Sequence record: MK327944.1
Strand: one strand, 5' to 3'
Length of the DNA: 64,000 nt
Source: Escherichia phage vB_EcoM_G2540-3
The first letter of the stretch is position 1. The number at the start of each line of letters is the position of its first letter. The notes under the pieces are model-generated. The model did no database searches. It had not been told where the DNA came from and was given only the letters and a program-made list of their open reading frames with translations. This document shows positions 1-64,000 of this stretch, piece by piece. The translations under genes were made by a program, and so were the position numbers.

Positions 1-2178
1 TTAGGCCGCAAGGGCCTTCATAGTTTTAGCGATTTGGGAGACTTCATCATCACTTAAAGAGTTGCGATAACCGATGAAGTCGGAAACAATACGGAATTTC
101 TTGGTAAACTCAGCAACCATTTTATCACTGTTTTTTGAAGCATTATTTGATAATACATCAAAAAGATTAGTTACTGTCCAGATGTCATGACCGATGGTAT
201 CTTTTCCACCATTAAAATATACACCGCGCAATGAACTAACTATATTAGCGAGTCGTGTATATTCTTCAGAAACTTCATCTGTACTGAAGTACTTCATCAT
301 AAAATCTAGTTCAGGATACTTGATAATTTTATCAATATATCGTTGAGCTGAACTTGAATAACCTACGTACTTATCATAATCTACATCATCAAAAGCATCT
401 ACATATAAATCACGCAGAGTTTCAAAAATACATTGGCACTGACCGAGTTCTTTTACCTTTTTCTGCAAAAGCGGACGAATAACATAAAACTCATTAATGC
501 CAATAAGATTAGCCATACGAATCAAAATATTCATAGATGGATGACAAAGAGATGTAGTACCATCCATAGAGAAAATATCAGAACGATGCATATACGCTAC
601 ATACCCAGTAATTTCATCTGCTTCTGATGTGAGCGTAAATAATTCCTCTTTTTCCCAGCGCCCGTCTTTAATTTCAAACTTAAATGCTGTAGCAGCTTTA
701 GGACGAGGAGCTTTACTTTTAACTACCTTTGGAATATAGCTTTTAACTAAAGCTTCAATTTCTGACAAATAATGAATGTTAACTTCATCACTTTCAAACA
801 TCGCCATAATATCAGGAAGCAAATCAATCTGCGATTCTACTTCTGGATTAATAAACAGAAGGCGTTCGTTGTGATGAATATTCAAAGTGTTATTAAATTC
901 ACTATCATCTAACGCATGTGCTAATCCACGGACAATATTAACACGATTTTTAATATTATCAATAACGATATTAATTTTTGTTGCATTAATACCAAACAGA
1001 CGATAACTTGATGCAACGGCTGAAGTTTCATGACTTTGCTTAATGCGCTTCAGTCGAGGGTCAAGATTTACTTCATACACAACTCCTGCATTGCATAACT
1101 TACTGTCAGGTTCAAACATGCTCTGCATCTTTTTATATGACAGATTTTTAGTCGTAAATTTGACTGAATTACTAATCATATAATCTCGAGCAGAATACCC
1201 CATCTTCATCAATTCACGATATGTATGACGGGGAGATGTGGATTCTTTAAATCGTTTTACATCTTCATTAAATGCTTTCTCACTGAGTTCTTTAACTCGT
1301 TCAATAATATTTTTACGAGTACGATCATCCAGTGAAAGAGCCTCGCGAGATGGAGCAATATCAAGTGAACCCATTGGAAACTTAATGTAATTCACTTCAT
1401 TGCGAATGCTTAGCCAGTTACGGTCTCTAATAACACCATCGATAGGATAAACAATACCGCCATAGATAGCATATAATCCACCACGATCAGGCCAGTATCT
1501 TTCTGGATTTACACCGTAATAGTCATTAAAATCCGGAAAATAATCAATTTCGCGGTCAAGACCATTAATGATAGCCAAATCTTTGAATGGTCGCATGATA
1601 TAAGAAACTTCATAAGCAAAGTTTCTAAAGTCTTTTTCTTCAACTGGAACTACGATTTCAATACCAGTTTTATCATCTGGACCCATTTCTTTTACGAATG
1701 TAGGTTTAATCTGCGGACCGTCACCATCCATGTAAGCTACATAACCACGAATTTCGCCTTTATGATATGAAGTAATACTAAATGTATCAGTATAACTAAA
1801 CGGAGATTTAGAACCTAAACCAAATCCACCAATGAAATCGTTAGATTCAGCCTTAGATGAACTGAAGTATGAATTATACAACCCAGGAGAATTATCATCA
1901 CCCTGAATATCAAAATCGCTCATACCCGGACCAAAATCTCGACAAACAAATCGCGGATCTAATCGTCCTGGAACTTGTATGATAAATTTTTCAGGATTTC
2001 CATTAAGTGCATGGGCATCAATCATATTAGTAATTAATTCACGGACTACTGCACGAATCTTGTTTGTATACAAATCAGATGACAGAATTTTAAATACTTT
2101 AGGAGATGCTGTGATGCTAAATGCTTTTGATTTAGAACCATTGCCAAGAATTGTTTCTTTTTCAGTGGTGATAATCAT
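1..2178 (-). CDS. rIIA: rIIA protein, 725 aa (rapid-lysis / Rex-exclusion locus; N-terminal GHKL-type ATPase-like region)
   Basis: Complete 725-aa ORF with stop at 1-3; length and position beside rIIA.1 and gene 39 match T4 rIIA; N-box-like motif [11 protein letters not shown]. Confidence 0.85.
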
Positions 2179-2188
2179 AATTTCCTCA

Positions 2189-2392
2189 TTAATTCATATT
2201 ACGCTTAATAACTTCAGCAACTTCTAGTAATTCATCTTTAGTTGCAGTGTCGGATTGAATTTTATCTCTAATATCTTTAAAGCGGTTTTTAAATTCTTCG
2301 GCTTCTCCCATATCGAAAAAGCGTTGAATGATTCTATATTCTCGATGAACTGCTTTATCAAAAAGTTCTAAATTTACTTTATATGATTTCAT
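2189..2392 (-). CDS. rIIA.1-like small protein, 67 aa
   Basis: Small ORF immediately upstream of rIIA, in the position of T4 rIIA.1; early promoter directly upstream. Confidence 0.55.
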
Positions 2393-2417
2393 TTCAATAT
2401 CCTCATTTGCCCAATTA

Positions 2418-2447
2418 ATTATACCACATCCTTGTGGTAAAGTAAAC
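2418..2447 (-). promoter_or_regulatory. T4-type early promoter (before rIIA.1 and rIIA)
   Basis: Minus strand GTTTAC, 18-nt spacer, TGGTATAAT. Confidence 0.65.
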
Positions 2448-4267
2448 TACTGGCTCATCCATTCTTTACGAAGGTCAGCATTATCTCCCATGAGCATTTC
2501 AAAAAGCTCTTTCCAGTTCTCAGGAAGTTTAACAACATCATATACTGGATTTTGAATCATCTCACGATATTCAGATTTTTCCAAAGAGCCAAGTCCTTTA
2601 ATATAACGGATGCTATGTTTAGGTAGAGCATCTTTAGCACTCTCATATTCAGCGACTGTATAAAACCATTCTTGTTTTTTACCAATCTGTGCGATGATTA
2701 CAGGAGTTTTGACAAAGCGAATTCGTCCTTGCTCAAACAGTTCTGGCCAATTACTAAAAAATCCAAGCAGAGAAGGATAAATGCTTCCTAGACCATCATG
2801 GTCAGCATCAGTCATAATAGCAATATTATGATAATTCAAGTTTTCAGCTTTTTCACCGAGAACTAATCCAGTGATTGCGCAAATATCAAACAGTTCTTTG
2901 TTTTTAAGCATGTCAGCATATGACATACCCCAACTGTTGAGAACTTTACCACGTAATGGATAACCACCGTGAAGTTCTTTATCACGAACATCAATAAGAT
3001 ATCCGATAGCCGAATCACCCTCAGTCAAGAAAAGAGTAGTATCAGCATCTTTACCACAAAGATTCGCTTTAATATGTTTATGAACCTTAGCTTTAGAAGC
3101 CTTTTTAGCTGCTTTAGTTTCTGCTGCTTTTTCTGCCGCTAATTTACGAGCCAAAGCAGCTTCAATAATCGGCATTAGAATTGCTTCATTATTTAGAATA
3201 GCACGTGAAATCTTTTTAGCATCAAGTTGAATATGACTACGGATTTCACCAAATGGAGAAGTCAAACGCTCTTTAGTTTGAGAATCAAATCGCATGTTTT
3301 TCATATCACGGACAAACATAACGATAGTCAAACATTCTTTAACGCGTGCTTTAGTCACATCAATTTTGAACTTACGTTTGATTTGTGGAATAAGGTCTTC
3401 ACAAATATCATCCATAACACAGTCAATGTGATGGCCACCATTCTTAGTGTGAATGTTATTCACATAAGTTAATTGACGAAAACCATCCGGTGAACGACCA
3501 ACCGCAATAGAGCAATTTTCTTGTTCTTGAACGATAGCATGCTCATCATATTGGCGTGCATATTTCTTAAAATTGCCCTGAACCTTTTTACCATTAAAGG
3601 TAAATTGAATATCAGGATAAACTACTGCAAGTGTCTGGAGACGATCTAGTGTAATGTCAAGATAAACTTGGGACAGCTCATTAGTTTCAAATGACATAAA
3701 ATCAGGAATGAAAGTAACGCGAGTTCCTTTCCATTTTCCTGGAATAGTTTCCCATGATTTATTTTCCATGCCATTTGAACAACGAACTACAATATTATTT
3801 TGACCATCACCAGTTTCACCGACAAACATCACAGAAAAAATGTTTGTCAAACTAGAACCAACACCATTCATACCACCGGTGACGCGTTCTTTATCATCAC
3901 CGAAGTTACCACCTGCTTTTGGAATAGTCCAGGCAGCAACAGGACCAGGAATTTCTTCACCAGTAGGTGTTTTGACCATCGCTTGTGGAATACCGCGACC
4001 GTTATCTTCAACTGTTACTTGATTGTTTTTAATAGTAATATTAATTTTATTTGCGAATTTAAACTTAGTACGAATACCTTCATCTACTGAGTTATCGATA
4101 ATTTCATCAATAAGCTTAACAAGACCAGGTACATACTGAACACTTTCCCATTTACCAAACAGAAAGCGCTCATGCATTTCATTAGCAGAAGAGCCAATAT
4201 ACATGCCGCTACGCTTTTTGATATGTTCAATATCGCTCAGAATTTTAATTTCATTCTTAATCATCAC
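2447..4267 (-). CDS. 39: DNA topoisomerase II large subunit gp39 (GyrB-like ATPase) with gp60-equivalent region fused, 606 aa
   Basis: GHKL ATPase motifs (IIDNSVDEG, EDNGRGIP) and TOPRIM-like region; a single 606-aa ORF equals T4 gp39 plus gp60, as in T2/T6. Confidence 0.9.
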   Translation of the reverse strand: MMIKNEIKILSDIEHIKKRSGMYIGSSANEMHERFLFGKWESVQYVPGLVKLIDEIIDNSVDEGIRTKFKFANKINITIKNNQVTVEDNGRGIPQAMVKTPTGEEIPGPVAAWTIPKAGGNFGDDKERVTGGMNGVGSSLTNIFSVMFVGETGDGQNNIVVRCSNGMENKSWETIPGKWKGTRVTFIPDFMSFETNELSQVYLDITLDRLQTLAVVYPDIQFTFNGKKVQGNFKKYARQYDEHAIVQEQENCSIAVGRSPDGFRQLTYVNNIHTKNGGHHIDCVMDDICEDLIPQIKRKFKIDVTKARVKECLTIVMFVRDMKNMRFDSQTKERLTSPFGEIRSHIQLDAKKISRAILNNEAILMPIIEAALARKLAAEKAAETKAAKKASKAKVHKHIKANLCGKDADTTLFLTEGDSAIGYLIDVRDKELHGGYPLRGKVLNSWGMSYADMLKNKELFDICAITGLVLGEKAENLNYHNIAIMTDADHDGLGSIYPSLLGFFSNWPELFEQGRIRFVKTPVIIAQIGKKQEWFYTVAEYESAKDALPKHSIRYIKGLGSLEKSEYREMIQNPVYDVVKLPENWKELFEMLMGDNADLRKEWMSQ

Positions 4268-4316
4268 TTATCCTCGTTTGGTTTCGGGAATATTATACTC
4301 CGGTAATCATAAAGCT

Positions 4317-4334
4317 AAAGGCCCGAAGGCCTTT
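4317..4334 (-). other. intercistronic UUCG-tetraloop hairpin before gene 39
   Basis: Minus RNA AAAGGCC-UUCG-GGCCUUU overlapping the upstream stop codon. Confidence 0.55.
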
Positions 4335-4603
4335 TATTTAAAACGAATAGTCGAATCCTTGAAGAATAGTCCAGAACATACTGTTCCTTCTACTTTCTGC
4401 CCAGTAGGTCCAATAGCACGAAATCCAGTATGCTGGAAATCATTTTCAGAGCAACCGAACCAATTATATCCAGTGATTTCAATATTAGTAAAACCACTTG
4501 AAGACAAAACTTTGGTTGCATTATCAGCATCAGTACATCCTATTAAAGACACTGCTAATACTAATGCTGCGATAGAACGATTAATATATTTCATAATTTT
4601 CAC
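4334..4603 (-). CDS. putative lipoprotein, 89 aa
   Basis: Signal peptide followed by lipobox LIGC (MKIMKYINRSIAALVLAVSLIGC). Confidence 0.55.
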   Translation of the reverse strand: MKIMKYINRSIAALVLAVSLIGCTDADNATKVLSSSGFTNIEITGYNWFGCSENDFQHTGFRAIGPTGQKVEGTVCSGLFFKDSTIRFK

Positions 4604-4971
4604 TTAAATTTAATGGCTTGAAGAAGACTAATAATTCTCAAGCGACTTCCTTCATCTTTAACTGTAAAAGAAAGAGGGTCACCAGATTTCATAGTGATAG
4701 TGCATTCAAAAGCAAAACCTTCGGGAACTTCTTCGAAGAAGTCAAATTCTTCATCATAAATTAGAACATTACTCTGAAAACTGTGAAGAATTTTTCCGTC
4801 ATTTCCAGATGCTGTACTAATCATTGTAACATTATTACCTTTCATATCTTCAACGATAAATTCGCTTGTAGATATTACAGCATTAATAGAACCATTCCTA
4901 TAAATAGCAGAAAATAGATATTTCTTTTCTTCACCTTCGCGAATGCGATATTTCTTACCGATTTTAAACAT
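4600..4971 (-). CDS. hypothetical early protein, 123 aa
   Basis: ORF in the tightly packed minus-strand early array; start overlaps upstream stop. Confidence 0.5.
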   Translation of the reverse strand: MFKIGKKYRIREGEEKKYLFSAIYRNGSINAVISTSEFIVEDMKGNNVTMISTASGNDGKILHSFQSNVLIYDEEFDFFEEVPEGFAFECTITMKSGDPLSFTVKDEGSRLRIISLLQAIKFK

Positions 4972-4973
4972 AA

Positions 4974-5150
4974 TTACCCTTTAAGTAAGTCGTAAAATCC
5001 GCCATTCACATGCTTAGGGGCAGAGACTAACCGAATAGCAATCCGATGACAATCAGGACATACATCAGTATCTCTTTCAGAAATTTTCTTGATTTTTTCG
5101 TATTCTTTTGCGCAGTCTTTTGATTGACATTTATAATCATAAAGCGGCAT
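4974..5150 (-). CDS. FmdB-type zinc-ribbon small protein, 58 aa (below ORF-track cutoff)
   Basis: MPLYDYKCQSKDC...CPDCHR pattern; RBS AAGGAA 5 nt before ATG at 5150; fills the gap between flanking genes. Confidence 0.5.
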   Translation of the reverse strand: MPLYDYKCQSKDCAKEYEKIKKISERDTDVCPDCHRIAIRLVSAPKHVNGGFYDLLKG

Positions 5151-5152
5151 AA

Positions 5153-5566
5153 TTATTCCTTAAAGTGAGCTTTCAACATCTGATACAAGGACCATGCCTG
5201 TTCATCATTTTCAATAGTAACTTTCATTACAGGGAATTTAGATTGATCAGTTATCGGTGCAGATTCTTCCTGCTCTTCAGCTGCCTGGTATGGATTTTCA
5301 ACTTCATTAAAGAATTCAGCTTCATTCGATGAAAGCCAAATAAAATCTTCATCCAAAATATCTTTACCAGAAGATAGTACTAAATTTCCAGCAAATGACA
5401 TAATTTTAATAGGACGCCCAAGAGCATCCACATCTAAAATTTTAAAAGGATGCATACCTAAACGGCGTGCATAGATTCCGTTATCAGTATGGTCTTTAAT
5501 AAAATTTTCTTGAGCTTGTTTATTTTTAAACTGATACCATTTATTAACTTCAAATTTAATAGCCAT
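5153..5566 (-). CDS. hypothetical early protein, 137 aa (occupies the T4 goF position by synteny)
   Basis: ORF only; the synteny-based name is a guess. Confidence 0.5.
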
Positions 5567-5781
5567 TAATAAATTTCCTTCCAGTAAGTTGTACCATCTT
5601 CAGTGATTTCACGAAATACACCGTAAATTGGTTGTTTATCCCCAACCTTTTCATACACATAAACCGAAGTCAAGTGAGTAAACTTAGCAGTGTGTTCCTT
5701 TTGAACTACTACCAAATCTGGATCGAATAACACATCTTCAAATTCGTCATTAGTGCAGTTCTGAACAATTTTACGTTTCAT
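5566..5781 (-). CDS. hypothetical early protein, 71 aa (occupies the T4 cef position by synteny)
   Basis: ORF with RBS GAGGAAA; same size as T4 cef but not verified. Confidence 0.5.
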
Positions 5782-5953
5782 TACAATTTCCTCGTTAATT
5801 GAACATTGGAGCGATGCGTTTCAGAAGAGTAGCAGCACCTTTGGCAAATTTTCCATTTTATTCTCCAAATTATTTTCTATATCAGTAGTTGATATTGATA
5901 TAGTACCATAATCAACTACTGATGTATATAGTTTTATGAAAAAATTTTAAACT

Positions 5954-6445
5954 TTATGCATAGCGAGCTTTGCTGTAGTGTTTAATCCAACTTTCAGGAA
6001 TGACTTTGTATGTTCCTAAAAATACCGCGTTGTATAACTTAACGCCATCTTCTACCCATTGATCAGTAATGTATGCACACATAGCGCGAGTACGCTGAGG
6101 AAGTGGTTGTCCACCTTCGGTAAATTCAAACTCATAAGGAGCAATGAACTTGATAGCTTGACCAAGTTTCCACTTAAAGTCTACACCTACATGCGAAGTA
6201 TCAATCGTTTCAATTCCTTTAGCAGGAACAGCTTTCAAAAACGCAGGCTCAAGAAATTTCCATCGAACATAACCAAACTGGGGCTTAGACATTCCATCTT
6301 TAGCAATGATACGTACTTTTACTTCAGAATCTTCATCTTTAACACCATGTTTAAGCTGAATGCTTACAACTTCGACCAATTTTCCTGCTGCTTTAGAACG
6401 GGATTTATCAGATACACGAGCAATTTCACCGATATTAATATTCAT
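5954..6445 (-). CDS. hypothetical early protein, 163 aa; paralogue of the disrupted gene at 6518..7066
   Basis: C-terminal segment AYITDQWVEDGVKLYNAVFLGTYKVIP resembles the out-of-frame segment of the neighbouring gene; early promoter at 6490..6519. Confidence 0.6.
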   Translation of the reverse strand: MNINIGEIARVSDKSRSKAAGKLVEVVSIQLKHGVKDEDSEVKVRIIAKDGMSKPQFGYVRWKFLEPAFLKAVPAKGIETIDTSHVGVDFKWKLGQAIKFIAPYEFEFTEGGQPLPQRTRAMCAYITDQWVEDGVKLYNAVFLGTYKVIPESWIKHYSKARYA

Positions 6446-6489
6446 AATTATCTCTCACTTGTTAAAAAGATTTTATACTCCACAGGACC

Positions 6490-6519
6490 ATTATACTCTG
6501 GTCCCAAGAGTTTGTAAAC
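6490..6519 (-). promoter_or_regulatory. T4-type early promoter
   Basis: Minus strand GTTTAC, 18 nt, TATAAT; upstream of 5954..6445. Confidence 0.6.
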
Positions 6520-7066
6520 TAGCTTAAACGAACATTAATCACTGCGCTACGAGGAACTACAGAGTATTCTCCAGCATGAACTACGTTCAGAAGTTCAACG
6601 CCATCTTCAATCCACTGGTCTGTTACCCAACCACAGATAGGATTATCAAAAGGACGACGGATAGACACAGCAGCACACAACAGGTCTGTAGGGTCTTGTT
6701 CTTCAACTTCTTGGAACAGGATGAACTCATCTTCATAAACCAGGTTTTCTTTATTTTGTTATTATCTAACCGGCGACCGTGGATGACGTAAGATTTGTCA
6801 AACCACTCACTTTTGGCAAATTCTTCAACAATAAATTCGCCTTCGCCAAAAACATCAGTCAGAGTTTTATGACCAGAAATCAAGGCATTAGTTTTAATTT
6901 TAGGTTCAACCAGTTTGTAGGTTTTGCCGATTTCAATAGCGGTAGTCATAATAGGTTCCTTAATTTCCAGTGGTTTAACAGGGCATACATAAGTGCTTAC
7001 AACATCAAAATCAATCAGTTTAGCTACCGGATTTGGTATGTATTCAGGATTATAATTAAATTTCAT
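6518..7066 (-). pseudogene. frameshifted paralogue of 5954..6445 (N-terminal part 6623..7066, C-terminal part in the -1 frame ending about 6518)
   Basis: Translating the -1 frame downstream of the A-rich run near 6745-6765 gives ...PICGWVTDQWIEDGVELLNVVHAGEYSVVPRSAVINVRLS, homologous to the C-terminus of 5954..6445. Confidence 0.5.
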
Positions 7067-7068
7067 AA

Positions 7069-7569
7069 TTATCTCATTTCAATAAAATCTACGAGTTCAG
7101 CATGCGATTTGCGGAACATTACTTGGTGCCCACCAATGATAACTTCATCTTCAGGAACTTCGTATACAGCGAGATAAAATCCTTTAGAAGATAATTCTTC
7201 CCGCTCTTCTCGTGTGAACCATCTCATCATATCATATTCACTAGCGAAAGCAAAATGATAAAGACCTATAAACCATCCTGGAATATGATATTCTACTCCA
7301 ACATAATCTTTCTTGAACTTAGTATTAATTACTATATTAGCGTTTTTAACTAATAGTTTATCTTCGTGTGGTAAAGGAATTCTTTTATTATTATCGCTAT
7401 GATGCATAAAATTAGGTCTGTCATAACCTACGTGTAATAGCCACTCTTCGCTCCATGAATCTATTATACTCCTGTACGGCGTTATTTGAACACAAAGATT
7501 TCGACGTATTGTTATAGCATCTTCATAATCAAGAATACTAAACGATGATTCAACACGATAAATTTTCAT
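7069..7569 (-). CDS. hypothetical early protein, 166 aa (occupies the T4 motB position by synteny)
   Basis: Start moved to internal ATG at 7569 with RBS GAGGA, so that the early promoter at 7597..7626 lies upstream. Confidence 0.5.
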   Translation of the reverse strand: MKIYRVESSFSILDYEDAITIRRNLCVQITPYRSIIDSWSEEWLLHVGYDRPNFMHHSDNNKRIPLPHEDKLLVKNANIVINTKFKKDYVGVEYHIPGWFIGLYHFAFASEYDMMRWFTREEREELSSKGFYLAVYEVPEDEVIIGGHQVMFRKSHAELVDFIEMR

Positions 7570-7596
7570 TTTATTATCCTCAGTAGCTATGGTGTT

Positions 7597-7626
7597 ATAA
7601 TACCACAACTAACCGAGGAAGTAAAC
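7597..7626 (-). promoter_or_regulatory. T4-type early promoter
   Basis: Minus strand GTTTAC, 18 nt, TATTAT; upstream of 7069..7569. Confidence 0.6.
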
Positions 7627-7632
7627 AACTTT

Positions 7633-8316
7633 TTATCGTTTTGTTGTAAGAGATAGAGGATCGCAATCTTCCTCTGACGGAGCATCTTCAAGACCCATAG
7701 CATATCGCAAAGCATACTTCATCATCAGAATATCTTTCGCACAGTCATGAATAGAATCATGCGCAACGAATCCATCTAAAGTTCCTTTTGGAAGAGGACA
7801 CGTGGTCATATCACGAACAAGCAGAAGTGCTTCAATTCTGGTACGAATATCACGCTGATTCCAGAATTTACATGGTTCTAACTTAAATGTGTCAAGCTCA
7901 TTCTCAGAAACACCATTAAGACGTTGAATATCACGAATGAGATCGACTAAAATTGGAAAATCAAACGACATTCCACGGCACCAGCCTTGAGATTTCCAAG
8001 GATCGATATTATGTGCATTGATGTAATCATTAAATTTTGCAATACCATCGATGGTGCTTACATCTTCATCTGATGGTGCAATATTTTTTCGAGCTTCAGG
8101 AGACTGATTTTTCCACCATTCGATAGTGCTTTTAGTAAAAAGACGATGTCCTTTTTGGCTTTTTAAATCAAATTTGATTTTAATGCCGCGTGAAACTAAT
8201 TCATCAAATGTTTCAACTACTTCTGGGTTAGGGTCAAAAGCAATTACAGCTAAATCAATAACAGCTGCTTTTTCACCACTTCCCATTGTTTCAAAATCTA
8301 TAATAAAATCAAACAT
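7633..8316 (-). CDS. dexA: exonuclease A (DexA), DEDDh 3'-5' exonuclease, 227 aa
   Basis: 227 aa with N-terminal MFDFIIDFETMG (exonuclease motif I) and a later HDSIHD motif; position before dda. Confidence 0.8.
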   Translation of the reverse strand: MFDFIIDFETMGSGEKAAVIDLAVIAFDPNPEVVETFDELVSRGIKIKFDLKSQKGHRLFTKSTIEWWKNQSPEARKNIAPSDEDVSTIDGIAKFNDYINAHNIDPWKSQGWCRGMSFDFPILVDLIRDIQRLNGVSENELDTFKLEPCKFWNQRDIRTRIEALLLVRDMTTCPLPKGTLDGFVAHDSIHDCAKDILMMKYALRYAMGLEDAPSEEDCDPLSLTTKR

Positions 8317-8591
8317 TAAATTTTCCTTGCTAAATCGCGAATTTGACCTACAGTATAGTCTTGAATATAAACTTTATTAATAGGTTCATCAATAAATTTT
8401 GCCATAGATTCAATATCTTTTTGCATCTCTTCAAGACTGTATATTATCTTTAAAGCTTTTTCGCGAATAGTAATATTTTCAGGACCAGAATTTTTCTCAA
8501 TGACAGCTTTAACATTTGTCATAAGAGATTTAAACTGACACCAACTTAATTCAATCATTAATAACCGCCTTATAAAGATGGCTAATTTCAC
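8316..8591 (-). CDS. hypothetical small protein, 91 aa (dexA.1 position)
   Basis: ORF only; start uncertain and overlaps the upstream gene. Confidence 0.45.
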   Translation of the reverse strand: MKLAIFIRRLLMIELSWCQFKSLMTNVKAVIEKNSGPENITIREKALKIIYSLEEMQKDIESMAKFIDEPINKVYIQDYTVGQIRDLARKI

Positions 8592-8811
8592 CTAAAATGT
8601 AATCACTGATTGTAACAGTTTTTACTTCACCACAAAAGAATTCTAACGCAATCAAATCTCGTTCGATTTCTTCCAATTGAAGCATTAACTTGCCTGATTC
8701 AGTTTTCACATTTTTGCGATTTTTGCTATAAGCTATTTCATAAATTTCGCTTACTTTATCTTGAAGAAGATAAAACTGATCTTTAGTTATTTCCACGAAT
8801 AGCTTCCTCAA
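8551..8811 (-). CDS. hypothetical small protein, 86 aa (dexA.2 position)
   Basis: ORF only. Confidence 0.45.
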   Translation of the reverse strand: MRKLFVEITKDQFYLLQDKVSEIYEIAYSKNRKNVKTESGKLMLQLEEIERDLIALEFFCGEVKTVTISDYILGEISHLYKAVIND

Positions 8812-8817
8812 ATTTAA

Positions 8818-10137
8818 TCATACATAAAATACATCATAACGACCACGGGTAACACCAACATAAAGAAGTTGTTGAGCTAATTCAGCATCTGCATAATGAA
8901 TACAAGGCGTATAAATGAAAGCACGGTCTACAGACATACCCTGAGCTTTATGGAATGTTGATGCAGGAAGTGCTTTCACTTTACTGAACTGTGATTTAGC
9001 ATCCCAAAAATCACTCCACGGAGCTTTTCCGCCTTTGTTCCAATTTTTATAAGTTTCTGCCGTTTTACCTAAAAATAGGTTAAACTTATATAGCTCTTCA
9101 TCAGATGAAATTATTTTAATCTTTTCACGATAATATTCATCATCGCCATAAGTTTCTACTGTTAAATCCCAATGACGAATTAAGTATTCTCCAGGAACAC
9201 CACGAGCTTTAACAAACGTTGATGTATACTCTGCTTCTATAATACGAACTAATTGTCCGTTATTAAAAATAATTTCTGATACAGGCTTTCCATCAATTTT
9301 ATATGTTTTAATTAATGGTTCCTGCATTACAATAATTTCACCGACAATAAAATCTTTATCAGTTTCAAAAATCTTTTTACGAATAATGCTATTTAACTTA
9401 TCAACAGATTTATTCGTAAATGCCATTACGCGATTTTCAAACAAATCATCTAGTGATTTTACGATTGAAAAATAATTTACCATAAAATCGCGTAAAGCGG
9501 TATCACCAATAAATCCACGTACTCCATGCCCGTCAACAATTTTATCATAAATCCACTTACCGTTACGAACGTCAGTAGCTACATCAATAATAGGAGCATT
9601 ACTGCGTTTAACTTCAGTGAGTTCGCACTGATAAAAATCTTTATGCGTAAAGAATGGACTGATATAAGCAGTATTTTCTCCTGGGTCAACAGGTCTAATT
9701 TGCTTATTATCCCCTATTCCAATTATAGTACACCAAGGTGGAATAGTTGAAAGCAGAATTTTAAATAGCTTTCTATCATACATTGACACTTCATCGCAGA
9801 TTAATACTCTGCATTTAGCTAAATCTGGTACTTCCTTCTGTTCAAAAAGAACATTTTCTTCATATGTTACTGGGTTAATTTTAAGAATACTATGAATAGT
9901 ACTTGCTTCTTTCCCTGATAGTTTTGAAAGAATCTTTTTAGCTGCATGAGTAGGAGCTGCTAAAATAATACCAGTTTCACCCGTAGATATTAAAGCTTCA
10001 ATGATGAACTTGGTAAGAGTAGTCTTACCAGTACCAGCAGGTCCATTAATAGTTACATGATGTTTCTTTTCTTTAATAGCCTTCATAACAATGTTAAAGG
10101 CATTTTTCTGGCCTTCGGTCAAATCATCAAATGTCAT
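8818..10137 (-). CDS. dda: Dda SF1B DNA helicase, 439 aa
   Basis: Walker A GPAGTGKTT, Walker B LICDEVSM; 439 aa as in T4 Dda. Confidence 0.9.
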   Translation of the reverse strand: MTFDDLTEGQKNAFNIVMKAIKEKKHHVTINGPAGTGKTTLTKFIIEALISTGETGIILAAPTHAAKKILSKLSGKEASTIHSILKINPVTYEENVLFEQKEVPDLAKCRVLICDEVSMYDRKLFKILLSTIPPWCTIIGIGDNKQIRPVDPGENTAYISPFFTHKDFYQCELTEVKRSNAPIIDVATDVRNGKWIYDKIVDGHGVRGFIGDTALRDFMVNYFSIVKSLDDLFENRVMAFTNKSVDKLNSIIRKKIFETDKDFIVGEIIVMQEPLIKTYKIDGKPVSEIIFNNGQLVRIIEAEYTSTFVKARGVPGEYLIRHWDLTVETYGDDEYYREKIKIISSDEELYKFNLFLGKTAETYKNWNKGGKAPWSDFWDAKSQFSKVKALPASTFHKAQGMSVDRAFIYTPCIHYADAELAQQLLYVGVTRGRYDVFYV

Positions 10138-10445
10138 CGTAAATTCCCTGCAATTGGTATACTAACAATACGCCCAGTATCTAAAATTCGCTGATATAAT
10201 CTTTGTGTGTCTACGTCAGGCTTAACATGTTTAACTTCTATTTTATTAAACCAAAATTTACGTGGAGTCTCAACTAATCTTGGAATTCCCTTACCTAAAG
10301 CTAGTTGATACTGCTCTTTAAGAGTGGTAAATACTTTATCAGCAATCTCCCTTTCAAAAAATACAGCAGGACGATGTTCATCAAGAGGAACAGGAACCGC
10401 AAATCCATCTTTATCTCTATACACTATCGCATATACATAAAACAT
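10134..10445 (-). CDS. hypothetical protein, 103 aa (dda.1 position)
   Basis: ORF translationally coupled to dda. Confidence 0.5.
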   Translation of the reverse strand: MFYVYAIVYRDKDGFAVPVPLDEHRPAVFFEREIADKVFTTLKEQYQLALGKGIPRLVETPRKFWFNKIEVKHVKPDVDTQRLYQRILDTGRIVSIPIAGNLR

Positions 10446-10446
10446 A

Positions 10447-11193
10447 TTATCCTCGGATAAGTTTAAAAATTGAACAATTTAGCGGGTATCCTCTTTTCAG
10501 TTTAAGTTTATCAATAAAAGACAAGTTTTGATACCGCTCTACACCTTGAATAATTTTATCACACATATCATATTGCATTTCTGCTTCTGACAACTTTTTC
10601 ACAGTTTTCCAATCCGAGCCTTTAAGAAGAACGTTCAATTTAACAACTTCAGCGCCTTCTGCTATACGAGAACCATCAATACGAGCTTTGAGTGCTATAA
10701 TCGTTAGCTTAACGTCAGAAGTTTGTTTTGATTTAGAAAGCTGAGAAATGTGTTCAATTCGGTTTTCACGTTTTTTCTGTATAGCTTTAATTTGATTATA
10801 AGTCTTTTTGATTTTAGCCCATTTCTTTTCATCTAAATTTAGTTTATGAACTTTTTTCGCAGATGAACGACCAATTCGCAAAGCAAATAAATCACGCTTT
10901 TCAATCAACTCTTCTAAAGTATAATCAGAACGAAATGTATTATACTTTTTCTTTACTGCAATAACATTCCCTTTAATATATCCAACGTTATTATCAAAAC
11001 GTTCTAACGATAATTTCTCTCCTTCAATACGATTATCAAAAGGTTCTCCTGAGTAAGCGCAAACTTTCTGATCTAAAATGTTCTTAATGTAATTGAAGTC
11101 TAAGTTAAAATCTTTAGAACGTCTTTTAGCTGATGCCTGAGTGTGCTCTAAACGACGTGTAATTTTACGAATTTGATTTTTAGATAGTTTCAT
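10447..11193 (-). CDS. hypothetical early protein, 248 aa (T4 srd position; degenerate HNH-like segment)
   Basis: Size and position consistent with Srd; segment CAYSGEPF...ERFDNNVGYIKGN; early promoter at 11224..11253. Confidence 0.45.
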   Translation of the reverse strand: MKLSKNQIRKITRRLEHTQASAKRRSKDFNLDFNYIKNILDQKVCAYSGEPFDNRIEGEKLSLERFDNNVGYIKGNVIAVKKKYNTFRSDYTLEELIEKRDLFALRIGRSSAKKVHKLNLDEKKWAKIKKTYNQIKAIQKKRENRIEHISQLSKSKQTSDVKLTIIALKARIDGSRIAEGAEVVKLNVLLKGSDWKTVKKLSEAEMQYDMCDKIIQGVERYQNLSFIDKLKLKRGYPLNCSIFKLIRG

Positions 11194-11223
11194 ATTTTTC
11201 TCACGGACGGGTTAACTACTTAT

Positions 11224-11253
11224 ACTATAACATTTTTACTTCAGCTTGTAAAC
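11224..11253 (-). promoter_or_regulatory. T4-type early promoter
   Basis: Minus strand GTTTAC, 18 nt, TATAGT; upstream of 10447..11193. Confidence 0.6.
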
Positions 11254-11309
11254 AACTTTATGAAAAATGCTTTAAAACTTTCATGGTATAATGAATCTAA
11301 GTCCTTCCA

Positions 11310-11912
11310 TTATAGATTAAATCCTTCAAAATCAAGAGTATAGATAGTGTATGTTGAATACTTTTTATACTCATATCTATCCGCAATTCTAAATACACTT
11401 CCAGCTGGTATCATTACTTCTTGTTCATCTGAAACTAATTCCATATTACGATAGCGATGGCTATCCGGAAACTTAAAACTTGGACTATATTCTTTACAAC
11501 GTAGAGCTTTTATAGCATACTCCTGGAAATTAAATACCATAGGAGCTTTGAATTCAAAAATAACTTGCGTATTGTATTCTAATCCAGAAGCAAAATGTAG
11601 AGCTATATTTTTATCATATGAAGCTGATACTACTTTATCAAATGTAATAATATCAATTCCTTGATTTAACACTTGCTTAGTCTCAACTGGAACACCTCTC
11701 CAAAGAGGTTTATCGTTTGGTTCCAAACGAGATTTGATTATTTCATTTAACCAAGAATGATCGTCTGGCTTATTAGTAATACAATGAATTAAAAGTTCAA
11801 TTTCGGATAAATTAAATCCTTCAGAAAGTAATTCTTCACGAATAGAAGCACGCACCGATGCATCCATTGATTTGATTTTAAAATCTTTTAATTGCATTGC
11901 TGAATATTTCAT
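11310..11912 (-). CDS. modA: ADP-ribosyltransferase ModA, 200 aa
   Basis: R-S-E ART signature: LWRGV, SAS, EQEVMIP; 200 aa; tandem with its paralogue. Confidence 0.8.
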   Translation of the reverse strand: MKYSAMQLKDFKIKSMDASVRASIREELLSEGFNLSEIELLIHCITNKPDDHSWLNEIIKSRLEPNDKPLWRGVPVETKQVLNQGIDIITFDKVVSASYDKNIALHFASGLEYNTQVIFEFKAPMVFNFQEYAIKALRCKEYSPSFKFPDSHRYRNMELVSDEQEVMIPAGSVFRIADRYEYKKYSTYTIYTLDFEGFNL

Positions 11913-12544
11913 TCAACTACCTCAATATCATACACTTTAAATGTTCCAAATGAATCATGTAATTTTTCTTTTGAAATAGAAGTTATTTTATACTTTCCAA
12001 TTGGAATCATCCATTCTTGTTCACGCACAATCATCATTAAGTTATCAGTACGTTCTGAATCTAATCCATCAGTATCTTCATATGTATACTTAAACTCAGT
12101 ATTAGGAGAAGAAAGTATAATATCGCTGATATGGTCAGAATAATTAAAAGCTTTATCAGTTTTTAAGCGAAGTACTATTTCAGTGAAATATTCAGCATAA
12201 GAAAAAGAACACGCTGTATGCAAACTAGTAGTAAATGAATCTACTCTGTTCGTTGAAAACACTTCTCCAACTTGTAAATCTTTAATGAGTTCTTTTGTCG
12301 ATTTTGATATACCACGATATAGCTGATAAGGTGATTTAGTTAAATGCTTTTTAATGATTTTATTCAACTGCCGATGAAGAGCTTCATTCTTTTTGGCTTC
12401 CATACATTGCCAAAGAACTGACTGTTCAAAGTCAGTAAATTTTTCACAGACCTTTTTATACATATCATATTGAAAATCAACGCTTTCAGCTTTTATAGAT
12501 AACTGTTCAACATCTGCAAGATTAATAATCATGATAGCCTCCAT
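11909..12544 (-). CDS. modB: ADP-ribosyltransferase ModB, 211 aa
   Basis: R-S-E ART signature: LYRGI, STN, EQEWMIP; RBS GGAGG; early promoter at 12559..12588. Confidence 0.8.
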   Translation of the reverse strand: MEAIMIINLADVEQLSIKAESVDFQYDMYKKVCEKFTDFEQSVLWQCMEAKKNEALHRQLNKIIKKHLTKSPYQLYRGISKSTKELIKDLQVGEVFSTNRVDSFTTSLHTACSFSYAEYFTEIVLRLKTDKAFNYSDHISDIILSSPNTEFKYTYEDTDGLDSERTDNLMMIVREQEWMIPIGKYKITSISKEKLHDSFGTFKVYDIEVVE

Positions 12545-12558
12545 ATACTTCAGAAGCT

Positions 12559-12588
12559 ATCATATCATTGTTAGGAAGGAAAGTAAAC
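12559..12588 (-). promoter_or_regulatory. T4-type early promoter (modB-modA)
   Basis: Minus strand GTTTAC, 18 nt, TATGAT. Confidence 0.6.
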
Positions 12589-12599
12589 AACTTTTTGAA

Positions 12600-12782
12600 T
12601 TATTTTGCCCAGGGAGCCCAGGGCGGAGGGTCAAGATGGTATGAAGCTAGTTCTTCTAAAAGAGCATCTGGAGCTTCAATTCCATAATTCTGTAATACTA
12701 TACGGTACTCTTTCTTATAATCACTAGAATCATTCTGGATATTCATAGAATGATTATCTTCTAACATCTCAAATAAATCCAT
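12600..12782 (-). CDS. hypothetical small protein, 60 aa
   Basis: ORF only. Confidence 0.4.
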   Translation of the reverse strand: MDLFEMLEDNHSMNIQNDSSDYKKEYRIVLQNYGIEAPDALLEELASYHLDPPPWAPWAK

Positions 12783-12790
12783 ATTAATTC

Positions 12791-13273
12791 CTAGCGATAA
12801 AAACCAAAATAACGATTAGCTTCAATAATTTTTCTTTCTTCTTCGGACATTCTCCAGCGCAGTCCAACATCAAAATGAGCCCAGACCATCTTAACAAATG
12901 CATTTATATCTTTAATATCTTCAATAATGAATGTTTTACTTTTAGAAGGTTGACCTGCTAAATTAAGCGCTAATTTAACTTTATCGTCTTCAAACAGGTC
13001 AAAAAGACCATATTCATGGGCTCTTTTATAGCCTTTAATAGTTAAAGCTTCAGAAGAAGAAAAAGGTGAATCAGTATTCTGCAAAATATCTTCAGTATGC
13101 TTTATAATTAGAATAACATTTTCTGGATATTTTCTTTCTTTTATATCTTTAATTAAAATATCCGGATTTTCTGCTAAAGGAATAATTAATGAGCACTTTT
13201 TATCAAGTGTATTTACTGATTTACCTTCTTTAGACATAAATTCTATTGAATAATGTTTTGCTACTTCAATCAT
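12791..13273 (-). CDS. hypothetical protein, 160 aa
   Basis: ORF in the early array (T4 mrh region). Confidence 0.5.
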
Positions 13274-13430
13274 GTGATTTCCTCTTGCCTACTAATGGGC
13301 CGTCAGGAATTTTGTTTTCCTGGATATATTTCTCATTTTCTTCCATCATTTTACTGCCAATTTTAAGAAGCAAATCCAGTGCTTCATTTGCTTTAGCCTT
13401 GGCCTCTTCTAGCGTCATGTTCTTGTTCAT
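13266..13430 (-). CDS. hypothetical small protein, 54 aa (below ORF-track cutoff)
   Basis: [21 protein letters not shown]...; exactly fills the gap between neighbours, with ATGA overlap to the downstream start. Confidence 0.4.
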
Positions 13431-13630
13431 GATTTATCCCCATAGATATCTCTCATCAATTTAAGTGCTGAGCGTTCTAATTTCTTTTCTTTCTCAGCAC
13501 TAATCATTGATTTCATCCATTCTTCCGATTCATTCTGCATTTCTTTATTTGCTTGTTCAACCCAACCATCATCAATATACATTGAGTTTGGTCTACTGAA
13601 CCATTCAAGCATCTTCTTCAGAACTTTCAT
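13427..13630 (-). CDS. hypothetical small protein, 67 aa
   Basis: ORF only. Confidence 0.45.
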
Positions 13631-14090
13631 TTGTTTTACCTAAAACAATAGTAGGAGCATCGTCAAATTCATGAATTTTTAGCAATTTTGGATTTAAATT
13701 ATTCCATACATAATAAATAAAGTATGATAAAGCATCTTCACTCGCAATTATAAATTTATTTCCTTCATTTATTTTCCAGTCATATACTGAATCGTACGAA
13801 TAAAAAGATAAAGGATTACCATTATATTGTTCTGCGCTAACATTAATGTATTCGGATTTAGTAAATGCTTCAATTGCTCTAAACGGACTATTTGGCACAG
13901 TTTCAATAATTCCGATCTTTTTAAGTTTTATTTCAACATCTTCTGGAACTGGCATTGAAACGAAATTTTCTACGAGATACATAGGGTTACAATAACCCTT
14001 ATCAATCACTACGGCTACAGTAATTGGAACATCTTTAGCAAACAACATGCTATTACTGCTAATATACATTTCAAACAAAATCGCTTCCAT
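13605..14090 (-). CDS. hypothetical protein, about 161 aa
   Basis: Start set at ATG 14090 with RBS GAGGAAAATT. Confidence 0.5.
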
Positions 14091-14098
14091 AATTTTCC

Positions 14099-14593
14099 TC
14101 AATCGCAAGATGTAGATGAACAACCAGAATCACAAGAACTTCCACATGAATCACCAGTCCAAGAACTAACAGCCGTGACTGTTATAATAGGAGCGGTATC
14201 GATATAGCTTTCTGAACGTCTTGAATCTAAATGTTCTTTTAACTTTTTAGAATTCAATGGAAGCGCACCTGCACCAACATTACCAGCTTTTTCTGGTTGA
14301 CGAATAATTTCTTCCATCGTATCGTCGCTCGCATAAACATTAGTATCATATGAATCAGAACTAGACTGTGTATTAGATGATGTAGTAGGTGTTGACCAGC
14401 GCCAAGGATTTTTATAATATTCTTGGGCTTCTTCATAAGTCATAGTAACTGCTTCTACTGTTCCATCTCCCATATAAACATACTCAACTACAGTTAAAGG
14501 AAGGTAGTCATTTGAAATAGGAACTACACCTTCCCCAGGAGTCGTAGAGAAAAAATCCGTAAAGAAACTTTTAAACCAATTAAAGATAAACAT
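14099..14593 (-). CDS. hypothetical protein with hydrophobic N-terminus and Cys/Ser-rich C-terminal tail, 164 aa
   Basis: N-terminus [15 protein letters not shown]; C-terminus [21 protein letters not shown]. Confidence 0.5.
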
Positions 14594-14799
14594 TACAAAA
14601 AGCCTCTTTTGAATTCAACTTGCTTCTCACCATAATCATATCGAATCTCTGCATTAAATTCGACAGAGCCATCTGCGTACATCATAAATGAATGCACAAC
14701 AACTTCTGTAGACCATGGTTGTAGTTCATATTTCTTCATTACATGTCGTGAAATGATAATATCTAAATCTTCATTTGGTTTAATCCAGCGATTTAACAT
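14593..14799 (-). CDS. hypothetical small protein, 68 aa
   Basis: ORF with early promoter at 14826..14855. Confidence 0.5.
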   Translation of the reverse strand: MLNRWIKPNEDLDIIISRHVMKKYELQPWSTEVVVHSFMMYADGSVEFNAEIRYDYGEKQVEFKRGFL

Positions 14800-14825
14800 A
14801 GTGCTCTCCTCTATAAGATAATTCT

Positions 14826-14855
14826 ATTATACCATACTCATTTTGGAAAGTAAAC
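14826..14855 (-). promoter_or_regulatory. T4-type early promoter
   Basis: Minus strand GTTTAC, 18 nt, TGGTATAAT. Confidence 0.65.
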
Positions 14856-14860
14856 CGTTT

Positions 14861-14890
14861 AAATGAAAAAAGGACTCCCGAAGGAGTCCT
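14861..14890 (-). terminator. intrinsic terminator after soc
   Basis: Minus RNA GGACUCC-UUCG-GGAGUCC followed by UUUUUUCAUUU. Confidence 0.8.
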
Positions 14891-14897
14891 TGAATTA

Positions 14898-15134
14898 TTA
14901 ACCACCTATTGATGTAGGCGTAAACATTGCAGCATTCTTAGTTTTCCAAGTTGCTGCATCGGAAACTACATCAGAATATGCTGCCTTTTCAGAAGGAAAG
15001 GTCTGATAATGAGAATCTGCAATACGATGCTCGTTAGAATAGATTTCAAATGGAACAGAAACTTCCATACCTTTAACTTCTTTGCCTTCACCCGCTGGAT
15101 GAGTAAAGGTCTTGATGTTAACGAAACCACCCAT
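14898..15134 (-). CDS. soc: small outer capsid protein Soc, 78 aa
   Basis: VNIKTF...HYQTFPSEKAAYS matches the Soc signature; late promoter upstream and strong terminator downstream. Confidence 0.85.
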   Translation of the reverse strand: MGGFVNIKTFTHPAGEGKEVKGMEVSVPFEIYSNEHRIADSHYQTFPSEKAAYSDVVSDAATWKTKNAAMFTPTSIGG

Positions 15135-15165
15135 AATAAACTCCTTTATTGTTTAATTACAAGTG

Positions 15166-15173
15166 TATTTATA
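15166..15173 (-). promoter_or_regulatory. late promoter (soc)
   Basis: Minus strand TATAAATA about 30 nt before the soc ATG. Confidence 0.7.
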
Positions 15174-16020
15174 AACCATTTTCAAACCTCTTTATCATAT
15201 TTATATAGTTTTCATCGGGATAACCTAGACTAACTGCTAACTTTCTAAAATTGACATATTTAGGTTTGTTGTTATTAATCCATAATTCTCTAAGCTCTTT
15301 TTCATAATTCCATTTAAGTTGATTTCTGCGTGCAGTTTTGCTTAAAGTTTTTCCTTTAGCTTTTAAAGCCTTTTCGGATGACTGTTTTAATTTTTGAATA
15401 TTTAAAACTTCTTCTATAGATAAATTATTTTCCTTTGAATACCTTATGCAAAAATCTTTTACTACGGCTATTAGGCAATTTTTGTGAGTACCTAAAATTT
15501 CTGGATTATTTTCTTCAACTAAAATTCCCCAATATCTTCGGTAGCGAGGCATATCCCTTGAAATCCAGTCATTATACCAAAAATCAAAGTTGGAATACAT
15601 GAAAGATTTTCTTTTGCGAAGAGTATCTTGGTTTATCCATTGCTCACGTTTATCAGCCCATAACTTAATAGTAAAGTCTTTCTCTAAGTCAGAAAGCTTC
15701 TTAAATTGCGAGCTATTTACTGAGGTCATTCTCTGGAATGCATTCAGCAGTCCAAATCTTCCAGTTGAACATAAGAGATAGTGAACATATATGTGTTGAT
15801 ATATTGGGAGATATACTCTATTCCAAGGATATATTTTAAAATCACTATACTCAGGAAATGCGCATTTAGGAAGTATATGATGGGCTTCTGTTTTAGATTT
15901 AATGTTAGTGTTTAACTTATACTTATCTATAATTTTTAAGTACTCATCTAAAAGTTCCCATTGCGGGAACTTTTCTTTAAGAGCAGATTTGAAATTAATA
16001 TCCATTATCTTGACGTTCAA
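15169..16020 (-). CDS. HNH (Mob-type) homing endonuclease, 283 aa
   Basis: EAHHILPK...H motif; C-terminal LRELWINNNKPKYVNFRKLAVSLGYP module shared with four paralogues in the window. Confidence 0.75.
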   Translation of the reverse strand: MNVKIMDINFKSALKEKFPQWELLDEYLKIIDKYKLNTNIKSKTEAHHILPKCAFPEYSDFKIYPWNRVYLPIYQHIYVHYLLCSTGRFGLLNAFQRMTSVNSSQFKKLSDLEKDFTIKLWADKREQWINQDTLRKRKSFMYSNFDFWYNDWISRDMPRYRRYWGILVEENNPEILGTHKNCLIAVVKDFCIRYSKENNLSIEEVLNIQKLKQSSEKALKAKGKTLSKTARRNQLKWNYEKELRELWINNNKPKYVNFRKLAVSLGYPDENYINMIKRFENGL

Positions 16021-16513
16021 AATTATGTTTGTTCTTCAGATAATAAAGTTTAAAGATTTCTTCAGCAGTAAGACCAAGACCTTGGAACATATTCAGAACG
16101 AAATGGAGAATATCAATCATTTCAAATTTAATTTCCAACTGGTCTTGCGGAGACAAATCAGTAATCAGAGTTTCACGACGTTCACCATGCTGCGACTTCC
16201 AAGGTTTCCATACAGCAGATGCATCTTTTTCACCATTACTCATACCACCGAGAGAAGTCAGAAGTTCACGGAATTCATCGTCAATATAATCTTTCTGATT
16301 ACGCAACCAATCAACAACTTCACCGGCAGTAGCCAAGTCATCAGGATGACGATTATATTCAGGTTTATCTTTAGCTAAACGAATCTGCAGAGATTTCTGC
16401 ATGTCAAGCATAACCTGCAGCGGGTCTTTTTCATCACCGAGAATATCCCAATATTCATTTTGAGCTTTATCAGCGCCTTCGATCAGTTGACTACATTCGT
16501 TGAAATGTGGCAT
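15995..16513 (-). CDS. 56: dCTP pyrophosphatase gp56 (MazG-like), 172 aa
   Basis: Size and all-alpha MazG-like sequence; position between soc and gene 61. Confidence 0.8.
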   Translation of the reverse strand: MPHFNECSQLIEGADKAQNEYWDILGDEKDPLQVMLDMQKSLQIRLAKDKPEYNRHPDDLATAGEVVDWLRNQKDYIDDEFRELLTSLGGMSNGEKDASAVWKPWKSQHGERRETLITDLSPQDQLEIKFEMIDILHFVLNMFQGLGLTAEEIFKLYYLKNKHNFERQDNGY

Positions 16514-16514
16514 G

Positions 16515-17165
16515 TTATTTTTCCTTTCTTATGAAGTTTTCTATCATATGTCTATAGCAGATATTAGGATAACCTGCCTTGACAGCTATTTTATTAAATT
16601 TTGTGCGCTTAGGTCTATTATTATAAACCCATAATTCATAAAGCGCATCATAACTATTCCATATTTCTCCTCGCCTAGGATTTGGTAAACCATATCGAGG
16701 CGAATTTTTACCGCTAAATCTTCCTTTTCGGGCTTTACTCATATTAGCCTTGGCTTCATCGGATATAATTTTACCTTTATGAGCTAGACGCATTTTGGCT
16801 TTAGTTTCTTCTGGAGTCTTTTTACCTTTAATCCATGACGGCTTGCCATATCTAGGATTATTTTCACCCGAGAAAAGAACAGAGTTTTGGATTTTAAGGG
16901 TTTCTATTAATCTACTTGTTAATTTAACACCTTTATTATATCGCATTAAATTTACAGCATAATGCAATCCTCTCACATCTGGATATATTTTAGTTAATAA
17001 TCTATGAGCTATAAAATGCTCACGCGCAGTTAACTCAACAAGATTGTTTTTGCCATCTGCTCCTCCCATACATCTAGGAATTATATGATGGCGTTCTTTA
17101 TATCCGCCAAGATGCCGGCATTTAGCTTTTGTAATTAAAGCCGAGTAAATTTTTTGGTAATTCAC
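16515..17165 (-). CDS. HNH (Mob-type) homing endonuclease, 216 aa
   Basis: HHIIPRCMGG...NLVELTAREHFIAH motif; MotA-box middle promoter upstream. Confidence 0.8.
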   Translation of the reverse strand: MNYQKIYSALITKAKCRHLGGYKERHHIIPRCMGGADGKNNLVELTAREHFIAHRLLTKIYPDVRGLHYAVNLMRYNKGVKLTSRLIETLKIQNSVLFSGENNPRYGKPSWIKGKKTPEETKAKMRLAHKGKIISDEAKANMSKARKGRFSGKNSPRYGLPNPRRGEIWNSYDALYELWVYNNRPKRTKFNKIAVKAGYPNICYRHMIENFIRKEK

Positions 17166-17198
17166 ATATATCCTTTCAATTCATGGGTTAGTAGATTA

Positions 17199-17222
17199 AT
17201 TATACAATAAATATATAAAGCA
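17199..17222 (-). promoter_or_regulatory. MotA-box middle promoter (before HNH gene 16515..17165)
   Basis: Minus strand TATTGCTTTAT, 13 nt, TATAAT. Confidence 0.5.
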
Positions 17223-17235
17223 ATAAGGAGGACAT

Positions 17236-17436
17236 ATGGTACAAAAATTAATGGCACTTGTTAATGCCATAAAAGGTAATAAAAAACGTATAGCTTTTAC
17301 TATTTCTGCTATGATAGGAATTTTACTTTGGAATTTTGTTTTATCGCCAGTTGCTATTGCACATGGCGTTAGTATTCCAGTAATTACTCTTGATACATTC
17401 GTAGATTTAGCATTTGCTTTAGTTGGGTTAATTTAA
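17236..17436 (+). CDS. small hydrophobic protein with two predicted transmembrane helices, 66 aa, on the plus strand
   Basis: Perfect SD AAGGAGG 4 nt before ATG; two hydrophobic segments; convergent with gene 61. Confidence 0.5.
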   Translation: MVQKLMALVNAIKGNKKRIAFTISAMIGILLWNFVLSPVAIAHGVSIPVITLDTFVDLAFALVGLI

Positions 17437-18461
17437 ATCTTAGCATATTTAGATAACCGCATTTTAGCCATCAACCCCTGGGCGATATTATTTTTCATAT
17501 ATTCCATAATTTGTTCAGGGGTTGCACCTTCCTTTCTAATCATATCATTAACATCTTTTGATTTCCAGGGAGATTTATCCCAAAACATAACCCTTTCTCC
17601 TGCATCAACTAATTTAGTCATTCGTTTGATAGTGTCAGGATGACGAGGTTCATTATCTAAAACCCACACACGTCTATCTTTAAATGGAACAATTTCTAGG
17701 TCTAATTGACCGCCCGTAATAGCTATACCATTTTCAATAAAAAGTGAATCTATAGGTCCTTCTAGAACATATACATCGCCATCTTTAACTCGTTCAACAC
17801 CATAGATTTTTGTTGCCTCAGGATAAGCTTTGATGGTGATATATTTTTGAGGAGCATCTTTCTTTAATGCACGTCCTTGAAAAGACTCAGCTTTTCCATT
17901 AGCATTATAAATTGGAATAACAAGACGAGGCTCAGGTATTTCCTTTTTATATGTTCCTGGTGCTATACTATTAACTAATTTAGGCCATTCGGTTGTAAAC
18001 CAAAGATATTTCCATTTATCCTTTGGAATACAACGAGCTTTTACGTATTTTATAATTGGATGGTCTTCCGTCAGTTTATCTAATCTAATGCATGACGGAA
18101 GAGATTTAATTATTTTCTTCTCAGGTTGTTTAGGAAGTTCTTTAGGTTTTTCTACTGGACGACTTTTACCTTTTTCTTTTCTTATTTCAAAGATATACTC
18201 ACGATATAAATCAGGTTCAAACTCCTTTAAATATATTCCGATTGGTGCATGATAGTTACAGTTATAACAATGAATATTTCCTTCATTATTATCACCGTAA
18301 TACCATCCACGGGCTTTATTTTGGTCGGTTTTTGAATCTCCACAAACAGGGCATCTAAACCGTAATTTAAAAGTTGAACTATTATTTACTTGTGTGAATT
18401 TAGGTAAATGAGCTAGCGCACGATATGCAAACTCATTATCAATCCAAGGTATTGATGACAT
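17433..18461 (-). CDS. 61: DNA primase gp61, 342 aa
   Basis: Zinc ribbon CPVCGDS...CYNCNYH plus TOPRIM region; 342 aa as in T4. Confidence 0.9.
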   Translation of the reverse strand: MSSIPWIDNEFAYRALAHLPKFTQVNNSSTFKLRFRCPVCGDSKTDQNKARGWYYGDNNEGNIHCYNCNYHAPIGIYLKEFEPDLYREYIFEIRKEKGKSRPVEKPKELPKQPEKKIIKSLPSCIRLDKLTEDHPIIKYVKARCIPKDKWKYLWFTTEWPKLVNSIAPGTYKKEIPEPRLVIPIYNANGKAESFQGRALKKDAPQKYITIKAYPEATKIYGVERVKDGDVYVLEGPIDSLFIENGIAITGGQLDLEIVPFKDRRVWVLDNEPRHPDTIKRMTKLVDAGERVMFWDKSPWKSKDVNDMIRKEGATPEQIMEYMKNNIAQGLMAKMRLSKYAKI

Positions 18462-18627
18462 TTTTACTCTTCTTTTTCTTTAGATTCCTCTTTTTCTTTT
18501 TAGGAATCTGTTCAGGACCTTTATTTACTACAGCGCCTGACGTTGTTCCAGTAGAGATATTTTCAGGATTACCACCTGAATCTCCAGCTACCATATCTTC
18601 TTTGATAAATTCTTTATATGTTTTCAT
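18439..18627 (-). CDS. hypothetical basic small protein, 62 aa (61.1 position)
   Basis: ORF with RBS AGAGG; lysine-rich C-terminus. Confidence 0.45.
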   Translation of the reverse strand: MKTYKEFIKEDMVAGDSGGNPENISTGTTSGAVVNKGPEQIPKKKKRNLKKKKSKNVINTLD

Positions 18628-18650
18628 ATTAACCTCTATTCATAAAAGCA

Positions 18651-19256
18651 TTAAAAATTTGGGTCATCAATAGAAACTTTTACTTTAAACTGTTTTTCTG
18701 ATGGTAATTCATATCCGCATATTACAATTTTGTGATCAATATCAAAATACACAGAAGCAATATGATTAATGATGTTTTCAGTAAAGTCTAAATCAACCTC
18801 AATATCTTTTTGACCACAACCCAAAGGATAAATAATGCGAGTAATTCGATTATCTTTAACAAAGATTCCACCAATATACTCTGTGCTGCGTTTAAAGTCT
18901 ACGCGCCGCCGAAATGAAAAATATTCAGGCTCTTTATGAGCTCGGCTCATAGGACACAACGAATAACTAGAATAAGAGATGTCAAATCCTACACCTTCAA
19001 TATGAACTAAATTGTCATGATTAAACCAATTATAATCGTACGCCAAGTCCATTAGATTATAATATGTAAAAGGCACCGGATTAACATCACTAGTCACAAG
19101 CACGTAATTAGCAACTGCTATAATTTCGTTGTTTTTAACGAATACAAACCGCGATTGATGCGAATGACCTGGACCTGCGTTTTCACGATTAATGATATAA
19201 CACTGGGCACCTTTATATTTGTACGTGTCTTTGCACTTGTGCATTTGATAAAGCAT
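18651..19256 (-). CDS. hypothetical protein, 201 aa (61.2 position)
   Basis: ORF only; identity not verifiable from sequence. Confidence 0.5.
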   Translation of the reverse strand: MLYQMHKCKDTYKYKGAQCYIINRENAGPGHSHQSRFVFVKNNEIIAVANYVLVTSDVNPVPFTYYNLMDLAYDYNWFNHDNLVHIEGVGFDISYSSYSLCPMSRAHKEPEYFSFRRRVDFKRSTEYIGGIFVKDNRITRIIYPLGCGQKDIEVDLDFTENIINHIASVYFDIDHKIVICGYELPSEKQFKVKVSIDDPNF

Positions 19257-19549
19257 TATTCACCTACCACTTCAGCGATGATATTTTTATTATTGAAGTT
19301 TTTATCGCAATACAGAACGTAATTATACTGCATTACACCACCAGACTTAAGCTGTTTTTGCACTTCAGCTTTCATTTCAGGACGATCACGCTCAACGATA
19401 TTCATAATATCTGCTTCAATCTGAGTTTCAACCTCAGTCTGATCTGCAGTCATAGACCATTCGCACAAATCTTTATCATAACCTGCCATAGCAGGCTGAG
19501 CAGCGCAAGAAGCTAAAGCAAAAATTGCAGCAAAAACAAATTTTTTCAT
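19256..19549 (-). CDS. sp: periplasmic protein, 97 aa, likely Spackle (Sp)
   Basis: Signal peptide MKKFVFAAIFALASCAAQPAMA; 97 aa; position between 61 and 41; RBS GGAG; early promoter at 19578..19607. Confidence 0.55.
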   Translation of the reverse strand: MKKFVFAAIFALASCAAQPAMAGYDKDLCEWSMTADQTEVETQIEADIMNIVERDRPEMKAEVQKQLKSGGVMQYNYVLYCDKNFNNKNIIAEVVGE

Positions 19550-19577
19550 GATAATCTCCTCAGTAGTTTATGTTTAT

Positions 19578-19607
19578 ATAGTATCTCAATTTCTAACAAA
19601 AGTAAAC
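19578..19607 (-). promoter_or_regulatory. T4-type early promoter (before the sp-like gene)
   Basis: Minus strand GTTTAC, 18 nt, TACTAT. Confidence 0.6.
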
Positions 19608-19861
19608 TATTTTATTTCCTCAAGTTCGTTAATCAATAAAAGTTCTCTGACGCTAAAAACAAAGAAAAATGTGTTCCCATCAACCAGAGCATGACCGCTA
19701 ATAGAACACCCTCTGCGGAATTTAGAAACTTCACAATCTAGAACTGTAAAGGGTTTTAATCCTATGACTTTAGCTGTGCGTCTATTCAGTTCACAACCAC
19801 TTGCGAATTTTTCCAAATCTTCTTCTGATTTAAACTGATATTCTCTATTAACTAGCATCAT
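19607..19861 (-). CDS. hypothetical protein, 84 aa
   Basis: ORF with RBS GGAG and early promoter at 19893..19922. Confidence 0.5.
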   Translation of the reverse strand: MMLVNREYQFKSEEDLEKFASGCELNRRTAKVIGLKPFTVLDCEVSKFRRGCSISGHALVDGNTFFFVFSVRELLLINELEEIK

Positions 19862-19892
19862 TTTCTTTTCTCCGCGATTAGCTGATAGAATT

Positions 19893-19922
19893 ACTATAAC
19901 ACAACTCTATCAGCTTGTAAAC
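19893..19922 (-). promoter_or_regulatory. T4-type early promoter with -10 inside a 9-bp inverted repeat
   Basis: Minus strand GTTTAC, 18 nt, TATAGT; arms GCTGATAGA and TCTATCAGC. Confidence 0.6.
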
Positions 19923-19924
19923 TA

Positions 19925-20167
19925 CTATTTTACTAGCATCAATAACTGTTTCTCTAACTTGACGATTTTACGAAAGTATCTTTTGCATTGGCGAATCTGT
20001 CGCTTCGTAGGGCGCACAGCAAACTTAATAAATTCCACTCGACCAAATGGAGGACTTTCTTCTGCTGGAATATCTAACACCAATTCCCACGTATCCGCAA
20101 TAAGTGCCTTGAATTGAGTATTTTTCCTGACATTATACGGAGTAGGTTTAAATAAAACAATATGCAT
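19925..20167 (-). CDS. hypothetical protein, about 80 aa
   Basis: Start set at ATG 20167 just after the upstream stop. Confidence 0.45.
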   Translation of the reverse strand: MHIVLFKPTPYNVRKNTQFKALIADTWELVLDIPAEESPPFGRVEFIKFAVRPTKRQIRQCKRYFRKIVKLEKQLLMLVK

Positions 20168-20168
20168 A

Positions 20169-20351
20169 TTATCCTCGGCAATCCACTTCACATACTTTCT
20201 TGTCATCAATGAAAGCTTTAACTAGCGCTTTATTAACTTCAGCATATTGAGTAGTAGCCCATTGAACGTCATCTTTCATCATTGTGATTTCTTTAGTAAA
20301 CATGCTTTCATTCTTAAACCACCCCATAAAAACTACCTTTACCAATTCCAT
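20169..20351 (-). CDS. dmd: Dmd-like antitoxin (discriminator of mRNA degradation), 60 aa
   Basis: 60-aa ORF in the 61.5 position with RBS GAGGAG and its own early promoter. Confidence 0.55.
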   Translation of the reverse strand: MELVKVVFMGWFKNESMFTKEITMMKDDVQWATTQYAEVNKALVKAFIDDKKVCEVDCRG

Positions 20352-20380
20352 AAAAATCTCCTCATTTAACCAACAAGACT

Positions 20381-20410
20381 ACTATACCATAGTCTTGTCA
20401 GCTTGTAAAC
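20381..20410 (-). promoter_or_regulatory. T4-type early promoter (dmd) with -10 inside an 8-bp inverted repeat
   Basis: Minus strand GTTTAC, 18 nt, TATAGT; arms CAAGACTA and TAGTCTTG. Confidence 0.6.
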
Positions 20411-21837
20411 TAAAATTTTAATTCATTCGCCAAAGCATCTAACTGGGCTCGAGTAGATTCATTTCTTTGATAGCGATTCTGCTCAGCTTGTATCTGTTGT
20501 GAACCTGCTACTTCGTTCACTTCAGTTGGAGTAGAATCTTGCTCAATTTCTACCCATTTCTGATTTCCTTTTTGAACACCCATCAAAAACTTATTCCATT
20601 TATTCTTATCACCATATCGTGATTTGATTTGCTTAATTAGTTGTTGTTCAGCAGCTGCTAACTCCTCGGTTTCAATGACCGCAAGCATAAAATCGGCTGT
20701 TGCTGGAAGACCGGCAGATTCTGCAATATCGCTCATGTTAACATCAGAAGAATCCCAAGCTTGTTTACCAACCTGTGCTGCGGTCCAAAGAACAGTTTCG
20801 GTTTCAACAGCCAGAGCACGTAATTCTTCTGCGATAGCTTTAACAGTTGTGTAACTATTTTCTGAATAAACTCTGATGCGGCAAGATTTACAAATACCCA
20901 GATAGTCAACAATAATGATTGTTGGAACAAAATTCTTCTTGAGCTTTAATTCATTTAAAAGCGACCGAAATGTATTAGCGTCTGCTCCACCAGTAGGATA
21001 CTGTTTAACGATTAAACGGCCGAGAGTAGATTTCTCACGCCATTTTTCCATTTTTCCTTTATATTCAGCGTAAGAAATATGCCCATCATCAATGTCATCA
21101 AGAGAAACATCGAGCATATTAGCGTCAATACGTTTAGCACAGACTTCTTCTGCCATTTCCATGGAAATGTAAAGAACATTATGTCCGAGCTGCAAATAAT
21201 CTGCTGCCAATGAACACAGACCTAATGACTTACCAACGTTAACACCAGCCATTAAAACGTTCAGTGTTCCAGTTTCAGCTCCGCCTTTAGTAATTTTATT
21301 TAGAATTTTGAGTCTAAATGGAACCTTACGAGCTTTATTCATATAAGATAGCCAACGTGCTTCATAGTCATCCATCCAATCATGACCAACGTAACTATCA
21401 AATGAAATTGATAATGCTTGACGCATGATGTCAGGAATAGCACCTACATCTGGCATTTTCTTATTTCGTTTTTCCGGAGGAAGCTCAGCATTAGTTTGGA
21501 TTTCAATTATTTTAGACGTAGCATTAAACATCGCCCTTTGCTGAACATATTTTTCTGTTTCTTTTACTAACCAGCTGTGGTCTTCTGGAGAATCGGTTAG
21601 TTTCGAAATAAGTGTTTTTACGCCAGAATATTCCGTTTCAGTAAATGAACTATTTTCTAATGCAACATTTAACGCATTAATAGATGGAACGCTATGATAC
21701 TCATTAACATGAGATTTAATTAATTTGAATGTATTTTTAGCTGGACCACTTTCAAAATATTCTGAATCCATATATGGCCAAACTTTTGAAAAATAAGCTT
21801 GATCAAATATGAGATGAGAAAGAATAATTTCTACCAC
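20410..21837 (-). CDS. 41: replicative DnaB-like helicase gp41, 475 aa
   Basis: Walker A GVNVGKS, 475 aa, position between 61 and uvsX. Confidence 0.9.
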   Translation of the reverse strand: MVEIILSHLIFDQAYFSKVWPYMDSEYFESGPAKNTFKLIKSHVNEYHSVPSINALNVALENSSFTETEYSGVKTLISKLTDSPEDHSWLVKETEKYVQQRAMFNATSKIIEIQTNAELPPEKRNKKMPDVGAIPDIMRQALSISFDSYVGHDWMDDYEARWLSYMNKARKVPFRLKILNKITKGGAETGTLNVLMAGVNVGKSLGLCSLAADYLQLGHNVLYISMEMAEEVCAKRIDANMLDVSLDDIDDGHISYAEYKGKMEKWREKSTLGRLIVKQYPTGGADANTFRSLLNELKLKKNFVPTIIIVDYLGICKSCRIRVYSENSYTTVKAIAEELRALAVETETVLWTAAQVGKQAWDSSDVNMSDIAESAGLPATADFMLAVIETEELAAAEQQLIKQIKSRYGDKNKWNKFLMGVQKGNQKWVEIEQDSTPTEVNEVAGSQQIQAEQNRYQRNESTRAQLDALANELKF

Positions 21838-21846
21838 ACTTACTCC

Positions 21847-22203
21847 TTAAAAGAATTTAAATTTTTTCTTTGACCTTTTATTAAATGCATCTTGTAGTTG
21901 CATTGTAATACATTTTTCTACATGAGGAGCTAACTCAGCTTTTCTTTCTTGGTCAAGAACAGCAAAGTCCATTACGACTTTTCCATCAACCCAATCTAAT
22001 TTTGTCACATACACAATGTGTGTAGAACCATCTTCTAGTTTAATGACAATCTCCTGGATAACATTTTCCATGGCAGATTTAATTATCTTAAGAGATTCAT
22101 TAAAAAGACGTTCTTTTCTTTCTTCTTCCCCCTCCGAAGAGGGGGATTCGTCGATAATTTCTAGATCTAAATCATCTTTATTCATTAAATTCTTCCATAT
22201 CAC
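21847..22203 (-). CDS. gp40-like protein, 118 aa
   Basis: Position between 41 and uvsX; acidic N-terminal region. Confidence 0.45.
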   Translation of the reverse strand: MIWKNLMNKDDLDLEIIDESPSSEGEEERKERLFNESLKIIKSAMENVIQEIVIKLEDGSTHIVYVTKLDWVDGKVVMDFAVLDQERKAELAPHVEKCITMQLQDAFNKRSKKKFKFF

Positions 22204-23359
22204 TTAACTGATCTAGGTCAGTTTCTAAATCAGCTGCTGATTTACTTTTACTTTCTGGAGATTTAAATTTTTCAACCTTTGAGTTAATCAATTCATCAAC
22301 TTCAGCTTCAACAATTTTATTACTATCAATAGCACCTAATTGATAAGCACGTTTAATAGCATCTCGGAATGGTTGATGCTTAAATAAAGGACCCCAGAAT
22401 GTAGTGCAATTGGTATCTTTTGCGCGCCAAGATTTTTCTTCGCGAATCATCTCGCCGGTTTCTTCATCAAGAAATTCACGAGCATACCAGCCATTTTTAG
22501 GTTTTACTACAAATCCTAATTCAAGAGCCATATCTAACAACCCAGAATAAGGATCGATACCACCGTCAAATTTAACATCAATAAAGAATTTACTTTTTTC
22601 TTTGACGGTACGAGATTTTTCTACATTTAGAACAAATTGATACCCCTGAAGATCAGAACCATCTTTAATCTGACGCTTACCGATAATGAATACAGTATCA
22701 GCCGAATACATCACGCCTGTACCACCTGTCATCACGGTTTTACTAAACATTTCAATTGTTTCAATTGTATGGTTAACCGCAACGCATGGAATGTTTTTAA
22801 TACTAAAATAAGGAGTAACGATACGGAATAATGACTTCAGTGATTTAGCACGAGTCATATCTGCCACAGATTTTTCATTCAAGGCATCTTCCGTTTCTTT
22901 CTTAGAAGCCATATTACCGATTGAGTCGATGAATACAATAACTTTTTCACCACGCTCGATAGCTTCAAGCTGATTCACCATATCAATTTTCAGTTGTTCA
23001 ACTGACTGAATTGGTGTATGAATTACTCGTTCCGGGTCAACTCCCATGGATCGCAAATAAGCTGGAGTGATACCAAATTCGCTATCATAAAATAGACAAA
23101 CTGCATCAGGATATTTGTTCAAATACGCCGCAACCATAGTCAAAGACATATTTGATTTAAAGTGTTTAGAAGGACCTGCAAAAATGGTTAAACCAGACTG
23201 CATACCACCATCAATCGCACCGGAAATAGCAATATTAAGCATTGGGATTTTTGTACGGATTACATCCTTTTCATTAAAGAATTTAGATGTAGTCAGTTCA
23301 GCAGTCATTTTAGAAGTGGAAGCTTTAATCAAACGGGATTTTAAATCTGCAATAGACAT
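22178..23359 (-). CDS. uvsX: UvsX RecA-like recombinase, 393 aa
   Basis: RecA fold with Walker A GPSKHFKS; size close to the 391 aa of T4 UvsX. Confidence 0.9.
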   Translation of the reverse strand: MSIADLKSRLIKASTSKMTAELTTSKFFNEKDVIRTKIPMLNIAISGAIDGGMQSGLTIFAGPSKHFKSNMSLTMVAAYLNKYPDAVCLFYDSEFGITPAYLRSMGVDPERVIHTPIQSVEQLKIDMVNQLEAIERGEKVIVFIDSIGNMASKKETEDALNEKSVADMTRAKSLKSLFRIVTPYFSIKNIPCVAVNHTIETIEMFSKTVMTGGTGVMYSADTVFIIGKRQIKDGSDLQGYQFVLNVEKSRTVKEKSKFFIDVKFDGGIDPYSGLLDMALELGFVVKPKNGWYAREFLDEETGEMIREEKSWRAKDTNCTTFWGPLFKHQPFRDAIKRAYQLGAIDSNKIVEAEVDELINSKVEKFKSPESKSKSAADLETDLDQLSDMEEFNE

Positions 23360-23412
23360 TCATTTTTTCCATAGGCATCATTATATTTTCCTCACTGGTT
23401 AAAGATAGGGTA

Positions 23413-23436
23413 ATTATAACACAATAAATTTAGGCA
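23413..23436 (-). promoter_or_regulatory. MotA-box-like middle promoter (uvsX)
   Basis: Minus strand TAATGCCTAAA (one mismatch to TGCTT), 13 nt, TGTTATAAT. Confidence 0.45.
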
Positions 23437-24279
23437 TTAATCAACTGCTATTGGATGAATAGCATTAAACTTATGAAACGCTTCTGATTTTTCTTTGCGC
23501 GAAACACACATGCGAAGAACCTTTAATGGCTCATCTTCTTCACCCAACGATTTTCTCTTTTCAATATTCGATGTTTTCCAACGAGCTTGCTCTGGAAATT
23601 CTCTATTGATTTGCTCAAGCGCTCTATTATGTTTAGAATTACTACGAATTGAGCTGCATCCGCCAGGAGCTTGTGCTTTTCCGGATACAACCAGATATTT
23701 GAACAAGGCCAAATGTGGATAACCTTGATTAATTAAATTGAGAAATGCATACATATCTTCGCATAAATCAATTTTTCCATACCCAATTTGTTCTGTTGTA
23801 AGTTTTCCAAGGTCATACCATGTATTCGTGAATCCATATGAATTTTCACGATAATTACCCCAAGATGAAGTAATTTTAAAAATAGGTAGACGAGCATGGC
23901 CATGATAATACCCGCAATCCATGGCATCTTCAACGTATTGAATTAATTCATAGAACTGTTCACGGGTTAATTGATTAATTTTATCTACGCAGCGACGATC
24001 ATCTTTCTTTCGCATTGAACTCATACGAATAGTAGTATCATCATCGATCATCCAAATTCGCTGACCTGCATACATATCAGTAATTGCTTTACGAGTTCCA
24101 GCAATTCCATTAACATCATCAGGAATAGTTATAATTTTAGCTCTAGACCCATAAGCGTCATAATAAGCTTTTTCTTCGTGTTTACGTACTACAATATGAG
24201 GTTCATAATCAGATGGAAACATATCAAGGGCAGAAACTGCCCCTACGCGTTGATAGCTCGGAATTACGAATTGAATCAT
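23437..24279 (-). CDS. GT-A-type glycosyltransferase (DxD), 280 aa; candidate beta-glucosyl-HMC-alpha-glucosyltransferase of T2/T6 type
   Basis: IWMIDDDTT DxD motif; sits where T4 carries beta-gt (between uvsX and gene 42) but is not T4 beta-gt-like. Confidence 0.5.
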   Translation of the reverse strand: MIQFVIPSYQRVGAVSALDMFPSDYEPHIVVRKHEEKAYYDAYGSRAKIITIPDDVNGIAGTRKAITDMYAGQRIWMIDDDTTIRMSSMRKKDDRRCVDKINQLTREQFYELIQYVEDAMDCGYYHGHARLPIFKITSSWGNYRENSYGFTNTWYDLGKLTTEQIGYGKIDLCEDMYAFLNLINQGYPHLALFKYLVVSGKAQAPGGCSSIRSNSKHNRALEQINREFPEQARWKTSNIEKRKSLGEEDEPLKVLRMCVSRKEKSEAFHKFNAIHPIAVD

Positions 24280-24917
24280 TTAAGTGCCTTGCATTTGTCA
24301 AAATGGTATCTTGTCATATTTGGCCCACGTCCTTTTAGTCCGCAATGCGGACATATTTTTTCTATCAAATTATGAGGTTTTCCTTTACGATTTTTAGACA
24401 TCGTTTCTTTAATTATTTTAGCTTTTTCTGCGCCAAAAATTTCTTCATAAGTTTTACCAGAATTTTCCTTTGCTCGATTTATAATTCCATATGCCTGCTC
24501 ATTTTTACCATACATTGGATTACCTTCGCCTTTCATTCTTTTAGAATGATCAGGACGCTTGATTCCACGAAAGGCATTTCCGCACTTATATCTTTCTTCT
24601 GGAGATAGTTTTTTACCGTACATTCCATTTAATTTGCCTGGAAAACTTCCTCCCCATGCTTCATTCTTTAAATTATATGAATCCGGACAATTAGCAGCAT
24701 CTAAACAAGTTAAAATAATTTCTTCAACCTGTCTAAACATTGGTCCTTCATATAATATTTCTTTATTAAAGGATTTTATTCCATATTTCTTTTTAGCATG
24801 TTGCCAAACTACACCCGAACCATCATAATTCGGGTTGTGACCATCATGACTTCCTATATACCACTTTTTAGTTTTAGGATGTTTATACTTATAAACATGT
24901 GGCACATTTACTTCCAT
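24276..24917 (-). CDS. GIY-YIG homing endonuclease (Seg-like), 213 aa
   Basis: N-terminal VYKYKHPKTKKWYIGS GIY-YIG motif; C-terminal zinc-finger-like CPHCG. Confidence 0.75.
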   Translation of the reverse strand: MEVNVPHVYKYKHPKTKKWYIGSHDGHNPNYDGSGVVWQHAKKKYGIKSFNKEILYEGPMFRQVEEIILTCLDAANCPDSYNLKNEAWGGSFPGKLNGMYGKKLSPEERYKCGNAFRGIKRPDHSKRMKGEGNPMYGKNEQAYGIINRAKENSGKTYEEIFGAEKAKIIKETMSKNRKGKPHNLIEKICPHCGLKGRGPNMTRYHFDKCKALK

Positions 24918-25648
24918 TTTCCAGTATAATCCTTTTTAGCAATATGAGTTTCACCAGTGTTCCACCAATGGTCAACTAAATAAAACTGATTTTCGTACAC
25001 ATGAAGACTTCCAACGTTCCATATAATAGAACCTGCTTTATATTGCCGCGATGGGTCGCCTGCATTCAAATCAGATACTAATTTATCTAATACGTATTTT
25101 TGCCATGCATAGTCATTACGATAGCCTGCCCAGCAATCATTGCTTCTCATGTTAACTACTGCATTGACTTTCTTATCACGAATCAGATACTGTACTGTAT
25201 TCGTACACATGAAATCTGACATACCATCTTTATTGTAGTCAAACTGCATGGATGGACGAGTATAAATCATGATACCACGTCGAGAATCAGGATTTTGACC
25301 AAGTTCAGCTAAACACATATCATACTGGGCATAGTTATCTTCTGACCAGATAGCCCAACCATAATTCGAGTTAATTTCACCTTTAGAAGATGCTACCTGT
25401 TGCCAAATCTTTGGCGTTTCGCCTGGAATATCTTTAACAAACAGACTTTGAGACTTATACCATTCAAGTTCACGTTGAATGTATTCATCATTAAGAGCAC
25501 CAAAAATAAAAGGTTCATCTGCTACAAATGATGCGCCAATAATTTCAATAGTTTTAACACCAGTTTTATCAACTACGAAATCTTTTTCCTTTAATGCAAT
25601 TCCCAAATGAAGACGGGTTTCTTCAACTGTCATAGAGTCATTAATCAT
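24908..25648 (-). CDS. 42: dCMP hydroxymethylase gp42, 246 aa
   Basis: Thymidylate-synthase-like fold, 246 aa as in T4 gp42. Confidence 0.85.
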   Translation of the reverse strand: MINDSMTVEETRLHLGIALKEKDFVVDKTGVKTIEIIGASFVADEPFIFGALNDEYIQRELEWYKSQSLFVKDIPGETPKIWQQVASSKGEINSNYGWAIWSEDNYAQYDMCLAELGQNPDSRRGIMIYTRPSMQFDYNKDGMSDFMCTNTVQYLIRDKKVNAVVNMRSNDCWAGYRNDYAWQKYVLDKLVSDLNAGDPSRQYKAGSIIWNVGSLHVYENQFYLVDHWWNTGETHIAKKDYTGKWK

Positions 25649-25655
25649 TTAAACC

Positions 25656-25805
25656 TCAATTGATACATTCATATTTAACTTGTAACAGTAATAAGCTCCA
25701 GCCTAAAATAATAGTTGGAATCATACAAGGAACTGCTACGCTATAGTATATACTTATTATAATCATCAAGATTAAAAGCAACACTGCTAAAATTTTGCTT
25801 TTCAT
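25656..25805 (-). CDS. small membrane protein, 49 aa (below ORF-track cutoff; imm.1 position)
   Basis: MKSKILAVLLLILMIIISIYYSV...; ATGA overlap with the imm stop. Confidence 0.4.
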   Translation of the reverse strand: MKSKILAVLLLILMIIISIYYSVAVPCMIPTIILGWSLLLLQVKYECIN

Positions 25806-26053
25806 TCCTTCTCTCTGATGATAATTACTTGATTTTGCTGTACAGATTTTTTAGTTTCACCCGCAATTGACCAAATAAATGTAATAAACCAACCAATGAT
25901 TGACCAGTTAAACAGTAAAGATGTGAAAAAGATTCCTACTGTCGATTTTGACCCACGCATCAAGGCGATGAACCACGGAAGCATGTATATAATAATAGCC
26001 AACACACCTGAAACTAAAACCATAAAAATTGAACCTGCTACTAAAGTTTCCAT
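25802..26053 (-). CDS. imm: superinfection immunity protein Imm-like membrane protein, 83 aa
   Basis: 83 aa with two hydrophobic helices; position between 42 and 43. Confidence 0.6.
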   Translation of the reverse strand: METLVAGSIFMVLVSGVLAIIIYMLPWFIALMRGSKSTVGIFFTSLLFNWSIIGWFITFIWSIAGETKKSVQQNQVIIIREKE

Positions 26054-26060
26054 GTTTTCC

Positions 26061-26441
26061 TCACTTAGTCAAATTTTTTACACATGAATTATAAGAATTT
26101 ACTACATACTCCATCGGAGCATTTTTACCAGTACGCCATTGATAATTATTAGCCCAATTTGCCCAAAGCACGGCGCAGTAATTTTCAATTTTTTCTTCGC
26201 GTGTAATTACATCTGAATTACGATATGCTTGTGCAGATTCATCTGGACGAATAGCTTCGTCAAAATTCGCCTGCATTTGTTCTACTGTCTGTTTTGGAGC
26301 TTCTTTATAACACTTAACATTAGGATTATAAAATTTGCTTGAACAGTTTACAATTTTTCCTACATCAGATTGATTTACTACCGGTCCTTGAGCTACACAA
26401 CCAGTAAGACCCAATGCAATAACCAAAATAGCGATTTTCAT
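26061..26441 (-). CDS. lipoprotein, 126 aa
   Basis: MKIAILVIALGLTGC lipobox; start trimmed to ATG 26441, since the ORF-track N-terminal extension is translated promoter/leader DNA. Confidence 0.55.
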   Translation of the reverse strand: MKIAILVIALGLTGCVAQGPVVNQSDVGKIVNCSSKFYNPNVKCYKEAPKQTVEQMQANFDEAIRPDESAQAYRNSDVITREEKIENYCAVLWANWANNYQWRTGKNAPMEYVVNSYNSCVKNLTK

Positions 26442-26475
26442 TTCATTCTCCAAATCCGCATCAGTTGATAGTTGT

Positions 26476-26505
26476 ATAGTACCATGGAAGAACAAGGATG
26501 TAAAC
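26476..26505 (-). promoter_or_regulatory. T4-type early promoter with conserved leader module
   Basis: Minus strand GTTTAC, 18 nt, TACTAT, followed by ACAACTATCAACTGATGCGGATTTGGAGAATGAA-ATG. Confidence 0.6.
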
Positions 26506-26585
26506 AGTTTTGTGAAAAAATTTTTAATGAATTCAAAGGATCCAGAATCATCTGTTTTTCATAAGTATAGATTTATATTACTTGT

Positions 26586-26610
26586 ATGAAAAAGGGACCC
26601 GGAGGTCCCT
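26586..26610 (-). terminator. intrinsic terminator after gene 43
   Basis: Minus RNA AGGGACC-UCCG-GGUCCCU followed by UUUUUCA. Confidence 0.7.
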
Positions 26611-26622
26611 AGATTTATTCTA

Positions 26623-29319
26623 TCAGCCAAACAGGAAGTCTAACGAAGCTTTTTCTTCATAGTCCATACCAGCCGATTCACACATACCTGCAAGCGGTTT
26701 AACAAACGATTTTTGGAACAAAGTTGAGTAGTCAATCCAAGACAGTACATCAGAACGAATTTCTTTTGGAAGTTCTGTACCCGACGGCCAAGCAATGCAC
26801 TTATCACCAAATGGATTTCCTTCACGTAATGGAAGAACCATTACCTTATTTCCATCCAAAATTGGAGCTACACCCAGACCACTAACAGCTCGACGATAAG
26901 TTAGCACACCACGAATATGGAACGGACATTTAAATCCTGGCCAACCTTTATCATCATATTTCGCTATATCGTTCGCAGTTTTTACTTCAGCAATAACTTT
27001 ATAGTCAAGTTGACGATATTCTTTCTCGAAGTTCTTGTAATATTCTTGGACAGACTCTTCACCTTCCTGAAGAATACGACGAATACTTTCTTCGAGAGCT
27101 TCTTGCACTGCCTTTGGTGTTGAACTCTGCTGAGTTTCCATACCCATGATTTTTAGATGCGGTTCAGCAAATCGTTTATCTTCCATATCATAAACGTTCA
27201 GAGCATAACGCTTTTTCGCTTTCCAAAATCCGCCGACGCCCTTTGAACCAAGTGGAGGGCAAGAAATAGCTTCACGGTCCATATGCATCAGATGCTCGCG
27301 GTTATTCATATAATCACATAACTCACGATATGCAACATCAATCATAGGTTCCATCTTTTTCTTACCGAACTGATTCATGAATTCAACTAAATCGTTCTGC
27401 TCTTTGAATCGGTCAAGACCAACTTTTTCAATAACTTTATCTACGCAAACATATACCGAATCAGTATCACCTGCTGCAATGAAATCTTCATCATTAGTTC
27501 CGCATACTTTATTCAGATATTCATTAATTTTACGAGCAATCCACTGAATACCGACTTGGCCAAAAATTGTGATAGCAGTAGCATTTCGCAAATCATAGTA
27601 ACGGAAATGAATATTACCAAGAGCACCATAAAGACTGTTAATAAGAATTTTACGGTTCAGCTGATTTGTATTAGCAAGTGTAGCCGCTTTTTCACATTCT
27701 TCAATCAGACTATTAAGAACAGATTCAGTATAATTCGATAGCTCATTTAAGAAATCATCACTGAACTTAACATATCGTTCAACTTCTGGTTTAGTTGAAC
27801 AAGACCCTGCGCCTTTCATAATAATCTTTTTAATAGCTTCGGCATTCATTTCTTCAGCGAACATTTTCTTTTTCCAGTCTTTACGCTGGAAAAATACTTT
27901 AGCGATTTCCTTTGGAATGATACCTTCTTGATGCTTATCATACATCCATCCATTCGGAGAACAAGAATATTCATCACTTGGTTTAGGAGCTGTTCCTGCG
28001 ATATATTCATGAATTGGATGAACTTTGAACTGACCACGAATAGTTTCAGGACTAATGTTAACCTGACGAATAATGCTAGGATACAGAGACGTCAAGTCAA
28101 AACTCATAATATATCGACGAGCAATCGGTTTAGGTTCAAACACAAATGCACCCGGAAAACTCTGTTTAACGTGCGAACCTTGTTGAGGAATAACCTTGTG
28201 TTCACCTTTCAACGAGTTAAAAATAATAGCATCCCAAGTTTTAATAGGACTCATTACACCAGAAAAAGGCATTTTAGCGTAATAAGACATACTTAAAACT
28301 AGATCGATAAACCCGCGAATTTTATCGATTGCTTGAACTGATTCTACGTCAATGATGTTATAACTAATGTATCGTTGATGATTAGTCTCACGAAGTTTAT
28401 TAATAGGACCGTCGTATGGTAATTTACCTTTTTTGGTTTCATGTTGAGCAACTGATTCCAAAGAGAATGACGGCAAATTAGTAAATGCGAACTTCTTGTA
28501 CAAATCTAAATAATCAAGAATAGATACGCCATCAATAGAATAAATTTCTTTGCTACCGTACATATTTTGAATTAGTTTAGATTTTACCCGACCGATTGGA
28601 GAGAAACGTTTCATACTACGTTCGCCCAGAATCATTTTAACGCGATTCATAATATATGGAACGTCAAATCCCTCAATATTCCAACCAGTAAAAATAGCAG
28701 GTCGTTTCTGTTCCCAAAGATTGATATATTCCATGAGCATATCGCGCTCATTATCGAATGGCATATAAATTACTCGGTCAAGAATTTCTTGAGGAACTTC
28801 ATCACCACCTTCACAGTCAAGCTTAGCAGCTAACTTTGCATCCCATTTTGATACTGAACCGTACATTGAATTCAAAAGGTCGAAAACATAAAAACGGTCG
28901 TCAATTGAATCATAATGAGTGATAGCATCAATTTCATATTCTGCTTTCATTGGGTCAGGAAATTTATCACCAGTAACCTCAATGTCGCAGTTAGCTACAC
29001 GAACAAATTTTCGGTCATAAACAATTTCTGAACCATACGTATCACTGATATAAGCGAGTTTAAAATCGTTCATACCGAGAGCTTCGAGACCGATGTCTTC
29101 CATTCGCTTCATCCAATCTCGAGCATCTTTCATTGATGGAAATTTTTGAGGAGCGCAATTTTTACCATAAATGTCTTTGTATTTTGACTCTTCCTTACAA
29201 TGCCTAAACATAGTTGGAAGATATTCTACTTCACGAGTACGTTCCTTTCCGTTTTCATCAATATAACGTTCAACAATGTTATTTCCGACTGTTTCAATAG
29301 AGATATAAAATTCTTTCAT
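26623..29319 (-). CDS. 43: DNA polymerase gp43 (family B), 898 aa
   Basis: 898 aa, exonuclease and polymerase motifs (for example YGDTDS at IAAGDTDSVY). Confidence 0.95.
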   Translation of the reverse strand: MKEFYISIETVGNNIVERYIDENGKERTREVEYLPTMFRHCKEESKYKDIYGKNCAPQKFPSMKDARDWMKRMEDIGLEALGMNDFKLAYISDTYGSEIVYDRKFVRVANCDIEVTGDKFPDPMKAEYEIDAITHYDSIDDRFYVFDLLNSMYGSVSKWDAKLAAKLDCEGGDEVPQEILDRVIYMPFDNERDMLMEYINLWEQKRPAIFTGWNIEGFDVPYIMNRVKMILGERSMKRFSPIGRVKSKLIQNMYGSKEIYSIDGVSILDYLDLYKKFAFTNLPSFSLESVAQHETKKGKLPYDGPINKLRETNHQRYISYNIIDVESVQAIDKIRGFIDLVLSMSYYAKMPFSGVMSPIKTWDAIIFNSLKGEHKVIPQQGSHVKQSFPGAFVFEPKPIARRYIMSFDLTSLYPSIIRQVNISPETIRGQFKVHPIHEYIAGTAPKPSDEYSCSPNGWMYDKHQEGIIPKEIAKVFFQRKDWKKKMFAEEMNAEAIKKIIMKGAGSCSTKPEVERYVKFSDDFLNELSNYTESVLNSLIEECEKAATLANTNQLNRKILINSLYGALGNIHFRYYDLRNATAITIFGQVGIQWIARKINEYLNKVCGTNDEDFIAAGDTDSVYVCVDKVIEKVGLDRFKEQNDLVEFMNQFGKKKMEPMIDVAYRELCDYMNNREHLMHMDREAISCPPLGSKGVGGFWKAKKRYALNVYDMEDKRFAEPHLKIMGMETQQSSTPKAVQEALEESIRRILQEGEESVQEYYKNFEKEYRQLDYKVIAEVKTANDIAKYDDKGWPGFKCPFHIRGVLTYRRAVSGLGVAPILDGNKVMVLPLREGNPFGDKCIAWPSGTELPKEIRSDVLSWIDYSTLFQKSFVKPLAGMCESAGMDYEEKASLDFLFG

Positions 29320-29321
29320 AG

Positions 29322-29357
29322 ATATTCCTTAGTTTATAGCCCGAGTTATTAGGCTCT
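29322..29357 (-). promoter_or_regulatory. gene 43 translational operator (hairpin plus RBS)
   Basis: Minus strand RNA GAGCCUAAUAACUCGGGCUAUAAACUAAGGAAUAUCU-AUG: short hairpin immediately 5' of the gene 43 SD. Confidence 0.55.
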
Positions 29358-29378
29358 TGATATATTATACTCCAAATA

Positions 29379-29394
29379 AGGGGCCGAAGCCCCT
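29379..29394 (-). other. intercistronic UUCG hairpin (regA to 43)
   Basis: Minus RNA GGGGC-UUCG-GCCCC at the regA stop. Confidence 0.55.
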
Positions 29395-29397
29395 TGC

Positions 29398-29766
29398 TTA
29401 ATTACCAATCGTATATTTAGGAACGAGTTTCCATTCATGTTTTTGTTTAAAAGAAATAACTCGGAAGTTATTAGTTAAATCTTTCATAAAAGTTCTTTGA
29501 CCAGGAACGATTTCAATCAGTCCCCAATCTTCTAATAGCCATGCAATCGAATCACGACGAACTTCATCTTCTTCTGTCATTTCAACTTGGCGACCATCCA
29601 TACGAAGCATTTCTTTAAAATGAACGATATAGTATAGTCCTTTTTTCTGAAGAATATGACAGGACTGATACAGAACTTTATCTTTATTATTAGCAATTCC
29701 CATACGAGTCAAAGTTTCTTTTACTTTCAGAAAATCTTCAGGTTTTTTAAGAGTAATTTCAATCAT
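29398..29766 (-). CDS. regA: translational repressor RegA, 122 aa
   Basis: 122 aa, position between 62 and 43. Confidence 0.85.
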   Translation of the reverse strand: MIEITLKKPEDFLKVKETLTRMGIANNKDKVLYQSCHILQKKGLYYIVHFKEMLRMDGRQVEMTEEDEVRRDSIAWLLEDWGLIEIVPGQRTFMKDLTNNFRVISFKQKHEWKLVPKYTIGN

Positions 29767-29767
29767 T

Positions 29768-30331
29768 TTACCATTCCAATGCTAGTTTTTTGAGTTGTTT
29801 CTGTTCTTTTACGTTCTTAGTCACTTCTTTCAAAAAATCATCCGTGACTAAACCTTTTAGTTCTTTTAATACTAAAGGAAGTTTTCCATTTTTAGTAAGA
29901 ATTGATTTATAGTTAATTGCATCATTTGTATTAACTTGATACCGCTTAGCAAGTAACTTAATAACCAATACTTCGGTGGAATCTTCAACCAGTTTTGCCC
30001 ATTTACCATATCTTTTACCACGAGGAACTGCAGCCATTAGATAATTAAAATGAGCTTCATCACTTAATCCAGAACCGATTAAATTCATAGCATATACGGC
30101 TGGCATGCACTCTGGAAATTGTGATAATGCATTTTCAACCATGAATTTTGAATAATCTTTTTGAGCAATAGAGCATTTAGTTTTATTATTGATAGCTCCA
30201 ATTATTTCAAAAAATTCATTTTCAGCTTTTTCTTTAAAAGAATCAGCAGCGGATTGGACAGCTGTCCAATCTTTTGAATACCAAGCAACTTGATGCTCGT
30301 TTAATTGAATATCATCTTCAAATAAGCTCAT
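29768..30331 (-). CDS. 62: clamp loader small subunit gp62, 187 aa
   Basis: 187 aa, coupled downstream of gene 44. Confidence 0.85.
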
Positions 30332-30332
30332 A

Positions 30333-31307
30333 TCACTTCCACTGCATTTCGCATGCTAATTGAATGAAAAGATATGCTAAATGTAATTCCGTATTAGCCG
30401 CAATTCCGTGATACTGGTTATTTTCACCAACAATTTCATACATACGAATAATACTTTGCGGAGTTACGCGTGTATAGATTTCTTCGGCAAGTTTACCTAC
30501 GAACCACGAATAATCAGCTGCATATTTTGGTGCTAAAGCTCTGAGCTGTTTAACATCTTTATTTTTGAGAGACTCAAGAACATCATCAATAGCACCACGA
30601 TCGTTAGTAACCAGTGATAAAATACCAGCATCCAAAACACCTTTAGATGAATAACTATCGAGCTCGCCAATAGTTTTACGAAAATCAGGAAAATTCTTTT
30701 TAACCAAAGCTGCTACAACTTTCATATCAGCTATAGCAATTCCTTCATGCTTACAGATTTCAGTCAATCGACGAATCATCTGCTTCATCATTTCAATTTT
30801 ATCTTCATCGGTCGGTTGACCGAATGTAATAACTCGACAGCGTGACTGAAGTGGTTTAATAATACCATCAATATTGTTAGCAGTAATAATAATACTACAG
30901 TTTGAACTATAAGCTTCCATAAAGGAACGAAGATGTCGCTGAGACTCTGCTAATCCTGAACGGTCAAATTCATCAATGACGATTACTTTTTGACGACCAT
31001 CAAATGAAGCTGCACTAGCAAAATTAGTCAAAGGACCACGAACGAAATCAATTTTACAATCTGACCCATTCACAAACATCATATCAGCATTTACGTCATG
31101 ACACAATGCTTTTGCTACGGTTGTTTTACCTGTTCCTGGAGAAGGAGAATGAAGAATAATATGTGGAATCTTACCTTTACTTGTAATAGATTTAAAGGTT
31201 TCTTTATCAAAGGCGGGAAGAATACATTCATCGATAGTAGATGGACGATATTTCTGTTCAAGAATGTGTTCTTTTTCATTTACAGTAATCATAATTTCCT
31301 CATTCAA
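30333..31307 (-). CDS. 44: clamp loader ATPase gp44 (AAA+), 324 aa
   Basis: Walker [11 protein letters not shown], Walker B VIVIDEFD. Confidence 0.9.
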
Positions 31308-31322
31308 GTTTTAATGTAAATT

Positions 31323-31345
31323 ATAGAGGGCCGAAGCCCTCTATT
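31323..31345 (-). other. intercistronic UUCG hairpin (45 to 44)
   Basis: Minus RNA AUAGAGGGC-UUCG-GCCCUCUAU between the gene 45 stop and the gene 44 start. Confidence 0.55.
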
Positions 31346-32030
31346 AAAAGTCGTGGGTAGAATCAGCTTCAAGAGCTACTACATAATTCGCGTGTTCACC
31401 TTCAAATTTAGCAGCACCTTGTTTACCTTTTGCCCAGAGCAGAAGTTTATAATTTCCTGGTTGCATTTTCATATTTGCCATATTGATAATGAAATTAAAT
31501 GTATTTTCACCATCATAATCACCAAGAGTCAAAGAATATTTAACACGGGTCAAAGCAGAATCTTCTACTTTATTAAAACCGTTAATTACGATTTTACCTT
31601 CTTTTACTGTGATAGCGATTGTATCAATCTGCAGACCACGAGATACACGCAATAGTTGTTGAAGGTCTTCAGCTTTAATTTCAGTAACAACAGATGCTAC
31701 CGGGAATGGAATTGGTTTATTAGGAGCAACTACTGTACTCGGATCGGCTGCTGGCCAAAAAATTGTTGAACGGGCATCAGCAATTTTAATATTACCATCT
31801 TCTGACTGGGAAATTTCTGCATCGTCATTAACTAGAGACAGAATACCGAGAAAACCGTTCAAATCGTAAATTGCTACATCAAAATCAATAGTGTCAGAAA
31901 TATTTGCTTCCGCATAAGTGGTACCATTAACCGCGCGAGTCATAATAAATTGACCGGATTTAAGCATAATACCGGAGTTAATAGTAGCGAAATTTTTAAG
32001 CAGAGCAGTAGTATCTTTAGACAGTTTCAT
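31344..32030 (-). CDS. 45: sliding clamp gp45, 228 aa
   Basis: 228 aa, position 45-44-62-regA-43. Confidence 0.9.
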   Translation of the reverse strand: MKLSKDTTALLKNFATINSGIMLKSGQFIMTRAVNGTTYAEANISDTIDFDVAIYDLNGFLGILSLVNDDAEISQSEDGNIKIADARSTIFWPAADPSTVVAPNKPIPFPVASVVTEIKAEDLQQLLRVSRGLQIDTIAITVKEGKIVINGFNKVEDSALTRVKYSLTLGDYDGENTFNFIINMANMKMQPGNYKLLLWAKGKQGAAKFEGEHANYVVALEADSTHDF

Positions 32031-32061
32031 GTAATTTCCTTCAATTCAAATGAGATTTAAT

Positions 32062-32084
32062 TTTATAACTAATTTAATAAAGCA
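32062..32084 (-). promoter_or_regulatory. MotA-box middle promoter (gene 45)
   Basis: Minus strand AATTGCTTTAT, 12 nt, TATAAA. Confidence 0.5.
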
Positions 32085-32085
32085 A

Positions 32086-32475
32086 TTAACGATTAAAATC
32101 AGCAGCAATTGTTTCCGCAACAATTTGAGCAGCAACAATTAGACGTTCATCTGCATTACCACAATAATCATCTTCAAGGCGTTCACCACATGAAGTCATA
32201 ATAAATTTGGCGCCAGCGTTTAGAGATTCTGCCGTATGTTTGCGCATCAGTTCAATCCATTTATCACTCACTTCACGATCGATAGCTTCATAATACGCAT
32301 GACGAGCAGGTGCAGATTTAATTTTGTTCTGAATAACTTCCATTGCGTTATCAGAAAGAGACAAAACCCATGCTCGACGAATTTTATTTTGGTTTTGCGG
32401 ATTTGATTCAGAACGCACGTGTTTTGGCTGAATATCTTTTACATCAACAGTATAATTCACAGTAATTTTAGTCAT
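32086..32475 (-). CDS. rpbA: RNA polymerase binding protein RpbA-like, 129 aa
   Basis: 129 aa, position upstream of gene 45. Confidence 0.6.
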
Positions 32476-32484
32476 AATACACCT

Positions 32485-32673
32485 TTAGTCATAATAATCA
32501 GTAACAGTCCAAGCTTCATTTCTATTGGACATTATTTTCGTATATTCTGCTTTAAATGCATTTTTGAGCATAGATTCAGTAACTATATGCTCTTCATTAG
32601 AAAAATTATTTCTCAGAATATATCGTTTTATTTCAGGAATAGTTAATAGATGCTGTCCAGTTGAATATTCCAT
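32485..32673 (-). CDS. hypothetical protein, 62 aa (45.2 position)
   Basis: ORF only. Confidence 0.45.
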   Translation of the reverse strand: MEYSTGQHLLTIPEIKRYILRNNFSNEEHIVTESMLKNAFKAEYTKIMSNRNEAWTVTDYYD

Positions 32674-32728
32674 GTTTTTCCTCCATAGAGATTATACTCT
32701 AATAAATTAAAGCATAATCTCTTATAAA

Positions 32729-34411
32729 TTAAACCATTACAGTAAATCGACCAACTTTCTTCATTTGAAGATGCTGACCATATTCTTGTGGGTCATGGTC
32801 TTTATGCGAAATTATAAAAACATTAGTGTTTTTCATTGAATTTATAATATTAGCTACACCTTTAATACCTTCGGCATCAAATGACCCATCAAACACTTCA
32901 TCAAGAATTAATGTACTAATACTAACACCAGATACAATAGAAGCAATATCACGCCAAGTAAATAAAAGAGCAATATCGATTCGTGCCTTTTCGCCTTCAC
33001 TAAATGAAGCATAACTAAAATCTTCACGACCACGGGATTTAATTGTCTCATTAAATTCTTCATCTAATGTAAACACATAATCCGCTTCCATTATTTTAAG
33101 ATAATGGTTAATCTGCTTATTAAATAATGGAATGTACTTTTTAATAATAGCACCTTTAATACCAGAATCTTTGAGCATATCAGTCAAAATTCCTCTGTGG
33201 TATTTTTCCATTACTAAATTAGTTTTTGTCTTAACAATTTTATCAAGTTCTTCTTGAAGCAGTGCTATTTCATCAGCATGGTCAATAAACTCAGATGATG
33301 CTTTTTCTATAGCCGCTTTAACTTTTTTAGCTTTATCTACCGTCGTGATTAAGGATTGCTTTTTATTGCGAATATCATTTGCCAGCGTCTGCTGGGTTTT
33401 AATATTATCTCGGTATTCATCAACAAGAACTTTTAAATTATCACGATGTGTTGAAAGCTGTTCAAAAGAATGCGTGCATTCAGAAATTTTATCTTTAATT
33501 TTAGAAACAACTTTATCACCGGAACTTAATTGTGACAAACAGGTTGGACATAATCCACCTTCGTGATACATATTAATGACTTTATTATACGAGTCAATTT
33601 TTGATTTAATTAAAACTGCTTCTTGACCGATTTTATTAAATGCATCAGTTGGGTCTTCATCCAAAACAATATTAACTAATCTTTCGTTAGCTTCTTCTAT
33701 TTCCGATTTTAGCGTTCTAGCTTCTTTTGCCAAATCATCATACATATTTTGCAGACGAGTAAGGTTGTCACCCGTTAATTTTTTCTGGCGTTCAACGTTA
33801 TCATTATATATTTTAATTTGTTGGATAATACTATCTTTTTTAACATCAAGCACTTGGTTCTGCGAATTTAATTCGCGTATTAGTGCTTTATTAAGCTTAT
33901 CCATTTCAGCTAATGTTCCTACCTCAAGCAGGTCTTCCACAAGTTTTCTTCTTGCAGGAGTGGATAGGCCCATAAAAGGGGTATATCCAGCCGTGCCGAG
34001 TACGACGATCTGTTTGAAACTGGTGTATGACATTCCGATAAGCTGTTCAAATTCTGCTTGGAAATCTTTACTGCTGGCAGATTCATTAAGACGTGTACCG
34101 TTAACGGTGATTTCGAAAACATTTGGTTTTTGTCCTCTTTTGATATAGTACTTTTTCTCATCATATTCCATCCACAGTTCAACTAAAAGCTCTTTCTTAT
34201 TTGTGCTGTTTATTAATTGACCTTTCTTTACATCACGAAATGGCTTGCCAAAAAGCCCAAATGTGATGGCTTCTAACATAGTAGACTTACCACCGCCATT
34301 TCGTCCAGTAATAAGAGTTTTTTGAGCCTTATCTAGTTGAATGTCAACTCCATTTTGACCAACTGACATTATATTTTTATATTTTACTCTATTAAGTTTA
34401 AATGATTTCAT
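32729..34411 (-). CDS. 46: recombination endonuclease subunit gp46 (Rad50/SbcC-like ATPase), 560 aa
   Basis: Walker A GRNGGGKST, coiled-coil middle region with CPTC zinc hook, C-terminal Walker B ILDEVFD. Confidence 0.9.
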   Translation of the reverse strand: MKSFKLNRVKYKNIMSVGQNGVDIQLDKAQKTLITGRNGGGKSTMLEAITFGLFGKPFRDVKKGQLINSTNKKELLVELWMEYDEKKYYIKRGQKPNVFEITVNGTRLNESASSKDFQAEFEQLIGMSYTSFKQIVVLGTAGYTPFMGLSTPARRKLVEDLLEVGTLAEMDKLNKALIRELNSQNQVLDVKKDSIIQQIKIYNDNVERQKKLTGDNLTRLQNMYDDLAKEARTLKSEIEEANERLVNIVLDEDPTDAFNKIGQEAVLIKSKIDSYNKVINMYHEGGLCPTCLSQLSSGDKVVSKIKDKISECTHSFEQLSTHRDNLKVLVDEYRDNIKTQQTLANDIRNKKQSLITTVDKAKKVKAAIEKASSEFIDHADEIALLQEELDKIVKTKTNLVMEKYHRGILTDMLKDSGIKGAIIKKYIPLFNKQINHYLKIMEADYVFTLDEEFNETIKSRGREDFSYASFSEGEKARIDIALLFTWRDIASIVSGVSISTLILDEVFDGSFDAEGIKGVANIINSMKNTNVFIISHKDHDPQEYGQHLQMKKVGRFTVMV

Positions 34412-34426
34412 TTTGTATCCAATTGT

Positions 34427-35281
34427 TCACAATGAAGAAAATTCTTTAACTAAAGCCTGTAATGAAGCCTCTATTGGATATCCATTCTTAACTAACATTT
34501 TCCTAAACATTACATGTTTAGGACGATTATATGATATCCACAATTCATACAATTTATCTTTATTATCCCAATGATAGCCTTTTCGTCGAGATGCTATATG
34601 AGCTTTTCTAATCTCCGGATTTTTCCAACTAGCAGCTACTGAATTTGATATAGCTATTTTATATTCAGGTTTTGATAAAGCAGCACGAACAGCCTTTTGG
34701 TGTTTAATTTTATTTTCTTCGTTATTAAACCATTCCCTTGAAGCAATTGAAATTTTTTGTTTTGTTTTAAAATTATTTAATCTTTCTTTGTTATCTTTCC
34801 TATTTTTTGCTACTGAAAAATATTTTAATGCCCTTTCTCTAGCAGCATTTCTATTTTGCGGATTTGAATAATACTGTTGAAGCCTTTTTGATATTGTGTC
34901 ACTTACATCTTGTTTTATAAAACTATATTCAGCAGCTATTAAATCAACTTCGGCTAAAGATAAATTTTTATATGTTTTTCCTGACATCATTCTATTTAAA
35001 GCATTTAGCATTTTTCCATTTTTACCTTTTGCTAATAAGAAATGTGCTTTAAAATGATTAAAATGACTTAAATTAACTAAATTCCATGTAGATTTTAAAT
35101 ATTCAGGAAATATTGATTTAGGAAGCACGTGGTGTGCTTCCGTTTTACCTGGAGTTTTAACAGTTGAATTCATAGAAATAAAATTAATGTAAGACTTGGC
35201 GTCTTCTTCACTCAACGCTAATTTTTCAACTAATTCCTTTATTAAAAATTCATCATTAATGTCAAGTTTAAAATTCTTCAC
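34427..35281 (-). CDS. HNH (Mob-type) homing endonuclease, 284 aa, GTG start
   Basis: EAHHVLPKS...H motif; C-terminal LYELWISYNRPKHVMFRKMLVKNGYP module. Confidence 0.75.
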   Translation of the reverse strand: MKNFKLDINDEFLIKELVEKLALSEEDAKSYINFISMNSTVKTPGKTEAHHVLPKSIFPEYLKSTWNLVNLSHFNHFKAHFLLAKGKNGKMLNALNRMMSGKTYKNLSLAEVDLIAAEYSFIKQDVSDTISKRLQQYYSNPQNRNAARERALKYFSVAKNRKDNKERLNNFKTKQKISIASREWFNNEENKIKHQKAVRAALSKPEYKIAISNSVAASWKNPEIRKAHIASRRKGYHWDNKDKLYELWISYNRPKHVMFRKMLVKNGYPIEASLQALVKEFSSL

Positions 35282-35493
35282 AAAAGATTCCTTTTAATGT
35301 ATCTTTTAGACCATTCTATCATATCATCATAATCTAAAAAGTATTCGTCAAATTCAGCCATGCAAACAACGCCTTGTGCTGTTTTTGATGTAATGTAAAT
35401 TATTCCAACATATCTAGAATCTTCTTCGATATAATCAATATTTGCTATGAATTCATCATTAATGTCAAATGTCGAAAACTTCACAGTATGCAT
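35278..35493 (-). CDS. hypothetical small protein (46.1/46.2 position)
   Basis: ORF; an alternative GTG-AAG start at 35484 mirrors the start of the adjacent HNH gene. Confidence 0.45.
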   Translation of the reverse strand: MHTVKFSTFDINDEFIANIDYIEEDSRYVGIIYITSKTAQGVVCMAEFDEYFLDYDDMIEWSKRYIKRNLL

Positions 35494-35728
35494 CCTTAAT
35501 ACAAGATACAGCCATATCTCGTAATGATTTAGGTGTGTCATTATCTAAAATGTTGAAGTTAAAAGATACAGCCCAGTCAGTGCAGACTGTAACCTTTTTA
35601 ATACAATTATCTTCAACCTCTAACGGTTCAAACCAATATTCAATAATTTCTTTATGCCCAATATCATCTTTTACTTCGCATTCAAAATGCTGACTCATCA
35701 TAACATTTTTAAATTCATCAAAAGTCAT
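35465..35728 (-). CDS. hypothetical small protein, 87 aa
   Basis: ORF coupled to gene 47. Confidence 0.45.
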   Translation of the reverse strand: MTFDEFKNVMMSQHFECEVKDDIGHKEIIEYWFEPLEVEDNCIKKVTVCTDWAVSFNFNILDNDTPKSLRDMAVSCIKDAYCEVFDI

Positions 35729-36744
35729 TGTGTTGCCTCTACATATAACTGATTTGCATATTGAATAAGTGCTTCACGGTCAGAATCAGTGATGTCTGGA
35801 ATTGCATTAATGTATTCTTCCATCAACGTCTGAAGAGATTGAACTTCAACTTCTTCACTGTCATCTGACTCGACAGAGTTATCAATCTTTGACACAACTC
35901 GTAATGAATGCACAACTTTTTCTAGTTCAGATTCGAACTTCGTCAGATTTTTGTCTACTTCAGTTACTATAACACGTACTGATAGATTTGTAAAATCTTT
36001 ATAGTCAATTTTTCCTTTAAACGGATAATGAATTCTACGATGCCAGGTAGTATTGTTTGGAATAAATTCCATTCGTTCTGTTTCTGTATCAAACATCCAG
36101 AACCCGCGAGGGTCATTCTCGTCACCTGCAGTTAGTGTCCATGGTGTCCCAATATATCTGACGTTAGCAGCCTCAGAGATAGTATGGAAGTGACCAGACC
36201 ACACTTCTTTATAAGTCTTAAGGAAATCAGGTTCAAGACCGTGAGATTTCATTCCTTTATAAAAATAAAATCCATTCAGTTCCCAGTGACCAACACAAAA
36301 AGAAGCAGAAGAAGTTTTTATGTGCTCGAGAATTTCACCAGTATTTTCTTCACACATCCAAGGAATTAAATCAATTAAACATCCGTCAAAATCTACTGTA
36401 GTAGGCTTATCATACACTTTAACATTAGGATATTTAGCCAAAAGCTCAGTAGAAGCATTTGGATGCATTACATTTTTGTAGTGGAGATCGTGATTTCCTA
36501 CAATAGTATGTAATGTGATTCCAGCGTCATCAAGCATTTGAACTATTTCACGGGCAAACTCCATAGTTTTATGTGTAATTGCTTTTCGCACATCAAAAAT
36601 ATCACCATATTGAATCCATACAGTAATTCCATTTTTCTTAGAATATTCTATCGCTTGCTTAATTCCATCAATTTGAATACCGCGAATCCACTCATCATCA
36701 GCTTTAACGCCTAAATGCCAATCACCCAAGTTTAGTATTTTCAT
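35725..36744 (-). CDS. 47: recombination nuclease gp47 (Mre11/SbcD-like), 339 aa
   Basis: Phosphoesterase motifs MKILNLGDWHLG, GDIFD, GNHD; 339 aa. Confidence 0.9.
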   Translation of the reverse strand: MKILNLGDWHLGVKADDEWIRGIQIDGIKQAIEYSKKNGITVWIQYGDIFDVRKAITHKTMEFAREIVQMLDDAGITLHTIVGNHDLHYKNVMHPNASTELLAKYPNVKVYDKPTTVDFDGCLIDLIPWMCEENTGEILEHIKTSSASFCVGHWELNGFYFYKGMKSHGLEPDFLKTYKEVWSGHFHTISEAANVRYIGTPWTLTAGDENDPRGFWMFDTETERMEFIPNNTTWHRRIHYPFKGKIDYKDFTNLSVRVIVTEVDKNLTKFESELEKVVHSLRVVSKIDNSVESDDSEEVEVQSLQTLMEEYINAIPDITDSDREALIQYANQLYVEATQ

Positions 36745-37345
36745 GGTGTCTTTTCCATCCTAATTTAGCTGCTTTTGAAACCAGTTCTTTAATTTTTCCT
36801 TTTGTCCATTCAGGACCAGGAGGTTCATGACATAACATTTGCTTAACTCCGTTATTATACCATTTTTTACCTTTATTATGTGATGAAGCTTTAAATTTAT
36901 TTGACCTTCCTTTTACATAACCTTCTGGAATATAAGGCAAAAAGGCAGATTTTCCTGTTAATGGATCATGTGAATGTATATTTCCTTTACAATTATGAGA
37001 ACCATATAATGGATGATTTTGTCCTTTATTATCTCTTCCAAATGAACCTTTTGGAGCAGCATATGACATATTAAAGAATAATGGATTTTTAACTGCATCA
37101 TGCAATCGTTGATAATATAACTCGCATTTAATAGCTTCTTCACGCGTATCAAATTCAGCTAAAATGCATGAATCAAATAAGTGAGGATTATCTGAAAGCT
37201 CTTTATTATAAATTTTCTTATACTTTTTAGATAAAACTGAACCATGATATCCAGCTAAATGCCTATCTAAAGACGTAGATCCAATATAAAAAGGAGGAAG
37301 TTTATCTCCGCTATATATTGTTAAATAAGTTATATATTTTTTCAT
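36722..37345 (-). CDS. GIY-YIG homing endonuclease (Seg-like), 207 aa
   Basis: N-terminal YITYLTIYSGDKLPPFYIGST... GIY-YIG-like motif. Confidence 0.65.
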   Translation of the reverse strand: MKKYITYLTIYSGDKLPPFYIGSTSLDRHLAGYHGSVLSKKYKKIYNKELSDNPHLFDSCILAEFDTREEAIKCELYYQRLHDAVKNPLFFNMSYAAPKGSFGRDNKGQNHPLYGSHNCKGNIHSHDPLTGKSAFLPYIPEGYVKGRSNKFKASSHNKGKKWYNNGVKQMLCHEPPGPEWTKGKIKELVSKAAKLGWKRHHENTKLG

Positions 37346-37482
37346 ATATCAAGAACCGTCATTGAAATGCAAAATAAAATTATTGAAATAAACCCATCTG
37401 GTGTGCTAAAGAACCCAATCCAACATGCTCTAGTGAATAGATAAAATGCAAGAAAAAGTATCACATATCCAAGAAATATCAT
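37342..37482 (-). CDS. small hydrophobic peptide, 46 aa (below ORF-track cutoff)
   Basis: MIFLGYVILFLAFYLF...; RBS GGAG; stop overlaps the start of the GIY-YIG gene. Confidence 0.35.
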   Translation of the reverse strand: MIFLGYVILFLAFYLFTRACWIGFFSTPDGFISIILFCISMTVLDI

Positions 37483-37505
37483 TATATCAAACTCCGTATA
37501 AAGCT

Positions 37506-37523
37506 AAAGGGCCGAAGCCCTTT
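37506..37523 (-). other. UUCG hairpin after alpha-gt
   Basis: Minus RNA AAAGGGC-UUCG-GCCCUUU overlapping the alpha-gt stop. Confidence 0.55.
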
Positions 37524-38724
37524 ATTTTGTAATAATGTCAAACTGTTCTTTAAAGCAGAAGCTTGAATCTTGATGCTGATACAAAAATTCATAAGCTTTT
37601 TCGCGTTCGCGGTCATAAAGAGTTCGGTCAGATGACAGTTCTTTAATACGTTCAAATGTTGATTCCATGTCATTTTCATCAAACCAAATGATACCGCTAT
37701 CATGCGAGGTCAAAGGAGTATTATCAACACGGAATTTTAAATTTTCGCCAGTAGATTTCCAAAATACCGGAATTGTTCCACATGCACCAAGCTCGAGATG
37801 AGTATATTCTAAAGAGCGCTGTAGATATTTTTTATCCAACTTACTCAACTGATAACCAAAACCGGATTTACTCATACGTTCAAGCATTTCGCTATTTACA
37901 TAACGGTCAAGAATTTGCGTTGGCAAATTAGGAGCAATTTTAATTTGGTCTACTTGATGAAGACGATAATACTCGTATGGAATTCCTTTTTCTTTAATAG
38001 GAATGAACGCTGGAGAACGTTCCAGACCTTCCATAATAGTACTTAGTCCTGCAGGTTTAAGATGTTTTTCATGAAAATCAAACATCTGATAAAAACCTTT
38101 CCATGTAGTCGTACGACCAATCCAACGGTTGATATTCATGTTAATTTCAGAAACATCTTTCCAGTAGGTTGATCGAACCTTCGCAATATCCATAGGAGGC
38201 TGAAAGTTATATACTGTCGGCGCTTCTTCAATATCATCAAACAGAGAAACTGTTTCCGGATACCATTCTTTCATCAGAACTTTATTAAAATCGCCATTAT
38301 CAGAATGGCTAAAAATAACATCAGCTCGACGAACAGTTTCTTCTAATCCCAAATTTCGACGCAAAGAAAGAGAAGAATGGTCATGCTGATAAACTACAAC
38401 ACGAACAGAAGGTTTAATGTTATCAATAATTTTTTTATAGTTATTAATAGTGTCTTCTTCAACCCAAGTAGCAGGAACTGAATTGATAATTAGAATATCA
38501 CAATCATTTACCAGCTTAAGTGTTTTATCGTATTCTTTTGCCAATAAAACCGGAATTGAAAATGATTTATAATCATGCGCGCAATTACGAGTAAATGATT
38601 TATCTTTAGCATAAACCAAAGTCACTTCATGACCATTTTTAATAAACCAATCACGTTGCTCGAGTGAGAATTTAGTTACACCACAACCTTCAAGACCTCG
38701 AGCCATAAAAATACATACTTTCAT
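37522..38724 (-). CDS. a-gt: DNA alpha-glucosyltransferase, 400 aa
   Basis: 400 aa; N-terminus MKVCIFMARGLEGCGVTKFSLEQRDWFIKNGHEV is alpha-gt-like. Confidence 0.85.
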   Translation of the reverse strand: MKVCIFMARGLEGCGVTKFSLEQRDWFIKNGHEVTLVYAKDKSFTRNCAHDYKSFSIPVLLAKEYDKTLKLVNDCDILIINSVPATWVEEDTINNYKKIIDNIKPSVRVVVYQHDHSSLSLRRNLGLEETVRRADVIFSHSDNGDFNKVLMKEWYPETVSLFDDIEEAPTVYNFQPPMDIAKVRSTYWKDVSEINMNINRWIGRTTTWKGFYQMFDFHEKHLKPAGLSTIMEGLERSPAFIPIKEKGIPYEYYRLHQVDQIKIAPNLPTQILDRYVNSEMLERMSKSGFGYQLSKLDKKYLQRSLEYTHLELGACGTIPVFWKSTGENLKFRVDNTPLTSHDSGIIWFDENDMESTFERIKELSSDRTLYDREREKAYEFLYQHQDSSFCFKEQFDIITK

Positions 38725-38748
38725 TTAATATCCTCTTTGTTTTGGTTT

Positions 38749-38772
38749 ATTTTACCAAAAATTTATAAAGCA
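38749..38772 (-). promoter_or_regulatory. MotA-box middle promoter (alpha-gt)
   Basis: Minus strand ATTGCTTTA, 13 nt, TGGTAAAAT. Confidence 0.5.
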
Positions 38773-38774
38773 AT

Positions 38775-38794
38775 ATAGGAGCCGAAGCTCCTAT
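38775..38794 (-). other. UUCG hairpin before the alpha-gt middle promoter
   Basis: Minus RNA AUAGGAGC-UUCG-GCUCCUAU. Confidence 0.5.
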
Positions 38795-38964
38795 CCACAT
38801 AATACGCCATACAGAGGCTCGTTAGAACTTTTAAATTTTATGCGCTTATATTTTATAGTTCCTTCTGCTTTAGCTTTATCATGAGACTCTTTAAAGCGTC
38901 TCATCATTTCCTCTTTAGAGGAACGAATTTTATTATAATCTATTTCAGAAGTCTGGGTGTTCAT
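38791..38964 (-). CDS. hypothetical small protein, 57 aa (below ORF-track cutoff)
   Basis: MNTQTSEIDYNKIRSSKEEMMRRFK...; stop abuts a UUCG hairpin. Confidence 0.4.
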   Translation of the reverse strand: MNTQTSEIDYNKIRSSKEEMMRRFKESHDKAKAEGTIKYKRIKFKSSNEPLYGVLCG

Positions 38965-38967
38965 CTT

Positions 38968-39174
38968 TCATAACTGCCACCATTTTTTGACTTGATAAGA
39001 ATCAACCCACACTTTCATATTAGGGTCTGCTCTTACAATAGGAGAATTAACTTCTTTAATTGAACTATCATGGTATTCTTTTTCAGAAATTTTCACACAA
39101 AGATGACCATTCAAAGATTCAGTAAATCCTGCATTAATTTTAAGACGCTTGAATTTTACGTGTGTAAGCATCAA
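38968..39174 (-). CDS. hypothetical protein, 68 aa
   Basis: ORF only. Confidence 0.45.
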   Translation of the reverse strand: MMLTHVKFKRLKINAGFTESLNGHLCVKISEKEYHDSSIKEVNSPIVRADPNMKVWVDSYQVKKWWQL

Positions 39175-39457
39175 TCATATCCTCAATCTGCGATCTAGTA
39201 GTCTTCCAAAGAATACTGATGAGTTCATCGTTATATGGCTGTTTTAGAATATCCCGACTTTTCTTGATAGCATATTCGTATTGAGCAAAATTATTATTTT
39301 CAGCTGCAATCTGAGCGTGCTTATAAAGACGATTCAGTTCGCGTTTGTTTTTAGACAATAACTTATTTGCTTTTCTTTCTGCTTCAAGACGGTTCTTTTC
39401 TTCAATAGAAGAAATAAGCTTTTCCACTTCATCATTAATTTCGGGTTTATCAGTCAT
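39140..39457 (-). CDS. hypothetical helical protein, 105 aa
   Basis: ORF only. Confidence 0.45.
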   Translation of the reverse strand: MTDKPEINDEVEKLISSIEEKNRLEAERKANKLLSKNKRELNRLYKHAQIAAENNNFAQYEYAIKKSRDILKQPYNDELISILWKTTRSQIEDMIDAYTRKIQAS

Positions 39458-39458
39458 A

Positions 39459-39677
39459 TTATTTCTCTAATATAAAATAAAAATCATCATCTGTTAAATG
39501 ATACCGATAATTTAATTCTACACCATTAGATTTAAAAGCGGTATCATACGGATTTTCTGGATCAATATCAATGTCAAGAGCTAAAACTTCCCTGAGATAC
39601 ATTTTAAGTAAATAGGGAATAGCTTCAACTTCAGGTATTTCTTCCAAGAATCCGGAGAGGTTAATCGTTAGCCTCAT
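39459..39677 (-). CDS. hypothetical protein, 72 aa
   Basis: ORF coupled to gene 55. Confidence 0.45.
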
Positions 39678-40224
39678 ATAAAAAATCCAAACTAGGAGAA
39701 TCGTCTACAACACTTTTCTTTTCAGCCCCCGGTGTTCTATAGGTTGATTCTTCGTAATGCGTCATTTTATCGTAGATGTCTTGAATAAAAGTTTCATCTA
39801 CTAACGCAACCATATCGTCGTCACGGCTGTCATAGACATTGTGAACGAAGTAACTATATTTCTTTGCAACTTCCTTACGTTCTTTTTTAATACGTTGGAC
39901 GAATGCATTAAAACAAGCTTGAGTTATATACGCATGTGGGTTTTTATATTTCGTTTCATCAAAATTATGAAGCCCCTTAATAGAAGCTTCTATACCATCT
40001 GCAATCATTTCTTGTTTCCAAGACTGGGTGTATCCTGAAAAGTTGAAACGTTTAGATAAGCCTTCTGCAATAAGCATAATGGCTAATCCGATAGTATCAT
40101 TTTGACGAACTACTTTATTTGGGTCTTTATTATTTGCTAATTCTGTTTTCCAATCAATAATAGCTTGTAAAAGCTCTTTATTGTTTACGTAATTATATTT
40201 AGGCTTAGTTTCTGACATTTTCAC
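39661..40224 (-). CDS. 55: late-transcription sigma factor gp55, 187 aa
   Basis: Size and position after alpha-gt; region-2-like sigma segment. Confidence 0.85.
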
Positions 40225-40296
40225 CTCTTAGCTCAATTCATAGATCTATTATATCATAATATTTGAAGATCTATCTTAAAGCACAGAGGATATCAG

Positions 40297-40566
40297 TTAT
40301 CTAAGTAAACAGTATGCTTGGAACACTTTCTCCATCATCTTTTTAAATTCATGAATATCTATATAATGACTAGTTAAATCAGCATGATATAAAAAGTCTA
40401 AAAACTTTTCATGTGTGCTAACATATTCACTTTCATTTAATTCAGAAACATGACTTTCCCAATATCCAACACCAGTCTTATTTGGGAAAAATGAAATTTT
40501 CATGTATTGGTCAACATAGAAAATGCCATAATTTTCAATAGTAATAGAAATATTAATAAATTTCAT
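40297..40566 (-). CDS. hypothetical protein, 89 aa
   Basis: ORF only (55.x region). Confidence 0.45.
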   Translation of the reverse strand: MKFINISITIENYGIFYVDQYMKISFFPNKTGVGYWESHVSELNESEYVSTHEKFLDFLYHADLTSHYIDIHEFKKMMEKVFQAYCLLR

Positions 40567-40778
40567 ACATTCATCAACTTAGCCGCTTCAAGAGCTGCAT
40601 CTAGTGAATCAAATTGGTCAACATATTCAATCAATTCGCCATAATTGGCATATAACCACCATTGGCTAAATTCATACTCAAGGATGAATCCGTTTCCTTC
40701 AATTTGAGTTAAACCAATGCCATTTGTATTTACTTCATATCCAGCAAGACGCAAATCGTTAATAAGAGCTTCGTTCAT
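40563..40778 (-). CDS. hypothetical protein, 71 aa
   Basis: ORF only. Confidence 0.45.
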   Translation of the reverse strand: MNEALINDLRLAGYEVNTNGIGLTQIEGNGFILEYEFSQWWLYANYGELIEYVDQFDSLDAALEAAKLMNV

Positions 40779-40780
40779 AA

Positions 40781-41107
40781 TTATACCTTAGTAATTTTCA
40801 GGTCTGCAAATTTTTTCTTGCGTTGATTTTTCATACGACGAATAGTTTTATCGGAAATTTCATGCTTTTGATAAGCTTTAGATTCTACACCAAAAGCTTT
40901 AACATCAAATTCTGACAAGATATATTGAACCAACAATTCACGGACAGTATTGCGTCCAATCTTCTGATCATTCTGTTTCATCGTCTGATGAAGCTCTTTT
41001 TCCCATTTATCCAAAATTTGAGGAGTTACAATATCGCCTTTTTCTAGCAAAGAAACTACTTTATCATATGCGTAAGAATTAATGACGTTTTTAATTTGAA
41101 TAGTCAT
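40781..41107 (-). CDS. hypothetical protein, 108 aa
   Basis: ORF with RBS GAGGA. Confidence 0.5.
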   Translation of the reverse strand: MTIQIKNVINSYAYDKVVSLLEKGDIVTPQILDKWEKELHQTMKQNDQKIGRNTVRELLVQYILSEFDVKAFGVESKAYQKHEISDKTIRRMKNQRKKKFADLKITKV

Positions 41108-41142
41108 ACATTATCCTCAATTACGTTAAAATTTTATTATCC

Positions 41143-41161
41143 AAAAAGGGCCGAAGCCCTT
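41143..41161 (-). terminator. UUCG hairpin, possible terminator or attenuator
   Basis: Minus RNA AAGGGC-UUCG-GCCCUU followed by UUUGG; overlaps the stop of 41160..41360. Confidence 0.5.
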
Positions 41162-41360
41162 AGCTAAACTTTTTGGCACCCTTCCAGCCTTCATACATCA
41201 TTGCGGCTGATATTAATATTGCTCCTGAGCAACTTGAATATTTGTGATTCCAAAACCAGTTCAGAAAAACTTCATCATCAATACCTTGGGCTATCATATT
41301 TTCAAAGAACTGACGACGAGATTCGGCAATTCGTTGCGATAATTTAGATTCAGGATTCAT
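41160..41360 (-). CDS. hypothetical protein, 66 aa
   Basis: ORF only. Confidence 0.45.
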   Translation of the reverse strand: MNPESKLSQRIAESRRQFFENMIAQGIDDEVFLNWFWNHKYSSCSGAILISAAMMYEGWKGAKKFS

Positions 41361-41492
41361 TTAAATTTTCCAGTTACCATTTTCATCAATAAATTTAATC
41401 CAGTCATTTACTGACCACTTAGTTGTATCACCTTTTGGAGTAACATTTAAAGTATATAGCCCTTGCTTAAAAAGCATTCGTTTGATATTCAT
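41361..41492 (-). CDS. hypothetical small protein, about 43 aa
   Basis: Internal ATG 41492 with RBS GAGGAAAAT, immediately after the upstream stop. Confidence 0.35.
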   Translation of the reverse strand: MNIKRMLFKQGLYTLNVTPKGDTTKWSVNDWIKFIDENGNWKI

Positions 41493-41499
41493 ATTTTCC

Positions 41500-41793
41500 T
41501 CAGCTGTAACGATAACACTCGTTTGATTTGCGTTTAGCAACTCGTTGAGAAGTATTATAATCAAAATCATCGTCAATGTAAACTGATTTTTTCAACTTTC
41601 TTACTTCACCGCGTAATTGACGATTTAACTCATCTTTAACTTCTGAATCAATGCCTTTCATTCTACGCCATTTATCTGAGCGAAAAATGTTTTCAACCAT
41701 ATCTTTATGACTTACACCGTCTGGAGCTTTACGCTTTCCAAAATAGTCATAATCACGAACTTTCAAGTCTTTACGACGATACGTTTTACCCAT
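41500..41793 (-). CDS. hypothetical basic protein, about 97 aa
   Basis: Start set at ATG 41793 with RBS AAGGAA. Confidence 0.45.
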   Translation of the reverse strand: MGKTYRRKDLKVRDYDYFGKRKAPDGVSHKDMVENIFRSDKWRRMKGIDSEVKDELNRQLRGEVRKLKKSVYIDDDFDYNTSQRVAKRKSNECYRYS

Positions 41794-41962
41794 GGAGTTT
41801 AATTTCCTTAGCAACTGAACTAAATACAGCACGATCACAAATCATACGTTTGTTCCATTTAATCACAGTATAATGAACATCTAGATCATCGACTGCTGTA
41901 ACAATAACGATATGTCCGTTAACGCGATAATACTGGTCAATTTTAATCTCTTTATCAACCAT
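41786..41962 (-). CDS. hypothetical small protein, 58 aa (below ORF-track cutoff)
   Basis: MVDKEIKIDQYYRVNGHIVIVTAVDD...; RBS GAGGAA; early promoter at 41993..42022. Confidence 0.4.
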   Translation of the reverse strand: MVDKEIKIDQYYRVNGHIVIVTAVDDLDVHYTVIKWNKRMICDRAVFSSVAKEIKLHG

Positions 41963-41992
41963 ATCAATTCCTCAAAGGCAATTCATATGTTA

Positions 41993-42022
41993 ATAATACC
42001 ACAGTTTGAACTTGTTGTAAAC
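41993..42022 (-). promoter_or_regulatory. T4-type early promoter
   Basis: Minus strand GTTTAC, 18 nt, TGGTATTAT. Confidence 0.6.
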
Positions 42023-42103
42023 AACTTTGTGAAAAATATTTTAGGGAATGATAAGAAAGGAACGATAGCTTAGAATGGTAATATACAGAATGTTAGAAAG
42101 AAA

Positions 42104-42117
42104 GGCCCAGAGGGCCC
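42104..42117 (-). terminator. GC hairpin after nrdH
   Basis: GGCCC-AGAG-GGCCC stem-loop just after the nrdH stop. Confidence 0.45.
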
Positions 42118-42120
42118 GTC

Positions 42121-42444
42121 TTAATCTTCTATGATATCTCTATCATATCCAAGTGAAATGAGAGTTTCTTTGAAGTGTTTAATGTTCTTTTGTCTAGAAT
42201 CATTAATGAAAATGACTGGATAACGAATGTTAAGAGATGTGAATCCAGCGCGTTTAGCAAGAGATACAATCAGTGGACGATCATACTCAATCTTACCGTT
42301 ATTTGTAAGAACTTTATAGAAAGTAAAAGGAGCATTGAGCTCCTTTAGAAGTTTTGTAACTGATTGACATCCAGGACAACGACCTACTTCATCTGGAATT
42401 CCATAGACTTCAATCTTATTCTTTAAGTTCGAGTTTTGTTCCAC
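42121..42444 (-). CDS. nrdH: NrdH-like glutaredoxin/thioredoxin-fold redoxin
   Basis: CPGC redox motif; the start is uncertain (a GTG at 42444 is proposed; the ORF-track start overlaps the upstream gene). Confidence 0.55.
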   Translation of the reverse strand: MEQNSNLKNKIEVYGIPDEVGRCPGCQSVTKLLKELNAPFTFYKVLTNNGKIEYDRPLIVSLAKRAGFTSLNIRYPVIFINDSRQKNIKHFKETLISLGYDRDIIED

Positions 42445-42727
42445 GAGAAATAATTCCTTGGTAAGCCCAATAAGGAGGATTAACAGAATCATCACCAGAA
42501 TTTTCTTCAGGGAAATAAACCTGGATAACGAAGCCGGATTCATCAAAGGTAAAATAAACCGTAGGCAGTTCACCTAACAAATCGGCACGAGCATTAATTT
42601 CTTCGAGATCTCGTTCACGTCCAGCCCAAAAACTAGGATTTAGACTACATTCGTAAAAATAATAGTCATTACCGAACATATCAAACCCCTTCCAACTCTC
42701 TACCACATACTGCTCAAAACTAATCAT
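42416..42727 (-). CDS. hypothetical protein, 103 aa
   Basis: ORF only. Confidence 0.45.
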   Translation of the reverse strand: MISFEQYVVESWKGFDMFGNDYYFYECSLNPSFWAGRERDLEEINARADLLGELPTVYFTFDESGFVIQVYFPEENSGDDSVNPPYWAYQGIISRGTKLELKE

Positions 42728-42729
42728 AA

Positions 42730-42969
42730 TTAAGCCTTTTTATCAAGAACAGCATTCAGCTTGTTAGTAATTTTATCCAGACGCTCATTGAATTCGCTAG
42801 AAGATAAGCCTTTTTCTGGAGAAATCAAACTAATCACGAAAAATATAGCAATAAAAGGAATAAGGAAAATAGCTCCAACTGCCATAAACAAAAAGAACGT
42901 TACGGTTGTAAGAAAATCAGCTAAACCTTTACGAAATTTATACATATTTACCCTTAATTGATTAACCAA
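42730..42969 (-). CDS. small membrane protein, 79 aa
   Basis: Central hydrophobic stretch FLTTVTFFLFMAVGAIFLIPFIAIFFVISL. Confidence 0.5.
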   Translation of the reverse strand: MVNQLRVNMYKFRKGLADFLTTVTFFLFMAVGAIFLIPFIAIFFVISLISPEKGLSSSEFNERLDKITNKLNAVLDKKA

Positions 42970-43059
42970 GCATTGATAAGCACTAAACTGTATTGCGAAT
43001 AAAATTCTGGACCAAAATGAAAAATCATATCATTTATAGTGTCCATAATATAATTCAAT

Positions 43060-43530
43060 TTAATCATGTTTCCACACCCCATCGGTATTTGACCAAAGTC
43101 GCTGATTATCTGATCCTCGCCACAGCTTTTTAGTCGGAAGATTTTTCTCATACTTCCCATCAATAATAACATCAACATATTTAAGCATTTCTAGTTGTTT
43201 AATATCTTCAAACTTATATCCTGTCCACAACCAGATATCTTTCTCCGGAAATCTTGCTTTAACCCAAGAAACTAAATTTGAAATCTCTTCTCGGTTCTGT
43301 GGATAAAGTGGGTCACCACCGGTTAAGGTAAGGCCTTGGATATACGATTTGCTTAAATGGGACGCAAGTTCTTTAACGGTATTCATAGTGAATAACTGTC
43401 CGTTACGAGCATTCCAAGTACTACGATTATAACAACCTTCGCATTTATGCAAACATCCAGTGACGAAGAGAACGACCCTACATCCAGGGCCGTTAACGAA
43501 ATCGCATGGATAAATTCTATCATAATTCAT
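43060..43530 (-). CDS. nrdG: anaerobic ribonucleotide reductase activase NrdG (radical SAM), 156 aa
   Basis: CxxxCxxC cluster CLHKCEGC after MNYDRIYPCDFVNGPG; start trimmed to ATG 43530. Confidence 0.85.
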   Translation of the reverse strand: MNYDRIYPCDFVNGPGCRVVLFVTGCLHKCEGCYNRSTWNARNGQLFTMNTVKELASHLSKSYIQGLTLTGGDPLYPQNREEISNLVSWVKARFPEKDIWLWTGYKFEDIKQLEMLKYVDVIIDGKYEKNLPTKKLWRGSDNQRLWSNTDGVWKHD

Positions 43531-44152
43531 CTTTATATTTCCAAGTATATCCCTTATGAATAGATTGAATTCCTTTGCAACATTTATAAACAGCAGAATG
43601 AAAAAATCCTGCATTTCTTATTTCAGTTGCTCCAGTTAGTTCTATTGTATTTCCGTCTGGTGAATAGCCAATAACCGTTTTGGTGTTAAAGCGATTTCTA
43701 GAACTATTTTTGATATGCTCTTTATGATTAGTAGACAAAGTTCTTCCTGTTAGCCCATCAGATATCCTTTTTCCAAAATCATCAGGAAGAGTTACTTTAG
43801 ACCTAGCTATGCTCATTAGCTTCTTAGTTTTATCGCTTCTTTTTGCGCCACGCTGATTTTCAAATTTCTTAGCTTTTGCATACGCGTATTGTGAAGAAGT
43901 AACTTTTCTATGCTTACTATTACTCATTATCCAATATGCATCATACATCTTTCCACCATATATTTTAGCCAATAAATGGTGAGCAGTATAGTGGGCCTTA
44001 TAAGTTAAAAATACTAAGTTGTCTAAATCATCTGAACCACCCATACTTCTTGGAATTATATGATGAAGTTCATACCCGGCTTTAGTTTGACGGGGCTTAG
44101 ATGGGTGTTCAGCAGAATTAACTAGATTTGAATAGATTCTGTCATAATTCAT
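43520..44152 (-). CDS. HNH (Mob-type) homing endonuclease, 210 aa
   Basis: HHIIPRSMGGSDDLDNLVFLTYKAHYTAH motif; inserted between nrdD and nrdG. Confidence 0.8.
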   Translation of the reverse strand: MNYDRIYSNLVNSAEHPSKPRQTKAGYELHHIIPRSMGGSDDLDNLVFLTYKAHYTAHHLLAKIYGGKMYDAYWIMSNSKHRKVTSSQYAYAKAKKFENQRGAKRSDKTKKLMSIARSKVTLPDDFGKRISDGLTGRTLSTNHKEHIKNSSRNRFNTKTVIGYSPDGNTIELTGATEIRNAGFFHSAVYKCCKGIQSIHKGYTWKYKDEL

Positions 44153-45966
44153 TGGTGTTTAACCCTATGCATGATTTCTTTGTTTTTACCGAGATTAAAT
44201 CCGCGTTCGTTCGGATTTCCCAAATAACCACATGTTCTTCTTATTGTGTTCATCTTTTTAGGATCAGTTTCTCCACAAATAGAACAAACAAATCCGTTTT
44301 CAGTAGGAGTCATTTCATGGGTACTTCCACATGTAAAACATTTATCTACTGGCATATTAACACCAAAATAATCTAAATGTTGTGCAGCATAATCCCATAC
44401 AGCCTCAAGACCCTTTAAGTTATTTTTCATATCAGGAAGTTCAACATAAGAAATGTGACCACCTGTCGCAATGAAATGATATGGCGCTTCACGAGAAATC
44501 TTTTCAAACGGAGTAATATTTTCTTCTACTGAAACATGGAAACTATTAGTGTACCAGCCTTTATCGGTAACATCTTTTACACTTCCATATTTTTCTGTAT
44601 CAAGTTTACAGAAGCGATAACAAAGGTTTTCAGCAGGAGTCGAATATAAACTAAAAGCAAATCCGGTTCTTTCAGTCCACTGTTTAAGATGAGCATTCAT
44701 TTTAGTTAAAATTTCTTGTCCAATATCACGACCGACAAGAATATTCAATTCGTGAATACCAATGTATCCTAAAGACACTGAACTTCTACCGTTTTTAAAT
44801 AACTCAATTATGTCGTCATCAGGTTTAAGACGAACCCCGAATGCACCTTCTTGGTAAAGAATAGGAGCAACAGTCGCTTTAACTCCTTTTAAGGAACTAA
44901 TTCTACACATCAAAGCTTCAAAACATAAATCCATTCGTTCATTAAATAGCTCAACAAATTTCTGTTCATTGAATTGTGTTCCAATATAAGAATCTAACGC
45001 GATGCGAGGAAGATTCAGTGTTACAACACCAAGATTATTACGTCCATCAAGAATTTCATTACCAGTCGAATCTTTCCATACGCTCAAGAAACTACGGCAA
45101 CCCATCGGAGAAACAGGAACTGAAGAACCGGTAATAGCTTTATTGTTCTTAGCTGAAATAATGTCAGGATACATTCTTTTGCTTGCGCACTCTAGAGCAA
45201 GCTGTTTAATATCATAGTTCGGATCGTCTTTATAAAGATTAACACCTTCTTCAACGAACATAACAAGCTTAGGGAAAATAGGAGTTATCCCGTCACGACC
45301 AAGACCTTTAATACGATTTTTCAGAATTGCTTTCTGAATCATTCGTTCAGTCCAGTCAGTTCCCGTACCAAATGTAATTGTTACAAAAGGCGTTTGTCCG
45401 TTTGAACTAAAGAGAGTATTTACTTCATATTCATAAGCTTGGAATGCATCGTATACGTCTTTTTCTGTTTTAGACTGGGCGTAATTCAACGCATCAGCGA
45501 TTTGCCATTTTTCTGCATCTTCAATATGTTTTGCATAGGTGCGTTTAACATAAGGAGAAAGTACTTTGTCTACATTCGCAAAAGTCGTTCCACCATATTG
45601 ATGGGAAGCAACCTGTGCAGTAATTTGTGCCATAATTGCAGTAGCAACACCGATTGATTTAGGAGTTTCAATCTGTGCATTACCAAGCTTAAATCCGTTC
45701 TCAAGCATTCCTTTTAAATCTACTAAACAGCAATTAGTAAATGGAAGAGCAGGGGAATAATCAATATCATGGAAATGGATAATTCCGCTTTCATGCGCTT
45801 TCATAATAAAAGACGGGACCATATTTTTGGCAATGTGTTTAGACACAATACCAGCCATAAGGTCCCGTTGAGTTGGAAAAACACGAGAATCTTTATTAGC
45901 ATTCTCGTTCAAAAGGTCTTTATTAGTTTTATGAATCAATCCTTCAATTTCTTTTTCAATTGTCAT
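44149..45966 (-). CDS. nrdD: anaerobic ribonucleoside-triphosphate reductase NrdD, 605 aa, uninterrupted
   Basis: 605-aa continuous ORF; C-terminal zinc ribbon CFTCGS...CSICG and glycyl-radical region. Confidence 0.9.
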   Translation of the reverse strand: MTIEKEIEGLIHKTNKDLLNENANKDSRVFPTQRDLMAGIVSKHIAKNMVPSFIMKAHESGIIHFHDIDYSPALPFTNCCLVDLKGMLENGFKLGNAQIETPKSIGVATAIMAQITAQVASHQYGGTTFANVDKVLSPYVKRTYAKHIEDAEKWQIADALNYAQSKTEKDVYDAFQAYEYEVNTLFSSNGQTPFVTITFGTGTDWTERMIQKAILKNRIKGLGRDGITPIFPKLVMFVEEGVNLYKDDPNYDIKQLALECASKRMYPDIISAKNNKAITGSSVPVSPMGCRSFLSVWKDSTGNEILDGRNNLGVVTLNLPRIALDSYIGTQFNEQKFVELFNERMDLCFEALMCRISSLKGVKATVAPILYQEGAFGVRLKPDDDIIELFKNGRSSVSLGYIGIHELNILVGRDIGQEILTKMNAHLKQWTERTGFAFSLYSTPAENLCYRFCKLDTEKYGSVKDVTDKGWYTNSFHVSVEENITPFEKISREAPYHFIATGGHISYVELPDMKNNLKGLEAVWDYAAQHLDYFGVNMPVDKCFTCGSTHEMTPTENGFVCSICGETDPKKMNTIRRTCGYLGNPNERGFNLGKNKEIMHRVKHQ

Positions 45967-46436
45967 TTTAAACTCTTTCTAAGCTGCTTCTTAAATGAAG
46001 CTATTAACTGTGTTTTGGTGTCAGATTCATTATATTCAAATCCTCTTTGAAGCATCTCGGCCATCATTTCCTCTTTTCCTAAACGAGAAAATTCCTTTGA
46101 TTTATCTCCAACAAAGTTAGGGTGAATATTATTTTGGGTGTAATCGGATTTTAAATAAGTAAGTAAATTTTCTAACCATTCAAGATAATCAACCCCTTGT
46201 CCCTTTAAGCCAGAACGATTAAATTTGTGCTTCATTTGACCTTCTGCGGCATTGCAGAGATTACAAAGCAATCCACGCACCTTTCCTGCTTTTGGTCCAT
46301 TTAATTCATGGTCATGGTCGAGGTGATTAGCTTGAACATCAGGATTTAGTTCTCGTTGGCAAATTAAGCATTTACCGTTTTGTGCATCATAAAATTTCTG
46401 TTTTTCTTCTTTATATAATTTGCCAGTCAATAACAT
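45963..46436 (-). CDS. 49: endonuclease VII (gp49) Holliday-junction resolvase, 157 aa
   Basis: 157 aa; CLICQ...HLDHDHE...CNLCN zinc and His motifs. Confidence 0.85.
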   Translation of the reverse strand: MLLTGKLYKEEKQKFYDAQNGKCLICQRELNPDVQANHLDHDHELNGPKAGKVRGLLCNLCNAAEGQMKHKFNRSGLKGQGVDYLEWLENLLTYLKSDYTQNNIHPNFVGDKSKEFSRLGKEEMMAEMLQRGFEYNESDTKTQLIASFKKQLRKSLK

Positions 46437-46477
46437 AATAAACCCTTACCTTAAATAGATAAGGGTATTTATTATTT

Positions 46478-46981
46478 TCAAGTATTGTAAAACATTTGAT
46501 TCAATCGCTTATATTGCCGAATCTTTTGGTCAGAAAAAGAAATTTGGGTTTCAAGCCATTCAATGTACTCTGCGGCAGCTTGCATTAAATTTCCTTCATA
46601 ACCATCGTTATTTTCTTGTGCAGCTAATTTAGCTAATGCGTATGAAATACGTTCACCTTGAAAATCAGCTTTAGGCTTCTGAACAACTTGATTAGTTCTC
46701 TCTACAACTTCTTCAATTTCGCCATTTTCTACTGATTCAGTATTCCACAAGCACCAATACGTAATTGGCTTATCGTAGATGTTAATAATCTTTCCATCAG
46801 AAAGTTCAATTTCAATAATTCCAGTATCAGGCTCTATATCATCTTCACATTCTTTTGCAAGTTCACGAACTTTAAAGACAGTACCTGCACTAAGTTCCGG
46901 CCAGTAATTACACAGCCCTGTATCAGCACGATTAATTCTAAACCACTTATCTACTGTAATCATGTCCCATCTCCATATCAA
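46478..46981 (-). CDS. hypothetical protein, 167 aa (T4 pin position)
   Basis: ORF only; the synteny assignment is tentative. Confidence 0.45.
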   Translation of the reverse strand: MIWRWDMITVDKWFRINRADTGLCNYWPELSAGTVFKVRELAKECEDDIEPDTGIIEIELSDGKIINIYDKPITYWCLWNTESVENGEIEEVVERTNQVVQKPKADFQGERISYALAKLAAQENNDGYEGNLMQAAAEYIEWLETQISFSDQKIRQYKRLNQMFYNT

Positions 46982-47086
46982 TTAAGTCATTTATCGTTGG
47001 TTCATTATATATTGTTTCTTCATCAGTGTAAACCGGTTCTTCCGGCTCTGGCTCTACAGTTTCCCATCTAGCCGCCCACCAAGGTT

Positions 47087-47407
47087 TTATAGCGTAATCC
47101 ATTCTCGTACTGTCTGAGTTACTACACGTTCATGGGGCTCGACTAGTTCAACAGTCGGAACTGCATAATACCAGTCAGAATGATAAGAACCTGACCGAGA
47201 TTCATTTACAGCCACATGTACATTATGTTTTGGACTAAAGTAAACACACTGACGATATTGACATTTACCATCTTGCACCCAGTCTTCTATTTCGACAGGT
47301 TTAAGATAATCGGAAAAATCGAAATCATAGTTTTCCGAAAATGCATCATGGTCTTCAATGATTTCGCTCAGAACTGCATCAACATCTAATTTATTTTCAA
47401 TAGTCAT
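47087..47407 (-). CDS. hypothetical protein, 106 aa
   Basis: ORF only. Confidence 0.45.
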   Translation of the reverse strand: MTIENKLDVDAVLSEIIEDHDAFSENYDFDFSDYLKPVEIEDWVQDGKCQYRQCVYFSPKHNVHVAVNESRSGSYHSDWYYAVPTVELVEPHERVVTQTVREWITL

Positions 47408-47417
47408 TTTTCACCAA

Positions 47418-47627
47418 TTAATTTCGCAATTTATTAAGTTCTTCATCATCAATCCAGGATTCTAGTCCTGATGGCAGGTCACATTCAATTTCCCAAAGAA
47501 GTTCTTCAATTTTCTGAAGACGATCTAGTTCTTCGGCTGGAATAGTAACCATTGACGGAGCTCGTGATACATTAATATCGTAAATCATATTTACCCCAGT
47601 TTGACCATGCAATCGCCGTATTTCCAC
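47418..47627 (-). CDS. hypothetical protein, 69 aa
   Basis: ORF only. Confidence 0.45.
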   Translation of the reverse strand: MEIRRLHGQTGVNMIYDINVSRAPSMVTIPAEELDRLQKIEELLWEIECDLPSGLESWIDDEELNKLRN

Positions 47628-47806
47628 TTAGAAATAGACTTTTCGCCATTAGAATAATAAACTTCGAGTTTAGCACGATTATTTTTAATTTGAATAACCT
47701 TGGCTGTCATCAAAGTTCCATACCCATAATAAACTGCAACTTCATCACCTACATATACCGCGCTTCCGCGGTAATCATGAATATAGTCAGTTCCTTCGAG
47801 CATCAT
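47591..47806 (-). CDS. hypothetical protein, 71 aa
   Basis: ORF coupled to nrdC. Confidence 0.45.
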   Translation of the reverse strand: MMLEGTDYIHDYRGSAVYVGDEVAVYYGYGTLMTAKVIQIKNNRAKLEVYYSNGEKSISKWKYGDCMVKLG

Positions 47807-48066
47807 TTAAAATATTCTCGCAGTTGGTCAAATCCACCAATATGACTTCCATTAGGAGCAAATACCTGAGGCATTGTCAAGCCGATTTGAGTATCACGAC
47901 CTAGTTTAGTCAGAAGCTCAGCGATTTTCTCATCATCAAAAACACCTTTTTCCGGCATAATGTTGATAAATTCAAACGGCTGTTTCTTCACAGTCAAAAG
48001 ACGTTTTGCATTATCGCAATACACGCATTTATGAATGTTGCTATCATAACCATATACTTTAAACAT
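47803..48066 (-). CDS. nrdC: thioredoxin NrdC, 87 aa
   Basis: MFKVYGYDSNIHKCVYCDNAKRLL with CVYC redox motif; 87 aa. Confidence 0.85.
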   Translation of the reverse strand: MFKVYGYDSNIHKCVYCDNAKRLLTVKKQPFEFINIMPEKGVFDDEKIAELLTKLGRDTQIGLTMPQVFAPNGSHIGGFDQLREYFK

Positions 48067-48067
48067 A

Positions 48068-48310
48068 TTATTCCTTAATTCCTAGTACTTGTTTAAAAGT
48101 CTCGTCGTAATCAAGACTTTGGCCCGTTTGTTCTTTATGTTTGTATATAATATCACTTACTTCTGATAGCATATTTTTATATGAACGAGTTAAAGCTGAT
48201 TTAAGCACGCTGTATCTATCAGGAAATTTACCATGTTCATTATAATAAGCTATTGCTAATTCACGGACTGCCTTTTCAGCAGTCTCCATATATTCTTTAC
48301 GCTTTGTCAT
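48068..48310 (-). CDS. hypothetical protein, about 80 aa
   Basis: Start set to internal ATG 48310 to limit overlap with the upstream gene. Confidence 0.4.
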
Positions 48311-48611
48311 TTTCTTCTCGGTCAAATCGGTGTTTACAATGGCGACATTTATAACGAAGATTACTAGTCTGCCAATGGACCAATTGCACCTGTTCAGTTC
48401 CACATTCAGGGCAATTAGGAACGTTTTTAGAAGCACGTTCGCGGCGTTCAACCATGACCATTACAGAATCCCAATTAATAGGGCTGCTATAATCATCACA
48501 ACCATGAATCTTTCCACGCATTTCCAAATCGTCTTCTTCACCGGCCATAATAATTTTAATTAAACTGGAATTACTTGAAGCTGCAATGTCTTCTAATAGA
48601 CGCTTTTTCAT
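48297..48611 (-). CDS. zinc-ribbon protein, 104 aa
   Basis: CPECG...CRHCKH four-Cys ribbon near the C-terminus. Confidence 0.5.
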
Positions 48612-49540
48612 TTCAATATCTCAATAGCATTACGTAAACCATTTGCTTTTGCATTAAGAGCTTTTAACAATTTGGTGTGTTCTGCAATTTGGGCTTCAAC
48701 TTCAATCAAACGAGCATTGAGATATTCGCGTTCTTCACTCAGATTATCAACCTTTTCTACTTTAGGCTCTTTTACAACTGTCTTATATGTATTAGGGTTC
48801 TTCAGTTTAATTAGAATGCGTGAACTGTATAACATTGAACCATTATCTTCGGTTTCGTCATACATTTCCACTACGTCCATAATTTTTAACATCATGCGGA
48901 GTTTATAAGACAACGAACGAATAGTTTTGTTGTGCTTATTAATTTCTTTAGCTGTCATGGTGCCAAGATTACGTGAGTAATAATAAGGAACCTGGATATT
49001 AATTAATACTGATGAACCACCTGGCTTGTGTGTTACTTCATCAGCAATAACCCAGTCCTTAACATGAACTGTATTTGTACGGTCATCGCCCGCGGTAAAT
49101 AGTTTGCGAGCATGCTTAAAAAGCATATTCACTTGGTCATTGAATTGACAAGCAAATTTATCAGCAAATTTAGTTTCAGGAATGGTAGAAAACCAATCAG
49201 CCAAATGAGTCTTTTTAACATCATTAACAATAGTAAATTCAACCAAATCGGTTATAGATGTCTCAGATTTAATGAAGCTCGGCTTCATAAAGTTTTTAAT
49301 GTTCTCATGAGCTACAGTAGAAGATAACATACGAGAACGTTTAAACCATTCAAGCAAATTGCCTAACGAATGAGAATAAGCGTTTTGAGTATCTTTACAG
49401 ATATGATTTTCCTGACCAACATATTGAAGGAAATCACGAAGAATATTATTATTGATTACTGCCCTGTGTCCTATCTGATAATTACGATGTTTAGTAATAA
49501 GACTGTCAAAATAATCAATATAATGTTTACGAGTTTTCAT
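48608..49540 (-). CDS. hypothetical protein with C-terminal coiled coil, 310 aa
   Basis: Long ORF; C-terminal heptad-like region EEREYLNARLIEVEAQIAEHTKLLKAL. Confidence 0.55.
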   Translation of the reverse strand: MKTRKHYIDYFDSLITKHRNYQIGHRAVINNNILRDFLQYVGQENHICKDTQNAYSHSLGNLLEWFKRSRMLSSTVAHENIKNFMKPSFIKSETSITDLVEFTIVNDVKKTHLADWFSTIPETKFADKFACQFNDQVNMLFKHARKLFTAGDDRTNTVHVKDWVIADEVTHKPGGSSVLINIQVPYYYSRNLGTMTAKEINKHNKTIRSLSYKLRMMLKIMDVVEMYDETEDNGSMLYSSRILIKLKNPNTYKTVVKEPKVEKVDNLSEEREYLNARLIEVEAQIAEHTKLLKALNAKANGLRNAIEILK

Positions 49541-49548
49541 GGTGTTCC

Positions 49549-50460
49549 TTAAGATTTAAGTAAATCAACAATTTTAATTAACTTTTCACGCTCAGATTTA
49601 GCTTTACTACTCAGTCCAGATAGTCTGAAAATTTCATCATCATATTGTTGAATAGAAATATTCAGCTCTTCAATCTGTTTATTAAAATAATCAATTTGTT
49701 CAGAATGTTTTTCGTTACTACGAACTGATACAGGTTTTGTAGGCAATTTAGTTGAACTAGATTCATCCGGGCGATAAATTAAAATACAACTTGAACCAAT
49801 TGGACATTTTGCACCAGATGAATATTCTAATGTTCCGGCTTCTTTTAAAACTTCAAAAGCTAAACAGAGATGATGCCCCATATTAACATAATCAGTAGAG
49901 CGAGCTCTGATGTAATAATCATCTCCGCGAATACTAAATTTAAAGCATTTAAGGTCTTCTGTATTATTGGTCTTAAAAATCATTTGTTTATTTAGACCTT
50001 TAGCTAATCGAGCGCCTAATGCTAATAATCGTCGTTGATTTTCCCACAAATCTGCGATCATTTGGTCAAATGATAATTTCGGCATTAGTCGACCATAAAG
50101 GTCATATCCTTTATTATAATTACGAAGGATTTCACTCGCATTAATACGAGACAATGCTCCAATTTTATTAAGGGCTTTCATAATGCGATTAGATAAACTC
50201 ATTCCAGATCCGTTTGTTCGCTGCAAATGTTTTTCTAATCCAAATCCAATATCAACTTTAAACTTATCTAAAATTTCTGCATGAACATCTCTGTCAATAA
50301 CATTCAAATCCAAAGTTGAGTTAAATCTATGAAAAAATTTATCTGGCTCTGCACTGCGAAATACAGTCCATTCATTCATCATTTTTTTATTAACTAAAGA
50401 TTTAATTACTGCATTGACATTATTAATTACTACTGACATATTTTCCTCACTCAATTTCAA
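49549..50460 (-). CDS. hypothetical protein with C-terminal coiled coil, 303 aa
   Basis: Long ORF; C-terminal coiled-coil-like region. Confidence 0.55.
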   Translation of the reverse strand: MKLSEENMSVVINNVNAVIKSLVNKKMMNEWTVFRSAEPDKFFHRFNSTLDLNVIDRDVHAEILDKFKVDIGFGLEKHLQRTNGSGMSLSNRIMKALNKIGALSRINASEILRNYNKGYDLYGRLMPKLSFDQMIADLWENQRRLLALGARLAKGLNKQMIFKTNNTEDLKCFKFSIRGDDYYIRARSTDYVNMGHHLCLAFEVLKEAGTLEYSSGAKCPIGSSCILIYRPDESSSTKLPTKPVSVRSNEKHSEQIDYFNKQIEELNISIQQYDDEIFRLSGLSSKAKSEREKLIKIVDLLKS

Positions 50461-50854
50461 TTTTACTAAATATACAGAATAAGATGGAACAGACTATATA
50501 AGCACCACACACAGATTGAACTAATACCATTCCAAAGAACCAAATAATATTATCAAACAGTGTCTGTTTTACGTCGAAAGGACGTAAACTTACAGTAATA
50601 TTATCACCTTTTTCTATTGAAGAATACATCTCTGGGGAAATATATTCACTAAATCTATAACCGTCTTTGAGTTCATATACGGCAATAAACGATAAACTAG
50701 ACCCCTTTCCTTGAGTTCCTGCAAGGGTATTAACTACAGTAACATCATAATCTTTATAATGCATATAATCATTAATAGCATAATAACCATATGCAATTAC
50801 TATACATAAACAACATATCAATAAATTCAATCTTTTAATTATCAACTGTTTCAT
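50447..50854 (-). CDS. membrane protein, 135 aa
   Basis: N-terminal and C-terminal hydrophobic helices. Confidence 0.5.
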   Translation of the reverse strand: MKQLIIKRLNLLICCLCIVIAYGYYAINDYMHYKDYDVTVVNTLAGTQGKGSSLSFIAVYELKDGYRFSEYISPEMYSSIEKGDNITVSLRPFDVKQTLFDNIIWFFGMVLVQSVCGAYIVCSILFCIFSKIEIE

Positions 50855-50909
50855 AATAATCTCAATTAAAAGGGCTTAGAACCATTATACCATCCTTGGT
50901 ATAAAGCAG

Positions 50910-51437
50910 TTATGCGAGTACCGTCTTTAACCGTTCTTCAAACTTCCGAAGAGTATTCTGGCGTTCAGCTCTTTGCTTTTTGTAAGTTTCAATACGTTCT
51001 GAAATGAGAGTGTATCGTTCATTTACTGATTCTTTCATAAAATCAGGAATTTCACGAGAAGCTTTAATCTCGTCAAATTTATCAATAACAGCTTGCTCTT
51101 CAGCAATTAAGTTATCATACATCAAAATATCTTTCTTGATGAACTCAATATCTTCTTGAGTTACACGAGATAATTTAGATGCTTTATCCTTTTTGTACTG
51201 TTCGTTAGTATCACGAGACCAGTGTAATGTACGATTTTTATTCGTATTCTTGTAAATTTCTACAATACCAATCTCATCAATAATAACGATCCAATTCCAA
51301 CGAGATTTGTAAATTTGCCCTCCGTCAACCGTGATTTCACCTCCGATTGAGATGTCATTAAAGAACTTGCTTTGTGCTTCAGATTTAAATTTACCATCGT
51401 TGTAATTTACCGGGTTGAAAATATCTTTAGCGTTCAT
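50910..51437 (-). CDS. hypothetical protein, 175 aa
   Basis: RBS GGAGG; early promoter at 51465..51494. Confidence 0.55.
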   Translation of the reverse strand: MNAKDIFNPVNYNDGKFKSEAQSKFFNDISIGGEITVDGGQIYKSRWNWIVIIDEIGIVEIYKNTNKNRTLHWSRDTNEQYKKDKASKLSRVTQEDIEFIKKDILMYDNLIAEEQAVIDKFDEIKASREIPDFMKESVNERYTLISERIETYKKQRAERQNTLRKFEERLKTVLA

Positions 51438-51464
51438 TTGTGTTCCTCCGTAGTTGATAGTTGT

Positions 51465-51494
51465 ATAGTACCACAGAGGAACAGTCTTGTAAAC
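51465..51494 (-). promoter_or_regulatory. T4-type early promoter
   Basis: Minus strand GTTTAC, 18 nt, TACTAT, followed by ACAACTATCAACT. Confidence 0.6.
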
Positions 51495-51496
51495 AA

Positions 51497-51811
51497 CTAA
51501 AAGAAACTTCTTTCACAATTTTTTCCACTGAACCAAGCGCTCACTGCTTTCTTAGTCTCAGGAGCAGTGTTATCCATAAACCATTCAAAGGCAGCCTTTT
51601 TATGATTCTGGAGGGCTTCTCGGGCTTTAATCTGCTCACGGTCTATTAACACTAACATATGAGCCTTTCTTGTCACCAAGGGCTTCTTATGATTCTTGGA
51701 GTATTCCCAGTCATTTGTCCAACGCATTGTCGTTGCGAACTGATGAATCGCGTCTTTAATTTTAGTTTCATAAATTTCACGAGCCTTTGAGTATAACATC
51801 ACTACCTCCAT
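51497..51811 (-). CDS. hypothetical protein, 104 aa
   Basis: ORF only. Confidence 0.45.
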   Translation of the reverse strand: MEVVMLYSKAREIYETKIKDAIHQFATTMRWTNDWEYSKNHKKPLVTRKAHMLVLIDREQIKAREALQNHKKAAFEWFMDNTAPETKKAVSAWFSGKNCERSFF

Positions 51812-51900
51812 TTACCAGTTTAATTCTAATCATCTTTTTGATGGCAGTCCATATAATCTATTTCTGAACTGCCTTTTTGTCATAGAAGTCCTCTTATGAA

Positions 51901-52869
51901 TTATTTCAGAAGAGTAACCTCAGCAATTTCTTCCCAACCGTTTTTGTCGGTCATAATAAAGTCAGCAAGATAAAGAGCAGTACGCAGTGAAACATTGCGT
52001 AAACGATTAACATTAACTTTCATCCATGATAATGCTTTATAAGTTTCTTCATCAGAAAGACCGCGCTTTTGCATCATGTCAGTTGAAAGAATAACATCTT
52101 CAACCCTGACCATAATTTCTTCATTAGTGTGAACACCCAAATCCAAATAAACCGAGCGGGACACTAATGCTTGTAAATGTGGAGCAAGTTTAGTACCACG
52201 GTCTAATTCGCGGTCAATGTCAACGTTTGTGATAAAAACAATCGTTCCTTTAAATTCAAACTCACGCTCAATGCCTTTTTCTTCTAAGTAAGAAGACGCA
52301 GTGCTCCAGCAGACTTTACGGGTCTCTCCGGTGTCCAGAGCAGCTTTCAGAAGATTAAGAATGTCCATATCAGAGAAAACATCCACATCATCAATCAAAA
52401 GGACAGAATTCTCTTCACGATTATTCCAAAGCTGTTCATAAAGACCAATACCAGAGATTTTACCATTAATGCTTTTATATTCAATGTATCCAATATCATT
52501 TGCTTTATTTAAAGCTTTATCTAAAGAATACGTTTTACCAATGCCTGCCGCACCAGAGATAATTAATGAACGAATGTTTCCGTTAATAATACCATTCGTC
52601 ATCATTCCCATAACATTAAATCTTTTATTAATGCGGGTTTTCATATCTTCATACGATTCTTTAACTTCTTCAACTTTTACACCATCATATGAAATGTCTG
52701 ATTTGTAAACCCAAACACCGCGACGTTTACCGTCAATTTCAACAAAAACTTTACCATCTCCTTGTGCATCTACTGGAGCATTATCTGGGAACCATTCGCC
52801 TAAGAGCTCAAAAGTTCCAGAGATTTCTTTACCGAAGTAGATACCCTTATTGATAGTTACAGTTTTCAT
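51901..52869 (-). CDS. P-loop (AAA-like) ATPase, 322 aa
   Basis: Walker A GAAGIGKT and Walker B LLIDDVD; start trimmed to ATG 52869 after RBS GGAG. Confidence 0.6.
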   Translation of the reverse strand: MKTVTINKGIYFGKEISGTFELLGEWFPDNAPVDAQGDGKVFVEIDGKRRGVWVYKSDISYDGVKVEEVKESYEDMKTRINKRFNVMGMMTNGIINGNIRSLIISGAAGIGKTYSLDKALNKANDIGYIEYKSINGKISGIGLYEQLWNNREENSVLLIDDVDVFSDMDILNLLKAALDTGETRKVCWSTASSYLEEKGIEREFEFKGTIVFITNVDIDRELDRGTKLAPHLQALVSRSVYLDLGVHTNEEIMVRVEDVILSTDMMQKRGLSDEETYKALSWMKVNVNRLRNVSLRTALYLADFIMTDKNGWEEIAEVTLLK

Positions 52870-52903
52870 TTTATTCTCCAAATCCGTATCAGTTGATAGT
52901 TGT

Positions 52904-52933
52904 ATAGTACCATAAAGCTTTATGCTTGTAAAC
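52904..52933 (-). promoter_or_regulatory. T4-type early promoter with conserved leader module
   Basis: Minus strand GTTTAC, 18 nt, TACTAT, followed by ACAACTATCAACTGATACGGATTTGGAGAATAAA-ATG. Confidence 0.6.
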
Positions 52934-52956
52934 AATTTTGTGAAAAAATTTTTGAA

Positions 52957-52984
52957 ATAAAAAAAAGGGAGCCCGAAGGCTCCC
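52957..52984 (-). terminator. intrinsic terminator after 52987..53997
   Basis: Minus RNA GGGAGCC-UUCG-GGCUCCC followed by UUUUUUUUAUUU. Confidence 0.8.
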
Positions 52985-52986
52985 TA

Positions 52987-53997
52987 TCATTTATAATAAC
53001 TTCGGTGGTTTTCAAGATAAACCTGTTCGAGGAAATTATTCCAAAAGCTCATATCTACTGTTTTAGGCATACCATTCTTAGAAGCTTCAGTAGATGCTGC
53101 TTCTACTTGATCGACCACATCTTCCAAAAACTCTTGAACTGTTTTAAATGGATGTTTACCCAACTTCACGTCGAGAATAAATGGAGCATCTTGGAGTGGA
53201 TAAACCAAGTCACCAGTTTTGTAAATTTCCAATAGTTGAAGTCCACCACGACAAGCATGACTCAGAGCTTTCCAGTCAATACCTTCATTGGCTTCGGCCT
53301 TACGAGCACGTTCACCATATTCAGCATCTAATTTGTTCAGTGACTGCTTAAGCTCAATAAGAGAAAGAGTTGTCTGATATTTACGACCCAACACTGTGTA
53401 AAACGTTTGTGGGCCTGTTTTCTCATGATTATGGAACACCCATTCACAGAATTCGTTTTCTGGAAGACGATGCTTAATATCTTCAACTTTAGTACGACGC
53501 TGCTTAATGGAACCGTCTTCTTGGTAATCAACCCATTGCTCAGGGATTTGATTAACTACTTTCAATACATCGCGTAATGCAGCCAAACGAGAACCCTTGA
53601 CACCATATTTAGAAGCTTGCTTGCGGACATATCCTAAATAGGATTTCATGTTAGTCGTATAAAAACGAGAACGGTTGTCTTGAATAAACTTCCACACATC
53701 AGGCAAATCAGATTTAACCACTAGTTCAGGTGGAGTGTGAAGCATATCCAATGCTACAGTTTCACCATCTACTGCTAATTTAAAGAAATATTTAAGACTG
53801 TATAGTTCATGGTCAATATCATCTTTAGTGTTTTTAGATGATGTGTTGTTGGTATTTTTACTCATATGCTCTTTAACATTTCCGATAAGAATATCACGAG
53901 CAGGAGGAACAAAGATTTCTTTAAAATCTACATCAGATTCTGGGGTAGAAGTTCCATAAAGATGACTACCAAAATAAGACTTAACTACAGTTTTCAT
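52987..53997 (-). CDS. Pol-beta-superfamily nucleotidyltransferase-fold protein, about 336 aa
   Basis: GS...DVD motif (SYFGSHLYGTSTPESDVDF) typical of minimal nucleotidyltransferases; start set at ATG 53997. Confidence 0.55.
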   Translation of the reverse strand: MKTVVKSYFGSHLYGTSTPESDVDFKEIFVPPARDILIGNVKEHMSKNTNNTSSKNTKDDIDHELYSLKYFFKLAVDGETVALDMLHTPPELVVKSDLPDVWKFIQDNRSRFYTTNMKSYLGYVRKQASKYGVKGSRLAALRDVLKVVNQIPEQWVDYQEDGSIKQRRTKVEDIKHRLPENEFCEWVFHNHEKTGPQTFYTVLGRKYQTTLSLIELKQSLNKLDAEYGERARKAEANEGIDWKALSHACRGGLQLLEIYKTGDLVYPLQDAPFILDVKLGKHPFKTVQEFLEDVVDQVEAASTEASKNGMPKTVDMSFWNNFLEQVYLENHRSYYK

Positions 53998-54760
53998 TAT
54001 TAGACCTTTCATAATCTTCATTAAATTGTACAATCAATCGATGATAATTAGATTTTGGATATCCTAATTTACTTATATAAGTTCCGAATGACCCACGTTT
54101 AGGTCTATTTAATTTAATCCATAACTTATAAAGTAAGTCATAGTCTTGCCAATGTTTACCAGTTCTTTGTCTAATTTTAGATGAATTTGATTGTTTCTTT
54201 TTAGTTTCAAAATTATTCAAAGATTTTTTGACTGCAGCAGAGTGTTTTTCTTTAACTCCCGGTCGTTTAAAAGCAGCTTTCACCCCTTTAGATATTTTTT
54301 CTTTAACTTCCGGTTTGTTTTGTGCTTCTAACTGGGATTCTGAAATTTTAGCCCTTATTTCAGGAAGACTTAATGTTATCGAACGTTTTTCTCTGTATTC
54401 ATTAGACTTCCACATTTCTTTCATTGTATTAGAATGTATTTTTGAAAATTTTTCTCTAACTAACTGATATCCTCTTGAAGTTAATTTGAGATTTCTTCCT
54501 AAAGAATCTTCTCCAAAATTATAAAATGACCACCATGCATAAATTAATCCAGGCGAATTATAATGAATTTTAGCTAAAAGCCAATGGGCTATAAAATGCT
54601 CTCTAGCTGTTAATAAAACTAGATTATCAGAATCATCATTACCACCAATACAAGATGGAATAATATGATGCTTTTCCGTATAAAAATTTAATTTAGATTT
54701 ATCTAATTTTCTGAGTTTTCCTTTCTTAATTAAATTATTATATACTTTAGTATAATTCAT
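53981..54760 (-). CDS. HNH (Mob-type) homing endonuclease, 259 aa
   Basis: HHIIPSCIGGNDDSDNLVLLTAREHFIAH motif; C-terminal LLYKLWIKLNRPKRGSFGTYISKLGYP module. Confidence 0.8.
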   Translation of the reverse strand: MNYTKVYNNLIKKGKLRKLDKSKLNFYTEKHHIIPSCIGGNDDSDNLVLLTAREHFIAHWLLAKIHYNSPGLIYAWWSFYNFGEDSLGRNLKLTSRGYQLVREKFSKIHSNTMKEMWKSNEYREKRSITLSLPEIRAKISESQLEAQNKPEVKEKISKGVKAAFKRPGVKEKHSAAVKKSLNNFETKKKQSNSSKIRQRTGKHWQDYDLLYKLWIKLNRPKRGSFGTYISKLGYPKSNYHRLIVQFNEDYERSNNENCS

Positions 54761-54834
54761 TGGTTCTTCGTCTCATTTAATTTTGCTTTGCATTTATAAC
54801 ACATGTCTGTTCCACTTGAAATAAACATATTTCC

Positions 54835-55401
54835 TCACTTTGAAATCATAGTTGGAATGACAGAATCAAGATAAGTCTTTAGCGCAATAGCTTCGTCTTT
54901 TGTAAATGTAACAATATGTGCTCGAAAATCGTCAATTTGGCGAATAGTTAAGACATCTCCTTCTTCATAACATTTTGATACATTTAAAACAGTTTCATCA
55001 TTCTGATCGCACTGATCGCAAGCGTTAGTAATAATAGCATTGCAATTTTTGAGCCATTTTAAACTATGTTTTCTTTCATTAGAATAATAAAAATATTTAA
55101 TCTTAGCTATAAAACTATCCCAATGGATAACTGATAAACACATTGACTCACTTTTAATATTAAATCCTGGGCATGAAGAATAAAAATGAATTTTGTGCTC
55201 ATCATTGATGCTTACTATTTTATCAGTATAAGGATATTCAATTTGGATTAAATGAACGATTTCACTAGGCGTAAAATATAGCATATCGTCTTCTTGCGTC
55301 AAACGATACATGTTATTTACTTTTTCTATAGCCAATTCACCAAAAAGCGGACTAACTTCTAATACTAATCGTTTCATATTGATTCTCTTCGACTCACTCA
55401 C
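54835..55401 (-). CDS. hypothetical protein, 188 aa, GTG start
   Basis: RBS AAGGAG 10 nt upstream of GTG; Cys-containing C-terminal half. Confidence 0.5.
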   Translation of the reverse strand: MSESKRINMKRLVLEVSPLFGELAIEKVNNMYRLTQEDDMLYFTPSEIVHLIQIEYPYTDKIVSINDEHKIHFYSSCPGFNIKSESMCLSVIHWDSFIAKIKYFYYSNERKHSLKWLKNCNAIITNACDQCDQNDETVLNVSKCYEEGDVLTIRQIDDFRAHIVTFTKDEAIALKTYLDSVIPTMISK

Positions 55402-55536
55402 AATTACATACTCCTTTGAATAATATCAATAATGTTGTTCACCAGATTATAAGTAAACATTGGGTAATTATATTGAATCATCACATACACAACAAACAAA
55501 ACTTTCATTCTCTTCTCCTTGACCGTTGACAAGATT

Positions 55537-55566
55537 ACTATACCATAACCTTGTCAACTTGTAAAC
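55537..55566 (-). promoter_or_regulatory. T4-type early promoter with -10 inside a 9-bp inverted repeat
   Basis: Minus strand GTTTAC, 18 nt, TATAGT; arms GTTGACAAG and CTTGTCAAC. Confidence 0.6.
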
Positions 55567-55568
55567 CA

Positions 55569-55742
55569 TTAAATGACGTTTTCAATAAAATTCTGAAGCT
55601 TTGTGTGAGCATCAACCATAATTTTCATTTCTTCCTTTGCGAAAGCTGTACCTCTTTCCCGAGCAGAATACTCATAGTCAGAAACTGCATTAGCATATTC
55701 TTCAATTAGCTTCATTAAAAACATTTGCTTTTCAGTTTTCAT
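55569..55742 (-). CDS. hypothetical small helical protein, 57 aa (below ORF-track cutoff)
   Basis: RBS AGGTGG 5 nt before ATG; first member of an array of four small genes. Confidence 0.45.
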   Translation of the reverse strand: MKTEKQMFLMKLIEEYANAVSDYEYSARERGTAFAKEEMKIMVDAHTKLQNFIENVI

Positions 55743-55926
55743 TATTCCACCTAATCATTTCAAGATATTGAACTAACTTAGCTTTGGATTTATCCAAATC
55801 CTTTTTAGCTGCTTCTATACCGTCGTATGAATATCCTTCACAGTGCTCAACTGCCAATTGATATGAATCTATTTCAATATCACGTGCTAATTTAATGATT
55901 TTTTCAAACTGTTCACGTGTTAGCAT
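55732..55926 (-). CDS. hypothetical small helical protein, about 64 aa
   Basis: Start trimmed to MLTREQFEKIIKLARDIE; resembles the next gene upstream. Confidence 0.45.
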   Translation of the reverse strand: MLTREQFEKIIKLARDIEIDSYQLAVEHCEGYSYDGIEAAKKDLDKSKAKLVQYLEMIRWNNEN

Positions 55927-55927
55927 A

Positions 55928-56131
55928 CTAAACTCTCGTATTATGATCAATAATTTCATCAAGAAACATATCTAACGCTTCTAAAGCATTATCAACTTTA
56001 GCTTCAAATTTTTCAATACCTTTATTTGCAATGCCTGCCGAAAACCAAGCAAAGTCACTAAGTTCCTCATCTGCTTTGCGAATTAAAGCTACCAATTCTT
56101 TAATTTTATCTGCTTGTTCAATTCTAGTCAT
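55928..56131 (-). CDS. hypothetical small helical protein, about 67 aa
   Basis: Start trimmed to [19 protein letters not shown] with RBS GGTGG; resembles its neighbour. Confidence 0.45.
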   Translation of the reverse strand: MTRIEQADKIKELVALIRKADEELSDFAWFSAGIANKGIEKFEAKVDNALEALDMFLDEIIDHNTRV

Positions 56132-56319
56132 TATTCCACCACATATGAAAGAGAGAATATTGCACACGCCATATGAGTTGCAGCTTCATCACACATATCA
56201 TAACGTTTCTTAAGAAGTTCTACAAGTTCTTCACTAGTAACTTCATCCATGTCGACGAAAAAATCACCATTAATGATGACGTAGATATTTCCTTCTTGAT
56301 TGAGTGCTTCAATTTTCAT
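56131..56319 (-). CDS. hypothetical small acidic protein, about 62 aa
   Basis: Start trimmed to [10 protein letters not shown] with RBS GAGGAG; early promoter at 56348..56377. Confidence 0.45.
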
Positions 56320-56347
56320 GATGTTCTCCTCTTTATCCGATAGTTGT

Positions 56348-56377
56348 ATAGTACCACAGCTCAAACGGAAAGTAAAC
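56348..56377 (-). promoter_or_regulatory. T4-type early promoter
   Basis: Minus strand GTTTAC, 18 nt, TACTAT, followed by ACAACTATC. Confidence 0.6.
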
Positions 56378-56381
56378 CGGC

Positions 56382-56410
56382 AAAATGAAAAAAGTCTCCC
56401 GAAGGAGACT
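56382..56410 (-). terminator. intrinsic terminator after 56415..56801
   Basis: Minus RNA AGUCUCC-UUCG-GGAGACU followed by UUUUUUCAUUUU. Confidence 0.8.
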
Positions 56411-56414
56411 AATG

Positions 56415-56801
56415 TTATTCGAGGGAAAGAAGATACTTACTCTGGTAAAACATTCCAGTAATATCATCTATCGTGCTTTGAATGGCTGGAGGCATTTCTT
56501 TATAAATGCTGTTAGATTGATCTAGTATGCGATCAATCATTTTAATTGTGTCGGTAGGAAGTTTACTGGCATCTGGAATTGAAGGCGTGTATTTTCTACC
56601 AGAATACCCCAAATATTGCTCACCAAATTTATCAATCAAATCTGGCAACTCGGAGAAAATAAAATCGTATGCTTTGTGTCTAGCATAACTTTTAGTTTCA
56701 AAATGTGCAGAATGAAAATAAGCTTGTGCAGCCATTAATAAACCTAAGTATTCATCTGCCTTTGAAGGTTTTCCACTTTGTGAAAAGTCGCTGAATTTCA
56801 T
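56415..56801 (-). CDS. hypothetical protein, 128 aa
   Basis: ORF followed by a strong terminator. Confidence 0.5.
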
Positions 56802-57091
56802 TCAGTCTCCAATTTAATGTTCATAATTCTAGCGTATGATTGTGCCATCTCCGCGCCTCGCTCTATACATTCAAAATCGGAAGAGCACGGGTCATTTTTA
56901 TAAGTCGTTCGCATAAAACTATAGAACTGTTCAGATGATTCTACGCTTTTGTTTTCAAAAAGCATATAAACGTGTCTAATACCAGATTCCATAAATTTAT
57001 CAAAATGAGAATCGACATTCGCTTCAATTGGTGGAGATAAAGCAAATGCTAATCCTAGCATGGCAAATAGTGCCGTTGCTTTTAAGGCCAT
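56798..57091 (-). CDS. rI: lysis-inhibition regulator rI, 97 aa
   Basis: 97 aa with N-terminal signal-anchor MALKATALFAMLGLAFALSPPIEA; position before tk. Confidence 0.75.
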   Translation of the reverse strand: MALKATALFAMLGLAFALSPPIEANVDSHFDKFMESGIRHVYMLFENKSVESSEQFYSFMRTTYKNDPCSSDFECIERGAEMAQSYARIMNIKLETE

Positions 57092-57103
57092 AAAGGCCTC
57101 CTA

Positions 57104-57316
57104 TCATTTTTGTCCTGTATTTACTTTATGCCGATGCACGGCCTTAACTTTATCAAGGTATTTTTCAAAATTTCGCAATCTAGTATAGTCTGCCGGAGAT
57201 TGGTTGAGTGATACTTCTCGACGCAAAGCTGAAATGATATTTCCAACTTCCCTACGAATTTCATCTAATTGAAGAACAGTAAGATTGCGAAGTTGCTTTT
57301 CAGTTAATTGTAGCAT
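57104..57316 (-). CDS. hypothetical protein, 70 aa (rI.1 position)
   Basis: Late promoter TATAAATA at 57342..57349 upstream. Confidence 0.5.
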
Positions 57317-57341
57317 ATATACCCCTTTAGTTAGATAAACC

Positions 57342-57349
57342 TATTTATA
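57342..57349 (-). promoter_or_regulatory. late promoter (before 57104..57316 and rI)
   Basis: Minus strand TATAAATA. Confidence 0.55.
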
Positions 57350-57358
57350 ACTTTTGCA

Positions 57359-57940
57359 CTAACCGAGCTTTTTAGTTAATTCATTCCAATGTTTTCTACA
57401 CAAAGAAACATAAATTTCATCACCAATACAGATTTGATTACCTTCTTTAACTGGTGTTCCATCTTCCATTAATCGAGCTGTTATAATAGCTTTTTTACCA
57501 CAATGACAAACTGCCTTTAGTTCAATAAGTTTATCTGCAATCGCCAAAAGTTCTTTAGAACCTTCAAATAATTTTCCAGCGAAATCAGTCCTTAGCCCAT
57601 AAGCCATAACAGGAACATTATATGTATCAACAATTCGACTTAATTGATGCACCTGTTCAGTTTTTAAAAACTGAGCTTCATCTACAAATACACAATGAAT
57701 ATCTTTTTGTGCTTCAGCCCATTTATAGAACTCAAAAATATCCATATCATCCGTAATAATATTCGCTTCCTGCTTAATTCCAATGCGAGAAACGACTTCA
57801 CAGACAGAATCGCGAGTATCAATAGCAGGCTTAAGAACTAATACACCCATTCCGCGTTCTTTATAATTATGTGCAGCAGTCAAAAGAGAAGCAGATTTTC
57901 CAGCATTCATTGCTGCGTAAGTAAAAATTAAACTCGCCAT
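57359..57940 (-). CDS. tk: thymidine kinase, 193 aa
   Basis: P-loop AAMNAGKS; 193 aa; zinc-ribbon-like CHCGK...C near the C-terminus. Confidence 0.9.
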   Translation of the reverse strand: MASLIFTYAAMNAGKSASLLTAAHNYKERGMGVLVLKPAIDTRDSVCEVVSRIGIKQEANIITDDMDIFEFYKWAEAQKDIHCVFVDEAQFLKTEQVHQLSRIVDTYNVPVMAYGLRTDFAGKLFEGSKELLAIADKLIELKAVCHCGKKAIITARLMEDGTPVKEGNQICIGDEIYVSLCRKHWNELTKKLG

Positions 57941-57949
57941 ATCACCTTC

Positions 57950-58135
57950 TTAAAGCATATTCACATAAGCTATTAATTCGTTTTCTTTCTTATCAAACCG
58001 ATCAGCAAATTCTTCTTGCTGTTCGGGAGATAGCGGGCCGTATTCATCATAAAAGGTGTTTGCTTCTGTATGCTCATCTAGAAGTTCATGGATAAGCTCA
58101 AACAATTTATCTTTTTGTTCTTTACTCAGACTCAT
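57950..58135 (-). CDS. hypothetical acidic protein, 61 aa
   Basis: ORF only. Confidence 0.45.
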   Translation of the reverse strand: MSLSKEQKDKLFELIHELLDEHTEANTFYDEYGPLSPEQQEEFADRFDKKENELIAYVNML

Positions 58136-58305
58136 ATATTAATTTCCAGGAGTTTTAAAATAATTCGCTTTTGCTTAAATATTTCCATAGTTAAATGACC
58201 AGTATCTTTTTGACCGATTCCAATGGCAAAACCTTTATTGACAGCGAGTTCAATTAAATTATCAAGCTCACGTAACACTTCATACTGTAACTCAAAACTA
58301 TTCAT
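58132..58305 (-). CDS. hypothetical small protein, 57 aa (below ORF-track cutoff)
   Basis: MNSFELQYEVLRELDNLIELAVNKG...; ATGA-coupled at both ends. Confidence 0.4.
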   Translation of the reverse strand: MNSFELQYEVLRELDNLIELAVNKGFAIGIGQKDTGHLTMEIFKQKRIILKLLEINI

Positions 58306-58514
58306 TTCGGTTTACCTTCTTTAACGAAATCTGGATAAGGATAAAATCCCGAATAAAATCCTTCACCTTTATGATTGATGCATCCTTTATTAGAACAATA
58401 GCACCAATAATCGAAATCACAAGCCATTTCATCGTTGCATAAAGCAAAAACAACTGGCCATTTACACTTTTCACAATGGGCATTTTTAAGAATACTAGTT
58501 TGGCTCATAACCAT
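58302..58514 (-). CDS. Cys-rich small protein, 70 aa
   Basis: CEKCKW...C..D...YWCYCSNKGCINH pattern suggests metal binding. Confidence 0.5.
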   Translation of the reverse strand: MVMSQTSILKNAHCEKCKWPVVFALCNDEMACDFDYWCYCSNKGCINHKGEGFYSGFYPYPDFVKEGKPK

Positions 58515-58732
58515 GTAACCTTTAAGCAGTATTCTTCTACATGCTGTTTACGACCTTTCTTATCAATAAAGGTATATTCAACGAATGTTCCAATGTAGTC
58601 TTTATCTACATCATGCGGACTATTAATTGGACATTTAGTACGGCAAATGCGTTCCCATTGACGAATAATTACTGCCTTATTCTTTGGGTCATATGGATGT
58701 GGATAATGTATATTCATAATAACGGTTCCCAA
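58505..58732 (-). CDS. hypothetical protein, 75 aa
   Basis: ORF only. Confidence 0.45.
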   Translation of the reverse strand: MGTVIMNIHYPHPYDPKNKAVIIRQWERICRTKCPINSPHDVDKDYIGTFVEYTFIDKKGRKQHVEEYCLKVTWL

Positions 58733-59181
58733 TCAACAATCACAATTTCTAATTTAGAGGAATATGTATCTAAAATCCCCTCAATAATATCCCAGTTCCC
58801 TTTACCTATGCCTGCACCAATCCTAGGCATATAGATTGTAGGTTTAATCAGTTTATTTTCACCAAACTCATTTAATTCTAACATACAATTCATTAAAGCG
58901 GAATACTCAAAATTTGGCCCTGGTTGAAATTGAGTATAAAGGTTGAAGCAATACGCTTTATGAGTCCTAAAATATTTTTCATAGACTGAGTAAGAACCGA
59001 GTTTAGTTACATCACCCCATTCAGTCTGTAATTTATCAGCTTCCAAAATTTTAGGGAAAGCTTTGGTTAATTGACCCGCTACGCCTGAACCCATAGTATG
59101 AAAACAATTGCATCCATGCGCAATATTTTTACCTTCAGCGAAAAGGGCGACAATATCGCCCTTGATATATTTTACAATCAT
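58714..59181 (-). CDS. macro-domain protein (putative ADP-ribose binding or hydrolase), 155 aa
   Basis: KGDIVALFAEGKNIAHGCNCFHTMGSGVAGQL and IYMPRIGAGIGKGNWDII match macro-domain core motifs. Confidence 0.6.
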   Translation of the reverse strand: MIVKYIKGDIVALFAEGKNIAHGCNCFHTMGSGVAGQLTKAFPKILEADKLQTEWGDVTKLGSYSVYEKYFRTHKAYCFNLYTQFQPGPNFEYSALMNCMLELNEFGENKLIKPTIYMPRIGAGIGKGNWDIIEGILDTYSSKLEIVIVDWEPLL

Positions 59182-59519
59182 CTAGTACTCAATCCTCGAT
59201 TATAAGAATCTACCAAACGGTCAACCATTGAATGACAAGCGGCTTTATCTTTCTCCTCCGCAACTGAACATTCTAAGGTATTCCACTTTTTAGCATATCG
59301 TTTTAATAATGTATCGTTTTTGTATCTGCTTGATTTATCTCTTTCTCCGTCTTTATATGCATATATTAATTTCTGCGCAAATTCAGCTTGGCATGCTTTA
59401 TTTTTCCCACAATAATCTGCCGCAGTGCGATTTACATATTCTCTAATTTCAGTATATGATGTATCTGCTAACGCAGAAAATGAAATTAATCCTATACATA
59501 AAACCAAAATTTTAGTCAT
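59178..59519 (-). CDS. secreted or periplasmic protein, 113 aa
   Basis: Signal peptide MTKILVLCIGLISFSALA; paired cysteines. Confidence 0.5.
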   Translation of the reverse strand: MTKILVLCIGLISFSALADTSYTEIREYVNRTAADYCGKNKACQAEFAQKLIYAYKDGERDKSSRYKNDTLLKRYAKKWNTLECSVAEEKDKAACHSMVDRLVDSYNRGLSTR

Positions 59520-60057
59520 TTACTATTTCCAAAAGTTTATTATTTTTAAGGTAATTAGCCTTTTCTAGGACTTCAGAAGCATATTTAGAACCTGCTTTAA
59601 CATTCCATCCCGAATTATAAGATGATATTGCTTTTCTTATATCGCCCTTATGTATATTTAACCAATAAGAAAGTTCAATGTACGCCCAGGAAGCTGAATT
59701 GGATCGTTTATTCAACATTCTTTTTATTTCAGCATCGGTCATATTATAACCAAGTTCCTTAACTCTTGCTCGCATAGTAGGCAAATAATTTTGGAACATT
59801 CCATAAGCGTGATGCTTTGGTTTAGATTTTAAATTAACTCCGCCAGAGCTTTCTTGCCATAAAATAGCAGCCATTATATGACCTAATCCGCTCTTGTGGA
59901 TATTTTTGTGTGTTTTATATTTTCCATCCTTAGAAAATTGTTCCCCGAATTGATACGCGTAACGCATGTTATCGAGTTGGACATTACTGAAAGTATGCTC
60001 GGAGCTATGTGCCATCATTGAAATGGCCAATAGACCAGCGAGTAGTGCTTTTCTCAT
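59512..60057 (-). CDS. lytic-transglycosylase-like (SLT domain) exported protein, 181 aa
   Basis: Signal peptide plus an ILWQESSG segment resembling the SLT catalytic E-S motif. Confidence 0.5.
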   Translation of the reverse strand: MRKALLAGLLAISMMAHSSEHTFSNVQLDNMRYAYQFGEQFSKDGKYKTHKNIHKSGLGHIMAAILWQESSGGVNLKSKPKHHAYGMFQNYLPTMRARVKELGYNMTDAEIKRMLNKRSNSASWAYIELSYWLNIHKGDIRKAISSYNSGWNVKAGSKYASEVLEKANYLKNNKLLEIVND

Positions 60058-60064
60058 GCTTACC

Positions 60065-60526
60065 TCATTGAGTTTTAATTACTGCTTTAGAAGCCTTTCC
60101 TGGTAAACGACGACTGTTGATAATTGCCATCCTGCATTGAAGTGACGGGTTTTTGAACTTCTCGTTAGGTTTACAAACTGTAAATCCAAGCCAAAGATTT
60201 CCATCTGTGATTTCTAAACGTCCAGGACGATATTCAACCCCATCAATAAAATCCTCGTCAATGTCAGGACGCGGAGGCATACTCAGGAATTCATTAACTT
60301 CTAAAACATGGTCTTTTATTTTATGGAATAATTCAAAAACATATGTCTCATCAATCTCCCGTTGAATTGCACGATCAAGAAGATGTTGAGAATATTTTAG
60401 ATGAAACGATGAGACTCCTGCTGCTTTTGATGCCTCACGAATCTCATTGTTAATTTGACGAAACTCCGACTCAAAATGACGACGAAGCTTATTTCTACGG
60501 ATAAAAACTTCTGTATTGATAGTCAT
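60065..60526 (-). CDS. regB: RegB site-specific endoribonuclease, 153 aa
   Basis: 153 aa; position between the tk/vs genes and denV; RBS GAGGAG; early promoter upstream. Confidence 0.65.
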   Translation of the reverse strand: MTINTEVFIRRNKLRRHFESEFRQINNEIREASKAAGVSSFHLKYSQHLLDRAIQREIDETYVFELFHKIKDHVLEVNEFLSMPPRPDIDEDFIDGVEYRPGRLEITDGNLWLGFTVCKPNEKFKNPSLQCRMAIINSRRLPGKASKAVIKTQ

Positions 60527-60553
60527 GTTATTCTCCTCTTAACTGATAGAAAA

Positions 60554-60583
60554 ATTATACCACAGTCAAGAGGAAAAGTAAAC
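60554..60583 (-). promoter_or_regulatory. T4-type early promoter (regB)
   Basis: Minus strand GTTTAC, 18 nt, TGGTATAAT. Confidence 0.65.
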
Positions 60584-60585
60584 AG

Positions 60586-60906
60586 TTATTCTTTAAATCT
60601 AATCAATTTATTCATAGACTTTGTAACTTCTGCACGAACCTCATGTAAGTTTTTAAGCTGTTCAAGACTTTGCTCATAGTAAGCAATTTCATCTTCTTCG
60701 AGGCAGTCCTGTGAATCTTCTTTAAGATAACGTGCATAGTCCTGGAAAGCTTTACGGACTACTTCCTGGAAGTCATCAAGACTTTGAATTTTCTTAGGAG
60801 CAACAGATACACGACGAGGGGCAGTATAATACTCATAACCAAACCCTGCGCTTAATTGAGCCATTAGTATTTTTCCTCTGGTTGGAACACTGCGCGACAA
60901 GCCCAC
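60586..60906 (-). CDS. hypothetical protein, 106 aa
   Basis: ORF only. Confidence 0.45.
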
Positions 60907-61130
60907 ATACTGGCTTCTTTGAGTTTCGTTTTAGCAATAGTTAACTGATCGAGGCTTTCGGCGTAATTCTTCGCGAGTTCATCATCTTCACAGCTATCAA
61001 ATGCTTCCCAGAATTCATCATATAAAGCATCAAAGATAAGCCCTAAACGAACTTCAGCATCTTTGATAGCATTCACTTTACTGATTTTATCGTCAGTATG
61101 TGGTTTATAACCTTTAATGTCTTCAATCAT
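60864..61130 (-). CDS. hypothetical acidic helical protein, 88 aa
   Basis: ORF only. Confidence 0.45.
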
Positions 61131-61344
61131 ATTTTACTTCCTCACCTGTTCCCAAATCATATTCAACTAAACGAATAGGTTCATGAATGCCATATCCTTG
61201 AACAGAAATTTCTGTCGTAGGATAAATTCCATTAATATCACCCATGTTCCATGCTTCGTTAAATTGCTGTTCGCCTGAATTACTAAACCACTCGGCGAAA
61301 GCATTTAGCACATCTTCAGAACCTTCAATAATTATCTTTGCCAT
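61123..61344 (-). CDS. hypothetical protein, 73 aa
   Basis: ORF only. Confidence 0.45.
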   Translation of the reverse strand: MAKIIIEGSEDVLNAFAEWFSNSGEQQFNEAWNMGDINGIYPTTEISVQGYGIHEPIRLVEYDLGTGEEVKYD

Positions 61345-61706
61345 TACAAACTCTCGGTGAAGGTACGAGCGATAACGTCGCGCTGCTGTTCCGGAGTCAG
61401 AGAGTTAAAGCGAACTGCATAACCGGATACACGGATGGTCAGCTGCGGATATTTTTCCGGATGCTTAACTGCATCTTCCAGAGTTTCACGACGCAGAACG
61501 TTAACGTTCAGGTGTTGACCACCTTCAATTTTAACTGTAGGCTGTTGCTCAATTTCAATTTCACGGGCATGCAAACCATAGAAAATTTCTGGGTCTACAA
61601 AAGAGTCCTCTTTAAAGGTTTTAGAGACAATAATTCGTGCTTGAATACCATCTTCAAAATAAATAGTACCTTTATGTGTGCCTTCAAGAATTTGATATGC
61701 TTTCAT
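61344..61706 (-). CDS. autonomous glycyl-radical cofactor (GrcA/YfiD-like), 120 aa
   Basis: C-terminal [27 protein letters not shown] carries the glycyl-radical RVSGY fingerprint. Confidence 0.75.
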
Positions 61707-61712
61707 ATAACC

Positions 61713-62042
61713 TCAATTAGAAAATAAATTTATCCAAGATTGTTCTTTAATTAAAAATGGCTCAGAATCATATGCCATTAAACTCTGTGTGATTAGTCCT
61801 TTAAAAGGCCCATCAATAAATTCCATGGTAAAATATGGAATTTTATTCATTAGCCGTGCATTAGGAGCCGTGCACAAAACTCTGCATCCTTTGAATACGC
61901 CTTTTTGTAATTTGTATTGCTTGGGATAAAATTCGCTCAAAATGTTATTTTTTGCCAAAATTTCAAAATGATTCACCAATTTATTTTTAATAGTTTTTGG
62001 CGAAAAATAAAGATATTCGAAAAGCTGAGTGTCTGTCATCAT
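61713..62042 (-). CDS. hypothetical protein, about 110 aa
   Basis: Start trimmed to ATG 62042, ATGA-coupled to the upstream gene. Confidence 0.45.
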   Translation of the reverse strand: MMTDTQLFEYLYFSPKTIKNKLVNHFEILAKNNILSEFYPKQYKLQKGVFKGCRVLCTAPNARLMNKIPYFTMEFIDGPFKGLITQSLMAYDSEPFLIKEQSWINLFSN

Positions 62043-62578
62043 TGCATTCCGATTACGAAAAACTGTGGACGAGTAATACCACCAATGCAACATTTAATAT
62101 TACAGCAGCAGTGTACAGTGTCAATATGGACACTATAAATCTTATCCATATCAGGAGATTTGACAGGCTCATCAATTATATACAAAATTCGCGAAAGCGA
62201 TAAACCTCTGAACTTGCTTCCTTTATTACCAATAAAACTGCGCACAGAATCAGTAAATAAACGAAAACGTATATCATCATTAGAATAACGCGAAAATTCC
62301 TTTTTAATATTATCTGCGGAAATTTTAGCGTAAGCTGAAGTATTAGAAAGAACAATAACTGTTCCACCGTCATACAACCAATTAGCGGCAAAATTAGTTA
62401 CTGCAGTTGATTTACCAGATTGACGCCCACCATCTAGTCGAAGTGTACAATACTGTTTAAGTAAGTCTTCAAATGGCGGGATATATTCGTTTTTACAAAT
62501 TTCTTCTACTCTAGCATCAGAATGGTGTGTAAAAGCATTCATCAGGGATAGATAAGGACCAGTTAAAAATGTTCTCAT
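62039..62578 (-). CDS. small P-loop NTPase, about 180 aa
   Basis: Walker A GGRQSGKST and Walker B ILYIIDEP; start trimmed to ATG 62578. Confidence 0.5.
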   Translation of the reverse strand: MRTFLTGPYLSLMNAFTHHSDARVEEICKNEYIPPFEDLLKQYCTLRLDGGRQSGKSTAVTNFAANWLYDGGTVIVLSNTSAYAKISADNIKKEFSRYSNDDIRFRLFTDSVRSFIGNKGSKFRGLSLSRILYIIDEPVKSPDMDKIYSVHIDTVHCCCNIKCCIGGITRPQFFVIGMQ

Positions 62579-62723
62579 TTTGTTCTCTCTAGGTTTGGGC
62601 CATTCCATGGCGCATGAATTGTCCATTTCTGTATTTACCCATTACCGCACTTGGGCTCGACCTTATTACAGGTTGGCGGGAATCCCTCACAGAATCATGA
62701 GGTCCAGGTTATTCCCATGTTAT

Positions 62724-63140
62724 TTAAATGTAAATATTTTTGCCGTAATACTTATACCAGTGTGGCTTCATTAAAATTTTTTCATCGAGTCGTTGTTGAC
62801 TCAACTTAATAGCTGATTTGCATGGATTATAATCATTTTTCCATTCTACTGGAATATCGCTGATGTCAGGAACTTCAGTATCTTTTATACTGAACCCGCG
62901 TTTTAAGCATTCCGTTATAATGTCCGATTGACGCTTTCGCAAAAATTCTAACTTATCGTAAAAGAAAGTAACATGACCAGAACCTAAAATAAATTTAGAA
63001 GATATTTTAAAATCTTTAACGCGCTTACCGTTTGCCACATGCTTACGAACTATACCAAAAACACGCGGCAATTCACGGTATTCTGCGATTAAATGTTGAT
63101 CAGCAAGTTCAGATACTAAAGTCAAATTAATACGAGTCAT
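62724..63140 (-). CDS. denV: endonuclease V (DenV) pyrimidine-dimer DNA glycosylase, 138 aa
   Basis: 138 aa; N-terminal [27 protein letters not shown] matches the DenV family. Confidence 0.9.
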
Positions 63141-63165
63141 TTTATCCCTCCAAGTAACTGTGAAT

Positions 63166-63195
63166 ATACTATCACAATTCTAGGAGAAAGTAAAC
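63166..63195 (-). promoter_or_regulatory. T4-type early promoter (denV)
   Basis: Minus strand GTTTAC, 18 nt, TAGTAT. Confidence 0.55.
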
Positions 63196-63199
63196 AACT

Positions 63200-63730
<531 letters not shown>

Positions 63731-63731
63731 T

Positions 63732-64000
63732 TAAAAGAGGCTGTTCATTATTCGGTAAAGTGAAGGACCCATCACATATTGCCACTGAGTACGAGGAATA
63801 AGAGCAAAAGCATCCATCTCTGGAATCATAACGCCATCTTTATTTTCAAAATAAGACTCGCAATGGCAATTTCTAAACATCTCATGCTCTACTGGAATCG
63901 TATAATAAAATAACTGTAAGTCTTTATTACTAGAATATTTAAATACACCTAAGTCTTCTAGAAGGTCTGGATTATAATCGATAAAACCAGTCTCTTCTGA
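63732..64000 (-). CDS. hypothetical protein, C-terminal part only (gene continues beyond the window end)
   Basis: Open frame ending ...ALIPRTQWQYVMGPSLYRIMNSLF with stop at 63732; N-terminus outside the window. Confidence 0.5.

What the first reader, a model, noticed from the sequence alone, without database searches (positions are those of the whole stretch)
58714..59181. Macro-domain protein encoded in a genome that also carries ModA/ModB ADP-ribosyltransferases
The 155-aa product has macro-domain core motifs (GDIVALFAEGKNIAHGCNCFHTMGSGVAGQL and IGAGIGKGNWDII). Macro domains bind or hydrolyse ADP-ribose modifications. Together with ModA/ModB (11310..12544) this suggests a writer-plus-eraser arrangement, or a counter-measure against host ADP-ribosylating defences such as DarT-type toxins. 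I could not confirm from memory whether T4 itself has a homologue.
Basis: partly seen in the sequence, partly recalled or inferred. Interest (0 to 1): 0.55.

Follow-up and report, generated by a model that had tools for sequence, protein, structure and literature searches.

The report
T4 Tk.4/AdfM anti-DarT2 macrodomain
This gene encodes a small ADP-ribose-handling (macro-domain) protein identical to phage T4's Tk.4, already annotated for two decades and shown in 2025 to protect T4 from the bacterial DarTG2 defence, so the finding is real but already known.

Summary

The window is a mosaic T4-like phage (Tequatrovirus). The protein is 100% identical to T4 Tk.4, which has been annotated as an "A1pp phosphatase / macro domain" since about 2006. 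A 2025 preprint (HIDEN-SEQ) found tk.4 as the only transposon hit on a DarTG2 host, showed that a clean knockout sensitises T4 to DarTG2, and named the gene adfM.

- **Writer-plus-eraser with ModA/ModB:** this part is not supported. Tk.4-like genes occur in 2,750 phage records, while Mod-like genes occur in 1,010, all T4-like. Macrodomains are also not known to erase Arg-linked ADP-ribose.

One refinement comes from this work. Tk.4 is not a DarG-type enzyme. The catalytic lysine (DarG K80, TARG1 K84) is an invariant Gln84, as in Streptomyces SCO6735, a lysine-less hydrolase that cleaves thymidine-linked ADP-ribose. Tk.4 lacks SCO6735's long mobile loop. PhiKZ "AdfM" is a separate, true DarG-type protein. 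No biochemistry exists for Tk.4.

The parts
58714..59181 (-). tk.4 / adfM coding sequence (155 aa plus stop), a single macro domain
59077..59118 (-). Loop 1 of the ADP-ribose pocket, residues 22-35: H22-G-C-N25-C-F-H-T-M-G-S-G33-V-A35
   Evidence: In 118 family members N25 is 117/118, G33 118/118, A35 118/118 and H22 113/118. N25 shares a column with DarG N22 and PhiKZ AdfM N23, whose N23A mutant loses activity. H22 aligns with Poa1p H23, SCO6735 H24 and TARG1 H32.
58930..58932 (-). Codon CAA for Gln84, in the column of the catalytic Lys of DarG (K80) and TARG1 (K84) and of Gln85 of SCO6735
   Evidence: hhalign of A1 against the DarG set (98.7% probability) pairs Tk.4 T83-Q84 with DarG T-K. 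MAFFT gives the same column. Q84 is 118/118 in the family. SCO6735 Q85A is inactive on T-ADPr DNA (PMC9411070). The codon was read.
59035..59037 (-). Codon GAT for Asp49, a family-specific invariant residue of unknown role
   Evidence: 117/118 in the Tk.4 family. The same column is Tyr in DarG, SCO6735 and BT1257.
58792..58827 (-). Loop 2, the diphosphate-binding loop, residues 119-130: P-R-I-G-A-G-I-G-K-G-N-W
   Evidence: P119, I121, G122 and G124 are invariant and W130 is 116/118. It aligns with P-R-I-G-C-G-L-A-G-G-x-W of SCO6735/BT1257 and P-P-L-G-A-G-N-G-G-L-x-W of DarG. The position of TARG1 D125 is Gly or Ala here.
59193..59197 (-). GAGGA Shine-Dalgarno-like sequence, with 11 nt between it and the ATG
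   Evidence: Read directly. The old T4 record X04567 also annotates a ribosome_binding_site in this stretch (H24).
59178..59181 (-). ATGA overlap: stop of vs and start of tk.4 (translational coupling)
   Evidence: Sequence. The vs ORF is 59178..59519. T4 has the same arrangement.
58714..58717 (-). ATGA overlap: stop of tk.4 and start of the tk.3-like ORF (58505..58717, DUF7202)
   Evidence: Sequence. Pfam DUF7202, 131 bits. T4 tk.3 and tk.4 overlap in the same way.

Best explanation
The gene is tk.4 (adfM) of a T4-like phage. It is an early-region, non-essential counter-defence gene whose 155-aa single-domain macrodomain protects the phage from the host DarTG2 toxin-antitoxin defence. DarT2 ADP-ribosylates thymidines in single-stranded phage DNA and so blocks replication. 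Tk.4 most likely binds the ADP-ribose through its two Gly-rich loops and hydrolyses the N-glycosidic thymine-ribose bond, restoring normal DNA. It acts as an orphan antitoxin-like eraser without a toxin-binding domain. Because the DarG/TARG1 catalytic lysine is replaced by an invariant glutamine, catalysis is inferred to follow the lysine-independent route proposed for Streptomyces SCO6735, in which the Gln positions the distal ribose or transition state and an ordered water does the chemistry. What is inferred: the DNA de-ADP-ribosylase activity itself and its mechanism.
Against: No enzymatic assay exists for Tk.4, and the preprint itself says only that enzymatic removal 'seems likely'. Tk.4 lacks the lysine essential in DarG and TARG1. 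It also lacks SCO6735's longer mobile loop and Lys34/Lys89, which that paper ties to DNA binding, so transferring the SCO6735 mechanism is an extrapolation. Similarity to DarG profiles is weak: NCBIfam 30 bits against a cut-off of 250, and PADLOC 36 bits against 133 for PhiKZ AdfM. SCO6735 Q85A and DarG K80A still inhibit DarT by interaction, so a non-catalytic contribution cannot be excluded. The genetic evidence is a preprint, and it used one DarTG2 system at 30 C in minimal medium.
Confidence: 0.75

Rival explanations
1. Tk.4 neutralises DarT2 mainly by binding, not catalysis. It would either sequester the toxin, as in the interaction-inhibition seen for DarG, TARG1 and SCO6735 catalytic mutants, or cap ADP-ribosylated sites.
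For: The catalytic lysine is absent. The SCO6735 Q85A, DarG K80A and TARG1 K84A mutants still inhibit DarT in vitro (PMC9411070). Other phage anti-DarT factors, AdfA and AdfB, act by binding DarT (PMC11257639).
Against: All ADP-ribose-pocket residues are strictly conserved, including N25 and Q84 (118/118 for Q84). These are catalytic-type positions in PhiKZ AdfM and SCO6735. There is no extra domain like the DarG C-terminal toxin-binding domain. A stoichiometric binder of modified DNA would not restore replication.
Confidence: 0.1
2. Writer-plus-eraser: Tk.4 reverses or tunes the ADP-ribosylation or RNAylation that the phage's own Alt, ModA and ModB place on host proteins.
For: ModA and ModB are in the same genome. 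SCO6735 and TARG1 also de-modify proteins.
Against: Alt, ModA and ModB modify arginine, and Arg-ADPr is removed by ARH/DraG-fold hydrolases. Macrodomains act on ester-linked and, in this class, thymine-linked ADPr (established knowledge). The genes are about 46 kb apart. Tk.4-like genes are in 2,750 phage records, including Pseudomonas, Vibrio, Acinetobacter and Aeromonas phages, Felixounavirus, Vequintavirinae and Ackermannviridae. Mod-like genes are in only 1,010 records, the listed ones all T4-like. In the T4 screen tk.4 was dispensable on plain K-12 and was selected only under DarTG2.
Confidence: 0.04
3. Metabolite-processing enzyme, as the old 'A1pp phosphatase' annotation implies. It would hydrolyse ADP-ribose-1''-phosphate or O-acetyl-ADP-ribose, for example by-products of RNA repair or of sirtuin-type reactions.
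Against: T4 RNA repair (PNKP plus Rnl1) does not go through the Tpt1 pathway that yields Appr>p (established knowledge). This idea does not explain the DarTG2-specific phenotype. The annotation derives only from the domain name (PMC1524935).
Confidence: 0.06

Closest known systems
Phage T4 Tk.4 = AdfM (NP_049723; bioRxiv 10.1101/2025.11.20.689424)
   Same: 155/155 identical residues. Same neighbours (vs upstream, tk.3 downstream) and the same ATGA overlaps.
   Different: Nothing in the protein. The host genome is a different, mosaic Tequatrovirus: best 25-kb match ACG-C40 at 96.9%, and the local 2.1 kb is 100% identical to vB_EcoM_G9062.
Streptomyces coelicolor SCO6735 and Bacteroides BT_1257 (PDB 5E3B, 2FG1/2AFC)
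   Different: Only about 26-29% identical. Tk.4 lacks the roughly 5-7-residue longer 'mobile loop' that defines the SCO6735 subclass. It also lacks Lys34 and Lys89, and has Gly23 where SCO6735 has Val25. It carries its own invariant D49 and Y82.
DarG antitoxin macrodomain of DarTG2 (T. aquaticus 5M31/5M3E, M. tuberculosis 5M3I)
   Different: About 19-22% identity. Lys80 is replaced by Gln84. There is no C-terminal DarT-binding domain and no adjacent darT. The NCBIfam DarG equivalog scores 30 bits against a cut-off of 250.
PhiKZ gp104 'AdfM' (Cell Rep 2026, PMC13309987)
   Same: A phage-encoded single macrodomain that counters DarTG2, given the same name.
   Different: A different lineage. gp104 is a true DarG-type protein with the FPTK motif: E=1e-24 to Mtb DarG and PADLOC DarG 133 bits. 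BLASTP against Tk.4 aligns only 23 residues (E=0.005). gp104 has in vitro evidence and Tk.4 does not.
Human TARG1/OARD1 and yeast Poa1p
   Different: The TARG1 K84/D125 dyad is absent; Tk.4 has Q84 and G126. Poa1p has Ser at the Gln position and is known as an Appr-1''-p phosphatase.

Membership tests
Macro domain superfamily (Pfam PF01661) | Profile match above the curated gathering score | tested here: met
   27.7 bits against a cut-off of 22, residues 22-132.
Macro domain superfamily (Pfam PF01661) | Three-layer alpha/beta/alpha macro fold | tested here: met
Macro domain superfamily (Pfam PF01661) | Binds ADP-ribose | not testable with these tools
   Both Gly-rich loops are conserved.
ALC1/TARG1-like class of macrodomains | Closest structural relatives are class members (TARG1, DarG, SCO6735/BT1257, Poa1p) rather than MacroD, PARG or macroH2A types | tested here: met
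MacroD-type hydrolases | N-x6-GG-[VLI]-D catalytic motif (Asp after the Gly pair) | tested here: not met
DarG (DarTG2 antitoxin) | Catalytic Lys in the F-P-T-K motif (Taq K80) | tested here: not met
   Gln84 occupies that column in Tk.4 and in 118/118 family members.
DarG (DarTG2 antitoxin) | Two-domain architecture with a C-terminal DarT-binding domain, encoded next to darT | tested here: not met
   The protein is 155 aa with a single domain. Its neighbours are vs and the tk.3-like ORF. The NCBIfam equivalog scores 30.3 bits against a cut-off of 250 and matches only profile positions 2-146 of 338.
DarG (DarTG2 antitoxin) | Hydrolyses thymidine-linked ADP-ribose on ssDNA | not testable with these tools
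   Inferred from the genetic phenotype of the identical T4 protein. No assay has been published.
SCO6735/BT_1257 subclass | Gln at the position of the DarG/TARG1 catalytic Lys | tested here: met
   Tk.4 Q84 shares a column with SCO6735 Q85 and the BT1257 Gln. The SCO6735 numbering was checked against the paper's V25, K34 and K89.
SCO6735/BT_1257 subclass | Mobile loop about 5 residues longer than in DarG/TARG1, carrying Lys89; Lys34 in loop 1 | tested here: not met
   The Tk.4 loop (QFQPGPNFEY) has the DarG/TARG1 length, 6-7 residues shorter than in SCO6735/BT1257, and has no Lys. The Lys34 position is Ser32, or Ala in most members.
TARG1 | Lys84/Asp125 catalytic dyad | tested here: not met
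   Tk.4 has Q84 and G126 at these columns. The TARG1 sequence was verified against PDB 2LGR.
T4 Tk.4/AdfM orthologue group | Sequence identity and vs-tk.4-tk.3 synteny | tested here: met
   100% identity. Window 58504-60600 is collinear with T4 60712-62814 at 98.5%.
T4 Tk.4/AdfM orthologue group | Required for plating on DarTG2-expressing hosts | not testable with these tools
   Published for T4 only.

The most novel reading that the evidence does not exclude
Tk.4-type AdfM may be a third, previously undescribed mechanistic subgroup of ALC1-like macrodomains. It has an invariant Gln instead of the catalytic Lys, a short loop unlike SCO6735, and its own invariant Asp49, Tyr82 and Gly23. Phages would have recruited it independently of the DarG-type AdfM of PhiKZ. 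Because it occurs in about 5% of sequenced phage genomes across many families, it may erase a wider range of base-linked ADP-ribosylation than DarT2's. Candidates include other thymine- or uracil-directed ARTs acting on DNA or RNA.
Probability: 0.4. Interest if true: 0.4.

Novelty: already known. Interest (0 to 1): 0.15.

Why it matters
The gene itself adds nothing new. It is T4 tk.4, whose macro domain has been annotated since 2003-2006 and whose anti-DarTG2 role was reported in 2025. Two small points are worth keeping.

First, the T4 protein was compared in the literature with DarG, but it lacks DarG's catalytic lysine. Its active site resembles the lysine-less SCO6735 type instead. The mutants to make are therefore Q84, N25, H22 and D49, not a 'K80-like' lysine. 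Two phage proteins now both called AdfM (T4 Tk.4 and PhiKZ gp104) are separate recruitments from different subgroups of the class.

Second, this family is very widespread in phages, with 2,750 of 50,697 records. That argues that base-directed ADP-ribosylation is a common selective pressure on phages.

Tried and rejected
1. A sigma-70 promoter and terminator scan of 57000-62000 found no more sites than shuffled sequence (18 against 19.5 expected). It was uninformative for expression.
2. Direct BLASTP of Tk.4 against PhiKZ AdfM aligned only 23 residues. The two 'AdfM' proteins therefore cannot be treated as orthologues.
3. I looked for a cellular Tk.4 homologue next to a darT gene. The 'Bacilli bacterium' MAG contig carrying P0072 turned out to be a T4-like phage contig, so it gave no toxin-antitoxin context.
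4. The MacroD/YmdB assignment suggested by JGI names ('O-acetyl-ADP-ribose deacetylase, regulator of RNase III') was rejected on motif and fold ranking.
5. The first phmmer alignment placed a BT1257 Lys opposite Tk.4 T83. Profile and MAFFT alignments, and the published structure-based alignment, instead place BT1257 and SCO6735 Gln opposite Q84. I adopted the latter.
6. The tool does not expose model coordinates. I could not measure whether D49 and Y82 line the distal-ribose pocket.
7. Foldseek's top 50 did not list 5E3B. I relied on BT1257 as that cluster's representative.
8. The window is not simply the G9062 genome. Coordinates drift from that record and from T4, and the first 25 kb match ACG-C40 best at 96.9%.

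Full report
**Observation**

The window carries a 155-aa ATG ORF on the minus strand at 58714..59181, stop codon included. The finding did not give the strand.
- The ATG overlaps the stop codon of the upstream ORF (59178..59519) as ATGA. The stop overlaps the ATG of the downstream ORF (58505..58717) in the same way. A GAGGA sits 11 nt upstream of the start.
- The ORF therefore lies inside a tightly packed, co-oriented, probably translationally coupled gene string.
- A consensus promoter and terminator scan of the neighbourhood found nothing above shuffled background.

**Whose gene it is**

The surrounding 2.1 kb is 100% identical to Escherichia phage vB_EcoM_G9062 and to many other Tequatrovirus genomes. 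In those records the ORF is annotated 'macro domain protein', 'phosphatase', 'Poa1p-like family protein' or 'ADP-ribose binding module protein'.
- The first 25 kb of the window start at rIIA and match ACG-C40 best, at 96.9%. The window is therefore a mosaic T4-like phage rather than any single record.
- In the T4 reference genome the corresponding gene is tk.4 (NP_049723, 'phosphatase; contains A1pp phosphatase motif'). It lies between vs and tk.3, and the protein is 155/155 identical.
- Window 58504-60600 is collinear with T4 60712-62814 at 98.5% identity.

**Macro-domain assignment**

| Test | Result |
|---|---|
| Pfam Macro PF01661 | 27.7 bits (gathering cut-off 22) |
| PHROG 335 'phosphatase' | E=1e-65 |
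| AlphaFold2 model from a 56-sequence alignment | pLDDT 96.2, pTM 0.91 |

Foldseek and a family-profile search of PDB sequences give the same ranking. The protein is therefore a member of the ALC1/TARG1-like class of macrodomains. It is not MacroD/YmdB-type, because the MacroD Asp motif is absent and the corresponding position is an invariant Ala35.

**What is already published**

- The A1pp/macro domain in tk.4 orthologues was reported in 2006 (PMC1524935).
- Work on AdfN (T4 gp30.3, a NADAR enzyme) showed that T4 lacking AdfA and AdfN remains resistant to DarTG2. The authors concluded that T-even phages must carry another factor (PMC11257639).
[quoted passage not shown] A clean knockout became sensitive to DarTG2. 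The authors noted structural similarity to M. tuberculosis DarG and named the gene adfM. They concluded that enzymatic removal of ADP-ribose from DNA 'seems likely' (10.1101/2025.11.20.689424). No biochemistry on Tk.4 was found in the library.
- Independently, PhiKZ gp104 was also named AdfM. It was shown in vitro to remove DarT2-made ADP-ribose from a TNTC oligonucleotide, and its N23A mutant was impaired (PMC13309987).

PhiKZ gp104 is a true DarG-type macrodomain. It carries the FPTK motif, matches Mtb DarG at E=1e-24, and scores 133 bits on the PADLOC DarG model. Tk.4 is much more distant.
- It scores 36 bits on the PADLOC DarG model.
- It scores 30 bits on the NCBIfam DarG equivalog, against a cut-off of 250.
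- BLASTP against gp104 aligns only 23 residues.

Three independent alignments agree on the catalytic column. They are a profile-profile alignment of the Tk.4 family against DarG-type sequences (98.7% probability) and two MAFFT alignments. All place Tk.4 T83-Q84 opposite the T-K of DarG (K80) and TARG1 (K84). The TARG1 sequence was recalled from memory and then verified as identical to PDB 2LGR.

Conservation among 118 family members:

| Residue | Conserved in |
|---|---|
| Gln84 | 118/118 |
| Tyr82 | 118/118 |
| Asn25 | 117/118 |
| Gly23 | 117/118 |
| Asp49 | 117/118 |
| His22 | 113/118 |

The same column is Gln in BT1257 and in S. coelicolor SCO6735. I recovered the SCO6735 sequence from PDB alignments and checked its numbering against the published V25, K34, Q85 and K89.

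SCO6735 is the published precedent for a lysine-less enzyme of this class (PMC9411070).
- It cleaves DarT-made thymidine-ADP-ribose faster than DarG or TARG1.
- It rescues DarT toxicity.
- Its Q85A mutant is dead.
- A water-mediated mechanism was proposed for it.

Tk.4 shares the Gln and the A-H-x-C-N motif with SCO6735. It lacks the longer 'mobile loop' that defines the SCO6735 subclass, and it lacks Lys34 and Lys89. It also has its own invariant Asp49, Tyr82 and Gly23. I therefore file it as an ALC1-like macrodomain that probably works like SCO6735. It is a member of neither the DarG family nor the SCO6735 subclass.

**Writer-plus-eraser idea**

ModA (11310..11912) and ModB (11909..12544) are real, but four points speak against a functional pairing.
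- tblastn finds Tk.4-like genes in 2,750 of 50,697 phage records. These include Pseudomonas, Vibrio, Acinetobacter and Aeromonas phages, Felixounavirus, Vequintavirinae and Ackermannviridae.
- ModB/ModA-like genes occur in 1,010 records. The listed ones are almost all T4-like phages of enterobacteria of about 165-175 kb.
- Alt, ModA and ModB are arginine-specific, and Arg-ADP-ribose is reversed by ARH/DraG-fold enzymes rather than macrodomains (established knowledge).
- In the T4 screen tk.4 was dispensable on plain K-12.

**Other rivals**

- A purely stoichiometric anti-toxin role is conceivable. Catalytic mutants of SCO6735, DarG and TARG1 still inhibit DarT. It does not fit well with the strict conservation of catalytic-type pocket residues.
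- The historical 'Appr-1''-p phosphatase' reading rests on the domain name and the resemblance to Poa1p. It does not explain the DarTG2 phenotype.

**Verdict**

The anti-DarT interpretation is supported by published genetics on the identical protein. The ModA/ModB pairing is not supported. The feature is already known. The residual interest lies in the lysine-less active site and in the lack of any enzymology for the T4 protein.

Noticed in passing
window 57941-58503: The stretch between tk and the tk.3-like ORF is not collinear with T4. Three small minus-strand ORFs replace T4 tk.1/tk.2: 57950..58135 (61 aa, DUF7438, about 68% nt identity to T4 tk.2), 58132..58305 (57 aa, no Pfam hit) and 58302..58514 (70 aa, Phage_zn_bind PF23895). 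The flanks are 98% identical to T4.
   Followed up: partly
window 18651-19256 (-): A homologue of T4 gp61.2 = AdfA, the DarT1-binding anti-DarT factor. It is 95% identical over 201 aa, against 208 aa in T4, with a different C-terminus. The window therefore carries at least two anti-DarT genes. The third, adfN/30.3, lies outside the window in T4 coordinates.
   Followed up: partly
window 16515-17165 (-): A 216-aa GTG-start ORF with a NUMOD3 motif and an HNH-like N-terminus (HHIIPRCMGG...), so homing-endonuclease-like. It sits between the gene-56-like dCTPase ORF and the primase gene, where T4 has dam. I did not check whether dam is present elsewhere in the window.
   Followed up: no
L004 1-8397 (GCA_051648945.1 contig, labelled 'Bacilli bacterium' MAG): The contig carrying Tk.4 homologue P0072 encodes T4 Rnl1, a Dda-like helicase, PNKP, dCMP deaminase and a T4-type spanin. 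It is a T4-like phage contig binned into a bacterial MAG. The macro gene sits two genes downstream of RNA ligase 1 there.
   Followed up: no
literature, not a coordinate: Two non-orthologous phage macrodomains now share the name AdfM. T4 Tk.4 is Gln-type and has genetic evidence only. PhiKZ gp104 is DarG-type with a Lys and has in vitro evidence. BLASTP between them aligns 23 residues.
   Followed up: yes
window 58714-59181, residues D49, Y82 and G23: Family-specific invariant residues with no counterpart in DarG, TARG1, SCO6735 or BT1257.
   Followed up: partly

Follow-up and report, generated by a model that had tools for sequence, protein, structure and literature searches.

The window analysed here is a 64,000-nt stretch of Escherichia phage vB_EcoM_G2540-3 (sequence record MK327944.1). 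It belongs to a Tequatrovirus, and the 501 nt around the segment of interest are 100% identical to those of phages Pinarejo, HP3, DalCa and G9062. Read along the minus strand, the locus consists of e, denV, a 145-nt gap and a vs.8-like P-loop gene, in this order, with the following features:

63694-63200, minus strand: e (lysozyme)
63166-63194, minus strand: T4-type early-promoter-like site (TTTACT at 63194-63189, a 17-nt spacer, and TAGTAT at 63171-63166)
62724-63140, minus strand: denV (endonuclease V), the gene upstream of the element
62579-62723, minus strand: the 145-nt denV-vs.8 intercistronic element, composed of a 5' hairpin domain, a core closed by helix P1, and the vs.8 leader
62039-62578, minus strand: vs.8-like P-loop gene (179 aa), the homologue of T4 Vs.8

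Vs.8 resembles a terminase ATPase, and it is reported to be toxic if co-expressed with the immune sensor EcAvs2 (2026 preprint, 10.64898/2026.04.30.721860). Farther downstream, vs.3 codes for the anti-Thoeris sponge TadIV-1 (PMC13243611). Counter-defence functions are encoded in the vs region. In T4 the gene order is e-ipIII-ipII-denV, and in the window both ipII and ipIII are absent between e and denV. The C-terminus of DenV reads ...YGKNIYI* in the window and ...YGKAIYA* in T4. The last denV codons of the window, TATTTACATTTAAATAA (62724-62745), resemble the intergenic sequence upstream of the element in two relatives (L008 and L010), pointing to a recombination junction within the end of denV.

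The consensus of T4-type early promoters is TTTACW-N17-TAYWAT (PST/T4; PMC4122927), and the site located between e and denV fits it at 11 of 12 positions. This site went unreported in a generic sigma-70 scan because only 8 of its 12 positions match TTGACA/TATAAT. No terminator-like site was detected by the scan between denV and vs.8. Similarly, neither a terminator-like nor a generic promoter-like site was found on the minus strand of 62579-62723, or in the T4 homologue of this segment. Since an early-promoter-like site precedes denV and no terminator intervenes, the element most likely lies within an early transcript that runs from denV through the element into vs.8.

The original prediction described the gap as a GC-enriched, structured and non-coding leader. 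Its GC content is indeed higher than that of its surroundings (46.2%, compared with 34.4% for the whole window, 33.6% for denV and 35.2% for vs.8), and only 0.56% of the 145-nt windows are at least as GC-rich. The GC maximum among such stretches, 51.7%, falls in the vs.6 homologue (61344-61706, minus strand), which codes for a GrcA/YfiD-like glycyl-radical cofactor with the motif RVSGYAVRF. The folding energy (MFE) of the 145 nt was not better than that of shuffled sequences (z = +0.57); thermodynamics alone would not flag the gap as structured, and the case from a single sequence is weak. The nested inverted repeats were found on the minus strand exactly where they had been placed, GGGAAU/AUUCCC enclosing CCUCA/UGAGG, and they make up a domain at the 5' end of the element:

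62678-62716, minus strand: 5' domain, specific to the T4-like lineage
62716-62711 with 62683-62678, minus strand: outer helix, GGGAAU pairing with AUUCCC
62702-62698 with 62689-62685, minus strand: inner hairpin, CCUCA pairing with UGAGG

Both hairpins show compensatory changes among relatives. The outer helix changes from GGGAA/UUCCC to GGGAG/CUCCC in one locus (L009), and the inner hairpin from CCUCA/UGAGG to CCUUA/UAAGG in another (L052). Divergent T4-likes carry an analogous outer helix, AAAGG/CCUUU or AAAGC/GCUUU, at the equivalent position, and in L008 the outer helix is broken. The CCAUGG palindrome, which had been listed with the repeats, is present at 62610-62605, but it is incidental: relatives carry CCACGG or CCAAGG at this site. 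The feature that is kept there is a hairpin, GCCA-NGGAA-UGGC, of whose loop the palindrome is one allele.

The statement that the gap has no plausible ORF on the coding strand needs qualification, in that two frames do exist, but neither is conserved. One is a GTG-initiated ORF:

62589-62690, minus strand: 33-aa GTG ORF, listed as a hypothetical protein in some relatives (Pinarejo, G9062) and judged not to be a gene

In other lineages the frame of this ORF is interrupted or its start codon is missing. The second frame starts at an ATG at 62626 and would lengthen vs.8. In T4 itself the gap is counted as protein, since record AF158101 gives vs.8 as 219 aa with a start 27 nt past denV; the old T4 record X04567 also has a 219-aa Vs.8, with alternative starts listed. 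The first 40 residues of this T4 Vs.8 overlap the RNA element (L013 1185-1304; AF158101 64912-64793; window 62579-62690). A stop-to-stop analysis of 20 distinct sequences revealed that the 219-aa frame is fused to vs.8 in T4 strains only. In the window this frame is closed by a TAG and shifted by 1 nt relative to vs.8, and it is interrupted in L005, L014, L025 and L026. No frame on either strand is open in all 20 sequences; such open stretches as exist are short and vary in extent. Since no frame is conserved across the sequences, the 219-aa form of T4 vs.8 looks over-extended. The profile of PHROG 1488, the Vs.8 family, aligns from residue 3 of the short form, and the true start of vs.8 is probably the methionine of MRTFLTG, at window position 62578. 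That the gap codes for protein, whether as the 40 N-terminal residues of Vs.8 or as a separate 33-aa peptide, has the two T4 records and the annotation of the small ORF in its favor. The restriction of the T4 frame to T4 strains, the start codons missing from several lineages, the beginning of the PHROG profile at the short start and the location of the homologous nucleotides in non-coding tRNA regions of other phages make it extremely unlikely.

A sensitive BLAST search returned 1033 phage records that match the 145-nt element, 556 of them over at least 80% of its length. Phages unrelated to T4 also carry positions 44-87 of the RNA, with a match of 93-95%: the rV5-like phage naswa; the ~150-kb phage PsgM04F and its Phapecoctavirus-like relatives; a set of ~47-kb contigs; Pylasvirus KpCHEMY26 and Pylas (Schitoviridae); and small metagenomic contigs. 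This segment harbors a motif with the following features:

62637-62677, minus strand: core motif with its closing helix, delimited by covariation and by occurrence across families
62674-62640, minus strand: 35-nt core, AACCUGUAAUAAGGUCGAGCCCAAGUGCGGUAAUG
62677-62674 and 62639-62637, minus strand: 5' strand (GCC+A) and 3' strand (GGU) of helix P1
62673-62660, minus strand: P2 hairpin, with ACCU at 62673-62670, the loop GUAAUA, and AGGU at 62663-62660
62640, minus strand: bulged G (G35)
62630-62684, minus strand: match to covariance model R1 (55 nt, 68 bits, E 1.2e-25)

We took the core as the functional centre of the element because it is the only part common to unrelated phage families. The expectation of a structured RNA was supported, but the centre is this 35-nt core, adjacent to the nested hairpin, and not the hairpin itself. 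Model R1 finds a single copy of the motif in the 64-kb window.

The core reads, for positions 1-17, A1 A2 C3 C4 U5 G6 U7 A8 A9 N10 A11 A12 G13 G14 U15 C16 N17, and, for positions 18-35, A18 G19 C20 C21 N22 A23 A24 G25 N26 G27 C28 G29 G30 U31 A32 A33 U34 G35. A small hairpin, ACCU-GUAANA-AGGU, lies within it, along with a conserved stretch of 18 nt, most of it unpaired. Covariation and invariance were counted in an alignment of 27 distinct 55-mers (alignment A1), in which 27 of the 35 core positions are invariant (26 if the C21 variants found later are counted). Only N10, N17, N22 and N26 vary freely, and they show no mutual covariation. Among the 27 distinct sequences, 91% of the cells are paired, and all five P1 pairs have changed on both sides. 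The P1 pair that adjoins the core (columns 10-46) occurs as CG in 14 sequences, UA in 7 and GC in 5, and the A1-U34 pair (columns 11-44) as AU in 18, UA in 5, UG in 3 and GC in 1; neither is broken in any of them. The covariation score was 0.28, compared with 0.074 in column shuffles, and none of 500 shuffles reached 0.28; when the partners were slid by 1-3 columns the score was at most 0.094. P1, of 4-5 bp, hence varies in sequence from lineage to lineage while its pairing is kept. L056, a phage related to the metagenomic phage L029, has G1-C34 instead of A1-U34.

Two arrangements were considered for the interior of the core. The P2 hairpin shows a compensatory change of A2-U15 to G2-C15 in L034 and L035, and likewise in the degenerate second copy of the motif in L038. 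RNAalifold proposes another inner fold, with pairs A2-U31, C3-G30, C4-G29, G6-C28 and U7-G27 together with G13-C21, G14-C20 and U15-G19. The P2/P3 inner fold and this alternative fit the pairing counts equally well, and the variants C21 to G (L062-L064) and C21 to A (L069) lose one pair in either of them. Since the two inner folds are equally supported, covariation establishes P1 but not the inner fold. Isolated cores fold weakly (-6 to -11 kcal/mol, z near 0), which would fit a structure that owes its stability to tertiary contacts or to a bound partner. A further helix, CUAACCU/AGGUUAG, seen in the phages with arrays of non-coding units (described below), was dropped since, as judged by eye, it is not kept when P1 covaries. 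The comparison across relatives, which had been proposed as a check, reveals pairing kept by compensatory changes in both nested hairpins and in P1. We conclude that a structured, non-coding RNA is specified by the minus strand of the gap.

The core is more conserved than the gene that follows it. It is 89-100% identical among T4-likes whose Vs.8 proteins are only 37-64% identical, and 31-35 of its 35 positions agree when the window is compared with T4-likes whose vs.8 coding sequences share only 64-72% identity with its own. Part of the identity across families may be due to recent horizontal transfer rather than to long-term constraint.

The motif could not be assigned to a known family. An Rfam search had been suggested for the segment; with Rfam 15 (4227 models) no match was obtained within the element even at the permissive threshold of E <=10, whether 1301 nt or the 156 nt alone were submitted, and nothing was found at the motif in the homologous regions of naswa, PsgM04F, KpCHEMY26, L026, L028, L029 and L047. 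No Rfam match of the tRNA clan coincides with the motif, and ARAGORN found no genes in the window and nothing at the motif in eight other loci. Local alignment of the motif to the rrnB operon, in both senses, gave best scores lower than those of shuffles. We also considered the ideas that the P2 loop mimics the anticodon loop of tRNA-Tyr and that the core is a relative of the T-loop or of boxA, and found them unsupported. A description of the motif was not found in the full-text literature, sequence strings included; the coverage of this search was incomplete, and an earlier description is possible.

All T4-like loci have a vs.8 homologue downstream of the motif, as detected by tblastn, usually with 61-76 nt between the motif and its start; the exceptions are L042 (98 nt), L030 (117 nt), L038 (185 nt) and L039 (478 nt). 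The segment between the motif and vs.8 has its own conserved features:

62579-62639, minus strand: 3' module, the vs.8 leader proper, kept in all T4-like loci, with AUGGAC ahead of the hairpin
62611-62599, minus strand: hairpin GCCA-UGGAA-UGGC of the 3' module, with GGA in its loop
62589-62585, minus strand: weak Shine-Dalgarno-like GAGAG, the vs.8 ribosome-binding site

Three GGA motifs are conserved on the minus strand of the element: CUGGACC at ~62705, AUGGACA at ~62620, and the UGGAA hairpin loop at 62599-62611. The last of these, shortly before the vs.8 start, resembles a CsrA-type binding hairpin.

Mosigvirus vB_Eco_F27 has a vs.8 gene that is preceded by the 3' module alone; the hairpin domain and the core are absent, and model R1 finds no match anywhere in its vs.8 locus. 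The sequence in front of this vs.8 is GTTTAC-N17-TAGTAT, a leader ending in ...ACUUGGAGGG that is joined directly to GGGUAAAUACAG..., and then the 3' module. The relevant segments are:

L070 840-965: F27 junction locus
63141-63199, minus strand of the window: counterpart of its promoter-proximal part
62579-62639, minus strand of the window: counterpart of its vs.8-proximal part

By alignment, the F27 promoter and leader correspond to the e-denV intergenic sequence of the window, 63194-63141. Because of this shared promoter and leader, F27 looks like the window minus denV, the 5' domain and the core. The junction carries a GGG(A)UAAA microhomology precisely at the 3' edge of P1. In a 177-kb T4-like phage (L038), two tandem copies of the motif lie between denV and vs.8 (5089-5254, minus strand). 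Of the two, the one distal to vs.8 is canonical (70 bits), and the one that adjoins vs.8 is degenerate (29.6 bits) and shorter in the region after P2. The unit with the motif is confined to a few genomes of the Phapecoctavirus-like group, and their relatives match the neighbouring segment only. Since F27 retains just the 3' third of the element as its vs.8 leader, the core is a separable cassette, and the distribution in F27, L038 and the Phapecoctavirus-like phages argues for the 3' module as the vs.8 leader and for the 5' domain plus core as an independent cassette. The description of the gap as a leader of the P-loop gene therefore holds for its 3' third (~62639-62579), but not for the 5' hairpin domain and the core.

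These observations bear on whether the whole element could act in cis on vs.8, as a riboswitch or a protein-dependent operator in which the core binds a ligand or a protein. The formation of P1 would then alter translation of, or read-through into, vs.8 and the downstream counter-defence genes, such as vs.3 (TadIV-1). The constant position of the motif in T4-likes, at a near-fixed distance from vs.8 even where Vs.8 identity falls to 37%, argues for such a role, as do the aptamer-like architecture of a covarying P1 around invariant loops, the counter-defence functions of the vs region and, in the metagenomic phage L029, an intrinsic terminator past the closing helix. Against it, F27-type Mosigviruses have vs.8 behind an early promoter with the 3' module and no core, and the copy that adjoins vs.8 in L038 is the degenerate one. 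Furthermore, in naswa a strong promoter-like site separates the motif from the next gene; in the other families the motif is found in tRNA operons, and the sequence fetched around it contains no vs.8; and no alternative pairing that engages the ribosome-binding site was found to be conserved. A cis-acting control of vs.8 by the core is therefore conceivable, but we consider it unlikely. The likeness to riboswitch aptamers and orphan riboswitch candidates is one of architecture: the motif has a compact fold closed by P1, near-invariant unpaired nucleotides and weak stand-alone stability, and its closing helix covaries in all five pairs, as in a conserved aptamer. The 5'-UTR position in T4-likes and the terminator downstream in L029 would also fit. 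It differs from riboswitches in having no Rfam match, no consistent class of downstream gene and sites in tRNA operons, and no expression platform was identified at the motif.

Outside the T4-likes, same-strand tRNA genes lie within about 0.25-1.2 kb of the motif in 7 of 8 loci. In naswa the motif occupies a gap between two promoter-like sites, directly upstream of a tRNA cluster; in PsgM04F it is flanked by tRNA-Thr and tRNA-Gly, and in KpCHEMY26 it lies in a 1-kb non-coding stretch behind four tRNAs. In L029, an unclassified metagenomic phage, the motif is located between a promoter-like site and a 13-bp intrinsic terminator, which lies ~60 nt past the closing helix; this arrangement is as expected for an sRNA gene of ~180 nt. 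The orientation of the motif is always that of local transcription. T4 species 1 and 2, the products of rnaC and rnaD, are phage non-coding RNAs made with tRNAs, and their function is unknown. Like rnaC and rnaD the motif occurs in tRNA operons, but in phages other than T4; in T4-likes, unlike rnaC and rnaD, it lies ~6 kb from the tRNA cluster, and on reading there is no sequence resemblance between them.

In Pylasvirus, the ~47-kb contigs and the Phapecoctavirus-like phages, arrays of non-coding units are found beside tRNA genes, at these loci:

L014 1369-2371: array
L024-L028: arrays
L047 6100-7500: array
L005 1872-2366: array

The long closing stem of an array unit is formed by a 5' arm, GUGCUCUU(U/A)(U/C)CGUUGUG, and a 3' arm, CACAAC...ACAGGUAAGAGCAYU. 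In these phages the motif lies inside a stem-closed unit, and the unit of L026 folds with z = -3.3. The motif is present in only one unit per array, and the other units have no Rfam family match. An octamer of the 5' arm, UGCUCUUU, is common to the boxA sites of E. coli rrnB (L071 516 and 2522), and part of the 3' arm is also found in HK620, HK633 and ZCEC13. The arrays also give sub-threshold matches to the Rfam family tmRNA_permuted (33.7 bits against a gathering score of 47, E 1.6e-3), at which ARAGORN detected no tmRNA:

L014 1999-2086: sub-threshold tmRNA_permuted match
L047 7252-7339: sub-threshold tmRNA_permuted match
L026 1737-1844: sub-threshold tmRNA_permuted match

Small size, invariant unpaired junction nucleotides and scattered contexts are typical traits of small ribozymes. 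The motif shares with hammerhead, twister, pistol and hatchet its small size, its conserved junction nucleotides and a scattered occurrence in phages. As a self-cleaving ribozyme or an RNA-processing signal it would split the denV and vs.8 mRNAs in T4-likes, and free units from tRNA or non-coding operons elsewhere; the many invariant unpaired nucleotides at its junction, its contexts, tRNA operons included, and its place inside processed-looking units in the array phages agree with such an activity. No covariance model of a small ribozyme matches it, even at E <=10 on the 156 nt alone. Furthermore, since only one unit per array bears the motif, it cannot be a general processing device. We regard a ribozyme or processing signal as improbable.

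The distribution could also reflect an element that acts at the DNA level, such as a conserved boundary at which modules are shuffled by recombination, in the manner of a PeSL (promoter-early stem-loop), or a homing endonuclease target, with no RNA function. PeSLs consist of a terminator stem-loop and an early promoter and are present in many copies per genome, at module borders (PMC4122927). The element resembles them in being a short conserved non-coding cassette that borders shuffled modules in hyperplastic regions of T4-like genomes (PMC2839356, PMC4122927). The gene upstream of it varies in T4-likes (denV, ip-like and others) while the element and vs.8 stay together; the region is hyperplastic, with the denV end of the window resembling the intergenic sequence of relatives; and the F27 junction falls exactly at the 3' edge of P1. 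The element, however, has neither a terminator nor a promoter of the PeSL type inside it, is present as a single copy in the 64-kb window, crosses phage families, and encloses an invariant core in a helix that covaries. Where the arms of an inverted repeat covary around an asymmetric core, the pattern is that of an RNA helix, and the orientation of the motif always fits local transcription. A purely DNA-level role is thus very unlikely.

Searches of cellular genomes indicated that the motif is restricted to phages. A pattern scan of one genome per species across 185,579 bacterial and archaeal species gave one match, which was spurious, and the motif was absent from 5,426 complete E. coli genomes; with no true match in these scans, the motif appears phage-restricted. 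Several spurious matches from relaxed pattern scans were discarded: L043 and L053 have no P2, L065 and L068 lie inside a 298-aa ORF, and L066 and L067 score too low. The first of these, on a 'Campylobacter sp.' MAG contig, is a chance match to the search pattern.

Taken together, the core is a cassette that occurs in unrelated Enterobacteriaceae phages, can be present in tandem, and can be absent while vs.8 keeps a leader of its own. Since 27 of its 35 positions are invariant and mostly unpaired, and no downstream gene is shared among its carriers, a stand-alone binding module is the most likely function. The element RNA would be made early, on a transcript that runs from the T4-type promoter upstream of denV into vs.8. 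Its invariant unpaired bases may form a specific binding surface for a conserved factor of the host or of host defence, either a protein or a small ligand, and the RNA might act as a stand-alone module (a stable RNA, a decoy or an aptamer), processed out of the transcript or still within it. It would not be a simple hairpin that controls vs.8; the actual vs.8 leader would be the 3' module, whose hairpin with GGA in its loop lies 20-30 nt ahead of the start codon. For the combined statement, a stand-alone binding RNA for a conserved host or defence factor, we put the chances at about even.

Phages are known to make RNA decoys against host defence, such as pseudo-ToxI antitoxin mimics and RNA anti-CRISPRs. 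The motif resembles these by context only, as it is found in counter-defence neighbourhoods (the vs region and tRNA clusters), and it is not known to be similar to a CRISPR repeat or to ToxI. By this analogy, the core RNA could work in trans against host defence, as a decoy or sponge for a conserved factor of enterobacterial immunity or RNA metabolism, a specific proposal that we offer as speculative and rather doubtful. It would then be a bare RNA cassette that spreads among unrelated virulent phages, carried by tRNA or stable-RNA operons in most lineages and by the denV-vs.8 early transcript in T-even phages. In that case, what has until now passed for the N-terminus of Vs.8 in T4 would be a functional RNA.

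The phage RNA motif described here is new and sharply defined, and in T4 a probable mis-annotation conceals it. Although T4 serves as the reference phage, its record lists the segment as protein, and reading it as RNA would correct the start of vs.8, whose product is now under study as an activator of the Avs2 immune sensor. A candidate functional RNA is thereby added to the early counter-defence region of T-even phages. The core is common to at least five phage lineages and restricted to phages, which points to a horizontally exchanged function at the RNA level in phages of Enterobacteriaceae, and to RNA-level accessory functions that gene-centred annotation misses.

Two minor observations concern the carriers. 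In L029 the motif lies behind a lysis cassette with holin-like genes and a T4-lysozyme-like endolysin (1998-3115; 1800-2016). Several INPHARED records labelled as 'Campylobacter phage' (MG065676, phage A116 and similar ones) contain sequence that is 96.7% identical to the rV5-like coliphage naswa; given this identity, these records are probably mislabelled or contaminated.
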